NCBI GenBank assembly: GCA_951804945.1
Contig: OX638152.1
Location: 46,376,001-46,440,000, forward strand
DNA: 64,000 bases
From: Podarcis cretensis
Taxonomy: Eukaryota
Direction of reading: 5' to 3'
A program made the position numbers and the translations under genes. The first letter of the stretch is position 1. Every line of letters begins with the position of its first letter. A model generated the notes under the pieces. The model saw nothing but the letters and a program-made list of their open reading frames with translations, made no database searches and was not told the DNA's origin. Positions 1-64,000 of the stretch are shown piece by piece.

Positions 1-1143
1 TCATATGTTTATACAGATTTGTTAATAAAGGTTTTAAATGGAACTGAACAACTTGTCAACATGCAGGAAAATTCTGGTCTAGAGACTCCATGTAGGAGCC
101 AGAGTTGTGAGAAATAAGTCAACAACAAAAAAGGTATTACTTAATACTGCCTTTGTGCATTTCACTTTTTCACCTATTGTTTAATGAGATCTGTCAGATC
201 AAAAGTTCCTTTGAGTTTCAATAACTGAAAGCAATAATGGTGAAATACGTCTGAAGCAACCACATGATTTAATTTGGAAACTTTTTGGATAGGGAAGTTG
301 TAAAAGCAATGCGAACAACTCGTCCTTTGTTCACAGAAGTACAGAAATGCTTTTGGTCAATTTGCAAAACCACAGCAATTAGTTGAAAATGAAGTCATGC
401 ATTGTTTTCTCATGAATACTTTTACGCTTAGGTCTGACCTATTTTCATAGGGAAAGGAATATTAATATTTTAGGGTATTTTGTTTAAACAAGCAGAGTCC
501 TGAGTGACTTTCTGACACTTTGTAGATACAGGTGCAGATTAAGGCTTGTTTTTAAAATGTCTGCTTTTGGTGTCCAAGATAGTATAGCAAGCTAGTTCAT
601 AAGGGCTTTACCTTTTTAACTTGTCGTTACCTGTATTAATCCTTTGAGACACCAATATAAAGTAAAGGAATCTATGATTGGCCCATTATTTTTATTTTAA
701 ATCCAAATCCCATATTAGGGCAGTGCTTTGAGTAGGCTAAAACTGCCATAAAATAGTGTTCAAATGTTCAGATTCTCTAGAACATTTCTCTAGAACTAGT
801 AAAAAAAGTAAAGGTGGTTGGTGGAGCTTGGCTGGTGGTGAAACCAAGGCATCTGCATCAGTCAGAAGCATACAGGTTCCTTGGTATGCAGTTTTTATAT
901 TATCAAAGTTGGAGATAAAGTTTAGGCTAGATCATTATTAGGTAGACCAAAGTGGTGTGCTTGCTAGTACCTCCTATGGTTCCCACAATTGTTTTATGGA
1001 AATATCGCTTCAAAAATCCACAACGCATGATAGTGCTTTTCCTGCTCTGCTCCATTTTCACTGACTTAACCTCTCTTACATTGAATATGCCCTTTTAAAG
1101 ATGTCACATTTCACTGGATGCCAGGAGTGTCCACCCTCCCTCT

Positions 1144-1369
1144 TAGGGCTGCCATACGTCCGGATTTACATATCCGGAATACTGAAGTCGGAAGCAGTGT
1201 CTGGGCGGAAATCACTAAAATCCGAACGTGTATCAACCCATGTCAGCAGTTTCAGTTTTGGCGATCTTCCTTCAAAACAGCCAAATAGCCAATATTTTTT
1301 TTGTGAATTTGCCCAGAGCTTAACAACTTTTATTTCCTGATTTTCACTGTTTGAAATATGGCATCCCTA
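1144..1369. mobile_element. Non-autonomous DNA transposon (MITE), hAT/Tip100-like termini
   Basis: 13-bp terminal inverted repeat TAGGGCTGCCATA ... TATGGCATCCCTA (12/13 match); CpG-richer than flanks; 8-bp flanks only partly similar (CTCCCTCT / CTCACATC). Confidence 0.7.
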
Positions 1370-1570
1370 CTCACATCTCTTTTGTTCTAAGCAGAGGAGG
1401 GAGGTGCAATAACTTTTCTCTGTGAGTGAGTATGGCAGTGGCTGAAGAAGGAGGGACATGGCTGCAGCCTTTTGTGGTCTAGTTTTTTCTTCTTGTCTTT
1501 TACATGTGACAGCAATTTTGTGTTAAACCTCCACACCTCCATTTTGTGACTGGCCCCATGGAACTTTCTC

Positions 1571-2608
1571 TCTCTCTCTCTTTAAAATATGTTTTTATTA
1601 AACAATTTCAACCAAACAAATTATACAAATAATTAATTACTTTATTTCTCCCCTTTTTATTACCCCCTATCCCTCCCTGCCCAAGACTTCCCTCAGATCC
1701 CCTTTCTGATTTGTTTGCACATATTGTTCTCTGCATGTAAAAAACTGTACATATCATTACGTCATCTGTCCTATATTCTATTAATAAATTTCTGGATGTT
1801 TATTCAAAACCTGCCAAGGAGTCCAAATCATTTTGTTCTTTTTTTAAAATAGTCTGTAAAAAGTTTCCAATCTTCTTTGAAGTCCCAATTGTCCTTCTCC
1901 CATAGTTTATGTGTCAGCTTTGCCAACTCTGCATAACTCATCAATTTTTCTTGGCATTGTTCTTTCGTTGTGATTTCCTCCTTCCATCCTTGTGCTAACA
2001 AGACTCTTGCCGCTGTTGTAGCATACATAAATAAATTATTTGGTTTTTAGGCAGGTCTTGTCCTAAAATCCCTAACAAAAATGCTTCAGTTTTCTTTATA
2101 AATGTCATTTTAAACATTCTTTTTCAATTCATTATATATCATTTCCCAAAAATTTTTAACTTCTCTACATTCCCACCACATATGATACATAGTACCTTCT
2201 TTTTCTTTACATTTCCAACATATATTTGACCCGGTTTTGTACATTTTTGCTATTTGTACTGGTGTGATATACCATCTATACATCATTTTCATATAATTTT
2301 CTTTCAGAAGAGAACAATCTGTAAAATTCAAATCCACTTTCCACAACTTTTCCCAATCCTCCAATTGTATATTGTGTTCAGTATCCTGTGCCCATTTGAT
2401 CATGACTCCTTCTTGAGCAGCTTCACTTCTATAACCTCCTTTTGGAATCTAGAAGTTGTATAACTAAACCCTTTTTTTTGTTATCTTCTTTATACATTTC
2501 ATATAATTGTCTAATGCAGCCAACTCTGAAATGGTCTTTAATTTCCTCGTAGTCTTTTAATTTCCATTTCCCTTCTTGATCTCTCAATAACTCTCTAATG
2601 TAGGCCAA
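1571..2608 (-). mobile_element. 5'-truncated L1/Tx1-clade LINE (ORF2 C-terminus plus 3' UTR)
   Basis: Minus-strand ORF pieces 2429-2608, 2110-2403 and 1828-2028 read as one broken ORF2 tail with a CCHC knuckle. AATAAA signal near 1593-1598 on the minus strand. TSD ATGGAACTTTCTC (1558-1570) / ATGGGACTTTCTC (2609-2621), 12/13. Confidence 0.88.
1828..2608 (-). pseudogene. Disrupted L1-like ORF2 C-terminal domain (zf-RVT-type zinc knuckle)
   Basis: CWKCKEKEGTMYHMWWEC fits C-x2-C-x8-H-x4-C; motifs KMMYRWYITP and ARVLLAQGWK are typical of non-mammalian L1 ORF2 ends; split over several ORF pieces. Confidence 0.85.
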
Positions 2609-2856
2609 ATGGGACTTTCTCAGATGTGCCCACACTGACCCAAAAAGTGATCCTTGGGCTAGATGGTTAACAAAGCAAAAGTGTGTGTGTGTATTACAAA
2701 TTTGGCTAGCAATGAAACCATAGTCAAAGTCTCTAGATAAAAATATAGTAGATTGGAGCATAAATGCCCTGATCCAGCAAAGCAGGTTGTATGCAGTGCA
2801 GGTGGGGTATGCTGGCGGGACACAACTGGTTGCACCACAGAAGGGCAGCTAGTCCA

Positions 2857-2989
2857 TAAGGTTATCAGATCTTTTTAAATGAATCCGGGGACACTTTTCA
2901 ACTTCCTACTAAATAGATGGATTTTGTCAGGGGACTGATTTATAAATCCAGGGACTGTCCCCGTGAAACGGGAACGTCTGGTAACCTTA
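2857..2989. mobile_element. Short MITE, hAT/Tip100-like
   Basis: TIR TAAGGTTATCAGA ... TCTGGTAACCTTA (12/13); repeated GGGAC subterminal motifs; AGCTAGT present on both flanks (2847-2853, 2990-2996). Confidence 0.75.
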
Positions 2990-4076
2990 AGCTAGTGGGA
3001 AGAAGGCTTAGTTAGACCCATCTTCCTGTGAAGCATTTTCAGTGCAGCTCCTCTCTGCCCTATCAACACTGCAGTGAGGGAAGGCTGGGAAGGAATTACA
3101 GGAACATTTGGAGGTAAGGCTGTGGTGATGATCAAAGCACTTGGGTAGATATGTGTGGGAGGAGATGGTCCTTTTAGATAATAGAGCTCTAAATTGCTTA
3201 GAACATTAAACCTAAGCATTAGTACTTTGAAATGAGCTCAGAATAGAATGGCAATAGATTGATAACAAAGACACTTAATGATAGCTGCAAATATATTTAT
3301 CCTGAAAGCAAAATCATGGAGATTCATAATATCCCTAATCTTCTTTCAAGGTAGCACCTTAGGTATGTACAGTAATTGTATTTGTTAGGCATAGCTATGA
3401 GTTCAAATTCAGAAAACGTTAACATGCAAAAATATTCTCAATGGGATTTTGCTGATAAGTATCTCTAAATCGTACTCTAAATCGTACTCTTAAACACTAA
3501 TTAAGAGATCTTGCTAAGCAGCCACGTATAACTTTTATTTTTTATAATATCAACTCTGTTTTTTAATTTGCTTTTAAAGCAGGATCTTCAAAGCAGATTT
3601 GGATATGGCACAGAAACTGACTGCTTAAAAAAGATTAAAGATACATAATGTGAATTATTGGATTATGGTTTATCGGAATTAGTATTCGCCACTTTTACAA
3701 AAACCATCTGACTGTTACGTGGCACAAAGATCTAGAGTATTTCAAATGTTTACACTACCTGTGGTATTGGCATGAAATCTTCAACCACTATAGAGAAAGT
3801 GCTTGTTATTTATAAACCAATATAATGTGGAGCTAAGCTTATATCTATATTAGCTTTACTAAGAATACTGAACATTTAAAGAAGATGCTAACCCAATTTC
3901 ATGCTCATTTTATCATAATCTGGAAAATCACTGAGTGACATAGAAAAAGCAAATCAGTATTTTAATCTTGCAAAATAATTTCAGATAGCTGTTTAGAATA
4001 AGTATGATGTACATCATTCCTATGCATACACAATCTGGATTTCTTTTTTTTTTTTTGCAAACAATTTATGTAATTG

Positions 4077-4287
4077 AGCCAGTGTGGCATAGTGGAAGAC
4101 CAGGTTTCAAATCCTTACTCAGCCATCAGTACTTACTGGGTGACCTTGAGCCAGCCACTGCCTCTCAGCCTAACCTACCTTACAGGGTTGTTGTGAAGAT
4201 TAAATGAGGAGGGGGGAAACCATGTATGTCACTTTGAGCTCCTTGAAGAAAAAGGTAGGATTTAAATACAGCAAATTAATAAATGAA
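4077..4287 (+). mobile_element. MIR-like CORE-SINE with L2-type tail (Squam3-like)
   Basis: Degenerate tRNA head (GTGTGGCATAGTGG ... GTTTCAAATCC), CORE motif GGGTGACCTTGAGCCAG...CCTACCTTACAGGGTTGTTGTGAAGATTAAATGAG, tail TTTGAGCTCC...GGATTTAAAT...AATAAAT. Confidence 0.8.
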
Positions 4288-4946
4288 TATTGCTGGCAGC
4301 ACCATTTAATGGATAAATCTACTTTCTATCTGGGAGCCGATTGCAGTATTTCAGGAAGTAGGAGACCTTACATTGATTAGAAAATTAAAGTTTATATAAC
4401 CCCCCCGAACATGTTGAATTATGAATAAGTACAGTTATCACCAATCTGGTTTCCAGGTTTGCAGGATCACACTTTAATTCCTTAAAGTTTAAAAGTGCAT
4501 TGAAGGCAATCAGCATAGTGTTGAAGTTAATGCTAGCAAAATGCCATGGTGATTTTTAATTTATTTTTATTGTACTGACCTTCTCTGGAAGTAGGTGATG
4601 CACATCCTTCTTCATGAAAACTAAAAATTATCAGGATGGAAACTTCATACTTGATTTTATTCTTTTTGTTATTGTTGTTAAAGCAAATTTAAGCCCTGCT
4701 AATAAGAGAAGAACCATCTATGTTACACTGAATTTTCGAATTCACATTTTAATGTTCAGTTGAATAGTCTTCTACATTCCATCTTACACACAACACTTAT
4801 AACACCAGTGCCACCCTTTGCAGAAAAGCTGTTTCATGTATTTTGTGCAATATATACGGAATCAGGGTTGAAAGGAACCCTAAGATCCTCTGATTGAAAT
4901 CCCTGCTTTGAGACAACCCAAACAATCAAGGCCATTATGTGTTTTA

Positions 4947-5313
4947 GCGGGTGGCACTGAGCCTCTTGGTCTTCCCGATTGGAAGATTGGTGGTTCGAAT
5001 CCGCATAACGGGGTGAGCTCTCGTTGCTCTGTCCCAGCTCCTGCCAACCTAGCAGTCCGAAAGCATGCCAGTGCAAGTAGATAAATAGGTACCGCTGTGG
5101 TAGGAAGGTAAACTTTGTTTCCATGCGCTCTGGCGCCTGTCATGGTATCACGTTGTGCCAGAAGCAGTTTAGTCATGCTAGCTACATGACTCGGAAAGGT
5201 GTCTGTGGACAAACTCCAGCTCCCTTGACCTGAAAATGAGATGAGCACCACACCTCATAGTCAACCTTTGACTGGACTTAACCATCCAGGGGTCCTTTAC
5301 TGTTTACGTTTAC
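4947..5313 (+). mobile_element. Sauria SINE, older diverged long variant
   Basis: B-box GGTTCGAATCC, body CCTGCCAACCTAGCAG...GTGCAAGTAGATAAATAGGTACC, degenerate (ACCTTT)n-type tail; homologous to the other copies in this window. Confidence 0.9.
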
Positions 5314-5467
5314 AGAAAATAGCACACTGCAGAAAAGTGTTTATTGAGGAAAGTAATTTGAAATTACTCACAAAAATAAGACAAGCCAAAGGATGCTGAG
5401 CAGTGAAGATTCCTTCTTAACTTTAAATATTATAGTTGGTAGATGTTCATGTACAATAAAGCATGGA

Positions 5468-5490
5468 TTGTTGTTGTTGTTGTTGTTGTT
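5468..5490. repeat. (GTT)n microsatellite
   Basis: About 7 tandem TTG units. Confidence 0.9.
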
Positions 5491-8400
5491 ATTTATTCCA
5501 GAAACATCATGTAACCTAGGTTTGCTAGTCCATGAGACCCAGCATGTTTAAAAATAGCCTCACTCGTCATGGCATCCAATTCTGTGATAGTTAGAAGTTC
5601 TTCTGTACATTTTTACTGCAGATTGAATACATCTTGGCTGACTGTGGGTGTATTTTCTAGGTTTGCTCCATTTGTAAGCCAAGAATTTCATATTTCATCC
5701 CTGTGTGTGTGCAGGCACGTGCATATGTCCCTTTCTGACTTTTACCATTTAATAAGCATTAAACACTTAGCTAATGTTTTCTAAGCCAAAGGGTTCCAGC
5801 TGTTGCAACAAATATATTTCCACAGAGAGGCAACATAAGACAGCCAGAAATGCTCGTCTAGGAAACTGGAAAAAGTTTGATCTGAAAAATGTTTGATCTG
5901 AGATCTTGTTGACCAACTGAAAAGCTAGGTAAAGACAATTTATATATGTTTTTATATAGCATATCTTCCTCTTAATATCTGAAAATTAACAACGACTTGC
6001 TTCACAGTAGTTTCCTAACAAGGCATGGTATTCTTGAAATATTTTATTGTATCATGAGTCTGGTTTTATTCCAACTCCTGCTGTATACATACATGCTGGC
6101 CTCCAGAGTAGCATTGCGAGACTGCGCTTTGGAACTCCTTTGAACTTTTGTAAACAAAAATTTATTGATGATGGTGACTTCTTCTTGTTGAAAGGTTCCA
6201 ATGTATGGCTTTTGAAGCTTTGGCAAACATGTTGACCATTTATAGTCAATATGTCAACCCACATCTTAAATATAAGGCTTCAGGTTATTTGCAAAATGCT
6301 AACAAACGTATATGTAAAATTTTCTGATGTTAGGACTTTAGCAGCATGAAAATGTTACCAGGGGAGTGACCATTATATTACCTAATTAAATTTTGTCCAG
6401 AGACTTTTCATACTAATGTATGTAATTTTACTAATTCATTTGAAAGAAAGCATTATTAAACATAACTGTATTATGCATTAAGTGGAAAAATGTTAATTTC
6501 CAATAGAGTACAGGTAAGATTTCTAAACTGATATACGCCAATTAGACATAACTGTTTTAATCTTCTTTATAGTGCTAATAGCACTTTATTTAAAAATTAA
6601 TTACAAGACACAGGTGCAGACTAAATCATGCTGGAATATCTGAATGACCCTGCCTTTCTCTGAAAGAAAATGTCAACATCTACTTGAAAAAGAGCTGACT
6701 TTGAGCTAATTTTCATTTACTTGTGCACCTGATGCATCCCCTCAAATGTGTCTCCTCCAGGCATATGTTCCCATAAACAGTTGCACTTTTAAAAACTAAG
6801 TAAAATTAAAAAGCTTTATAGTGCTGAAGGAATTAGCTACAAAATGGAAACAGTGATGTGTTGAAACACTATGTGTAATTACAGTCCTTAGAAGAAGTAA
6901 TTCCTTCAGTTGAGAACTAGGGGAGCTAGAATGGGAGGAAGGAATTTGGAGAAATTATGCCTGTTAACGACAGAAGGGCAGGAGTAAAAGCTGAAGACAT
7001 TTTGGAAGTGGAGAGAGATGCCATCTATTGAAAGGCAGAACTCAAAAAGTTACTGAGTAAATATCAGTCACATGTGACCTATTTTATCTTTGTACTGCAC
7101 TAAGGTCTGTCTAGAAGTAGACTCGGATAAAAAGTACATACTGCTACTGGGTTATGTTTTGACATGGTTGGTTTATATACAGCTACTGCTGAGAGGCTTT
7201 TTAAAAAACTGTTAAAGCAAATACTGTTCCAGAAAGGTGGCAGAGAAATAGCAAGCTGATTTAAAGAGCAATCCATTTACTGTAAAATTATACCACAAGG
7301 AAAGGAAATTAGCATTAATACCAATGACACAGGGAGGAAGAATTGTAGTGTAAGTACTCAAAAGTATATCCGATAAAGCTGGGGTACCCTGCAACACTGA
7401 TATTGCTTAGAATAAAATGCCAGGGCTCCTGGCTGAACTAATCTACAATTTATTATAGCCTTTCACAAATATTTAAAAGGTAGCTCTAAATTAGACAGCT
7501 TTTGGGTGCAGGTGTCTCTGCTAAAATGAACAGTTATACCTTGCATTGTATATGCTACATAACAAGACAGGTGGTAATCCATCTTCTCTAGAAGAAGCAG
7601 CTGGTGTTTTCTTTGGGTTTCTGTACTGCTTTTCAGCGGAGTCCTACCAACAGCTGATATCTTGCTTATTAGTATAATCTAAAGTATGTAGATGTTATTC
7701 AGTCCAGCCCTGTGCAGTGTCTGGGGCAAAGTACAAGACACCTTATCCATAAGCATGTCAGAGTGTATACTTAATACAAATAGAAATCCATATTATCATA
7801 ATTGGCATTTCCACCAATGCATCATATTTGGTATAAGATTGCAAATTAAATGATGCAATCCAAGTCATACTTTTTGCATACAATTTAGCTTACTTTTAGG
7901 AACCAGTTTATATCAAAGATCTCTTAAATGACACTGCCCATTCCTTGAGATCATGGCCTGTGCTATAGTAATTGGGCAAGAGAGACTGAGTTGTTATAAT
8001 ATAATACAACGCCCTACCAAAGGAAATCTGCCCGACCACATCACTGTTTGCTTTTCAGTGAATAGCAAATACTGTAATATATTTGCAGTTGGCATTTTTT
8101 TTCCTTTTTCTTTCTAAAATTATTTCTCTTTTGTTAACTTTTTTGGTTTACTTCAACAGCTGCCATGGCTTGTAATTTAAGGACTCTGATAATGTTATGT
8201 TACTTTAATTCTGTTACGTTGTTTGCCATTTTTAATTGAAAGACAGGATTAAAATGTTGAAAAGGTTTCTGTTTTGCTGCTCTTTCATAGATAGTCCATT
8301 CACTGGCAGTCTTTGCGGCCCTAGAAGGCACCCCTTATATTGGCCATATCCCATTAGATCAATGTATGCATTAAATCATGGTTCAGTCTTGCTGCTGTTC

Positions 8401-8780
8401 CTTGGAGTCTAAAGCACTCTGCTGGTAGATAAAAATATAAAGACCTAACCAGTCTTGCCATCAGATTGTTTAGCTCACTGTTTCTTACAACTCAATCCTA
8501 AATTGAATTTTCTCAGTTTGTGCTATCAACCCTGTGAGATATTTTTGCTGAAAGGGACATATTCAAAGTTCCGCACATGCTTATGGAGGGTTTGAACTCA
8601 AATCTTCCCCAACCATGACCATATCTTATCCATTACATCATATTAGCTTCAACAGACGTTGGAATGGTGAAAAACATTAAGCTTTGGGCATAGAATGTAC
8701 ATTGGCTTCAACAAATAAAAAGACAAGGGTTTCACACTTTGCTGGTTTTAGTCAAAATAAGATGATATTATTGCCCATAA

Positions 8781-9141
8781 AGGTAAGGTAAAGGTACCCC
8801 TGCCCGTACGGGCCAGTCTTGACAGACTCTGGGGTTGTGCGCCCATCTCACTTAAGAGGCCAGGGGCCAGCGCTGTCCGGAGACACTTCCGGGTCACGTG
8901 GCCAGCGTGACATCGCTGCTCTGGCGAGCCAGAGCCGCACACGGAAACGCCGTTTACCTTCCCGCTGGTAAGCGGTCCCTATTTATCTACTTGCACCCGG
9001 AGGTGCTTTCGAACTGCTAGGTTGGCAGGCGCTGGGACCGAGCAGCGGGAGCGCACCCCGCCGCAGGGATTCGAACCGCCGACCTTTCGATCGGCAAGCC
9101 CTAGACGCTGAGGCTTTAACCCACAGCGCCACCTGCGTCCC
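8781..9141 (-). mobile_element. Sauria SINE, full-length young copy
   Basis: 5' end GGGACGCAGGTGGCGCTGTGG, B-box, ACCTTT tail; perfect 12-bp TSD TATTGCCCATAA (8769-8780, 9142-9153); CpGs intact. Confidence 0.97.
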
Positions 9142-11015
9142 TATTGCCCATAACAATAGAGTTAATCATGACAGGTTTCTGGTGAGAAAAAGGAAAACTG
9201 TTTTTCAGCTTTAGTGTATGACATTTAATATTCACCCTGAAGGGACATTATCTTTTTGAAATGTTACTCATTCATAGCTACATACAGCACACAACTACAT
9301 AAATGTTGTATGTCTTTATTTTAGTACATTTATTATAGACTTCAACAATGAAGGGGATGAAAAAATGATTGATTGGAAATCTGATTTTGCTTATATTAGT
9401 CTTAGTTTAATTGCAAATTATGACGTTTGTGCATGCAAACAGAGCTTAGTTGATGTTTTAGACACTGAAGCTGATTAAAAAATAGTTTTCTAATGTAAAC
9501 TGGTTTAGCTGAACAGTGCAGGGTATTAAAACACGAAAATATATGTAACATTGTATTTCAGGATTTGGGATAAAACACATAACAAAATATTGGTATTTTA
9601 TAAAGTAGAATAATGGATAAAAAATAGTTGTCAGAAAGCTTAACTGCTTCAGTTATCACTATTTCTTTTTTAGTGCTTTAGCTTTCAAAATAAGCAAATT
9701 TATAGTAGGTCATGAGCTAGTACATAAGCATTAGCATGGTAGCATTTCGTAGTCCAAAACCCAACTCTTTATACATGCTTATAATTGATCAAAATGTGGT
9801 TAAAAGCAACGCTACCTAAATAAATTTGGTTTAAATAATGCAGTTGTCTTAGTAATAAGAGCCACTAAATAATAGCTAGATTTCTTAATTAATGAAGTTC
9901 CAGATGGCAACCCTTTTTTTGGGAATCTGAATAATAATAGTGTGAAGATACTGCTTTGTTGAGATAATTAAGACATAGAATTTATTCAAGCTACAATGTT
10001 GACAATACATACTATAATCTGCGATTATAAAGTGAAAATATTAAATTGCATTTAAATATTTAAACAGCAAATAAATTGATAGTGACCAGGGCTGTTACAG
10101 TCTTTCCCAAAGGGTGTTTTCCTATGGGTTTTTATAGCTATTTAGTTCCAGAATGTTGGCCTCTTGACCCTTTGAACATCACAATTTGAAAATTATTTGA
10201 AGCTTCTCTGCATTTAGAAATAAACAGAAATCCAACAGTGTGTGACTGCCAGCAGAAAGCACTTCCATTTGCTCAGTGGGCCTCCTCTGTCCTCAACACA
10301 ATTATGGTGAAGCAAGAAGGCAGGAGCATGTGAATACTTGTAGGAAAAATTGTGGCTATTTGCTCTTTGCCCGATTTTCCTGGAGCTAAGCCATGGTTTT
10401 GCTTAATATTGCATCCCATTCCAGGCTTGTGGTTTGTCTCACACCGAAGAAATCACAAGCAGTAGCCAGGCTTCGTTCTTGACTTACTGCTTTGGGAGAG
10501 ACAAACAGCAGAGATGTTTGTCACCCTTGCGCATGACAAAACGTACATCTCCAAAGGTTTTCACCAACTTCTCTGCTTCTGTCACCTTTTCAAGTCCAGC
10601 ACCCTAGGCCTCAGCAGATCAAATATGTTTCCTGGACCTGGTTCATTTCACCAAGCACACAACCATGACTTCTCCAGGAGACAGTTGTATGTGTGTCTAC
10701 ACCTTTGTGCATAGCCCCCATTGGCGCTACTTACTTTCTAGCTTTGTATGTATTTTTCTTGATTGGGTTTGATAACCTGGAAAGCTACATTATGTACTAT
10801 ATGAAGGTGGGAGAGTTGACTTCATAATTGTCAAGAATATAACTGCCCCAAAACACAAAAGATAATCTTATAATGCAAATGATATTTCAGAGCAGTTGCT
10901 GAGGCACAATTCTGCATAAATAACTTCTAACTGCTCTTTTAAGGGTACATTGTAAACCAAGTGAACCATCAAGAAAATTCATAGAGACTTTATTAATAAA
11001 CACTTCTTTTAAGTA

Positions 11016-11260
11016 CAGTGGTACCTCGGGTTATATACGTTTCAGGTTACATACGCTTCAGGTTACAGACTCCGCTAACCCAGAAATAGTGCTTCAGGTT
11101 AAGAACTTTGCTTCAGGATGAGAACAGAAATTGCGTGGCGACAGCAGTGCAGCAGCAGCGGGAGACCCCATTAGCTAAAATGGTGCTTCAGGTTAAGAAC
11201 AGTTTCAGGTTAAGAACGGACCTCCAGAATGAATTAAGTACGTAACCAGAGGTACCACTG
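11016..11260. mobile_element. Tc1/mariner (pogo/Tigger-like) MITE
   Basis: TIR CAGTGGTACCTC-G/T-GGTTA ... TAACCAGAGGTACCACTG; TA target duplication on both sides (11014-11015, 11261-11262). Confidence 0.93.
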
Positions 11261-11554
11261 TATCTCAGATGTATATGTGTAATAGCTATAGTATCAGATC
11301 TAATAGAAAAACACATGGCCCATTAAGACTAGAACCGATAATGCTCTTACAGTGCTGTCCTAGAAAATATTTATATCCTTGGTTATAAAAACTTATCTAT
11401 GTTGATTGTAGCTTTCTCCAGGGCTTATCATTAGATTAGTTGTGACAATACATTGCCATTAATTTGCAAATAAGTGTAGTATTATTGACCAAAGTATTGA
11501 AATGAGTTTGAAAGTCGGTCTCTGGAATTTTGCCTTTGCTATCCTCATAGCACA

Positions 11555-11665
11555 ATGGCCAATGTGGTGCCATTCAGATATTGCAGGAATTCCAACTCCC
11601 TTCAAACACAGGCAGCATGGTTGTAGCCCACATCTTCTGGATGGCCACAAATTAACCAGCCCTGC
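11555..11665. mobile_element. Degenerate ~130-bp hairpin hAT MITE
   Basis: Shares CAACTCCC...CAGCATGG...TTGTAG(T/C)CC...CATCT..GGA with the better-preserved copy at 45067-45202. Confidence 0.5.
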
Positions 11666-13812
11666 CCTATATTATCATCTTTGGATTGTCTATTATGGTA
11701 GATACCAATGGAAGAATAATTACAACGTTGTCATCTTACTAATATGTTTGGCAATATATACACAGAACTACTGTAGGGGAACTGAAATCAATGTAAAAAA
11801 TTGTTGAGGCCCATGAAAAATGAATTTCATGCACTTTTGACCACCACCTGCCCTCTGTCCGCTAATCAATCACTTCAAGTCTTATCACTAAACTTTTTCA
11901 AGAAACTGCAGAAAGAAATGTTGTCTGTTTGACACAACAAATACGGAAGATCTTTTCCAAAATGTAGTTGTGCCAGAAGGGCAGGATTCATAGTTGATTC
12001 ATTAAAAGACATCCTCTATAATTTGTAACCGGGGCTTTAGCAATCTGTTTGACAACTTCATTCACAATCAATTAATTTAACATCTGTTATTAATGAACTG
12101 ACACAGCCTTTCTGAAATTGAATGACAAAGTTTGCAGACTGCAAAGAAGTTCAATGTTTTGTAAGTTTTAAAAAATGAAATTCAAAATTTGAAATAGAAC
12201 TTTCATAAGTAGTAATTTCCCGTGCAAATATTTAGATCTTTAATAGTTTGCAAGGAAACTATGTCTTGAAGTGTACAGTACACCTTGGTTGAGAATGATT
12301 AACTTTGCTATATGGTTTAGCCTATTAAAATTAAATTGTCAAATCTTTAATTCTAAATTGTTGAAGTCAGTGAAATTGTATTTCTTATAAAAGAGACATG
12401 GATTGGATCCCCAGGCATATGACTTTATAAGGAAAAATAAAAATAGTATTGCTACATGATTAGTGAACCCAGGGTCTATGTTGGGATTTTGATTGTAATA
12501 TATTTGGAGTGAGAAGAACTGATTGATTTATACATTGGTTAAGGATGAAGTTATTTATGCTACAGGGGTTCTATGTGTGTTTCAACTTTGCACTTCAGAT
12601 GAGCAAAATTCTCCCAACTTGAACATGTTTTTACAATGTCAGCTGGCCTGTCTAACATCTTGACAAGTATAGCCTAAGTGTATGTTGGCTCAAATTCACC
12701 TCTAGAAACAGATCTTACTTCAAAGCCCTTAAGACTTGAAAAAGGTCTTGTGTATAGTTCATTAACAATAGGTCACATATCTTCAAAGATTCCTTTAGGG
12801 CCTCAGCCCTGTTAAGGAGATAACAATGAATAAAGGGATTTTATCACATCAGAAGATAGGATTAAGTGAAAGAAATTTAGATTGAAAAGTAAACTTAATC
12901 CAATTTAAGGATAATGCCTTAATTTATACTGGGCTTCCTCATTAGATGTAGGCTTCTCTGTTAAATGTAGCCTTGAAGAAGAATTTTAGGGTCTGAAATA
13001 GCATTCCTCCCATTTGAAGAATCGTTGATTGTTATGAAACATATTTGCTAAAATATTATACATTAATGTTACTCTGTATTGTTTTCCTCAGGCACTGAGT
13101 TTCATACGCCTTTTATTTTTCTGTGACATTAATATATACTTCATTGCATGTTTGGGGCCATTTTATACAAGGAGAATGGGAGAGGGGTTGGGAGAGGCGA
13201 CTCCCAACTCCTTGAATGCAAGATATTGAATTAATCTGAACAGTTAGTGTGGTGTCTGTCTCTCCCAATTAAATCGGTGTAAAACGGATGGCATATATGC
13301 AGTTCAGCATTTCCTTTTAAGAATTAAACATTGGAAACTTAAAATTGCTAACTGCAGCTAGTTCCCATCTTTTTATGTTTTCTCTCTGTGTGTGTCTCTG
13401 CACACTGTTTATAATTTTGCAAAAATGCCCAATTTCAGTCATTTTTTCTCTGTTTCACCAAGGAACTCACACCAACCAATGTGAATTTCAGTCGTAATTC
13501 CCAGGGGACTTGCTAGTTTTAACAACTTTCATATTGAAATTCATGAAATGCAAAAAAGAATACCAAACAAACCAAAGTCATCTGTAAATTAAAAGAGCAA
13601 TAGGAGCAGTCATCCAAAGCTCACTAAAAGCCAAGGGATACACAAGCTTTTTACTTGACACCTAAAGGCCAGCAGAATAGGCATTACACAAATATTTGTG
13701 GAGGGGGAGGTGTTACATCCCAATTGGCATATATTATGCTACCACAGAGTTCAGTTAAATATTCTTGTTATTCTAAGGCCCTTTCGCCCAGTTGGCAAGT
13801 TATGTTTAGAAT

Positions 13813-14032
13813 GCAGTAAGCCTGCAACTTACACACACTTAGTTTGTGCGCATATAGCTTTACGCGCATGGCAAAATAATAATAAAAAGGACCGGACAGC
13901 GGGGAGGGTTTTCAGGAAAAAATGACTTTGGCAATCCCACCTGCCATTGAACCCAGCGGGTTTTGACTATATGCCATTTTGGTTTTAGGCGCAATCCCTG
14001 GAACGTGAACCCTGCACAAGTTGTGGGAGTAG
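13813..14032. mobile_element. Degenerate Tigger/pogo-like MITE
   Basis: Imperfect inverted ends (CCTGCAACTTACAC ... GCACAAGTTGTGGG), GGAACGTGAACCC subterminal motif, CpG remnants. Confidence 0.5.
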
Positions 14033-14034
14033 AT

Positions 14035-14372
14035 TCCTTAAGGCCAGATCCTAAATGTGGCCCTCTAGACCTCTCTATCTGGCCCCTGGAACTCTGCTCA
14101 GTCACAGCTTTCTCCTCAAGGCATGCCTGTAACTAATTTAGCATAACATTCTCCCGGAGTTTTGTTTGTTTTGCTTTAATGTGTTGAACTCTTGATTGTC
14201 TGGTCGGAGGATAAGAGAGGGGTGTGTGAGTGTGAGGGGTGTGTAGAAACTAGCCTACTCCACAAAAATTGCATTCATTGCTCTGCCCATTTTTGTGTCT
14301 GGCTGTGCTCCCCATTAGTATGTAGCCCTGAAAAAGTTGCTGGGAAGGGAATGAAAGGGTTCCCCATCCAAG
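14035..14372. mobile_element. Degenerate hAT (Charlie-like) non-autonomous element
   Basis: GGCC...TGTGGCCCTC...TCTGGCCC 5' motif cluster and AAAGGGTTCCCCATCC 3' terminus-like motif. Confidence 0.5.
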
Positions 14373-16674
14373 CCCTAGTGTGTTGCTGCTTACCAAAGTT
14401 AGGTAGGTTTTTCTGGTATTTGTTCTAGAGTGAGATACTAAATGACTTAGAATCCCCCTCATAATAGCTGTACAAACACTGTGCTCATTTCTCCTTTAAG
14501 TGGTGCACTGCAATGCCTACTTATAAGTAAACTCTGATAACAGCCTGGGGAAAATACCTATGTTTCCATCTCTGAATATAGGCTGCCAGTCAAAGGAGAC
14601 ACTATAGCAGTGCTCTGACCTGCTACAATACAGCTTCAGTTGTTTATGAGTAGGTATCCTTGTATGCTATGGTATGCTATGATGCTCCTTCACAAAAATT
14701 AACTTTAACAAGTGTTAAACAAATTGCAGTTCCAAGTGGCACATGCTGTTTAAGTAAAATTAGAAGATACTCTCCCTTATGAATAACTGGAGAAAAACAT
14801 ACATCATGTGTAAAACTACGTAAGATACACCAAGACTGCTTTCAGAGCAGGGAAACAAGTAAGAAAATGCAAGACAGGACACTGATATGAACATACCTTT
14901 AATTAGCCTTTACTGATAATCAAAATGAGCCATTTGTTCTCCTGGATGTTATGTGGATGGTTGACAGGTTTTTAAAAAGGAAACCTCATATAAACCAATA
15001 AATGTCTACATTAGCAAACCTAAAGGCTTTAACGAATGTGTTGGTGGCAACTTTTAGAGAAACAACTTGTTTCATGTCAAACATATATTGGCTTATATAA
15101 TAAATCACTGATAGAACAGCCAACTCTTTTTTTCTTCAGTACTGTCCCAACATTGATTAATGTGGCTCTTATAATGGAACAATGGCCAATGTGCACATAA
15201 GCATGAAAAGCTCTTCTGAAGCAATAGATAGCTTTGTCGTACATGCTGCATCTTATTAAGAGAAAAAGTCAAATACATACCCACCCCACAACATCTTTAC
15301 ATTCAGAACCTCAGCTAATTGATTAACACAGTTTTATGCAGCCTGTTCTTTGCCTTAAAACCGGGGTATAATTAAAGGCTTTCACAGCACCCAGTCTCAG
15401 TTTTGACAGTCCAGTAGGCCCATATGTCATCTGAAGTACAAAAAGCAGTAAGGTGTGTTAGTTGCAATCAGTAGTATTGCATACATGAGTGAAATTGCAA
15501 AAATAAAATAAAATCTATCTCTTACTGTGTTCAGCTTAAATGATTCGTATTGAAACATTAATGCTTCCAGTTTTACCTTAGGATAGTTACAGGAACAGCT
15601 TTATTCTCTACATTAGTGTAGAGAAATATACAACATTTAAATTGGGAAATTGCTGTATTATTTGTATAAAATTTGTTTTGAAACTCTTTTCCTGGGTAGT
15701 ATGCCTGGTGGAGAGAAGAGTTTTCATCTTTATTTTCTAATCCATACAAGTTGATTTCTTGTCAAAAAAGAGCACACACAATGGGACATGAAAACTTCTC
15801 CGGTGCCATACATAAGTGTGAATATCTTTCCCTTTACGAATAATGAGAGGGTTTATTAGCAGAGTTATAACTTTATTAAAAGATTTGTAATGCTACTATT
15901 AGTTGTATACACCCAAAACTACCATAATTCTTTGCTCTCATTTGTGTCCAGATTGTAGCTATTTCCAGAAAGGGAACAATAAGTTTCCTTGGCTCTTCAT
16001 GTAGTCACTTAGTTCCCAGTACAGAGGTCTAGATACAGATAAGTGTGAGCAGTAAACACCCATAATTTCAACTAATGGAACTTGAGTATATAAATACTAC
16101 CTCCAAATCCCATGCTGAACTTAAAAACTGACAGACCCTCACACAAACTAGATACCAACTTTCAAACAGTCCACACAGCATCGTCAACTTTAGCTGTCCC
16201 GAAACCTTAACTAGAATTTTGGTCGCATGAGAAAAAAACAGTACAAAGCTGGGCAACAAACAAAAAAACTAATACCAAAGCGCAGTCATTTTGTGTATTT
16301 GGTTCTTAATTTGGTGATCTCTTTCCAATTCCCCAGCGACATACGTGGCGAATGTAAATCTAGCTCACTTCAGATGTCCTGCTATTTATATATTCTAGTG
16401 GCATGGATTCAGCTCGTTTCTCTACTAAGTGTGTCAATGTCAATTTAGGCAAAGCTTTGAATTTCTTCTGTCTTCCTTTTGTTAGCAAAATCTGATTTGA
16501 ACCATTTTGGTTGCTACAAGAGATCATATTTTAAAGAGTTTATTGTCATGAACCCTCTTCCAAACATACAATATGCTTTTTTTACTTTCCTGAATTTGGG
16601 GAACAATTTTGGAACATGTGCTGTGAATCTGGAAAGCTTGTACATTCCCTATCTCTCTGTATGTCTCTGTCTTA

Positions 16675-16709
16675 TGCGTGTGTGCGTACACACACACACA
16701 CACACACAC
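16675..16709. repeat. (TG)/(CA)n microsatellite
   Basis: TGCGTGTGTGCGTA followed by about 11 CA units. Confidence 0.9.
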
Positions 16710-16840
16710 TTTATCAGGAGAAGGCGCAAGAGAAGAGAAGAAATGGAACTAAAGGGCCTTTCCATAGGTTTTTCTAACCCTTTGGTCCTTTCTTTCCTTG
16801 AAATCTATTATTGAAGCTGATAATTACAAGAATTCTGTAA

Positions 16841-17052
16841 TACCACTCCCCTTCTCCAGGGGGGTGGAGTTGCTGGCAGGCATCCCGGAACACCCTGTAA
16901 CCCGGCAGGGGGCGGAGTGATGCCGCCCGCGTCATTGGGACTCCCAGCCACGTCATGCCCTCTGGCTGACCAATCAGGTTAGCCGGGGGCATGGCCACTG
17001 CCGTTTAAATCGTGGTGCAGCTGGGGGCGGCAGCCTCCTTTTCGCCTCCTCG
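16841..17052 (+). mobile_element. 212-bp GC-rich insertion with LTR-U3-like promoter motifs, flanked by 17-bp direct repeats
   Basis: TTACAAGAATTCTGTAA at 16824-16840 and 17053-17069; GC box at 16908-16915, CCAAT at 16970-16974, TTTAAA at 17004-17009, pyrimidine tract near 17035-17051. Confidence 0.75.
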
Positions 17053-17114
17053 TTACAAGAATTCTGTAACTTGCTTTTCTCCCTCTCCAAACTTGAAAGC
17101 CTGAATGCAGGGAC

Positions 17115-17195
17115 TGTTTTATAAGACACTCTGTGAGCTCTTTTTTTTGGCAGAAGAGCAGGATTGAAATGCTCTAAATAAATAATAAATAAATA
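17115..17195 (+). mobile_element. L2/MIR-type 3' tail fragment
   Basis: TGTGAGCTC...GAAGAGCAGGATTGAAATG...(TAAA)n, typical of L2-family 3' ends. Confidence 0.55.
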
Positions 17196-19516
17196 CTTGG
17201 TCTTGGCTCCTATGCAAAATCCTCAATCTGCTTTTCAAACTTGGGAGGATGCACAATTTAGTCAAATGAGTTCCTCGCTGGAATCATTTGGTTTTGCAAT
17301 ATGACCTTGCCTCTGAAATCAAACATAAAATGAAGATCTTGTCACAATTTGTAGTTTTATTACCAATAGTACTTAGTAAGCTTTCAGTATGTTCCCAACT
17401 GTTAATTAGCTTCATGTCATTGAGAGCAGATTGACAAAATTTCTAGTCAGCAGTAATATTGGTTAGAATACATGCTGTTTTTAAAGCGTATGCAAAAAAT
17501 ATTGTGTTTTTTCTTTTTTCCACAGCTGTAGCAAAAGTCACAAGATGCACATGCTTCATGCTAATCACATTGAAATAAAGCAACTGATATACAGAAACTT
17601 GAAATGGGTGGGGAGCACAAACATAGAATCTGCCTGGGTGGTTTCAATTAATGTCATTGTCCAGTACAAGGACAGGATGAGTTGATCCAGAAAAGAAAAC
17701 CTAGCAGCTTGTTTTAACATGAGAGATGCACACTCTGAAATGCTGATAAGGAATTCAAATAACTATTCAGTTGTGACAGCTGTAATCCTTTTTTGAGCCA
17801 GCTATAGTGCATTTGAGAAAAACATGGTTTACTGGGAAAGCTAATGAACGCCATCTTTTCAGAGTCATAGAGAGTGAAGCCCCAAGTTTGAAAGTTTTAA
17901 TTGGATTTCTAAGGGCTAATTCAGTACTGTAGTCGATTAATGTTATAATATAGCTATAGTTGCGAAGTTTAGGAATTAGGTTATTCTCCCCCACCCCACA
18001 ACCCCGGATACATGTCTCTGTACACAGCTGCAAAATACTTCTCCATGTTGAAAGAATAAGTCCTTCCAGAACATGAAAGATTGGAGAGAATTTTGCTTAA
18101 GTTTTCTAGGGTATGGGTGGGGAACCTCCAACCTGCAGGCCAAGTTTGGTGTGTGAGGCTGCTTTCTCCACAAAGCTTGCACCACATGTGTGTATCCCCT
18201 ATATCCCCCAATACTAACTTTGATTGGAGTTGTCACTCAGGCTGCCCCTTAGTCCCATTTATTGGGTTTGGTGTTTTATGTGTGTATGTGTAGCATGTTT
18301 GTTTTGCCTCTCCACCCCAGCCTCACACTGCATACTGAAGAGCTTGACATGTTAGCACTCTAAACTACGGTACATTCCTTTAAAAAAAAAAAGTACAATT
18401 AACAAATGGTAAGGAAGAGTTGTAGAATGCAGATACTGCATAGAACTGCTAGTGAGTTCACTGCTAAGCTGCCTGTATCAGACTCATCTGTGCAGATGTA
18501 TTGGTCTGTTTTGAGTGGATGTCTGGCAAAATCAGAAGTGGGTACTTTACCTCAATCCCCAGAGCAATCCTCCTACTGTTTCTAAAGAAAATAAACCATT
18601 TTCTTTTGCTGTCTGCAATAAACACAGCTGAAGTCCATTGAGTGTGGAAGTTATTTGCAAGATTTATAGGACAGAATAAGTTGTCCTGGTTATAGTGTAA
18701 CATGAATGCACTGTACGTTTACTAAGTACCTCGTGAAAGAGAGAGCATGTGCAGGAAATGGAAGAAGTGATTATGGTTCTTGAATAGAAAGTAAAGCATA
18801 GCCTTATGGTCACTTCTTTGGACTTGGGGGGGCATTGCTTTATGAAAAGAGAAGATAACAACATTACACTGAAGACGTGGTTGATTTAGAAATTTAAGAG
18901 GTGGTGGCTGGCAAAATAGGTTGGGGAATGAGAAGTCTTGGGAGAGGCTGCTTCTATTCTGTCAGATATAAATTCTAGTTTCTGCTAGACTTTATGTAAT
19001 ATGAACGCCACTGTTGTTTTGTATTTTGATTTAATAACTTTTGTTTTGAAGTGAACGTTAATAACACCTCATCCTCCAGATTTACTGACCACTTGAGACA
19101 TTTGTCAGTTGTAAAATAGACTTATGATAGGGGATATTAGCTCGGGGGAGAAAAATGGTATAATTTTGCACACAGATGTTACGTTTCTGTAGTATAAAGA
19201 GCCATTGTTTATATCTGAAGGTTTCCAGTTCAGTATGTCAGGCAGAGGAAATAACAATCTCAGGCAGCATTTTGTAGTTAGCAGTGTGAGGAGATAAGTC
19301 AATACATATACCAATATATTGATTAAAGACTAGAAAACCATGTTTGTCTTAGAAATTATGTGTTGCTTTTAATTACATTTCTGTGTTTGTGGCATCTCTT
19401 GTATACAGAGTTCATGTACAGTTCCACCCCCCACCCCCTTGTTCCTCCACTCACAGGATTTTATATTTCTGGTCATTGAAGCCTTCAGAAACAAAACACC
19501 TAAGATTTATCTAAAA

Positions 19517-19652
19517 CAGAAGTGGGAAACCATTGCCTCTGCAAGTCTTGTTGGACTGCAACTTTCATCAACCCCAAGCAGCATGGCTAGTGATGTGGGA
19601 TGATAGGAGTTACATACAAGGACATCTGGAGGGACACAGTTGCCCATCCCTG
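19517..19652. mobile_element. Hairpin hAT MITE (degenerate)
   Basis: TTGTTGGACTGCAACTTTCATCA...GGGATGATAGGAGTT...TTGCCCATCCCTG; same internal palindrome as 45067-45202. Confidence 0.65.
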
Positions 19653-19839
19653 ATCAAAAGTACTTTGTCTCCATTTCTTACCTTTAAGGAATATATGGAC
19701 CTCCTGACACTTCTCTGTGGCAGTATTGCCATCTAAATTGCTGTCTGAACTTAGTTTCTTTGGCAACACTGTTCAAGCCAACTTTTGTGTTTTATCGGTG
19801 GCTTATGGCCACATCTTTGTGAACTGAAAACCTATGAAC

Positions 19840-20110
19840 TGTCAAGGACGGGCAGGAGTCCGAGAGCTGGGCAGAGGAGGTGGGAGAGCAGGAGGATGAT
19901 CTTAGGGAAGACACCAGTGATTTGTTGGGTTCTTTGCCACTGGTGAGGCAGGAGGAAGAGAGAGAGGAAGAATCTGGGCAGTCAGACAGGTGGGGGAAGA
20001 GTTGCAGGAAGACAGAGTCCCAGAGAGAGCTGGGCCATTAAACTCTCCCTGGTCTCCTCCCCTGTTGTTTCCAAGGATAGTACTCATTTTATGTCTGCTT
20101 GAGCCTGACA
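19840..20110 (+). mobile_element. Possible internally deleted solo LTR
   Basis: Begins TGTCAAGG and ends GCCTGACA; purine-rich GC-elevated body; no clear TSD. Confidence 0.35.
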
Positions 20111-23034
20111 TATAGCCCACACAGTCAATCCTTTGAGAAAGTCACTGTAGAACAGAGTAAAATTATTAAAAGTTGTATAATATGTATAATGAAATACAAA
20201 GCTACAGTCAGAGAAATAGCTGGCACCTGCAGCTACCAAGATGCACCAGTACCTCACACTTCTGATTATTTCAGTGTTTCTGTGATGTCCAGATTTGTTA
20301 TTCTTACAAGCTTTAAATACACAGCCAGTTTGTAAAACTTTTTCACTCAAATTGCAGAGCTGCTGCATGTAGTGTTCAAGGTACTTTTCCAATTAGGATC
20401 TGGTTGTTGCAACATCCAAAGCCCCTACAAGTGGGATTATTGCATGTGAATATATAACCAACAGGCTTAAGTCTAATTAATGCATGAAGGGGTTAAGACC
20501 ATGGAGTAAGCTATACTGCCAGGCTTTACCTAGGTCACTCTGCCTCACCTTGGGAGGAAGGTAATCAAGCCTATTGTTGAACCTCTAGTCTACCTGATGA
20601 ATTCAGCATGTGAAGAGGCAAAGTTGGTTGGTCCAGCTCGTTGGTCCAGTTTAGCCACATGTATCTCACAAGCCATTCTTGTGTTCCTATACCAATAATT
20701 TAGGAACTTTTACTACTTTTTGACTAAGCCAAGTTTTACTGTTTGTGCAACCTTTCTGACTCCTAGTTTTCACCATTACCTCCACCTCCGTATTGTTCTA
20801 GAAGGTTCCCAGTCCATTAGGACAAGCTTTTTAAGTTGCTCAGGGGCTGCATTTGATAGAAAGAATAGGAAAATTTTTAGTGCTTTGCCTTGTGTGAGCA
20901 GAAATAATTCCCACTAGTGCTATCATAGGATATAACCCAATGTTATCCATTTATGTACCCTTTTGGGAACTTGCTTAGAGTCTCTGTAGATGAATGTTTA
21001 GCTTCTAAACCATGTCAGGTTCATATAATAAGAAGTTGGACTTAAGGCCCAGGGTTCCAGCTGGAAAAGTCTCAAGAATCTTAATTAGAACAACAAAACA
21101 CCATTGCATAATAACCCTATGTTTTTATTTCAAATTTTGGAAGGAGAAAATTGCTTACTGCCATTAAAGCTCTAAAAGCATTGGCTTGGCTTCTTGCATA
21201 ACTAGTCAGCCAACTACTAGCGATACTAGTGTGAAAACAGAATAGGAAATAAAAGAAAACATGTATGTCTTTTTGGAGATGTGATCAGCAATGCCTGGAA
21301 GAGCAACTAACGGTACTTATTTATAAATTTGGATTTTGTTGTTAAAGGAGACTTGTTGCTGGGGAAGGGGTTGATTCTATTCATTGAAGGAAAAATCTGT
21401 TGTTTTATATATATATTCCGACTACAATGAGTTTTGAAGGTGCTTTATTCAGAGCCTTTATCAATCTTACACTAAATAATCTGATCAGTATTCCATTTTA
21501 CCCTGAAAAGAGCAAATAAAGCATAACTCTTTGGGGATTAATTTACTATAGCCTGAAGCGGTAATGCTTCCCTGACAAACATTTTGTTGAATAAGCAGCA
21601 TCATACCATCTGTTGACAGCTTGTACTTGTTACAGTAGCCAATGTCCAGGTATGGTCTTCAGTGGCCAGTTTTTGGTCACTGAAATGCAAAGATTCCTGG
21701 ATCCATTACATAATGTGGATAGAGTGTCAAAAAGTGCTTGTTTCACAGTGTTTCAAAAGAAGGCTAATGTTTTGTACTGGCAATTTATTATTGGTAACTG
21801 TCATTCATGCTATACTAGTCTTGAGGACTGCAGTCATCTATTATGCATGAGGCTAACTTGAATCTGAAAATGTAGGGCTACCTGTGATGCAAGATTTAGA
21901 TAATTGTTTCTGCTGCTGCTGTGCTGTTTGGGGCTTTGTATTTTGTGTAACCCTGTTGTGCCACCCCAATGTTTGCAGAACATTTCTTGCTTCCATTGGG
22001 GAATGCTAGGCATTGATATATTTTGGAATAGATATGAGTTTTTTGGAAGAAATTTTGCAGCTACAGTTATGCAAGTATGGTAGATGTGCTATATTTTCAA
22101 ACAAGCGCACATTGCTATTTGATGAGGGGTGTCAAGGACAGGATCTAAATCAACATAATGGGTCATATGTTATATTTAGAAAAAAACACATTTGTTAATT
22201 TTTATTGTAGTACATGTAGTATTATGAGCTGATACTAATAGCGGGAAATCAGTTCTATCAGTTGTTTGGCCTCCTTCCAAACAGTTAACAAATATTTTAA
22301 TGGCTCCTTCAAACAACCAAACAACCAAAAATAAAAATAAAAATAAAATCTCCATCCACATCTCATTGCAGTATTTCCTAATAGTGAGCATAACTATTAC
22401 CCATATCTTTACAGGTGTATTAGGAAAGTGACCAACACAAGCAATGTACAAAATAATAATATACTCTAGATTTTTTAATGTAATATTTATAGATAAGGAA
22501 GTACCAAAATGTGCAATCCTTGTAGCAAATGAATCCTGCTACACTCACCAGTATTACTCTTGACTGTATGTAAATGAACATCTATGACACTAGTCACAAT
22601 TTAAGTAGTCTTAGAAGTTCATATACTTTAAATGAACGGTTAACAATGAATCTAGAGCACATAAACTTTGAATGACTTGTAACAAGAATTGACGATTCAG
22701 TATATTCAATTAGTCTTTCAAAGGCATTTATTTGTTCAGCTTTCCCCTCTAAATGGTAAAGAGAATGCTAATCATAAGCTGTTGAAACTTGTCAGCATTA
22801 GCATTCAAAATACTATGCCCCTGCTTTTCTTTAAAGGTCTTTGGTTAAAGTCATTACATGTTTTCACTAGCACATTCATAAATTATTCTGAGATAAAGAA
22901 AAATGGCTTGGCACAGCCAATTCACTTCCAGATTGATGATCAGTTTTTTAAGGGGTGACTTTGTTTTTACAGAAGGTTGATTCACACATTTATCTCCATT
23001 TCCTATAGCAAGCTGGTTCCAACGGTTCTGAATT

Positions 23035-23038
<4 letters not shown>

Positions 23039-23066
<28 letters not shown>
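23039..23066. repeat. (TG)n microsatellite
   Basis: About 14 TG units. Confidence 0.95.
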
Positions 23067-24840
23067 CTTGCACACACTATCTCTCATAATCATTCCTATA
23101 CAGAAATATAAATCTATACAGATACTTGTGTTTCATTTTCATGCAAGTGGGACCAGAGTGGCTGGGGCAACCCAGTCATATGGGCAGGGTACTACTACTA
23201 GTGCTGCTATTGCTACTACTATGTTGTCATGGGGAGTGTCTCTATTTAGTGTTCCAATATACACCTTTCCATATCCCCCCTTTTGTTTTCAACTTCCAAC
23301 AGATAATCGGTATCAGACAATACACCAATAAGAGTGTCTAGTTTTCATTAGTCTATTTCAGGGTGCTTTGATCTCTTAAGCCCTCCCCCTTTTAATATAT
23401 ATTTACTTTTGTGCAGCTTTTGGTTCCCCCAGACTAGCTGATATCTTTCTCTTGTTTGTGGTAATTCATTTGGCTACATGAGAACATTAATTTGGAAAAC
23501 AATTTCCTTATTAGTATACATGATATGCTTTTATTGTACATTTATGTGAATGCAGGTTAGATTATTTGTAGTATCTTCATACTTTATGTGTGCATTCAAG
23601 GCAAAGTCATTTTCCTACTTACATCCCATTTTATTTTAATAGCTACTCCTTTACTTTTATCATTTGCTTTTCTATTGCAGTTGCCAAATCTAAAAAAAAG
23701 TCCCCATCGTATGCTGTTGCCTTTAAATACCAGTCTGCTGCAGCATGCCATTCAACTTATTAAAATCTGATTCATGTGGTGCCAAGTTTATTCGCAAGGT
23801 TTGTGCTGGGCCAAGTATATCCATCAAGAAAAGAAAAATAGGAACCTCCCGTGGGGAGGGTTGGATAGCTAAATTCTGTGAGCTTAGTTAACTTCAGTCT
23901 GCCCTGATTCTAAAGGATTGCTGCTGTCCACTTTCTTAGCATACCCATTTTTATTTCCTTCTAAATGGACAAGGGGCATGAGTTTAAATATATGAGCTAA
24001 TAGGGCTTCTGTGGTCCAATCCACTAATTAGACTATCTTGCCCAGATGGTATTTAGCCTTTCTTTTTGGTAGAGAAAGCATGTGGTAATCATATTCATGA
24101 ATTTTTATAAGCTCAAACATGCTACTAAAGGTTTAGCTTGCATATTTCCCAAACTTGAAGTAAAGCCAGACCACTGGGTGGAAACAAATGTGAATTTTAG
24201 TCTATATGCAGAATAGCATTCTTACTAAGCTGGTATATAGCACAGGCTAGAGAGAGGGGAAGCTATCTCAGTACCTTTTAAGAAGATGTAGTTGTCACAT
24301 TTGAGTGTGTATTTTAGAAATTACTGTGAAAATAGTATGCACCATGTATTATTTTAAATATTTAAGATACTTCTTTTGAATAGACAAAATTCAACTACGC
24401 CAACATATGCAGAGAATGAACTTAGTCTCTTAACCACATGTGAATAATATTAGTCATTCATTTAAATATACTTTCAAAGGTAAGCAGGTGTCCAGAGAGA
24501 GTTAATACTTGATTAATTCAGCAGGCCCACCTTATTGTTTTGATTATACCCTTGTAATTTCCCTCTTAAAAAAATTCTTTTAATGTGAATGATCTTGCCA
24601 CCTGCTGTGTTCTTTAAAATAGCCTGCCACAATGTTATAGAGAATACCCCCAAAAGAGTAATGTTTGCTTTTCTTTATTTAGCAATTGAGGAGACTAGTT
24701 TGCTTTGTTTAAAGGGTGACAAGTAAATAAACAAATAATATTTAAAAGAAACAAGAAACACAAGAGAAAGAAACTTCTCTAGACATTAAAGGATTTTACC
24801 CACCAACAGTTTTTAGCAGCATGGTAAGTGCTAGCACGCT

Positions 24841-25204
24841 GGGATGCTGGGAAGCGGGTGGTGCTGTGGGTTAAACCACAGAGCCTAGGACTTGCCCAAT
24901 CAGGAGATCGGCGGTTCAAATCCCTGCAACAGGGTGAGCTCCTGTTGCTCGGTCCCAGCTCCTGCCCACCTAGCAGTTCGAAAGCACATCAAAGTGCAAG
25001 TAGATAAATAGGTACCGCTCAGGCGGGAAGATAAACGGCGTTTCCGTGCGCTGCTCTGGTTCGCCAGAAGCAGCTTAGTCATGCTGGCCACATGACCCGG
25101 AAGCTGTACGCCGGCTCCCTCGGCCAGTAAAGCGAGATGAGCGCTGCAACCCCAGAGTCATCCATGACTGGACCTAATGGTCAGGGGTCCCTTTACCTTT
25201 ACCT
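24841..25204 (+). mobile_element. Sauria SINE, intermediate-age subfamily
   Basis: Full-length body and ACCTTT tail; 13-bp TSD TAAGTGCTAGCAC (24825-24837, 25205-25217); short 5' stutter GGGATGCT-GGGAAGCG. Confidence 0.95.
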
Positions 25205-25694
25205 TAAGTGCTAGCACACCAAAGAAGTACTTAAACAATCTGCATATTATTTCAGTGCTCCATTCTGGGGATTTTCACAAGTGTATCTGCACCACAGCCT
25301 TGGTCAGCCTGATGGATGACCTCTGTCTGTAGAGAGATGATAAAAGTGCAGTCCTGTTAATTCTTGATCTTTCAGTGGCTTTTGATACCATCAACCATGG
25401 TGTCTTCTTGGGAAAATCTTAATTGGTGGGACACAAGATGATACAGTGGTTCTACTCCTATCTGCATGACTGGTTCGAGAAAGTAGCATATCTGCTTAAC
25501 CATATAGCTCTGTTTTTTGTTGCATTCTGTCTTATTCCTCATGCTTATTAACATCTATATCTAGCTACTGAGTGAAGTTATCCAGGGATGTGGAGTGAAG
25601 TGATATAATTATGGTGATGACCCTCAGTTCTATTTTGCTTTGTCATATGAATAGGGCGAGGCTTTAGAGAAACTGGTGCCTGGATAGAATAATG

Positions 25695-25996
25695 CAGGGA
25701 TGTCCAACTCCCAAGAGACTGCGATCTACTTCCAGAATAAAAAACTGCCAGTGATGTACCCATTGGGGGGGGAGCCAAAGTTGTTGAGCGTTTTTAAGGG
25801 GGTGTTACACCGTAAATCACTCACCATGCAGCCTTAACTCCATCTTCTGTTTTTGCTATCATGCACAAAGGAAGGTCAGGGCGAGGGGACGGAGCCAAAT
25901 GCTCTTTTTCACCTGGGGAGGAAAGAGAGACCGCGATCGACCACAGTCACCTGGGGATCGACCTGTCAATCATGGTTGACCAGTTGGACATCCCTG
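25695..25996. mobile_element. hAT MITE nested in the L2 RT
   Basis: Perfect 15-bp TIR CAGGGATGTCCAACT ... AGTTGGACATCCCTG; 8-bp TSD GAATAATG / GAATAATA. Confidence 0.93.
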
Positions 25997-26254
25997 GAAT
26001 AATACATAAGCTGAAGATGAATCCTGTTAAAATGGAGACATTGGTGGTTCTTGGACCTGTGAAATTTGAGTTTCTTCACTTTCTGCAGAGTTGCCTTCTC
26101 CCTGAAAGAAAAGGTGCACAGCTTGGGGATACTCCTGGTGGTGGCCGTTGTGCCATGCAAAACCTTTTGCCAATTTCAACTGGTTTCCGAGCTGCAACCG
26201 TGTCTGGACAGCTTTGGTATACCCCTGTTTGAACTACCAGTGTGTCATACATAT

Positions 26255-26311
26255 AATCATAGAATCTTAGAGCTGGAAGAGACCCAAGGGTTATCTAGTC
26301 CATCCCCCTGC
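26255..26311 (-). mobile_element. CR1-type 3' tail fragment
   Basis: Reverse complement of GG..GGACTAGAT...CTTCCAGCTCTAAGATTCTATGATT. Confidence 0.75.
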
Positions 26312-26475
26312 GTGGTGCTGCTTTGAAGGCAACTTAGAAGCTTCAGTTAGTGAAGAATATGACCACCATAATGTTGATTGGTACATCTAGGTTTATGCAT
26401 ATTATGCCAGTTTGAAATGAACTTTCAATGTCTACTTATTCACTTCTTGCCCAGTTCAAGTTGCAACTACTTATA

Positions 26476-26590
26476 TAGTCGTACCTTGGTTTTCAAACAG
26501 CTTAGTTCACAAACAACTTGGAACTCGAACAGTAGGTGTTCCGGTTTGTGAACTTTGCCTCAGAAGCCGAATGTCCAGTGTGACTTCGGT
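26476..26590. mobile_element. One arm of a Tc1/mariner MITE
   Basis: TA + (T)AGTCGTACCTTGG resembles the TIR at 11016; GAACTTTGCCTCAG matches that element's internal motif; no second TIR seen. Confidence 0.55.
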
Positions 26591-26700
26591 AGAGCATGAT
26601 TCAAGCCCCATGTTGGGCAAAAGATTCCTGCATTGCAAGAGGTTGGACTAGATGACCCTCATGGTACCTTTCAACTCTACAGTTCTATTATTCTATTATT
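26590..26700 (+). mobile_element. Short tRNA-derived SINE with CR1-type tail
   Basis: GATTCAAGCCCCATGTTGGGCAAAAGATTCCTGCATTGC...GGTTGGACTAGATGACC...CAACTCTACAGTTCTATTATTCT; paralog at 57470-57587. Confidence 0.8.
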
Positions 26701-26779
26701 TTTCTTCACCCAGTCATTTTAATCTTTTGTGCATATTAAGAATTGAAGGGTTCTCTGCAGTTTGATTTTTGTACCTTGA

Positions 26780-26862
26780 GTTTGATATAATTTTCTGTAC
26801 ACTGTTCTAGAATTCTAAATAGAATGAAGGATGGTATTAAAATGTTTTAAATATAAATAAAT
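26780..26862 (+). mobile_element. L2-type 3' tail, possibly the end of the 25255 L2
   Basis: TGTACACTG...GGATGGTATTAAAATG...AAATAAA. Confidence 0.45.
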
Positions 26863-26914
26863 GTGCAATTAATAGTGATATAGTATTCTTCTTCATTAAG
26901 CTTATTAGTCATTT

Positions 26915-27260
26915 TTTTGACAATGCAACCCAAAGCAACTTTCAGCAATAAATAAATAACATAACTAAATACCATCACAAAAGTAAGCTTAGAAAAATCT
27001 AAATCACATTCATATTTTTAAAACGAGGAGTAAAGCATCCCATCTTCTAAAGGAGGCTGCAGGTAATGTAAAGCCAAAGACCTGGCAAAAGGAAGTTTTT
27101 TGGTCTGGCACCTTGAGATATTTAGTTATGGTGCGATGTGAGCTTCTTTGGGGTGACCATTCACAAGCAGAAAGCCACCACTGAAAAGACACATTCTCGT
27201 GTTGCCACCCTCTGGACTTTCCATGGAGGGGGTCACACAGAGGGTTTCAGATAAGTACTG
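26915..27260 (-). mobile_element. L2 LINE 3' fragment
   Basis: Reverse-strand L2 signature: AAAAGGAAGTTTT...GCACCTT...CATTCACAAG...GCCACCACTGAAAAGAC, with CCCAAAGCAACTTT near the tail. Confidence 0.6.
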
Positions 27261-28521
27261 ACTGTAGCACCACTTTAATGTGGAAAATCATTCATTTGAT
27301 AGCTATCTATATAAAATATTTTCTCATGGTACTTGTTTGTCAAGTAGAGGTGTTTTAAAACACATTCTCACTATTGCCTGTATGAGTTGACTCTACCTTT
27401 TCATTAACGATAAGGCTTCTTGAGACAAATTGGATCGAAGGGTGTGGGAGTACATAATAAGAAAGCATAATGAGAAATCATTGGAGAAACCGAATGAATA
27501 AAGGCCATTACTGCTTGTTTATGTTCACTGAATTAGCTGGTTAAAGAAATAATATATACATAGAATCATCAGTATCCTTTGGTATAAAATGTCAAAACTA
27601 GAGAATACTGAATATTGTTACCAGAGTTCACTAAGTAAAAGGGTATGTCATCTCATATTAATGTTTAACCTATGTAATTGTTTACATGGCCATTAATCTC
27701 ACTTGTTTCTTGCAACTACAGTGTGTTGTTTTGTCCCCTTATTAGATCTGTTACAGAAATACAGAATGTGAAAAGCAAGGGGAAAGCTCTTTACAAATTT
27801 CTTATATTAAAAAGGGCTTTTAAATAGGGATGCAGGTAAATCTAGAAGGAGAAGATAAAAGGTCAGCACAAAGATAGCTATCAGCTGTGGAAAAGAATAT
27901 TTGATAGAGGCACGACAGATCGCTGATAACTGCGATCAGAACATTGATTGTGAATAATGCAGGCAATCAAGTGAAGACTGATGGGAGAAGTTTGGGACAG
28001 CAATCGGAAGCAAGTGAACAGGCATGAGAGAATAATTACTTTAAATGTTGCTTGGAAAGATGTTAGACAAAATGCTTGGATTCTAGAAGACAGCTTCTGT
28101 CAAAAGCAAATGCCAATGACTGTAGTTTCAGGGAATGACAATTTTATTTAATGTTGAGGGGAAATGAATCACCATTTGTTTAGTTTTAACTTACCCAGCA
28201 ACATTTTGAAATCCTTCATAAAAATCTGAAATCTTTCTTTCATAGGGAGCAAAACTACTCTTGTCAATATGACATGACTTTCTCCCAGTTATCCATTTTT
28301 CATTAAAAATATGGGTTTGCTGGATATCTGACTATTAATTTGATTGCCTAACACAAAAAATCTATGAGGAATATATCTTTCTCTGCTGACTATTACTGGC
28401 TATTTAGGCAAGAAATTATGATACGAAATACAATATATATGGGGCTATTGAAAAAATACCATAGTAAAACTCATTCTTGCTGTTCTGATTAATAGAAATT
28501 TTAATGGAGACTACATTTATG

Positions 28522-28719
28522 AACAGCCAGGCACACTGACCCCATTGTGTCTGGAACCCAAAATACAAGAAACAACAAATGTTAGGGCACTGTAACTGCT
28601 AAATAAGTATTTTGACCTAGCAGAAGGTAAAGAAGAAAGATGTGTAAGATACAAAGCTAACATTTGTTGTTTCTTGTATTTTGGGTTCCAGACACAATGG
28701 GTCAGTGTGTCTGGCTGTT
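28522..28719. repeat. Local inverted duplication (63-64-bp arms, 71-bp spacer)
   Basis: 28522-28585 is the reverse complement of 28657-28719 with one substitution and one 1-nt indel. Confidence 0.95.
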
Positions 28720-28822
28720 AATTGGAAGGTTGATGGTTTGAGCCAACCCAGTGGTGGCTGGGGGCAGCATTTCTGCATCACAGGGGGCTGGACTAGATGA
28801 CCCTTCCAACTCTGCAATTCTT
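28697..28822 (+). mobile_element. tRNA-derived SINE with CR1-type tail (degenerate)
   Basis: GGCTGTTAATTGGAAGGTTGATGGTTTGAGCC head; GGGGGCTGGACTAGATGACCCTTCCAACTCTGCAATTCT tail. Confidence 0.7.
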
Positions 28823-28912
28823 TAATTCCATGGAAACATATTAGTCACCATTCAAACAAACAAACAAAAAAAAAGATTCAGGGCATAATCTATCAAAAAC
28901 TTCTGGAGGAGT

Positions 28913-29166
28913 AAAAATAATTAAAGAAATTTTAAAAAATTAAAAAATTGAAGTCTAGTAGCACCTTAGAAACCAACTGTTTGTTCTAGGTATGAGCTTT
29001 CAGAGTATCTGAAAAAGTGTGCATGCACACGAAAGCTCATACCTAGAACAAACTTAGTTGATCTCTAAGGTGCTACTAGACTATTTTTTAATTTGTTAAA
29101 TCTTTTTTAATTTTTTAATTATTTCGACTGCATCAGACCAACACAGCTACCTACCTGAATCTAGAA
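28913..29166 (+). mobile_element. Penelope-like element (PLE)-derived fold-back insertion
   Basis: ~50-bp inverted arms 28952-29001 / 29031-29082 extended by A/T tracts; hammerhead-like core between them; 12-bp TSD TTCTGGAGGAGT (28901-28912, 29167-29178). Confidence 0.8.
29005..29042 (+). ncRNA. Minimal type I hammerhead ribozyme motif, probably inactive (G8>A)
   Basis: GUAU-CUGAAAA-A-GUGUGC-AU-GCACAC-GAAA-GC-UC^AUAC: helix I GUAU/AUAC, palindromic helix II, GAAA box, UH site; core reads CUGAAAA instead of CUGANGA. Confidence 0.6.
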
Positions 29167-30024
29167 TTCTGGAGGAGTGGAAGGGTACTGAAACGGGTGT
29201 CACAGATAAAATATGTCCTCTATTCTGATTCTACCTTCTCCTATCCAGCACCACTGATGTTGGGGCAGCATCTTTGCAACTCCCACCCATGCATATCTTA
29301 GGTTCATCATCGTCCAGTATCACCATACACAATGGGTAGAGTAGAGCCACAGATAGTGGGAGGAATGTAGCAGTGGCATTACTGTCTCTCACTCAGAAAG
29401 AAACCAAATTCCCCTTTCCTGTCACCCTGGTAAAGATCACAAGCAGTTCCCCACAGGTCCTTATTCTTATGTGAACAGGAGCACCCCCGCCCCTGAAGGG
29501 GTGACCCCACCTTGATAGTTGAGCCCTGTGCCCATTGCAACTCTGTCCTATAGGAAGGCAGGCTCTGGAGCACACCCACATCTCAGCTGTATCCACTCAG
29601 CTATCAATCCAGCAATACCATGCACTGCAATCATACAGAAAGATCTCTTATCCAGGCAGGCAGCAATCACACCAAGAAAGATAAACTCCAGGCTGATGCA
29701 GGCGAAACACATGCATTATTGTTGACTGGGAACACATACTATGCAGAGGCCAGGGTGGGGCCAACCAACTCTTCCCTGCTTCAGTATGCCTTGCCAAAAG
29801 AAGCTGAGAGTAGCTTCTGGTTTTCCAGATTCTCATAACCTGGAAGTGGTTAGAAGGGATGGTGGTGACTAGCTGTAACCTCTGCCAATTAGGATTATTT
29901 CAACTATGGGGCAGTGTTTTTGATCTACTTCAGTGTTAGATGAAGTTGCATGTGTTGTGGTAGATACTCTGTTAGCACATCAGTTATTAGAATTTACTCA
30001 GATTAATAGTCTAGTCTATCTAGA

Positions 30025-30143
30025 TCAGGAGTGGCCTCTGATGTTGAATTACAACTCTCTTTATCCTTTGACAATTGGCCAAGCTGGAGGAGGTGAGAGA
30101 TGGACACCATCAACATCTGAAGGGCACAATGTTGGTTATATCT
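30025..30143. mobile_element. Degenerate hairpin hAT MITE
   Basis: GATGTTGAATTACAACTC...TGACAATTGGCCAAGCTGG...CAACATCTGAAGGGCAC pattern shared with the other copies. Confidence 0.5.
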
Positions 30144-30972
30144 AAAATATTTTTTTCTGTTATTTATGAAATGTCTTACCAAATATGTGCTATGCATATC
30201 TTAAATTCTCCAGTTGTCATTGCCAGTGTTCAGTATTTTAGAATGGCAATATTCATAAATTCAAATGTGCATGATATATATATATTAACATAAAAGGAGA
30301 AATCCTCCTTTTTAAAGTTTGAGTAAATTCTTTCTCTTCCCAAATAGCATTACACTGCTGACTTCTGACTCCTATGCCTAAAATAGATAAGTTACACCTG
30401 CATCCCATGTTTAGGTAAATGGCAACCAAATGTGAATGTCTTTTCTTTGCCCTGTTACTTTAAATACAGTGCACATTTGGATGTGGTTCCCAGTGGGAGA
30501 GATTGTTGACTTGCATCAGCACTGGGGACATGTTCCCTTTACCCCATCTCATCTGCAGCAGCAGATTAGGGAATGAATATGCATGAACAGATATGAGAAA
30601 GAAAGGAAAGTTGGAAAGGGGGCTACAACAGAGTTTGCACATCCTCAAAAGGCAACTTTTGCAACAAAAATGGAAACTCGTGGAAATTAAGTGCCAGGAT
30701 AAATAGTATTTGATGTTCTTACAAATGTAATAGACTGCGATTGCATTGTAGGTTTGCTGTGTCAGAAGTGGGGACTTGGTTTCCAAATCAGTCTGTCTGT
30801 AATATCTTTAGCTCTCTGTTTGACTGCCCTTTTTATGAAGTTTCCTGACATATTATTTTTCCAGTTTGTAATTCCTTGTTGGAGACAACCTATTTGTGGG
30901 ATCAGTAGAATTCTGTCATTTCTATTTGATAAATAGTGAACTGGTTCACTTGCTTGTTATAGGAAGAGACTC

Positions 30973-31014
<42 letters not shown>

Positions 31015-31052
31015 ATCTATCTATCTATATCTATCTATCATCTATCTATCTA
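30973..31052. repeat. (TCTA)n / GATA tetranucleotide microsatellite
   Basis: About 80 bp of TCTA units with TCA and TA interruptions. Confidence 0.97.
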
Positions 31053-33326
31053 CTAAGCCCTAATAATTAGATACCCAATATACAAGAGAAAATGCTTTAA
31101 TTTCACGTTGTGAGCCTGCCTATGTTGGCTGTCTTAAATTCTAATTTAAGTTCTATGTTTCAGTCTTTTCTAATCAGAAACACAAGGTATCTGTGTTCGA
31201 GTTTCAACAGGAAAAGAACAAATGGAAAGAGCCTCCTACTTCTAATGTAATTATTTAATGCTGCAGATAGTATTGAGAAATGCATACAGTACATATAGCT
31301 ATTGGAAATTACTACCCTGGGAAAACAAGAAGACTCTGTCTTGAATATCACCACAGACTGGGCTTCAGTGGATGGACAAAAGAATGCGGACAGTGAGGAA
31401 ACATGATCTTCCAACTTAGTCTGCCCTTCTATTCTCTTTATAGAGGAATAGAGACATGAAAACTTGATCTCTCCGGAGGGAAATTGTAGTACAAATGACA
31501 CAATAAATCCTTCTGTACCTCAAACTACTAAAGTTCCCCTAAAGAGGTGAATAAAATAAATCAGACATGCAAGCATAACACTCTTCTTTTTCTATCAATC
31601 GGGGCTTTCTTTATAAAGAAAAAGCACTGAGATGCAAAATGGTGAAAACATACTTTTTCTGGAACTTAACTGGAGTTCATTTACAGCTTTACCTAGTCTC
31701 CTTCTTACAAGGAAGAGAAAGGACTTTTCCATGCTTTCCCCAACATTTAATAGGGCAGTAATGAATAGGTTTTCACAACATTGTTAACCTTAAACACATT
31801 TCAACCTTCCCCCTCTTCCCAAAATAACTTTGTTTAATTTCAGTGAAGGTTCAAATATACTACCAAATTATACTCGTTTTAACTGTTTTGACTGTCATGG
31901 CTTCCTTCCAAGGAATCTTGGGAGCTGTAGATTTGAGACTGCCAAGAATTTGCTGTTGTAGCTTCTAGGCAGCCTTGGGTTTTAAAATAAAAGCCATGGC
32001 AGTAAACTAGTTGAAAACCTGGTGTAAAGGTTGCTGTACAAATGTAGTATAAGTATTTGGGAGGAATTTAAAATACTGTATTACCATAAGAATCACAAAA
32101 AATGAACTGAAGTGCATGATAAAACAAGCAAAATAGCATGACAAAATTAAAACAAATGTAATCTTAATCAGTAATTGTTGACAAGTGGTGCAAATTTCAG
32201 ATTGGTAAACACATTTCTTCCTTAGATGTAGTTTTAAGTATGTTCTGGATTGCAGTCCAAATCAGCACTTAACTATTACAGTCAATTAAAAATCAATTGA
32301 ATAAATAGCGTTATTCAAGTAGTGTTTGGGATGCAGGTTTATGACCTGAATTGTCTTCTAGAGCTCAGTCAGACTACTTTCAAATACCGTGTTTCAGTAT
32401 TCTTTAAAAACTCTTGAGAAATAATTTTACTCTAGACTTAAATTACCAAGAGAGCTGCAGTGCAGCGATAGTAGCAGTGCAATGTATTCTGAACTTTGAG
32501 GGTAAATAGCAAGTATGTGTACAAACTCTTTTGGGAGAGTTAAAGTTTTATTTAAGTCATTGCAAATTCAGTGTCATATGCTTTTCTGGTTTTGGCTAAT
32601 TTCTAAATGGTATTTAGATAGTATTTTCATATAGAAGCAAACTTGCTTAGTAAATAACATTCCTCTGGAAACATTGAATTTCTCAAGGTCACATTGCTGA
32701 TACCATTAAGATTCTGTAGCCTTTTAATATATACGTTTGTCTTATTCCTCACATCTGCTTCCTACCTTAGCTTAAAAATGGATAATTATGGGTAATGGTT
32801 GTGATGTACCACTCTTCCTTGAAAGCGTAATTCACACTTTCTCCTCGCTTTCTGAAAGGTATAGTTTAAGTTTTCAATTTAATCTCTGTTCATACTAAAA
32901 GCTTATTGAAAATTATCACATGGGAATTGAACTTGGAGCAAGATGGAAATACTTTAACTGCTGTTAGAAACCACTGCTGTGTCTTTCTTTATTCACTGTT
33001 CTTATGTCAAGCATGAAAGGAGGAAGGCCAGCTAAAATGGAGATGAGGGGTTGTATGATGGCACTTTGCTGAATATGAATCCTGACACAATTTGTGGAAT
33101 GAATAAAATGGTATAACAGGTATAATATGTATTTCAAAACTTATCAGAATGCATACCGAGCACTCGTATGAGTGCTTAAGGTACAAAGCTGGTTAAATTA
33201 TGAAAACTGTATAGATGATGGTGACTTAAAAAACAATTTCTTTCTAGATAATTGGTGATTAAAGTTTGTAAATACAAAACTATTCATAATTTTATAGTTT
33301 TACCCTAACTTCATAGATTAAAGATA

Positions 33327-33645
33327 GCAGACCCTCCCTATTTTCCAGGGACAGCCCTGGTTTAGAGAAGCCATCCAGGTTTCTGATTCGATCCTGGCAT
33401 GTCCTGCTTTTCCTTAGGATGTCCCTATTTTCATTGGAGAAATGTTGGAGAGTATGGTGTTCTGAAGGCAATCTGAAGACAATCCTATGGGGGTTTTTTA
33501 CGTTTAATGTTTTATTATGTTTTTATATATGCAGGAAGCTGCCCAGAATGCTGGGGCAACCCAATAAGATGTGTGGGGTATAAATAGCAAAATTATCATT
33601 ATGGAATGGAACGTCCCTATTTTCATAAGAGAAATGTTAGGGCAT
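33327..33645. mobile_element. Composite hAT/Tip100-like MITE carrying an internal L2-type tail
   Basis: 5' CAGACCCTCC; GTCCCTATTTTCAT..GAGAAATGTT occurs twice (~33421-33447 and ~33612-33638), around an L2-like tail (GGAAGCTGCCCAGA...GGGGTATAAAT). Confidence 0.6.
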
Positions 33646-36371
33646 GGGATAGCTGCAATATGGTAGGAAGCCATTTGGACCTCTGACATAGTGTGTAATT
33701 ATGTCCTTGGTACATTGGTATATGGACTCTTGGTGCACCATTCCTTTCATAAAGGGGCTGCTGTGGGTACAGGTAGCTTCCTTTGTGATTTATATTCAGG
33801 CAGTCCAAAATTAAGTTCTTCACTTTTAAAAATCTCAGGTAACAGGCCTAGGAATGCCCTCTTTGTTTGAGATTTGGATTGCTGCTGCCAGTCAGAAAAA
33901 CCAGTGCTGGATTATATGGACCATGGGTTTGACTCTATATATACCTAATTAAGGAGAAGCTGGACAACTATTAATTAGAAGTCATCACCACAGTGATGGA
34001 CAGAAACAGAGGACATGGCGTTTCCAGCAATGCATCAGATCTTCAGCTGCAACTGTCCAGGTTAGCCTTACATTGGAACTTTGAGCTCACAGTTATCAAA
34101 GTTTTAGTCGAACTGTATGCTAGCAATATGCAATCGGAAAGTGTTTCTTTCTAACATCTGTTATTGATCTGAAAATTTATATTGAGCTAATAGTCAATTT
34201 CCTATTGTTTTGCACAGCATTTCCAAGTGCTGGCTTGTGATCACTGTATAGTGTGACTGTATGGCATCCACTAGTCTTAAATGTCTCTCTGACAGTAGGC
34301 AGTGAGAGGAAGGCAGCAAAGCTTGTCAGACAGGCTGGTTTTCTAAAAAGGAAAGATATATACAGCATATGTCAACTGATCAAAAGCCTCCTGGTTTTTG
34401 ATCATTGGTGGATATAAGCGGAGTCATCCAAGCTTCCTACATTATAGTAAAATAAATGATGTTGCATTACTACTGACATAAAACGTGGACATTGTTAGAA
34501 TGCTTAATAATAAGGGAAGAAAATTAGGGCCACATTTTAGAGAGGAAATGGTCCAGTCCTTAGGCCTCTTTTTTCTTCCTTTTCTTCTCCCTTGAATGGT
34601 CTTTTCTATTTGGAAAGGCTATTGTGCTAAGAAAAAACCTTCTGTCATAATATGAACGAGCAGAAGAGAAGTGGCAGGATGTGATAGCCACTATAGATGT
34701 ATAGAGGGAAGAAAAAGGAAGCAGGGATAAAAGTTGATCAAATGGATATGATCTGAAGTGGCATGATATATTTTTGAATAGCTGCAATGAATAGTAGAAA
34801 TTGAGAAGGGGTTTCAAGATGAAAAATAGGATAACTTTGATCATGTTAATATTGAGCTGTCAGCAAGCTGTCTAGAAATGCATATTGTAGGCTGAATCTG
34901 ATATCATCAGGGAAAGTTTAATTTATTGCAGGTATGCACAGCTTTCCTAACTTTAAGCATAGGCAACCTCCACCCTGCATAACAGTCTGATTGCAGAAAG
35001 ACTGGCTCATGTTTTGAGGATACACAGTAGGAAACCTTAAAAGGTGCTGGGGGGTGAGAAGGGTTGGATTCTATGCAACGACATATGGATACGTCAGATG
35101 CTTTCATTCTTGTTTGATGGAACAAATTTTACCAGCCTGGATTTGTAACATTCCAGTGGTAAATTTTAAAAGTATATAACGCAATGTGGTAGCTAGGAGG
35201 GTGGTCTGGTTTAGCAGAAGCTGATGCAATATGTTAAGATTTCTGACCAAGTATTCCTTCAAGAGAGGAGTACTTATTTTGGTTTAAGATCCCATCATAC
35301 GTTAAAGCAGGGCTTGTTTTTTGAGATCCAACAATGAATATAAGGCAGGAGAAAGTCAGTAAAATTATTTAGCAAAAGTAAACTAGAGATGGTAATGAGA
35401 TCTTTTGTAGCCAAAAGCTATTTTCTTTTTATCCTGTTATCCACAGAAATGGAAAATAGAAATGCATGTCTTTTGTGTTTAAATCACAATTTCCAGAAGC
35501 TTAACTTCTCTGCTTTTAATTTACAAAAAGAAAGATGATGAAGAAAAATAAACACTGCTGTTACTTTAATAATGTCCTAACATTATACATTCCTCCAAGT
35601 TCATATAGGTTGTTCTGTTATCCTCTTAGTTTTCAGATCCATTCTAAAGGGTTAAAGTTAACAAAACACATTTGCCAGGACTTTGCCAGAACCTTTGATT
35701 CATCATCCTAATAAGTTTTTGTGCTTGAAGTTGATCGCAATGACACTTGACCGCTGCTGTGTGATGGAAAGATAGTAATAGGTGCAGTGGTTGCTACATG
35801 ACAGGCTTGTTTTGTTAACATCTGCCCTTTTAGTTAGAGAGAAAATATTGCTGTCAAGAAAGAAAGAAATATTTTATTGTACCCCACCCCTTTTATATGA
35901 CTGTTGAAACCTCACATTGTCCATCAAGCGGTTGATTCCTTAAGTGTGTTTTGAATTCATTGTTCCTGCTGCATAAACTGGATTCCCTGCTTTTCTGGGT
36001 ATCCCTAATAGTTAAAATCTATACCTACAGCACATTAAGATGAAAGAGATCTGATGGTGAAATATTGGTCTACTCTATGCAATAGAGCAATTACAGTTAT
36101 ATTGCTTGGGTATGATTGCGATAAGACGGAAACTTCAGTGGGGAGTGAACAGATCTAGAACTTTTCCATTTTCTAGTTTCTCACTAGTTTTCTGCTTGCC
36201 AAGATTTGGGCTTTTTTAAATGGAACTGTGCCTAACTCACTGAATAGGCTGAGAGACTGGAAAATTCTGATTACCTGAAGACTAGATAAGTAGCCCATTA
36301 AGGTGATGCAGTAGCACTTTTTAAAGATCTAGAAACCAAACTCAAACTTGGATAAGTTATTCATTGCATGT

Positions 36372-36437
36372 AGCAATGCTAAGCCATAAAATACAGCAAT
36401 GCTAAGCCATACGGCAATGCTAAGCCATAAAATACAG
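36372..36437. repeat. Short tandem triplication of GCAATGCTAAGCCATA
   Basis: Three copies; the first and third are followed by AAATACAG. Confidence 0.92.
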
Positions 36438-37085
36438 TTGTGTAAATCAGTGTGTGCAAGCTGTGTTCATGTAGCTTGAGCACCTCTACTTTCCTACTCC
36501 CGTCTTCCAGCAGGGGAACAAACTACAGAGATACTGGCTTTTTGTTATGTCCAAACCAGCAGTTAAGGTTTGCTTTGCTCAAAATAAACCATGACCTGCT
36601 GCAGGAAGGAAGGCTTCAGTTTCAATCATGAGAACACACAGCTCATGCACAAACCAGTTTGTTTAACCCTGGTTTGTAGCTTAGTGATTGTGTCAGTCTG
36701 TTTAAGGTGTGACACAGAAGGAATTCTGGATTTTACTATGGCAAGGCATCCCCCCCCCAGTAACTTGATTTATAACAGTTTAATTATGCAATTCTAAGAC
36801 ATTTTCTCATTTTTTAGTGTTATTTTTTAAATTCTCTCTTTACTAATATCCTTCACAACCATGAAAGCCAAAGCAGCTTCTTAATAATTATCATACTCAC
36901 ATTGCAGCGTTCATATTCCTAGCACACAAAGCTCACCCGATTCTGGAGACTGTCATTTTTTGTAGCAAGAGTTCCTGGGCATATAATGGTGATCTGAAGT
37001 GATGCAGTCACAGTCCATACTGGGTGCCCTTGCCTTCTGACTTGATAATGCTCTTTCACCACCCAGCCATCTGCCAACAGCTATA

Positions 37086-37217
37086 CTAGGAAAGGGAAGC
37101 TGTGGCCCTCCCTTTGGAGGGCTACAGCTTCCATATTCCCTAGCCATTGACCATTTTGCCAGCTTACGATGGGAGTTGTAAACAAAGTTTTTGGAGGGCT
37201 TCAGTTCCCTATCCCTG
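37086..37217. mobile_element. Hairpin hAT MITE (degenerate)
   Basis: AGGGAAGCTGTGGCCCTCC ... GGAGGGCTTCAGTTCCCT inverted ends; GATGGGAGTTGTA core. Confidence 0.65.
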
Positions 37218-38736
37218 GGCTACAATGTCTGTCAGGAGGATGGCGTAGCAGGTGGTAAAGAGTCCCTTGAAGAAGTAATGATGCTGCCAACACAGTGATT
37301 CTGATTGCATTCTGATCTGATTGCTGTTTCATTATTAATTCCTCTAGTCTGGGATAGAAAAGGTCTGGTGTGCTGCTTCTATATTCTAAGGAGCCTTCTG
37401 GTACCAGCTGTGTTGACACCTTGTCTCTTTGCGATGAGTTCAGTGTCAAACTGATGAAGGGAACTGGACACTTTGTGCAGGCACTTCAGATGCTTTTAAA
37501 ATGTGCTACCTTAGAGTATCTAATAATTTTTTTAGGGTGAAAGGCACAGTACTCACCCATCTCTCTCCTCCTCTTTATTTCCCTCTCTCTGTACTTGGAT
37601 ATAGCAAGCACTTTACACTTCTTTGTTAATCTAAGCTAGTTAATTGGTTCTATTAAGAGAATTTAAGATCAAAGTGGGGAAATATCTTATTGAGTAAATA
37701 TGGAGTGCGGAAAGTATCATAGTTGTGACTGAGGTCCTCTAGCTACTCACAATGGATAAAAATGACAGAATTTTGCCTATTATGCAGCTCAAACAGGAAA
37801 GGAACATCAAAAGGATGATAGTATCTGATAGGTGTTAGAAGCTGGAATTTCCATATGCCTTTGAAGTTTGATCTAGTATATAAAATAGAGATATGTTATA
37901 TTTTCCTTCCAGCATAGCTTGCCTGAGACTCATAAGATGCAAAATTGTGATTTCATATTACACCATATTTCTGTGTATCAGCTGAAGAACTGGAATAATT
38001 CACCCTTTATCCCTCTCTTATACCTGCCTTTCAGAAATGCAGCCCCCTTCCCCCACAAAAAGCTTTAAGAATTATATGGGGTACTGTTTCAAATAACTAA
38101 TTTTGTCCATGCATCCTGACCTTCTGGTTTAGGAGCTTTGTGGGTGAAGTTGAAGAGTATGAATACCTTCTCTCTTATGCCTTCCTGAGAGAATAGTTTG
38201 TTTTTGTTTCACTCAGTTGGAATCCATGTAACTGAACACTTGTCACTTTCAATTTCATTTTGGAGAGTTTAGGTTTGTACAGCTGAGACGGAGAGCCTAA
38301 TTTGGTTTGTAGAAGTTTAAACTACTGGAGGTATATGAAACGAATTTACCTATTAGATTATCAAGACTGATTTTACAAAATCAGTGTGACAGATAACATT
38401 TTGGGTTGTTACAGTCACCAGAGAATGCCTGCATGGAGCAATGTTATCCATATAGCTTAAGCTAGCCTAACGGACTAAAGCTGGACTAAACAATTAATAT
38501 TTACTTGTGGAAGAGCATACAGACTTTAAGAGTAAACTTAAAGAATGTGTACTCCTGAACCATGCAAATCTATTTGTGGGCCCATTCGCAGTGAGCCTGA
38601 GGTTGCCAGAGTAGGGGCACAGGAAGCAATAAATGACATGACAATATTTTTGGGATTGAGATGGCCACGACTTTATTGATTACTGATGTCAGTAGGCTTT
38701 GGAATAGGCATTGGGTATTGGAATAGGCATTGGGTA

Positions 38737-39094
38737 CAGATGCGGGTGGCGCTGTGGTCTAAGCCACAGAGCCTAGGGCTTGCCAATCAGAAGGTCGGCG
38801 GTTCGAATCCCCGCGACAGGGTGAGCTCCCGTTTCTCGGTCCCTGCTCCTGCCAACCTAGCAGTTCGAAAGCACATCAAAGTGCAAGTAGATGAATAGGT
38901 ACTGCTCCGGCGGGAATGTAAACAGTGTTTCTGTGCACTGCTCTGGTTCGCCAGAAGCATCTTAGTCGTGCTGGCCACATGACCCGGAAGCTGTATGCTG
39001 GCTCCCTTGGCCAGTAAAGCGAGATGAGCGCCGCAACCCCAGAGTCAGTCACAACTGGACCTAACAGTCAGGGACCCCTTTACCTTTACCTTTA
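38737..39094 (+). mobile_element. Sauria SINE, intermediate-age subfamily
   Basis: Full body and (ACCTTT)n tail, similar to the 24841 copy; no TSD recognised. Confidence 0.95.
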
Positions 39095-40269
39095 TGTATC
39101 CTAAATCAACCTGCCCAATTGCTGGCTGATTACTTCATCAGGGTCAATCCTGAGTTAAGGATCTCTATAGGATGTACATCAAATGTGGGCGAACACTCCA
39201 GGACACTATTTGGGGAATTCTATGGCCTGATACCCCAATCTGGGTATATGGAAAAGATCTTTCCCCTTGGACCTCTTTATGAGGGTACACTGATACTTTG
39301 ATCTGGAGGAAAGGGGGCAAGACTCCTTCCCACCCCCTCTGATTAGACTAAGGATCCTACTCAATGCCTTTTGCCACCAGCAAGTAGTGACAGTTGCTGT
39401 AAGGTAGGCAAAACCTCCAGACCAAACCAATTTGACCGCAGGCAAAATCCTCCCCAGTCCCGAATACAGTGACTGAGTAACTTCTCATACACATGCACCT
39501 CCCACTTACCTTTGGACAGGGCCAAAGCATGCAGAGTGGGAGGTCAGTTGCCAACTGTGCTGCAGGAAGCAAGCACAACCAATTCAAATGGGACGGAGAC
39601 TGACCTGAGCAAAGACAGGCTTGACTCAAGTCTGCCCCACAACCTGGCCATGACTGGCCAATTCACAGTGGAGGTGAGGAAGTGTCCTGTCACTCCCCAC
39701 AGCCAGCTGAGCCAGTTGATGTTGCCAGCTGTCTGTCTGGGAAGCCTACCCTCCAAATCCCGCCTACCCTCCCAGCTGCAACTGCTGAAAAGTTAAAGCA
39801 GGAGCACAACTAAGATTAATTGTTACATCCAGACTAGATATAAAATGCAACTGAGATTCCAGTGACTTTGTGTCTTTGGTGGGGTTGATAATGGCAGATA
39901 AAATAATAATGTATAATCCTTGACTGGTCTCTTAATTTCTGTTTTATATAAATACAGAGTAGCATTCATATAAGAAACAGTTTGTGCTACTACCCCAAAG
40001 CCATAAACATTTTAATATGCTGCAGCCAAAGCCTCCCTGTTGTAAGGGAAACTTCACTGCATCTTCACTCTAGTCTCAGACTTGACTGTGATTGTTGGAG
40101 GAAGAGGTGCTTACATGAATTTATCAGCATATTAGTTGTTTATGGTGTACAGTACTATTCTACTTTCATTGTACTAATTACCTATATATGGAAAACTTTG
40201 AGAAGGCAGTAACACATTTGTTTAAGCAATGGTCCTATCACTTTACCTTTTGTCTGTATATATGTGTGT

Positions 40270-40490
40270 GTAGAATTAGGACAATTAGAACTTTTTATTG
40301 TATTTATTGGTAGGGCTTTCAGATATTTTATATACATATATAGATTTAATTCTGTCAATGTTTACTTGTTTTCTAATGATGATTTTTCTATTTTTTTATG
40401 GTTCTTATTTTGATCTGTAAGCTGCCTTGAGTCCTCTCAGGGAAAAAGGTGTGATATAAATAAAAAAATGTTAAAATTAATAATAATAAC
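40270..40490 (+). mobile_element. L2-type 3' UTR/tail
   Basis: T-rich UTR followed by TGTAAGCTGCCTTGAGTCC...AAAGGTGTGATATAAAT...(AAT)n. Confidence 0.65.
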
Positions 40491-41683
40491 TGTCTTTTCT
40501 CCCTACACGTTAAATATTTTCCTTAGCTAGTTAAATTGCTATTGTGTCCAGTCACAAATCAGTTTTGTGTGTGTGTGGTTTTATTTTATTTATGTAAAGT
40601 AATGAAGAAAAGATTAGCAAGTATGTAATTGTTGAATTATGTTCAACATTTTGTATCTGCCTATTGAGTATAAGAGAGTTTGTAACAATTTGAAATGTAG
40701 TTTCGTCTTGCAGATTTGTGTACAGTGAGGCAGTTCATAAAATAACTAATATTGAGATATGCAGCAAGACATTCTGTGACTTTAGCTTATCTGTCTAATA
40801 GTTTGCTTGGCTAAGCACCCTATTTATGACTGATGAATAAGGCCCAAAAAAATTAAATAAAAAGCATGTGTGTGCTACTGTGCATGTATGCTTTTTAATT
40901 AAGTATAAATTCTATTTTCTCCACCTGAATTCAGATTCTCTGGGCTGTCATGCAAGACTTACATTTGATTCAGCCTTCTTTCTTTGTACTTCCCACAGCA
41001 TTTCCCAGTTATTCCCAGTGAAAAGAGAAACACTGCAATTTTAAATATTTACAGTATCTTTCTTGAACTTTCTATGTTCCTCACATCTTCAGTACACTAT
41101 TTTTTGTAAATGTCTGATTGATACTTTGTGCTTACAAGGTGTGTAAACATCACAAAATAAAATTTGATAAATATATGAAATGCATACCAGAAAAAATGTT
41201 ACTGTCTATATGATAGCTATGTTACCTGAATCATAGGAAACCTTTCAATTGCAATCCCTGTGGAATCATCTGTATACTCTTTTGGGACCTATGTGTTTTT
41301 TTAGTATCAGTATACAATAGGTATATCTGGATTTATGTTTATTAAAACTTGCATATGCAAAATGGATATGCGGCGGAAGTGCTCAGAAACTTGGGAGGAA
41401 GTGATCATGTTCTCCTGGGCTTCTGGATACAAGAGAAAACTGAGTGTAGTCAGATACACACTCTAGAATTAAGGCTATTTTCAAAAAGCTGAAGGAGCTA
41501 CTGGGTGTGATCCCGCGGTCAGAAATACTCAGTGAGAAGGGAGTCCCAAGAAGATGGGAGTTTCAAAATAGGGGCTCTCAGGGTATGACATACATAAGCT
41601 TAAGAGCTCAAGATATGAGCAAGTATTTTGCCCATGTATGCAGCCCCTTTGCTCCTTCAATCACACGAGTCAGCCAGCAAACC

Positions 41684-41945
41684 CAGAGGCGGAGGTAGGT
41701 GCTCCGGCACCCTGAGTAGCGTGCACCCAGGGGCAGGGCTAGCCACCTGCGGGGATGGGGCTAGCGTCCAGGGGCCTGCCATATACCTCCTGGGGGTGCA
41801 CGCCAATCACTGCACACATCCCGGCGTGTGTGTGCCAGCTTCTGCAAGCCTCCGGGGGGGGGGTGTTTGGCGGCGATGTCACCCCCTCTCAGGGCTGGCA
41901 CCCGGGGCAGACCGCACCCACCACACCCACCTCGCTCCGCCTCTG
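41684..41945 (+). mobile_element. GC-rich hAT MITE
   Basis: Perfect 11-bp TIR CAGAGGCGGAG ... CTCCGCCTCTG; perfect 8-bp TSD AGCAAACC (41676-41683, 41946-41953). Confidence 0.95.
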
Positions 41946-44500
41946 AGCAAACCAGGAAGTTTTCCATTAGCTATAGTTTTCTAACAAGGAACTATGGTTA
42001 ATAGCTTCAGTATCTCAGTTTGTTCAGGAAACTATAACTCAGGAAGGACTTTGTTTCATTTTCCGGCTTGTGTGAAGAGGCTCCATTTTTTAGGGAAAGC
42101 TTGTTCATCTCTTGTCTTATTCAGCCAGAATGTGGTTCTCCAAACGTTCCCACTATATTTGGAAGCAGAATAGCATGATAAAATAATTGAACCCTCAGTT
42201 GACATTGATTTGTTTTTTGCTATATATATATTTTGAAGTTTGAAATCTATATTTTATTATAGGCATTTTTTCCTTAAACACTGACATTATAAGCTATTGT
42301 TTTCTACAGAGCTATATATTTTTGTCATTGTTGTTTTATTGATTAAATATAAAGCTCTAATCTTCTCAAAAATTACTTTGAGATGAAATTATGATTACCA
42401 AGGACTTTTGTCTTATAAGATTCTTTCCACTTTTTGTCTGTAAACAACAGACTGTTTCTCATAGAGCAATCTGTCTCTAGATTGGAGCATCATAACTCTT
42501 TAGGAATGTGCAAATTCCCAACAGAAAACTATATGAAAACCTGACTATCGAGGTATGTTCAGCTATGCTCCACAGAATCCTCACTTCTGCAGCTGGCTGT
42601 GTCCAGGTATCTGCTTTATACTTCCCTGTTTTGCTTTGCAAGCCCATCTGCATTAGGCACAAACTGCTCAGGTTAACTATTCAGATGATATGGCAGTTGC
42701 ATTATGGAGCAGGCACTGAAACATCTAGATATAGTTCTGCATGAGATGTAAACTACAGTTTTGCATTTTAAGGTAGATTCTACCTTGTTGCAGCTTTAGA
42801 TTTGCTCAGGCTGCATGGTAACTGGCTATGAACAGAGCAAAGAAAGGTCAAAAGTGAGCACAAGTAGCCATGATAAGTTGTGTGACAGTACATTGGTTGT
42901 AAATTTGTGGGATGTCAGTACAACCCTACGGTATGTTACTTAATTGGAGAAATGGAACATGACCTCTTTCTGAATGCCTGTCAGGCTTCCTCTTTGATTG
43001 GCAGAATGCTGGAATGGCTTCCCTTCTCTTCTCCCTGTAACTTCCAACTAGATAGTAAATGAGGCTCAATGTGTTGTTTTGCGTTACAGTTATGTTGCAA
43101 GGAATCATATTGATATCTACGTTTCCTGTAGCGAAAGAGGTACCTTGCCTATGTACCCTGCAAGCATAGGAAGTTTTTTATCCAGAGCTTTGTCATAATC
43201 CCAGAGGTCAGGCACACCCAGAACACTGGGTCAGAGGCTATAATGGCAGAAGATGATGAGCTGGACCAGGCTTCTGACTATTAGTGTGATGTTGCTGATC
43301 AGATATCCACTGAATGTAGCCATGAACCTGCTGAACCCTGACCTCCCCCGCCCCCAGCAGCATAGCCTGTGAAACCAGAGATGGGACCTTCTTAGATGCC
43401 TTCACCTTGGATCTGAGGAACCTAGCACTTCATACATGACCTGACCAATCCAAAGGTGCAGAGAGCACACCCTGCTAGGCGTGGCATGGAGTGAAGGGGA
43501 AGCAGTTCTCTCTCCACCTTTTAAGAAATTGAAGTTCTTCAAAAAAGGGGGCAATGCAAGAATTCCGCATGAAGGCAGAGGCTCAAGGGGCCTCAGTTTA
43601 CCTCTTATTTATGACACAATAGCCAAATTGCTTTATTGCCTTGTCCCATGGGCACCTTTTTGGGACCAGGACATGCTTATAGACAATTCAATAGGGAATG
43701 TGTTTACATTGTATTTGTCATAATTACATAATTACTATTTTGAACTCTACACATTTTATTTCTAAGAAATTCTATCTTCTAAATCTAGCTTTCTCTAATG
43801 AATTCAATGTTATCTGATAGTACATCTTAAACTTATTGGTTTGGCTAGAAAAACACTTTCAAAAGATTAAAAGCAACAGATTGACAAAGACTAAACTGAC
43901 CTTTAACCATCAACCTTTTCAGAGAGCATTGAAAAATAAAATTACCAGTCTCTTTTTAATTGTAGAGGCTCATCAATCTTTGCTAGGTATGGTCAGCTTA
44001 GATATGGCTTGTGAATGGGAAACATTTCCAAGATGCAATCACTTTTTGATACTGTGCTGTGAAGCACAGAAACACATTTTAATCATTTAGATTTTAAACT
44101 GCATCCCTTCTTATTCCTTTCCTTATTAACATAACCTGTTCAGCTTTTTTACTTGTCATTCCTATATCTGTTCACTTTTCTATCCTTTGTACTATAGGTC
44201 AACATATCTGGCTTTATCTCTGAGTGTCTCAGAGAAAATGTTTTCAAATACTATTAGTAATCTAAGCAAAGCACTATTAGAGGAAGATTTATTTTCAGAT
44301 TTTCTATCTTTATGTGTTGGCTGAAGCATGCAAGCATATAATAAAATTGTTGGATATTAAATTGTTCTGTATATTCTCTTTGTTCAAAAAAAGGTTTATC
44401 ATTTCTTTCTCTCTTTTGCATAAATGTCAATAATACAGAGATAATAAAGATTTCAAGCACTTGAAGAAACAGAGTCTTTAATGACCCTCTAGATTACAGT

Positions 44501-44639
44501 TACAGATAGGTAGCCGTGTTGGTCTGCCATAGTCAAAACAAAAAAAATTCCTTCCAGTAGCACCTTAAAGACCAACTAAGTCAGTTCTTGGTATGAGCTT
44601 TCGTGGTCTTTAAGGTGCTACTGGAAGGAATTTTTTTTG
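44501..44639 (-). mobile_element. Penelope-like element-derived fold-back insertion (shorter copy)
   Basis: Perfect 36-bp inverted arms 44539-44574 / 44604-44639; homologous to the 28913 element in opposite orientation; 15-bp TSD CCTCTAGATTACAGT (44486-44500, 44640-44654). Confidence 0.82.
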
Positions 44640-44664
44640 CCTCTAGATTACAGTGTTTCTCAAT

Positions 44665-44870
44665 GGGACGCAGGTGGCGCTGTGGGTTAAAGCCTCAGCG
44701 CCTAGGGCTTGCCGATCGAAAGGTCGGCGGTTCGAATCCCTGCGGCGGGGTGCGCTCCCGCTGCTCGGTCCCAGCGCCTGCCAACCTAGCAGTTCGAAAG
44801 CACCTCCGGGTGCAAGTAGATAAATAGGGACCGCTTACCAGCGGGAAGGTAAACGGCGTTTCCGTGTGCG

Positions 44871-44919
<49 letters not shown>

Positions 44920-45063
44920 CCAGAGCAGCGATGTCACGCTGGCCTCGTTACTCGGAAGTGTCTCCGGACAGCGCTGGCCCCTGGCCTCTTAAGTGAGATG
45001 GGCGCACAACCCCAGAGTCTGTCAAGACTGGCCCGTACGGGCAGGGGTACCTTTACCTTTACC
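44665..45063 (+). mobile_element. Sauria SINE, young subfamily, with internal (GGCTCT)8 expansion
   Basis: Near-identical to the 8781 and 54162 copies; 16-bp TSD TTACAGTGTTTCTCAA (44648-44663, 45064-45079). Confidence 0.97.
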
Positions 45064-45066
45064 TTA

Positions 45067-45202
45067 CAGTGTTTCTCAAACTTGGGTCCCCAGCTGTTGT
45101 TGGACTATAGCTCCCATCATCCCTAACTAGCAGGACCAGTGGTCAGGGATGATAGGAGTTGTAGTCCAACAACAGCTGCGGACCCAAGTTTGAGAAACAC
45201 TG
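45067..45202. mobile_element. 136-bp hairpin hAT (Charlie/MER5-like) MITE
   Basis: Arms of about 61 bp with 5 mismatches; termini CAGTGTTTCTCAAAC ... GTTTGAGAAACACTG. Confidence 0.92.
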
Positions 45203-47535
45203 CTATTGCTATCCCACCAATCAAGGAGTAAGATTAACAGCCATTCAAAAAGAGGTCATGTTCCATTTTCCCAATTAAATAACATACTGTAGGGTTGTAC
45301 TGAGCCCGCAAGGACTATGTTAAACTATATATTGTATGGAAATTCACTATAATGAGCATTTCAAAAGTGTGATTTATTGCTTGTAATTAGATTCATTTTA
45401 TTTACAAAATAGGATAAAGATAAAATGAAATTGACTTGACTCTCTTTATGAGATATGGGGTAGAAAGGTGTAATATGTTTCAAAGCAAATATGTTTACTC
45501 CTTTGTGGAACAATTCTTAAATTTGGAATGCAAATTTATTCATGATTAATATGATTAGTAAAGGCTTCTTTACTGGGGGGAAAAGATTTTAATTTGAATA
45601 TATTGGAATAAAGTGTTCAGAAGCCAGAATCCTGTAACTGAAACTTGGAAGCAAAAGGAAATAACTCCACATGCTTTTCTGGAGCATGGTTCAATAATGA
45701 CTTTAAGTTATAATCTGCTCCTATTTTCTACTTCTCAATACATTTGCTAGATTCCTAAACCAACATTTCTATGCTTCTCTTGTCTAAATCTATGTTGAAG
45801 AACAGTTGCATAGCTTATCTGAAACTTATATTTTTGAAATAATCTAAGAAATGATAACCAAGAGGAAAATAAGGACTCAACATTTTCAAACTACGGTACT
45901 TTGAAAACAGTCTAAAAATCTGTCTGGATATTTTTTTTTAGGGAATTGGGTTTGGAATCTTGTACCTTCCCACCATATGGGAACTTTAAAAACATAGCAG
46001 ATGTAATCCTTGGATAAATTATATTTTAGTGTTTCAAATAAACTTTAGAGGACTATATTAATTTTGACAACATACTAAAGCTTGCACATGGAAGAAGAAG
46101 TATAACATAGATTGGTTTCCCCCAAGCTAGGAAGACATAAGGTAAGTCAGCAATTAATGCCTGCTAAACATAGTTTAGCAAAATCATGCATTCAAAATTG
46201 TGGATGGATTAAAGTTTCACATAAAATTGGAAGAAACATTTGGTTGCACATATTTTATTTTAAGAGGTTTTGTGAATACAGCCACAAAACTAATATTTCC
46301 AATTAAGCATACTAACAGCTGATGTGCTGTTTACACTTTTACGGGTATGCAGATGAGAGAAACACACTGGCATTTGAATAACTAGACAAACTCATAACTT
46401 GCAGAGTGGTTAAATACAGGTGCATAAATGCACACAAACTATAGATCTCACTATATTGTACTTAACAGTAGGTGTCTTCTCATTCCCTCACAGCTCCAGC
46501 CTATCTTAGTCTCCTCTCAGCACTCTAGGATCATATTTCATCCTGAATCAAAATCTATCACCCAGTTTCAAAACACTCCTCTCAATTTATTGTAATAGGT
46601 CAGGGGTTTTTTTTATCTTACTGAAGCAGGTGTAGTCTGTGGATAGGTCCCAAGTCTGTCGCATCCAAGGAGGCTAAGGCCTCAAGACTTACCAAACAGT
46701 GGCTGGATAAGTCAAGAATGCAGAGTCAAAGTCAAAGATAAACTGGAGATGAGCACAGTTAATCAGTATGGGTCTAAAACACGAAACAGTGTCTAAAGGT
46801 AAAAGTCCAGGGGCTAACAACACAGGAGAGCCACTCTAGGTAAGAGTAGGTCTGGTTTCAGGGTCAGAGAGCTGGGTATTGAACCAGTGATGTATTCCAT
46901 GGTGGCCATGGTGGCTGTGAAGTCTGATGTGGCTTTAGCATGCATGTCAAAATCCCTCAGCACAATCACCAGCTATAATCAGGCACAGAGGTTGTTAAGC
47001 AGTGGGACGGATGCTGCACCAATAAGATCAATGTTATGAGCCAATGAAAGGAACAAGTCCTGGATTTTTGTCCCCAGGTGGATTAGCTTCTTGGTGAAAG
47101 AGATGGCATTCTCAAAGTGCTTTTAATGATTGAAATGAAAGTGCTTGTAACTATACCCTGGTGGGCAAAAGTAACCACTGCCAACCCTCTGTTGGATCAG
47201 TTAATGAATCAATCAGAATCAATAAACTCCCTCTCCACCAGGCACCAATTGATACCATTTGGGAATACCCTCCACCCTCTATTTCTGCCTTTGTCTCTCA
47301 TCATGTGTAGGTTTCATCCTATGAAGTAGCATAATATACCTAGCTTGAAGGGGACATTAGAGGGGATCACGATTAGGAGAGAGACCTTCTCTACCCTGAT
47401 TAACATGACAGAGTTTTAATCATAGTTTGTGTTCAAGACACGCTCTATATATAAAATCACATAAATATTTTATGTGACGTCTGAACTTTGAAAAGAAATT
47501 CTGGAAGAAGTACAGCCAATTTTGAAACATTTCTA

Positions 47536-47561
47536 GTGTGTGTGTGTGTGTGTGTGTGTGT
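47536..47561. repeat. (GT)n microsatellite
   Basis: About 13 GT units. Confidence 0.95.
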
Positions 47562-47784
47562 ATTGAACAGACATGTTGCTTTCTTCTATAAAGAGTTAAA
47601 TGTGTCAAGAGTGATGCTTTAAAGAAAAGAACAATGTTAAATAATACCATCTCCAGGAATATATTTTTAAGAAGTGAATGATATGTTTATACTGAACCAA
47701 ATGTATTCCCATTGTGTAATTGTGTAGTTCAAATATGTCCTTGCTTGTTCTTTGGTTGTTACGCCTCTTAATATGCAGTTAGCA

Positions 47785-47788
<4 letters not shown>

Positions 47789-47823
<35 letters not shown>
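47789..47823. repeat. (CT)n microsatellite
   Basis: About 17 CT units. Confidence 0.95.
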
Positions 47824-47825
<2 letters not shown>

Positions 47826-48846
47826 CAAACATTTAAAGTGCAAGTCATTTTTGGCTCCAGGAAGTAACAAAATTATCCTCCAATGCAAACAGAGTTCACG
47901 AGAAGGTAAACTACTTACTGGCTTACACTGTGAGATGTGTTTGCCTATTCTGTCTTATTTTCAATGAAATGGATTTGTTAACGATGCCAGTTTGGAAAGA
48001 GTTCACTTAATGTATTGTTTCTCATTTCACTCAATTTTCCTTTGCACATTCATAATATTCATTCATGTAATTGATGGCATGGGAAATCTCTTCACTGAAC
48101 ATTGTTAACATTTCTTTTCTGTAAAAGAAGAATCAAGTGTGTGCTTTGCTTTTGTGACAGCAAACATAAGGCAAGTAACTATTGTCTGGTTCATTTATTT
48201 TTATCTCTCAGAAGACCTTGAGAGTGTCCCTGTTTCTGTTTGTAAATATGTTGCTTGTAATATTCAGAGCATTTCTCCAGTCAGGGCTAGTCCTAGCTTT
48301 AGGAAGAGTGAGGTCACTGTCCTAGGTGCCAGATTGTGGAGAAACAGTGATGTGTTGGAGGGAAGGCTTGTGTGCCCTCTAATTAGTCTGTTGTTCTCCA
48401 GGTGTAGCAGAGGATTATGTCCCGTGACCAGTGTTGAAATAAGATTCAACTGCCAGGATGGTTGGCTTTTGCTTGTGGAATGAGATGGGCTGCCATCTTG
48501 TCCTTTGCCTCAGGAGCCCTGTTTCCACTATTACTTTTGAGTAATGCTATGCTGTATCTAATCATGTTATCAATAGTATTTGAAATATTTGTAGATGATC
48601 ACATGTGGGACATGTGGATTTACTTAAACAACAGTTGGGTGTGAAGTCTGTTGATTGCAATGATATATCATCTGATAATTATCAGTAATGTATTACTTAA
48701 GTGGAACTTCCACCTCAGGTGCCTACTGATATGTAGTAATAGAGCTGAGTTGTGTGCAACTTGCCTGCTCTCCTTAATATGCTTCATGTAGTACACAGTA
48801 GTGCACAGCGACATGTCAACTCATATGGATTGCTAACACATAGGGA

Positions 48847-48888
48847 TGTGTGTGTGTGTACGCGCGCGCGCACACACGCACACACGTG
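48847..48888. repeat. (TG)n(CG)n(CA)n compound self-complementary repeat
   Basis: TGTGTGTGTGTGTACGCGCGCGCGCACACACGCACACACGTG, alternating purine-pyrimidine. Confidence 0.9.
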
Positions 48889-49274
48889 AAAGAAAGAGAT
48901 AGATGAAGAAGTCAAAAGTTTTAAGAGGATAATTTAAATGTCTGTCCTAGTTTGACACATGACACATATATGTTAGGACCCACCCTATTATCTTGATTGT
49001 AGTACATTTTGTTTTAATATTTTAAAATTATAATTTTCCCTCATGGTGAAGGTTGCGTAAGAAATCTAATAAATGACAAGAATAAAAAATAATAATTGGA
49101 AAGGCATTTTCTGCATTCCCAAAGCAACTAATTTAAGTCCTTCAACCTGACTGATTCCAACTAGCTTTCATTAGCAAGCCTCCAGGAGGCTACCTAAATT
49201 TAAACTAAGTTTCAATTTGATGACTTCAGTAAATATCTAATTACAGCTTTTTCTGACAGCAGTGGGAGTTACCA

Positions 49275-49589
49275 CTGATGTGGTCTAAACCCACTGAGCC
49301 TAGGGCTTGCTGATCATAAGGTCGTGGTTCGAATCCCCAGGACGGGGTGAGCTCCTGTTGTTTGGTCCCAGCTCCTGCCCACCTAGCCGTTAAAACGCAC
49401 GTCAAAGTGCAAGTAGATAAATGGGTACTGCTCCTGCGGGAAGGTAAACGGCGTTTCCGTGCGCTGCTCTGGTTCACTAGGAGCGGCTTAGTCATGCTGG
49501 CCTCATGACCTGGAAGCTGTCTGCGGACAAACGCCGGCTTCCTCCACGACTGGACCTAACGGTCAGGGGTACCTTTACCTTTACCTTTA
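49275..49589 (+). mobile_element. Sauria SINE, 5'-eroded with an internal 3' deletion
   Basis: B-box GGTTCGAATCC, conserved body, (ACCTTT)n tail; lacks the GAGATGAGCG...CCCCAGAG block seen in other copies. Confidence 0.92.
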
Positions 49590-49892
49590 AGAATCCTACA
49601 TCAGGATAATTCTTGAAGTTAAAATCCTGAAGTTAAAATCAAATTCCATAAAATGGAATGTAAGAAATTTGTTGAATGTGGTCAACAGAAACAAAACATG
49701 AATTATCACTGAAATGTAGGGGGGTTGCTCTTAGAATAAAGAGAAACACAAAGTGCAAAGCGAAAGTAGATTGTTAAAAAAAAGATTTTTCAAACTCACT
49801 TGCTCTTCCATGCTTGCTAAGAAAGGGTCTACTGTGGCTTTATGATACTATGTAATATTGATGTAGCAGTGGGATTATCCAGGAGCCCCAAA

Positions 49893-49933
49893 TGTGTGTG
49901 TGTGCGTGTGTGTGTGCGCGCACACACACGTGT
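49893..49933. repeat. (TG)n(CG)(CA)n compound repeat
   Basis: Alternating purine-pyrimidine tract with a self-complementary centre. Confidence 0.9.
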
Positions 49934-52139
49934 CTGTAAACCATGTGAATGGTGCCATCTTAGCTACATAAGAATTTACACTCAGATAATGCATTTATTA
50001 TTAGAATACAGCAGTGTTTCTCCATTTTTCTTCTCCACCCCATACTTTCAGAATAAAAATTTGCTTGTGACACACCAATTTTTTTATTGATAAGAAATAC
50101 ATCATGAAACAAAAAGAATTAAATCCTGGCAGTGCTTGATTTTGAGAAGATACATGTTCATATTCTGCAAATTTTAAAAATGTATTGTAATTGAAATGTT
50201 TAAATGTCCCTGAATCTTTCCATCCTCTCCTGCTGCACCAGAAAAGTAGATCTAGGGCAGTATCTAGTCAGAATCCTGCTCTGATGGCCTGCATCCTCTT
50301 TGTTATTGACCAATCCAATAGAGACTAAAAGGTGATTTCACTACATATTTCAAGGGTTGATACCAAGGAGGTACAAGCTAAATAACAAAGGGTACAAACT
50401 AAAAAGCACTTGATATATTAATTAACTTTATCATTAGATCCATTTTAATATTCAATATTTACAGTCAGTGTGATGAAAAGGGGAACAGAATAATACTAAA
50501 GGTAATGGATGACTGCCAGTTCATAGTCTTATGTGTACTTCCAGGCTCTAAATTGTCAAGTACTCCACTGCAGTGTATTCAAGCACAATGAACTGACTAT
50601 GCATTGTTTCTGGAAAAACACCTCAACCTTATGCTTCTCTTCTTGCCATTTCTCCTGGGCTAGGGAATAACCTGTTGCAGACCTACATTAGGAACCTGGC
50701 ATCTTTAAAAGTAGCTGTATATTCACACTTCTTAATTAGCCTGTTTAGCTACTGGTGCATGAAATCAGTAGTCAATGTTTAACAGACAGCACAATGGCAA
50801 ATATTTTATAACCTTGTTGGTTTCTGTCATTTGTTTCTTAATTTCCCCCCCTGATATAGCTGTCGGCATTATTTTTATAATTGTTAGGGCTGTTATAGAA
50901 TATAATGTTTGACCTGTGAGGCATATATATTGCATTTGTGAAAGTTTATTCAGAAAAGAAAGCCGTAACTTTAAAAATGATAAAAAGTGATAGAACTATA
51001 TTTAAAGGTGTGCCTATGATATAAATTAATGGGTAGTCCAACTTGCTTCATTGTTCACATCTCTCATATCAACTAAGCAGCCAACCAAGCTATACATTGT
51101 GAGAGAGGGTGCATGGGGACAGTCGCATGAACAGCTGATTCAATCTTGTCTTCTACTGTGACAACAGGATTCCAGCAGCAACATCAGCCATACAACTTGG
51201 GAAAACTCAACAAAGGCATTCAAGAATCCAATTAGTAGGTCAAGCAGCCTTGTAGAGCACAATGGTTAATACTGGTCATTGATCACAATAAAAAGATAAA
51301 TTTAGAGGAGAATTGTTGCTGTCAAAACCCAACAACAGCCCACCTCCAAACTACTTATCATATTAAAAAAAGCTTTCAACAGTAGGCATTGACAGACACA
51401 TAGAAGTCTGGATATCCCAGCCGGCATGTTAATTTTTTATATTTTCTTTTGCTTACCTACTTCAGTATATTTGATTTATTCTAAGTTTTGTTCATATAAA
51501 TATTTACTTGTTTTAAAAATATCGGTAAATATTTTTCTCTACCCACTTTTGATTGGCTTACAAGGATGTGTTGTCTAATCCTCTCTGCTTGTGGCGATAG
51601 AAGACAACTAGTTCAGTTTCAGATTTATGGATGATTCACATTTTTATGGATCTCATGCTTGCTGCATATAAAATGTTAAGGGGAATTTCCAAACATGTGG
51701 AAACACGGTGTGAACACCAGCTGGGGAGCCATGATTAGCCACAGTTCTCTGGCACACATCCATTCGATTTAGTGAAATACATCTCCTTGTCAGATTTCAC
51801 ATGCAAAGGCAATAGTGAATACAAAGGAGTTTTCAGAGCTATTTTTCTTCTCCAGAGTTTTTCCTTGCTCTTCCTGTCTTATCTGCAGACAAGAGCTGCA
51901 GATATTCAATTCAAGTTCACAGAATTGAGTGGTATGGCTGTTTCCTTGTTTTCTCTGTAAGTGAAAGGATGTAACTGCTGTGAGGGTAATTGGGCTTTGG
52001 CAGCTCCTCCCCTGTTTATTAGTTTTGATGTTTGTAATTGGAAATCTTTTCCTTCAAATCCCTCCTCAAAACTTCTTTTCTCTGTGATAGTTTCCACCTG
52101 TTGCACCAAGCTTCGAAGGCAGTTGCCAGAGGAGAGAGA

Positions 52140-52540
52140 TAATTTTATTTATTAGTAAACATCTGTAAGTGGTTTGCATAAAATAACATTAAAAATATAT
52201 ATAAACAATCAGTATGTTTTCCTGAAAGCTAAAAAAAAAATAAGACAAACCCCAAAAGTTAAATATGTATCACATAGAAACCTGAGCTGTATATAAAACA
52301 GAGAATTGAACATTTAAAAGTCAGAGTCCAGGAAGCTTGGTGTTAAAAATACATTTTTTAAGAGGTACTTAAAGGTCATAACAGTATCTGTGTTGCAAGT
52401 TATCTGAAGGATGACATTTCAGAGGGTGGGTGCTATCATCGAGAGGGTCTGCTTCCTCGTTGTCTCCAACTCCAAGTGAAAACTGCAAGTCGTGGAACCA
52501 TGTTCACCATGGTGAACAGGTCTGTGGATCCATGCAGAGG
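52140..52540 (-). mobile_element. Degenerate L2 3' fragment
   Basis: TTTATTTATT start; later ATTTCAGAGGGTGGGTGCTATCATCGAGAGGGTC, the reverse-strand L2 3' signature. Confidence 0.5.
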
Positions 52541-53721
52541 ACTGCAAGTGAAATATAAGGAAACTAACACAGATAAATCTTATAATGATTCACTGCTAAC
52601 ACAGATGTGGAGAGCCTCCAGTCTATAGGCCACACTCGGCCTGCCAGGCTTCCCCATTTAGACAGTGAGGCCATTTTGGGGAGCCATGGGAAGGGAAGGG
52701 TTCCAAAGGAACTATCAGGAGCTTAAAGTGAGCTCCCAAATTTGCTTTTGCTGAAGCAAGGCATGCTCATTGTTCAAGGAACGGGGAAGCAGTTTTCTTT
52801 TGATTTCAATGGTTTAAGGAACAGTGCAGGGATGTTATTTGGCTTTCCAGGGGCGGGGAGATTGAGTCATTTGTTGATTATCATATAACATGTTTTAATT
52901 GCTTCAAGAGAGTCTTATTTTCAAGTTGCCTTTAAAATGTTGGTATATTTTAAGGTGCCATTTTCATCTAGGTGAATTGTTTAGCGTTACTATTCCAAGA
53001 GCTAATTATCTGAATCCTGCTGGATGCAAATATTTTTGTCTCTTTCTTGCTCTTGTATCTCTTTCAGTGAGTGTGTGCTTTCCTGTCACCCTTCTCTCTC
53101 ATACACACACCAGTCAAAGCAGAATAATTAGCTATAGAATTATAGACTAGCATAATCATAGAAAAATTTTAACTGTCTCCACAGAAAGAGTTAAAAGATT
53201 AATTAGAAGTATATGAGTTGTCTTTTTATTACCTTAAGGAGATACTTCTGAATGCATTTTTACAATAAGTTTTACTTTCTGGTTTTGATACATATAACTT
53301 TGAAAATACAATTACTTTGTGATGTATGAAACATATTTCTGTTTACAATAGGTATTTAGTTGGAGAAAACTCAGCCACTCCATTCTAGGTCTGATAGGAA
53401 GAAAGATTCTGGTACTCAGCTTTCAGAGTACAGCTTTACATTAACTGGGCAATGTTCTAGACAGTTGGTGTGGCTATTTCTTCTGTCTTCTTGGCAATAA
53501 TATAGATCTACTATATGTAGTGTGCCATAGTGGAAGGATAGCCATATTTAACACAAGCTTGTGATGTGGAGGGGACATCCTAGAGAACGGGAAGGGAAAC
53601 ATTTCTTCCAGGGCCAGCTATGGGATAATAGGAACTCACCTTCTTGTAAACAGGTAATTCGTACTTTCCACAGGTGACCAGGCAAGTGGTTGTTTGCAGG
53701 TCTGATCAAAGATTATTAAAA

Positions 53722-53789
53722 GTTTCCTGCTTGGCAGGGGGTTGGACTCAATAGCCCTTGTGGTCTCTTCCAACTCTATGATTCTATGA
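53722..53789 (+). mobile_element. CR1-type 3' end
   Basis: GGCAGGGGGTTGGACTC...TCTCTTCCAACTCTATGATTCTATG. Confidence 0.85.
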
Positions 53790-54161
53790 AAATATGAAAA
53801 TATGTACAATATGTCTTTGGTGTGTCATAAAATTTGAAAGTGTTGTTGTTTACATTGATAGCCATTATTGACTTGCCAAAAAGCAACTTTAATGTGTCTC
53901 TTTATTAGAGATAAAACATCCCACAAAAACAAAACACGAGAGAATCTTTGTCATGGGGTGTTCGTTGTGTAGATTAAAGGAAAGAGATTACTGCATTTGT
54001 TGACTGGACTTTACTTGATGTCAGTTTAAAATCATCTTGACATTTATGTTTTGATTAACAGCTTATAATGTTTACAATAACAGATTACATTACTGTCTAA
54101 AAAGTTAGAGGAAAGTTTCATTTTGCTGAATCTGAATGCTTGTAGCTATTTACCGGGGTTA

Positions 54162-54523
54162 AGGTAAAGGTAAAGGTACCCCTGCCCGTACGGGCCAGTC
54201 TTGACAGACTCTGGGGTTGTGCGCCCATCTCACTTAAGAGGCCAGGGGCCAGCGCTGTCCGGAGACACTTCCGGGTCACGTGGCCAGCGTGACATCGCTG
54301 CTCTGGCGAGCCAGAGCCGCACACGGAAACGCCGTTTACCTTCCCGCTGGTAAGCGGTCCCTATTTATCTACTTGCACCCGGAGGTGCTTTCGAACTGCT
54401 AGGTTGGCAGGCGCTGGGACCGAGCAGCGGGAGCGCACCCCGCCGCAGGGATTCGAACCGCCGACCTTTCGATCGGCAAGCCCTAGGCGCTGAGGCTTTA
54501 ACCCACAGCGCCACCTGCGTCCC
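54162..54523 (-). mobile_element. Sauria SINE, full-length young copy
   Basis: 14-bp TSD ATTTACCGGGGTTA (54148-54161, 54527-54540); by eye, one substitution versus the 8781 copy outside the tail. Confidence 0.97.
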
Positions 54524-57151
54524 CTCATTTACCGGGGTTACAGCTGCCCAATTTAGCTTTAACAAACAGAGCACTAACCACCTTATTAGTAGCTTTTTGC
54601 TTCTAGCCACTTTCTTTTTAGAAGAAAACCTGTGTCCATAAAGTCTGTTGAATTAGTTGTTTAACACTGTGTGAATTCAGACTACATTATACCAGTTACT
54701 TATATAATGGTGGTTGTCATTTTTTAAAAAAGATTGATATTCTTAGTAATAAAAGAAATCTGTTTTCGGGATATAAAATCTTTTAAAACCCATTATATTA
54801 TACCCATTGTAACCCATGGCCATCAATTCTCCCTTCCTTCTTTTCTTCTTTGAACTAGAACACCTTGAAGTAAAAAAAAGGGGGGGGAAACAGAGTTACT
54901 TGTATGGAATAGCCTTTATTTATATATTCGGCAGACTGTATAACCTATATAAAACTAGAGAGCTAAAACTATTACTCTTTTCCAAGATTTCCTGGAGCAA
55001 GAATCTTAGACCTAAAGATCAACAATGACAGTCACTAAGTACAGTTCAAAGATCTTAAGTGCATAATGTAACTTCAATACCTTGGAATGGAAAATAACTT
55101 AAATATCTGTATGTGTGCAGTGTCAGCTCAATTTACCCTAATACTCTGGTTTGTGTGCAGATTCATGATCTCTATGGCCTTTGTTTAATATGCAGATACA
55201 TGTGCATGCAGGCTTCCATTTGTTGAAAGCTTGGGTTTTTTCTTTCCACATGTGCCTATATAAATGCTACTTCACAGACTAACACTGAACATAGAAATGA
55301 ATAAATAATAATCTATAAACTCCCCTCTTGTTAAATTGATGATAAATGTGTAATTCACTTACTTATTTTGTATTTCATGACTTATAAGAGGCTCATAAAG
55401 AAACATAACAATACATTTTATTCCCCAAGGCAGAAAACAGCACCCCAAAATTGTTTAAAATATGACTACATGTATAATTGAGCATTTGCTACCATTTAAA
55501 TTATATCCCCAAATCCATTGCCTGAGGCAAGCTTCATTAGCTAACCTAAAGGTAGATCAGTCTTTGTCTTAAGCTATTTTAAGTAAGTGTTACAGTTTCT
55601 ATACAGCATGTCATATTTCCAAGAAAATATACTATTTTTCAGTTAATAGACAAATAAATGTGAGAAAAATATCCAGCCAGTTGTCTGAGTCTTATAATAC
55701 AAGGGTTTTCAGAAGCCATTGTAAAGTGATTGTATCTTCCTTGTGCCAAACTGTTTTGATTTCCAAAACATTCTTTTTTCAGTTGCTATCCTATTGGCAT
55801 TTATTGAGTCTAATTTTAAATTTATCAATTTCATCGTGACCTATTTATTTTGGCATACAAAGCATATATAGTAAACAAGTCTTGTCTCCATAAGAGCACA
55901 TGTGAAAGGAAGAGTTCAAATTAGATTGAAATGTTTGACCAAAGATAATAGATAGCTCGCAAAATGTATCAGATACCCTTTGGGTAAACCTAGCCCTGCC
56001 TCAGTGCTCAAAACTCAGTCTGAAGTGTGATTAATAGATTTTTTGTCCCTTTTAGAGACTATTTTTATGAATGCATTTTTCAAACTGAGACAGAACACAT
56101 TATCGCCTTCTAGATCATTGTAGTAAGTGTTGAGATCTGAGAAGGCCAGCTGTAGCAGCTGTGTTTCCCCTTGAATCACAGAACTAAATAACTTTCATCT
56201 CTGTTGCTGTCTCAGCTGCTAGTCTCAAGCTATGGCCTTCCCATAACTCACCATTTCAAAGCAATGTAAGTAACCTCTTTGGAATGCTTTTGGAAAACCA
56301 CAGGAAGGTAGGGTTTTTCAAAAAGCGAATGGTGCCTATCTATTTAAAATTTTCTTTTTCCATTTTTAGTTATTTTGCACATGATGTCAGTAAAGTAGGA
56401 AAAGCCCTTTTATCAATATTCCTTGTTTAATAAAGTAACATGGTGCGACAAGGTGAAGGTGACCTTGCCAAAAAAATATGCTTAAAAAGTTATGAATTTA
56501 TTAAACATATTCTTTTTCTAAAAGAACCTTACCCAGCTATGTTATATTTAACTTATTTTTATTCATGAAAGCACTTATATGCTAGCTATTACAATCCATC
56601 TGAACGTGGACTACAAATTCAAAGGATTAAAACAAACAAACAATAAAGCAGTAAAATCACAACAATATATAAAAGTGGAACCGAAAACCCAGTAGCATGT
56701 TGGCTATTCTTTTTGTGGCATGACTATCTGAACTGTGAACAGTATTCCAAGTACAGTCACACTTTACATTTGTATTACAGCAGAATTATTTTTGCAGTTT
56801 TATTTTCAATCCTTTTCCTAATGGTTCCTAACATGAAAGTCACCTTTTTCACAGCTGCCAGATCCTGGGTTTACATCTTCATCTAGTTATCCACCATGAC
56901 CCCAAAATCTTTTTCCTAGCCAGTGACTGCCAGTTTTTATCCCTTTCGTGTTTAGGTGAAGTTACAGATTTTTTCTTCCAGCATGCATCATGTTACACAT
57001 GCTTCCATTGAACTGCATTTAACATCCCCCATCCCTACTCTTTCCTTCCTGTTCTTTAGCCAGTTACTGATCAAACGAAATCAGAAACTTTTAAAAAGTA
57101 AAAGTACACAATATCTTCACATTGTATCCCCTTATCTATGTGCTTAATGAC

Positions 57152-57373
57152 CACTGGCGGAGGAAGAGGAGTGCGGGGGAGCGCACCGCCCCCGGCAGCA
57201 CAATCCCGGTGGGTTCCATCGTGGCTCCCCCCCCCCCCCCCGTGCGCTGGGCGCTCCGCCCCCACAGGTGGCACGCCCTGCCCCCAGGACTTGTGTCATG
57301 CCCCTGTGGGTGGCATGCTCTGCCCCCGCCTGCTCTCTGCCCCCTGGTGCCGGAGCATGAAGCTCTGCCACTG
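57152..57373 (-). mobile_element. GC-rich hAT MITE, related to 41684-41945
   Basis: TIR CACTGGCGGAG ... CTCTGCCACTG (9/11); perfect 8-bp TSD TTAATGAC; shared subterminal TGCTCCGGCACC in opposite orientation. Confidence 0.93.
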
Positions 57374-57469
57374 TTAATGACACCCTTGAGATCTTTAAAT
57401 ATAAAAAGTTAGGATGTATAGTTGCAGAAACGAGGCTGATTCTTCCTCAGCAAGACTTATTCTTCTGTC

Positions 57470-57587
57470 ATTAGAAGAATCTCAGTTGTGAATTCAAGTC
57501 CCATGTTGGACAAAAGAATTCCTGCATTGCAGGGAGTTGGGCTGGATGAACCTCGTCATCCCTTCCAACTATGATTCTATGATTCTC
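57470..57587 (+). mobile_element. tRNA-derived SINE with CR1-type tail
   Basis: TTCAAGTCCCATGTTGGACAAAAGAATTCCTGCATTGCAGGG...CCCTTCCAACTATGATTCTATGATTCT. Confidence 0.8.
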
Positions 57588-58473
57588 TATGTTTGTTGGT
57601 TCTATCTTTAACAATGCTTTCCACCAGTTTTCCTGCAAGAGATGTTAAGATAATCTCCCCTGGATCCCTTTTTAAAAATTGGTATTATGTTGGCCATTTT
57701 CCAGTCCGCAGGTACAGAGATTGATCTTAGAGACAAGTTTTGTGTTTTGTTAGATGATGAGCAGATTCACATTTGAGTTCTTCAATATCACATGTGCAGG
57801 CTTGGTATGATTGGAAATGTTACCATGTTCAAACAAATGTCTTGTTGGAAACAGTCAAATTTATTTCAATTTACTACCGAAATATTTACCTTCTCCATCT
57901 TTTCCATCATGCTTCTCTAATCATGATTTTAATTTTTCTATTGACTAAATCTACTGTGGTATGCAGGTGTTCTCTGGAAAAAGAGAATATAAAGAGTTGA
58001 AAGAAGAGTTTTCATTACCATTTTCTGAACCTTTTAAATGCTTTGACCTTTGTACATAAAGCTATCACTGTGGTCAACTCAAAGCCTAGTATTGATTTAC
58101 TGATCTCCAAACCTGTCATTTCTAATCACAGACCCTTTAACCTTTTAACTGTTGCAAAAAAAAAATTGTTAGATATCAGGGTCACAGTATCTAATGAGAC
58201 TTTGGTACATAAAAGGCCAGAAGATTAATTTTGTGTACCCACCAGTCAGTTAAACAAATTAGACAAAAGGTGAAAATGAAACACACATAACGAAAGGTCA
58301 CTTAAGATATCGACCAATTCCTTGTGGAGACTTTTTAGTAAAAACAAACAAACAAACATGACAATATGTGAATTATTTTGCACTGATTGTGGAGAAAGTA
58401 AAACATTGGGTGGGTCAGTTGTGAATAAGAAAGAAAAGGAGCTTTTATTGCTATGTCTTAATATATGTTTGTA

Positions 58474-58564
58474 TGTGTGTGTGTGTGTGTGTCACACACA
58501 CACACACACAGCTCAGCAGTATTAGCTCAGCAGATATGGATGGAATCATTACAGGATATGTATA

Positions 58565-58606
<42 letters not shown>

Positions 58607-58610
58607 TCTC

Positions 58611-58650
<40 letters not shown>

Positions 58651-58687
58651 TGTATATGATTCCATCCATATCTGCTGAGCTAATACT
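58474..58687. repeat. Compound (TG)n/(CA)n microsatellites with a perfect 32-bp inverted repeat
   Basis: 58518-58549 is the exact reverse complement of 58656-58687; these arms enclose (TG)~18 and (CA)~16. Confidence 0.95.
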
Positions 58688-60441
58688 TGATCCAAGAGGT
58701 AGAATTTTAGGAAGCTTGGCTCATAATACCTAATCTGCTGTATCATATTCTTCTCTTTAGAGAAGACTAGTTAATCTGTGCTATTTTATGCTGGGATGTA
58801 TGTATGGTACAAGGATATTCTATAAAAAATATTCTTTAAAAGCTATTTTTATATGTAAAGAAGCATCTTCTTAGATCTACATAAAATTACACAGAAATGT
58901 ATGTTGGTTTTACGATAATATCATTTGAAATAATTATTAAGGGGGAAATAGCATCCAAGGTAAATTTATGGTTCCCAGGTAGAGTATCTACTTTCTGTGT
59001 TTGGTTAAGGACTTAGCTTTTTTAATATACCAAGATCCGAGTTGTGGTTGCCCCAGGGAAAACATATGCCCATGGCAGAGGTCTTAATAACAGCAGTAGA
59101 CCTGCCATCTGCCACCTTGGAGGACAAATAATCATGGATTAAAGGTTTAATGCATGAGACGGTTTTTTAAAAATTAATTTCTATCTTGGATTTTGCCCAC
59201 TGGAGAAAGTGCCATTAAACTCTGTTGAAGGATAATTGGCTGTGTTTGTCTATACACAAACCAGGAATCCAGGTATCTTTTTCTGATATTTACCTTTTAA
59301 CAGAATTTTCTGGTAGAAAAAGCAGAACAGAATTAGAATGAGGGATGCATTTTTGCTGTGTGTGTGTGTGGGGGGGCATTTACTGGGTTTTCAGGAACTG
59401 TGCTGTTGCTTGGTATTATGGGCCTGGTCCCTGTTAACATGAATGAGAGCTGGGTTCTGTATCTCCTTTTTCTTCAGACTAAGAATGTCAAATATAAAAT
59501 CGCACTTCTGTTTAGATACATCAGCATACATAATTTATGAAAAGAGAAACACCAGGGAATTTTAGTGTTGTAGAGACTCCCTTGCTATTTGACCTGCTGG
59601 TCAAGTTTACTTTCCGTTTATTCTGTCTGTACCTTAAAAAATACCATACACTTGTTGGTTACAGGGTTTAATTTCCTTCTACGCATTATAGCATTCACAG
59701 AGCGCTTTGAATCTGATCTTTGGAAGAATTATTGAGTTTATGAGTACTATAGTATCATTAAGGAAAAGGATTTAAAATACAGAATCGCAAATTTTATAAA
59801 TATTTTGAGGAAAATAGAAGATAGCATCTAGAAAATGTAAGCATATACCCAATAAATAGAAACCAATCTGTTACTTAAAGAATTGTAGGTCATAGATTAC
59901 TCTGTATTCTGGAATTATGGCTTGCCTTTAGGGATGACTGAAATGGCTCCCTCCTTTCACTGCACCACTTCCAGGCAGTGAAATAAGGAGGACATTTCAA
60001 ATAAATGTTGGCATCTTGGGGAGAATTTCAGAAGTGGGAATTAAACTTATCCCTGGTGGCAGTGACATTCCTTTGATGGCTGCTACATTGTATTTCATAT
60101 ACCATAATTCTAGCACATTCTGGGAAAGCAATGATGGCCACTGTGGTGGACTAAATTTCCCCCTGTAATGTTGGTACACTTCCTGGACAAAATGGAACGT
60201 GGGGTATTCCATAGAGAAAATTTCTGGTGCTGACCGTACCAAATTTCAAGCTGAAAAATTTACTTGGTGCTATTTCACATCTTGAACTTTAGGATCCAGA
60301 TGGACCTATTATTCAGAGGAACTAGGCCTAATTCCTTCCTTTGGTAGTGAAGGAAGAAGTCAGTGACTGGAGGCTCCAGAGCATCTATATTCACTAAATG
60401 GCCTTCTCTTTGTCCTACAAAGTGTTAATATGGCTTCCATG

Positions 60442-60489
60442 GTTTTGTTTTGTTTTGTTTTGTTTTTGTTTTGTTTTGTTTTGTTTTGC
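60442..60489. repeat. (GTTTT)n microsatellite
   Basis: About 9 units. Confidence 0.95.
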
Positions 60490-60661
60490 AAAGTAATAGA
60501 GATTTATTGGGAACATGATAGTGTATGGCCACTACTGTTGTTGCTATTATTAAATATTCTACCATGTCAAAAGTGCTGCAGAGAGGTTTCATAAAATATA
60601 ATTAAAACCAAAACCAAACAATAATATTAAAGCAGGACAAATTCCATACAAATAAAACAGC

Positions 60662-60662
<1 letters not shown>

Positions 60663-60696
<34 letters not shown>
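60663..60696. repeat. (AC)n microsatellite
   Basis: About 17 units. Confidence 0.95.
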
Positions 60697-60698
<2 letters not shown>

Positions 60699-60902
60699 AC
60701 CTCATGTGTCACCCTTCCCCACAAAGTGCACCTGGTGATAAAATGGCAGCACTGCTATAGTGAAGTTCACTTCAGAGGCAAATGGACACTATAAAGAAAG
60801 CGCAGCCCATGGTCCCCAAACCCTGCAGATTTAATTGGGTGAGGGGACAGTGAACACAGCTTCTCCCACAGATCTTTAAACAACACTGGGACAATGCTAC
60901 TT

Positions 60903-60936
60903 CTGGTCCCTTCCAACTCTACAGTTCTATGATTCT
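60903..60936 (+). mobile_element. Minimal CR1-type 3' end
   Basis: GGTCCCTTCCAACTCTACAGTTCTATGATTCT. Confidence 0.75.
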
Positions 60937-62623
60937 GTTGTAGGGATATCACATTTGCTCAGCAATTGGTGCCCTTTATATAAATACGGTACTCTGCCCC
61001 GCCTTAAATGATGCTTTTATTTTAATGTAGGATTTGGGTACATGATTTGCAAGAAGTACAAAAAAGTGCACCCTGCACCCCAAAAACGCCTTGGAAAGGA
61101 AACATCTGCGGGGAATGTCCTAAAACAACCCATATTTGACAGTCAATCATAATGCTAACTTACAAGTGGTGAGAGCAAATGGAAAATTGTGAGTGAGGAG
61201 GGAGAATGTAATGGAGTATCCTGAGTCTTGAACTGAAATACGTTTTGTTGCAGACCGCCATGTAGGCATAAGTAGTTACATAACATTGAACAAAAGGAAT
61301 TTTTAATCAATAACCAAACACAGTATGTTAAAATAAAATGGTTAAACAACTGAGACAGCAGTCCTATATTCACTTTTCATTGTACTCAATGGGACTTGCT
61401 TCTGAGTAGATCTCTTGACGATTATGCTGTGAAGCAAGTTTGATTTAATAAATTAGATTGAGGCTTTGTGAGGTATGTTACTGCATTTTGTTGGCTTGAA
61501 TGGTATCTTAAGGACTATAGCAACACATATAATATGATTACGCTACAGATCTACTGGATAAACTCTTAAGATAAAAGTACTTGGCTGGAAGTGAGGTTTC
61601 ATCCTTAGACATTTATTACTAGGAGATGAAGTGCAACTGAAATTGGATCTATAGCAAATTACGCTCTTTTAAAGGTCTTGTTTCTAATTGATGCCTAAGA
61701 TGTTTTGCTAATATGTCAAAGCATGTTATACAGAATAAGACAACATTGCTTGACAATAAACTGATTTGATTTGCAGGTTTTAATTATAAAGAATGCAAAA
61801 TTTTACTAGGCTAACAATTATTATGACATGTCTTCGTATAATTGTACTGAAAGGTACGAGGACCCCTCTTATCTCATTTTAATTTCCTTTGTTCTGTGAA
61901 TCTTCAAATGTTTTACAGCATGTGAATCACATCAAACCATTACCATTAAATACAAGATGTGGTTACAGCTTTATAGATTGCATTAGAAGGTCAGAAAAGT
62001 CTTGTGGTTGCACAACAGTAGCTCTCAAGTGGAATATTCTCAATGAATCACACAGCCTCTGATTTCTGGATCTTCAGCAGCAGAAGCAGTTGGGAGGGAG
62101 CTCTGCTGTCACTGGCAGAAACCAATGTTTTTACACACGGCTGTGATACTATTCACTTTTACCTAATCTCAAGAGTTCCATCTGCTAAAGAACAGTCTCA
62201 ATATTAGGGGAAAAGAATTGTCACAAGGAACATTGTGTAGATGAGTGAGTCTTGGAATTAACCATGTCTTGGAAGAAGGAGTGTACTGTGGAAAGCACTT
62301 CCTCTGTTCCTCTCACTGTATGTCTCTGAAACCCCCTCAACAGGCCCCCTAAGAAACCTGTTGATTTCAATATGTTTTCTCTGGCTGTCATGACTTTTTT
62401 CCATTTAACTATGTATTTGATAAATTTATTTTTATTGTTTTGTTTTAATAGATTTGCATTACTTTTTATACATGGCCCTTTTAGGTAGAAGAGTGCTGAC
62501 CTTTGATTGATGGATTCTTACAGATTTGATACGTTCTATTTTTTATGTTATATAGGCACTGATGAGATCAAACCACATTCAGCTTAAAGTGAAAAGCATT
62601 ATGCTGAAATTCATTGTGTAAGA

Positions 62624-62930
62624 CATGGGTAGGCAAACTAAGGCCCGGGGGCCGGTTCTGGCCCATTCGCCTTCTAAATCCAGCCCATGGACGGTCCAGG
62701 AATCCGCATGTTTTTACATGAGTAGAATGTGCCCTTTTATTTAAAATATTTGTGGGGCCTGCCTGGTGTTTTTACATGAGTAGAATGTGTGCTTTTATTT
62801 AAAATGCATCTCTGGGTTATTTGTGGGGCATAATAATTCATTCAAACCCCCCCCTAAATATAGTCTGGCCCCCCAAAAGGTCTGAGGGACAGTGGACCGG
62901 CCCCTCGCTGAAAACGTTTGCTGACCCCTG
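62624..62930 (+). mobile_element. hAT (Charlie group, OC1-like) non-autonomous element
   Basis: Imperfect TIR CATGGGTAGGCAAAC ... GTTTGCTGACCCCTG; 8-bp TSD GTGTAAGA / GTATAGGA (6/8); internal 39-bp direct repeat (62709-62747, 62767-62805). Confidence 0.88.
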
Positions 62931-64000
62931 GTATAGGATTTACCCTATTAGGGTTTTACTGCTGGACAATTTGCATATATGTTTAATTTTTTGTAATAAA
63001 TAATTTGGTATCTGTTTATACATCTTTTTCGTTCATTTCATTTTTTGCTGTTTTCATATTATGAAGCACTTGGCCTTGGAAAAGTATCAATATATGGACA
63101 TTCTTCCCCAATCAGGTTCTCGCCAGACGTTTTGATTACAATTCCCATCATCTCTGACCATTGGAAGGCTGAGAAAGTCTGATAGTGATAAATAATATTT
63201 TGCCTTGGTATAGGAGAAAATAGATTAGCAGAATATAGTGTTACCTTTTCCTGTCCAGTGATTCCTTCCTACAGATGTATTTATAACCACCAAGTGGGAC
63301 CCAAGTGGGATGTGAGGGCGATCTGGCTGCGACATCTGACTCAGACATAAAATAAGCCCAGTTCGGGTGGAAATGGAAGCTGTTTGTGCATGACAGGTGC
63401 TTTTTATGTAGAGAATTAGCAGGCGCTTTTCTGCCTACCAATTGTTCCTCACAAATTTTCATTCTTAAAGTTACTTTTGCAAAGTTAGAGGTGAAAACTC
63501 AGCTGGCCAAAGTAAAATTAAGTTTTTCCCTATGTTTCCCCCCTGAAAATATTGAAGACCTGTAAGTGATGCAGCTTATTTTTCTCCAACTTAGTTTGCA
63601 TCTTATGCAATAATTTCTTACATTATTTCCCCCTTCTTACTTGTACTATGGAGGGAGAAAATGCACCAAATATGTGAGTCTATAATTTGAATTTCACTGA
63701 GGAAGCCTGCTTCCGGGCACCTTGCCAGTTTTGTGTATTGGATAATTTCAGCTTTACCAAACCTTTTCTGTTTGGCTCCTTTTCTCAGTTTCCTCCCTAG
63801 TACATGAAAGACACAACGATGGAAAAGCAAGGCCTGAATGGTTTTTTTATCTCCATGTTTTAAATAGTCAGATGCACAGAGTAAACAATAAATTGTTCTG
63901 TTTGGCTAAGAGAAGATGGTCTCTATAAGCAGAATAAAATGACTGTTAGCCACACCCAAAGCAGTAAGGCTACCGGGCTGGGAAAGTAATTGACTTGTAA

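Follow-up and report, generated by a model that had tools for sequence, protein, structure and literature searches.

The closest described relatives of the locus reported here are the Ngaro elements of the order DIRS. The hydrolase-bearing type of vertebrates, such as DIRS-53_XT of Xenopus, is described as having the layout A1-ORFs-B1-A2-B2, with RT/RH, a recombinase, an SGNH hydrolase, and an A repeat of 236 bp (PMC9210276). Solo AB repeats have been reported for the Ngaro of Cafeteria (PMC8547959), and SIRE is given as A2 plus B2 of VIPER (PMC6681497). The integration of DIRS and Ngaro cDNA by the recombinase has been modelled and little tested, and the cDNA of DIRS-1 is described as single-stranded and mostly linear (PMC7192593). 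Among other integration systems, the one-ended integration of retroviruses (ASLV and HIV-1) is reported to leave one end normal and the other truncated, together with large duplications or deletions of host DNA (PMC5041404), and the integron integrase, acting on attC and attI, performs a single strand exchange that is resolved by replication (PMC3458562).

The locus lies in a stretch of 64,000 nucleotides from Podarcis cretensis (GCA_951804945.1, contig OX638152.1, positions 46,376,001 to 46,440,000, forward strand), which is referred to here as the window. Judged by its sequence relatives, the insert comprises nearly all of the A terminal repeat of an old, decayed Ngaro family. It is a fossil remnant of a retrotransposon class already known and not a self-contained mobile promoter. 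The features of the locus are as follows.

16824..16840, + strand: host target, left copy of the duplication, ending in AA, the usual host joint of the family (from the AA counts at intact ends; the 17-mer pattern is missing at the junctions of the other 85 loci)
16841..17054, + strand: A terminal repeat of the old Ngaro family, beginning at its normal first base and stopping about 4-6 bp before the A boundary GGATC(A) (72-84% identity to 39 other scored matches)
16908..17009, + strand: promoter-like motifs of the A repeat, namely GC box, CGTCA-like motifs, CCAAT, and TTTAAA (motif scan; promoter role by analogy with the DIRS-1 left repeat)
17053..17054, + strand: 1-2 bases common to element and target at the second junction, a possible microhomology (from the triplet before GATC in sister copies)
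17053..17069, + strand: right copy of the duplicated host 17-mer, with unique flank beyond it (identity to the left copy; flank comparison)

The two copies of the 17-mer are identical, as a sequence-only reading of this DNA had noticed, stand 229 bp apart, and form the sole exact non-simple 17-bp direct repeat of the window at a spacing of 100-400 bp. The insert between them (16841-17052) is 212 bp long with 66% GC and 13 CpG, and its observed/expected CpG ratio is 0.57 vs. 0.24 across the window. The same reading had described a CpG-rich, promoter-like insert with a GC box (16908-16915), CCAAT (16970-16974), and TTTAAA (17004-17009) and with no poly(A) tail, and each of these motifs was confirmed in place, with no tail in the sequence of the insert. 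These motifs are traits of the family, CCAAT being present in 59 and TTTAAA in 52 of 67 copies of the A repeat. The CpG count is high and not unique (6 of 66 sister copies contained 13 or more), and TTTAAA lies 51 bp from the end of A at this locus against a median of 55 bp in 27 sisters. In the sisters, the three bases preceding GATC were GTC in 10 of 34 and GTT in 7 of 34; thus the first two bases of the right 17-mer (17053-17054) may be derived from the element. No long ORF was found near the cassette. A decayed 3' tail of a high-copy repeat with terminal TAAA units occupies 17118-17197, approximately 50 bp from the cassette.

The genome search with the insert (1.5 Gb, 51 contigs) gave 40 scored matches of 75 candidates, and the 17-mer was absent from the 29 other loci that were fetched. 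Most sister copies extended approximately 600 bp past the right junction of the index locus to a fixed end, forming a unit of approximately 800 bp bounded by AA|GACC at the start and CACGC|AA at the end. After further searches, the family survey comprised 86 distinct loci. The identity of a solo LTR or ERV was rejected for this family on account of these ends, with neither a 4-6-bp duplication nor TG...CA, and that of a SINE or a LINE-mobilised retrocopy was rejected on account of the missing tail and of complete copies without duplication. Five loci (L127, L144, L131, L157, and L172) retained both ends but little of the middle; L144 has A joined to approximately the final 20 bases of B.

A PF00589 profile search of the genome yielded 19 matches, and sequence downstream of 10 of these recombinase loci was matched by the 800-bp unit (E below 1e-14). 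When eight recombinase loci were extended to 10 kb, the layout A1-ORFs-B1-A2-spacer-B2 was complete in three. The complete elements, which fit the definition of Ngaro given in PMC9210276 and PMC3783388, have A repeats of 212-219 bp, B repeats of 419-437 bp, and a distance of ~810 bp from A2 to B2, and the terminal repeats of these intact relatives of the old family are direct, not inverted. The ORFs of L055 matched Pfam RVT_1 and Phage_integrase, with a GDSL hydrolase match below the cutoff; no methyltransferase domain was matched among the six ORFs of this element, which is an intact relative and not a member of the decayed family. These elements thus share with DIRS-53_XT the split-repeat layout and a short shared junction in place of a duplication, with an A repeat of slightly different length. 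The loci L041-L049, L051, L055, and L088-L117 include a very young Ngaro family with 96-99.9% identity, intact recombinase ORFs, and identical split repeats, and at least two further Ngaro families have full-length members; by these sequence features, the young families were likely active recently. Thirty loci of the young family comprised 15 A1 and 14 A2 in full elements and one solo unit. In one young copy (L054:6922-10000, element orientation), a 186-bp tandem array starts at the end of B2.

The 800-bp unit of the old family aligns end to end with A2-spacer-B2 of the intact Ngaro elements, with 76-79% identity in the spacer and the A boundary GGATCA in both. Direct alignment of the index A with the A repeat of the young elements scored -3 and did not rise above shuffled sequences (maximum 8.5). 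Because the index A and the young A have diverged beyond alignment, the link was tested through a query in which the hydrolase remnant is joined to a cassette-like A, which retrieved 30 loci (L258-L287). The B repeat of the old family was preceded there by remnants of the hydrolase (29 of 30 loci), the recombinase (7), and the RT (3), with a cassette-like A upstream in 6; the family therefore shows both A-coding-B and A-spacer-B arrangements. The index insert, as far as sequence comparison reaches, is tied to Ngaro through the spacer, B, and the coding remnants and not through direct alignment of A. The suspicion of the sequence-only reading that a tyrosine recombinase was involved is borne out in that the insert comes from a Ngaro family with recombinase remnants.

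Compared with Ngaro elements as described, the index locus retains only a truncated A and a host duplication, and its parent family is decayed, with no B1|A2 copy among those examined: exact patterns of the B1|A2 junction had 0 matches, and 0 of 19 mapped B ends continued into A2. The 800-bp unit of the old family, as well as 31 of 60 loci of two younger families, are solo A-spacer-B units of the kind known as solo AB in Cafeteria and as SIRE. B1|A2 is kept in the young families. Such units could arise in either of two ways: homologous recombination between the repeats collapses them, or A2-spacer-B2 is excised by the recombinase as a circle that could reinsert. Solo AB units have both ends and no duplication, whereas the index locus lacks the spacer and B. 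Stretches of ~9.9 kb beside truncated copies (n = 20) contained a single hydrolase remnant and none of the RT or the recombinase, which indicates that the A-only copies are not the left ends of surviving full elements.

Normal copies of the family meet the host at an AA dinucleotide without target duplication. In the old family, AA stands before 32 of 64 intact 5' ends and after 48 of 57 intact 3' ends, and in the young family it directly follows all 15 B2 ends. An anchored flank duplication was missing in 47 of 48 complete copies. The crossover of the old family, read from these junction sequences, falls on the AA at one edge of the 17-mer and not on its centre. Since TTACA-N6-8-TGTAA occurs at the junctions of the index locus only (1 of 86 loci), the palindromic 17-mer belongs to the host and represents neither an att core nor an LTR end.

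The duplication at the index locus recurs elsewhere in the family. The scar test sought, downstream, a copy of the left flank ending at the element junction, and was applied to the 72 of 86 loci with an intact 5' end; another 11 were 5'-truncated with a B end, and three, truncated at both ends by BLAST, were unscored. Such duplications were found in 5 of 24 copies without a B end, against 1 of 48 with both ends and 0 of 400 random flank pairs (Fisher p = 0.014, or 0.035 without the index locus). Copies that other repeats interrupt or that the edge of the locus cuts off were kept among the 24, none being dropped. The sole both-ended case, L018, is a GATA microsatellite and was rejected as a duplication, as was a tandem repeat at L207. 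The left-anchored cases are given below.

index locus: duplication of 17 bp
L139: duplication of 17 bp, 16 of 17 identical, non-palindromic; break 2 bases earlier than at the index locus
L015: duplication of 31 bp, after 176 bp of unassigned sequence
L013: duplication of ~45 bp
L007: duplication of ~95 bp, interrupted

In all five, the duplicated stretch stops at the element junction or no more than 1 base from it, 150-400 bp away from the break. On the 797-bp reference, four of the five breakpoints fall within positions 165-222, and the region 235-797 has none, a clustering that was noted post hoc with A repeats as queries. Within 260 bp, the remaining 19 of 24 copies without B had no anchored duplication; widening the search to 9 kb for 17 of the 24 added only a (CT)n repeat at L164, which was not accepted.

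The same scar exists in mirror orientation. In L084, one of the 11 5'-truncated loci with a B end, 51 bp of the right flank, counted from AA, are repeated on the left. The mirror test, which was set up after the prediction, was applied to the 19 of 30 hydrolase-query loci with a mapped B end (3 of the 19 already in the first set), and one of them, L280, carried a duplication with 136 of 143 bases identical that adjoins a hydrolase remnant (score 101 vs. a null maximum of 12). On either side, therefore, duplications of 17 to ~145 bp, unrelated in sequence, are anchored to a normal element junction. Microhomology at the second junction is short, with 1-2 nt at the index locus, none evident in L139, ~1 in L084, and up to 6 in L013. 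The aberrant junction thus joins a truncation to target DNA lying 17 to ~145 bp back across the normal junction, with little or no microhomology. Among 60 loci of two younger families, no truncated-plus-duplicated copies were found, a weak test as the ranking favours whole A repeats.

The reading that we consider reasonably probable is that the index locus is a truncated Ngaro A insert whose 17-bp repeat is host DNA that was duplicated by one-ended recombinase integration, with host repair finishing the other end. The Ngaro tyrosine recombinase would have joined only the left element end, at the usual AA site, and the free, broken right end would have been joined by host replication or end-joining to the target 17 bases upstream. 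The structure of the scar needs an empty copy of the target as template, which the target itself would supply most simply while integration is under way. The duplication thus likely dates from the integration event, that is, from one strand exchange, or an incomplete cDNA, followed by replication or end-joining. The breaks near the end of A would coincide with the predicted transcript start, where reverse transcription would have to switch template; the model of Goodwin and Poulter reportedly places transcript start and template switch near the A end. Deletions would also be expected among the outcomes of one-ended integration.

The index locus shares with aberrant retroviral integration the structure of a single normal junction and a host change of variable length, but the retroviral reaction is performed by a DDE integrase on linear double-stranded DNA, whereas a tyrosine recombinase would act here, through a mechanism deduced from old copies only. 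The point in common with the integron is a tyrosine recombinase with a single exchange and host replication resolving it; there it is the normal, precise pathway of bacteria, whereas an abortive side route in the vertebrate germ line is proposed here. Copies that are truncated, have one exact junction, and carry a host duplication of variable length suggest a reaction that stopped halfway, and they provide a countable genomic signature. For annotators, a long "TSD" around such a Ngaro fragment need not mean a LINE-type insertion or an att site. A literature search, which covered mostly open-access papers and not the original Ngaro descriptions, found no description of a junction-anchored duplication scar in Ngaro or DIRS, nor do the passages covered from PMC13465315 describe one.

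More tentatively, at somewhat less than an even chance, the Ngaro recombinase may regularly perform one-ended integration in the vertebrate germ line, through strand exchange at AA, an incomplete cDNA ending near the A-end template switch, and host replication or repair. If so, tandem duplications of host DNA and isolated inserts consisting of a promoter alone would be traceable to Ngaro, and the scars would preserve a record of the chemistry by which retrotransposons of this class integrate.

The alternative that survives best, although we regard it as unlikely, places the duplication later: a normal Ngaro or solo AB was inserted first, and a break within it, in a heterozygote, was repaired by switching to the empty homolog at a point 17 bp upstream of the insertion, so that the remainder of the element was lost and the flank was duplicated. 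This predicts the identical structure, mirror cases included, and is consistent with the heavy deletion of the old family in other ways and with the lack of a young scar among the younger-family loci. The duplicate pairs of L084 and L280 are 94-95% identical, whereas sister B repeats have a median of 86%; being less diverged, they allow a later origin. On the other hand, the clustering of breaks near the A end is unlike random breakage, with the reservations about that count given above.

Deletion of the 3' part of the element together with some flank, with the end-joining gap filled by a short copy templated from the left flank, appears improbable. Polymerase-theta end-joining yields short templated insertions, and the 17-mer is able to form a weak hairpin; however, such a fill would have to account for copied segments that end at or next to the junction in every left-anchored case, far from the break, and for the ~145 bp of L280.

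We give very little credence to a LINE that copied Ngaro-derived RNA by target-primed reverse transcription with a 17-bp target duplication. Seventeen bp is a typical length for LINE duplications, and L139 has the same length; however, the insert has no tail, consists mainly of sequence ahead of the predicted start site, and starts precisely at the DNA end of the element. The tail-less retro-insert of the sequence-only reading fails as well, since in every case it is the recombinase junction, on either side, that forms the precise end, and the duplications range far beyond 17 bp.

The notion that the palindromic 17-mer is the own junction of a small circle or mini-LTR, integrated site-specifically, can be dismissed almost entirely, for although active recombinases are present in the genome and both copies fold with 6-bp arms, the motif is confined to one locus, the four other left-anchored duplications have no terminal arms, the L139 twin has nearly the same break with a non-palindromic duplication, and the crossover lies at the edge of the 17-mer. 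No sister has the TGTAA...TTACA ends of the supposed mini-LTR, the family instead running ~600 bp further. The genome search and flank comparison that the sequence-only reading had proposed revealed no recurrent TTACA-N7-TGTAA junctions, and the insert proved to be a piece of a longer terminal repeat, an outcome which that reading had itself named as refuting its proposal. The hairpins of the two copies are weak, at -2.1 and -2.6 kcal/mol, values reached by 23 and 6, respectively, of 200 shuffled sequences, and 5-bp arms occur in 15 of 6364 window 17-mers ending in AA. In 16823-16841 and 17052-17070, the arms reach 6 bp by using the adjoining bases (A..T on the left, G..C on the right), one of which is element-derived, with a chance of ~1 in 16. 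The near-palindrome may be due to chance or may have aided repair.

Eight of 22 sequencing runs were compared with the locus. Contigs from all six DNA or unclassified runs among them, from six organisms besides the best-matching one, bridge both junctions, which indicates that the insertion is older than the split of these organisms; the other two runs, presumably RNA, yielded only short pieces. The sequence-only reading had proposed a check of related lizards for an empty orthologous site with a single 17-mer; the site was filled in all six related organisms, with no joint skipping the insert. Since no empty site was read in the relatives, we infer the pre-insertion state of the index locus. 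Many contigs from related organisms match only 17143-17185, within the high-copy repeat tail. The motifs of the A repeat are likely the retrotransposon's own promoter, by analogy with the left repeat of DIRS-1 (PMC7192593). CpG retention is within the family range and gives no sign of exaptation; a host role of the insert is unsupported.

A phage-type integrase in a 428-aa frame was also retrieved (L031, G000:C29:4761-5231; E 8.6e-25); its contig differs from the Ngaro recombinases in having 58% GC without CpG depletion and is probably a bacterial contig in the assembly. Within the window, a second Ngaro-like B/spacer remnant, more decayed than the first, is present on the - strand at 38651-38716 and 39384-39415.
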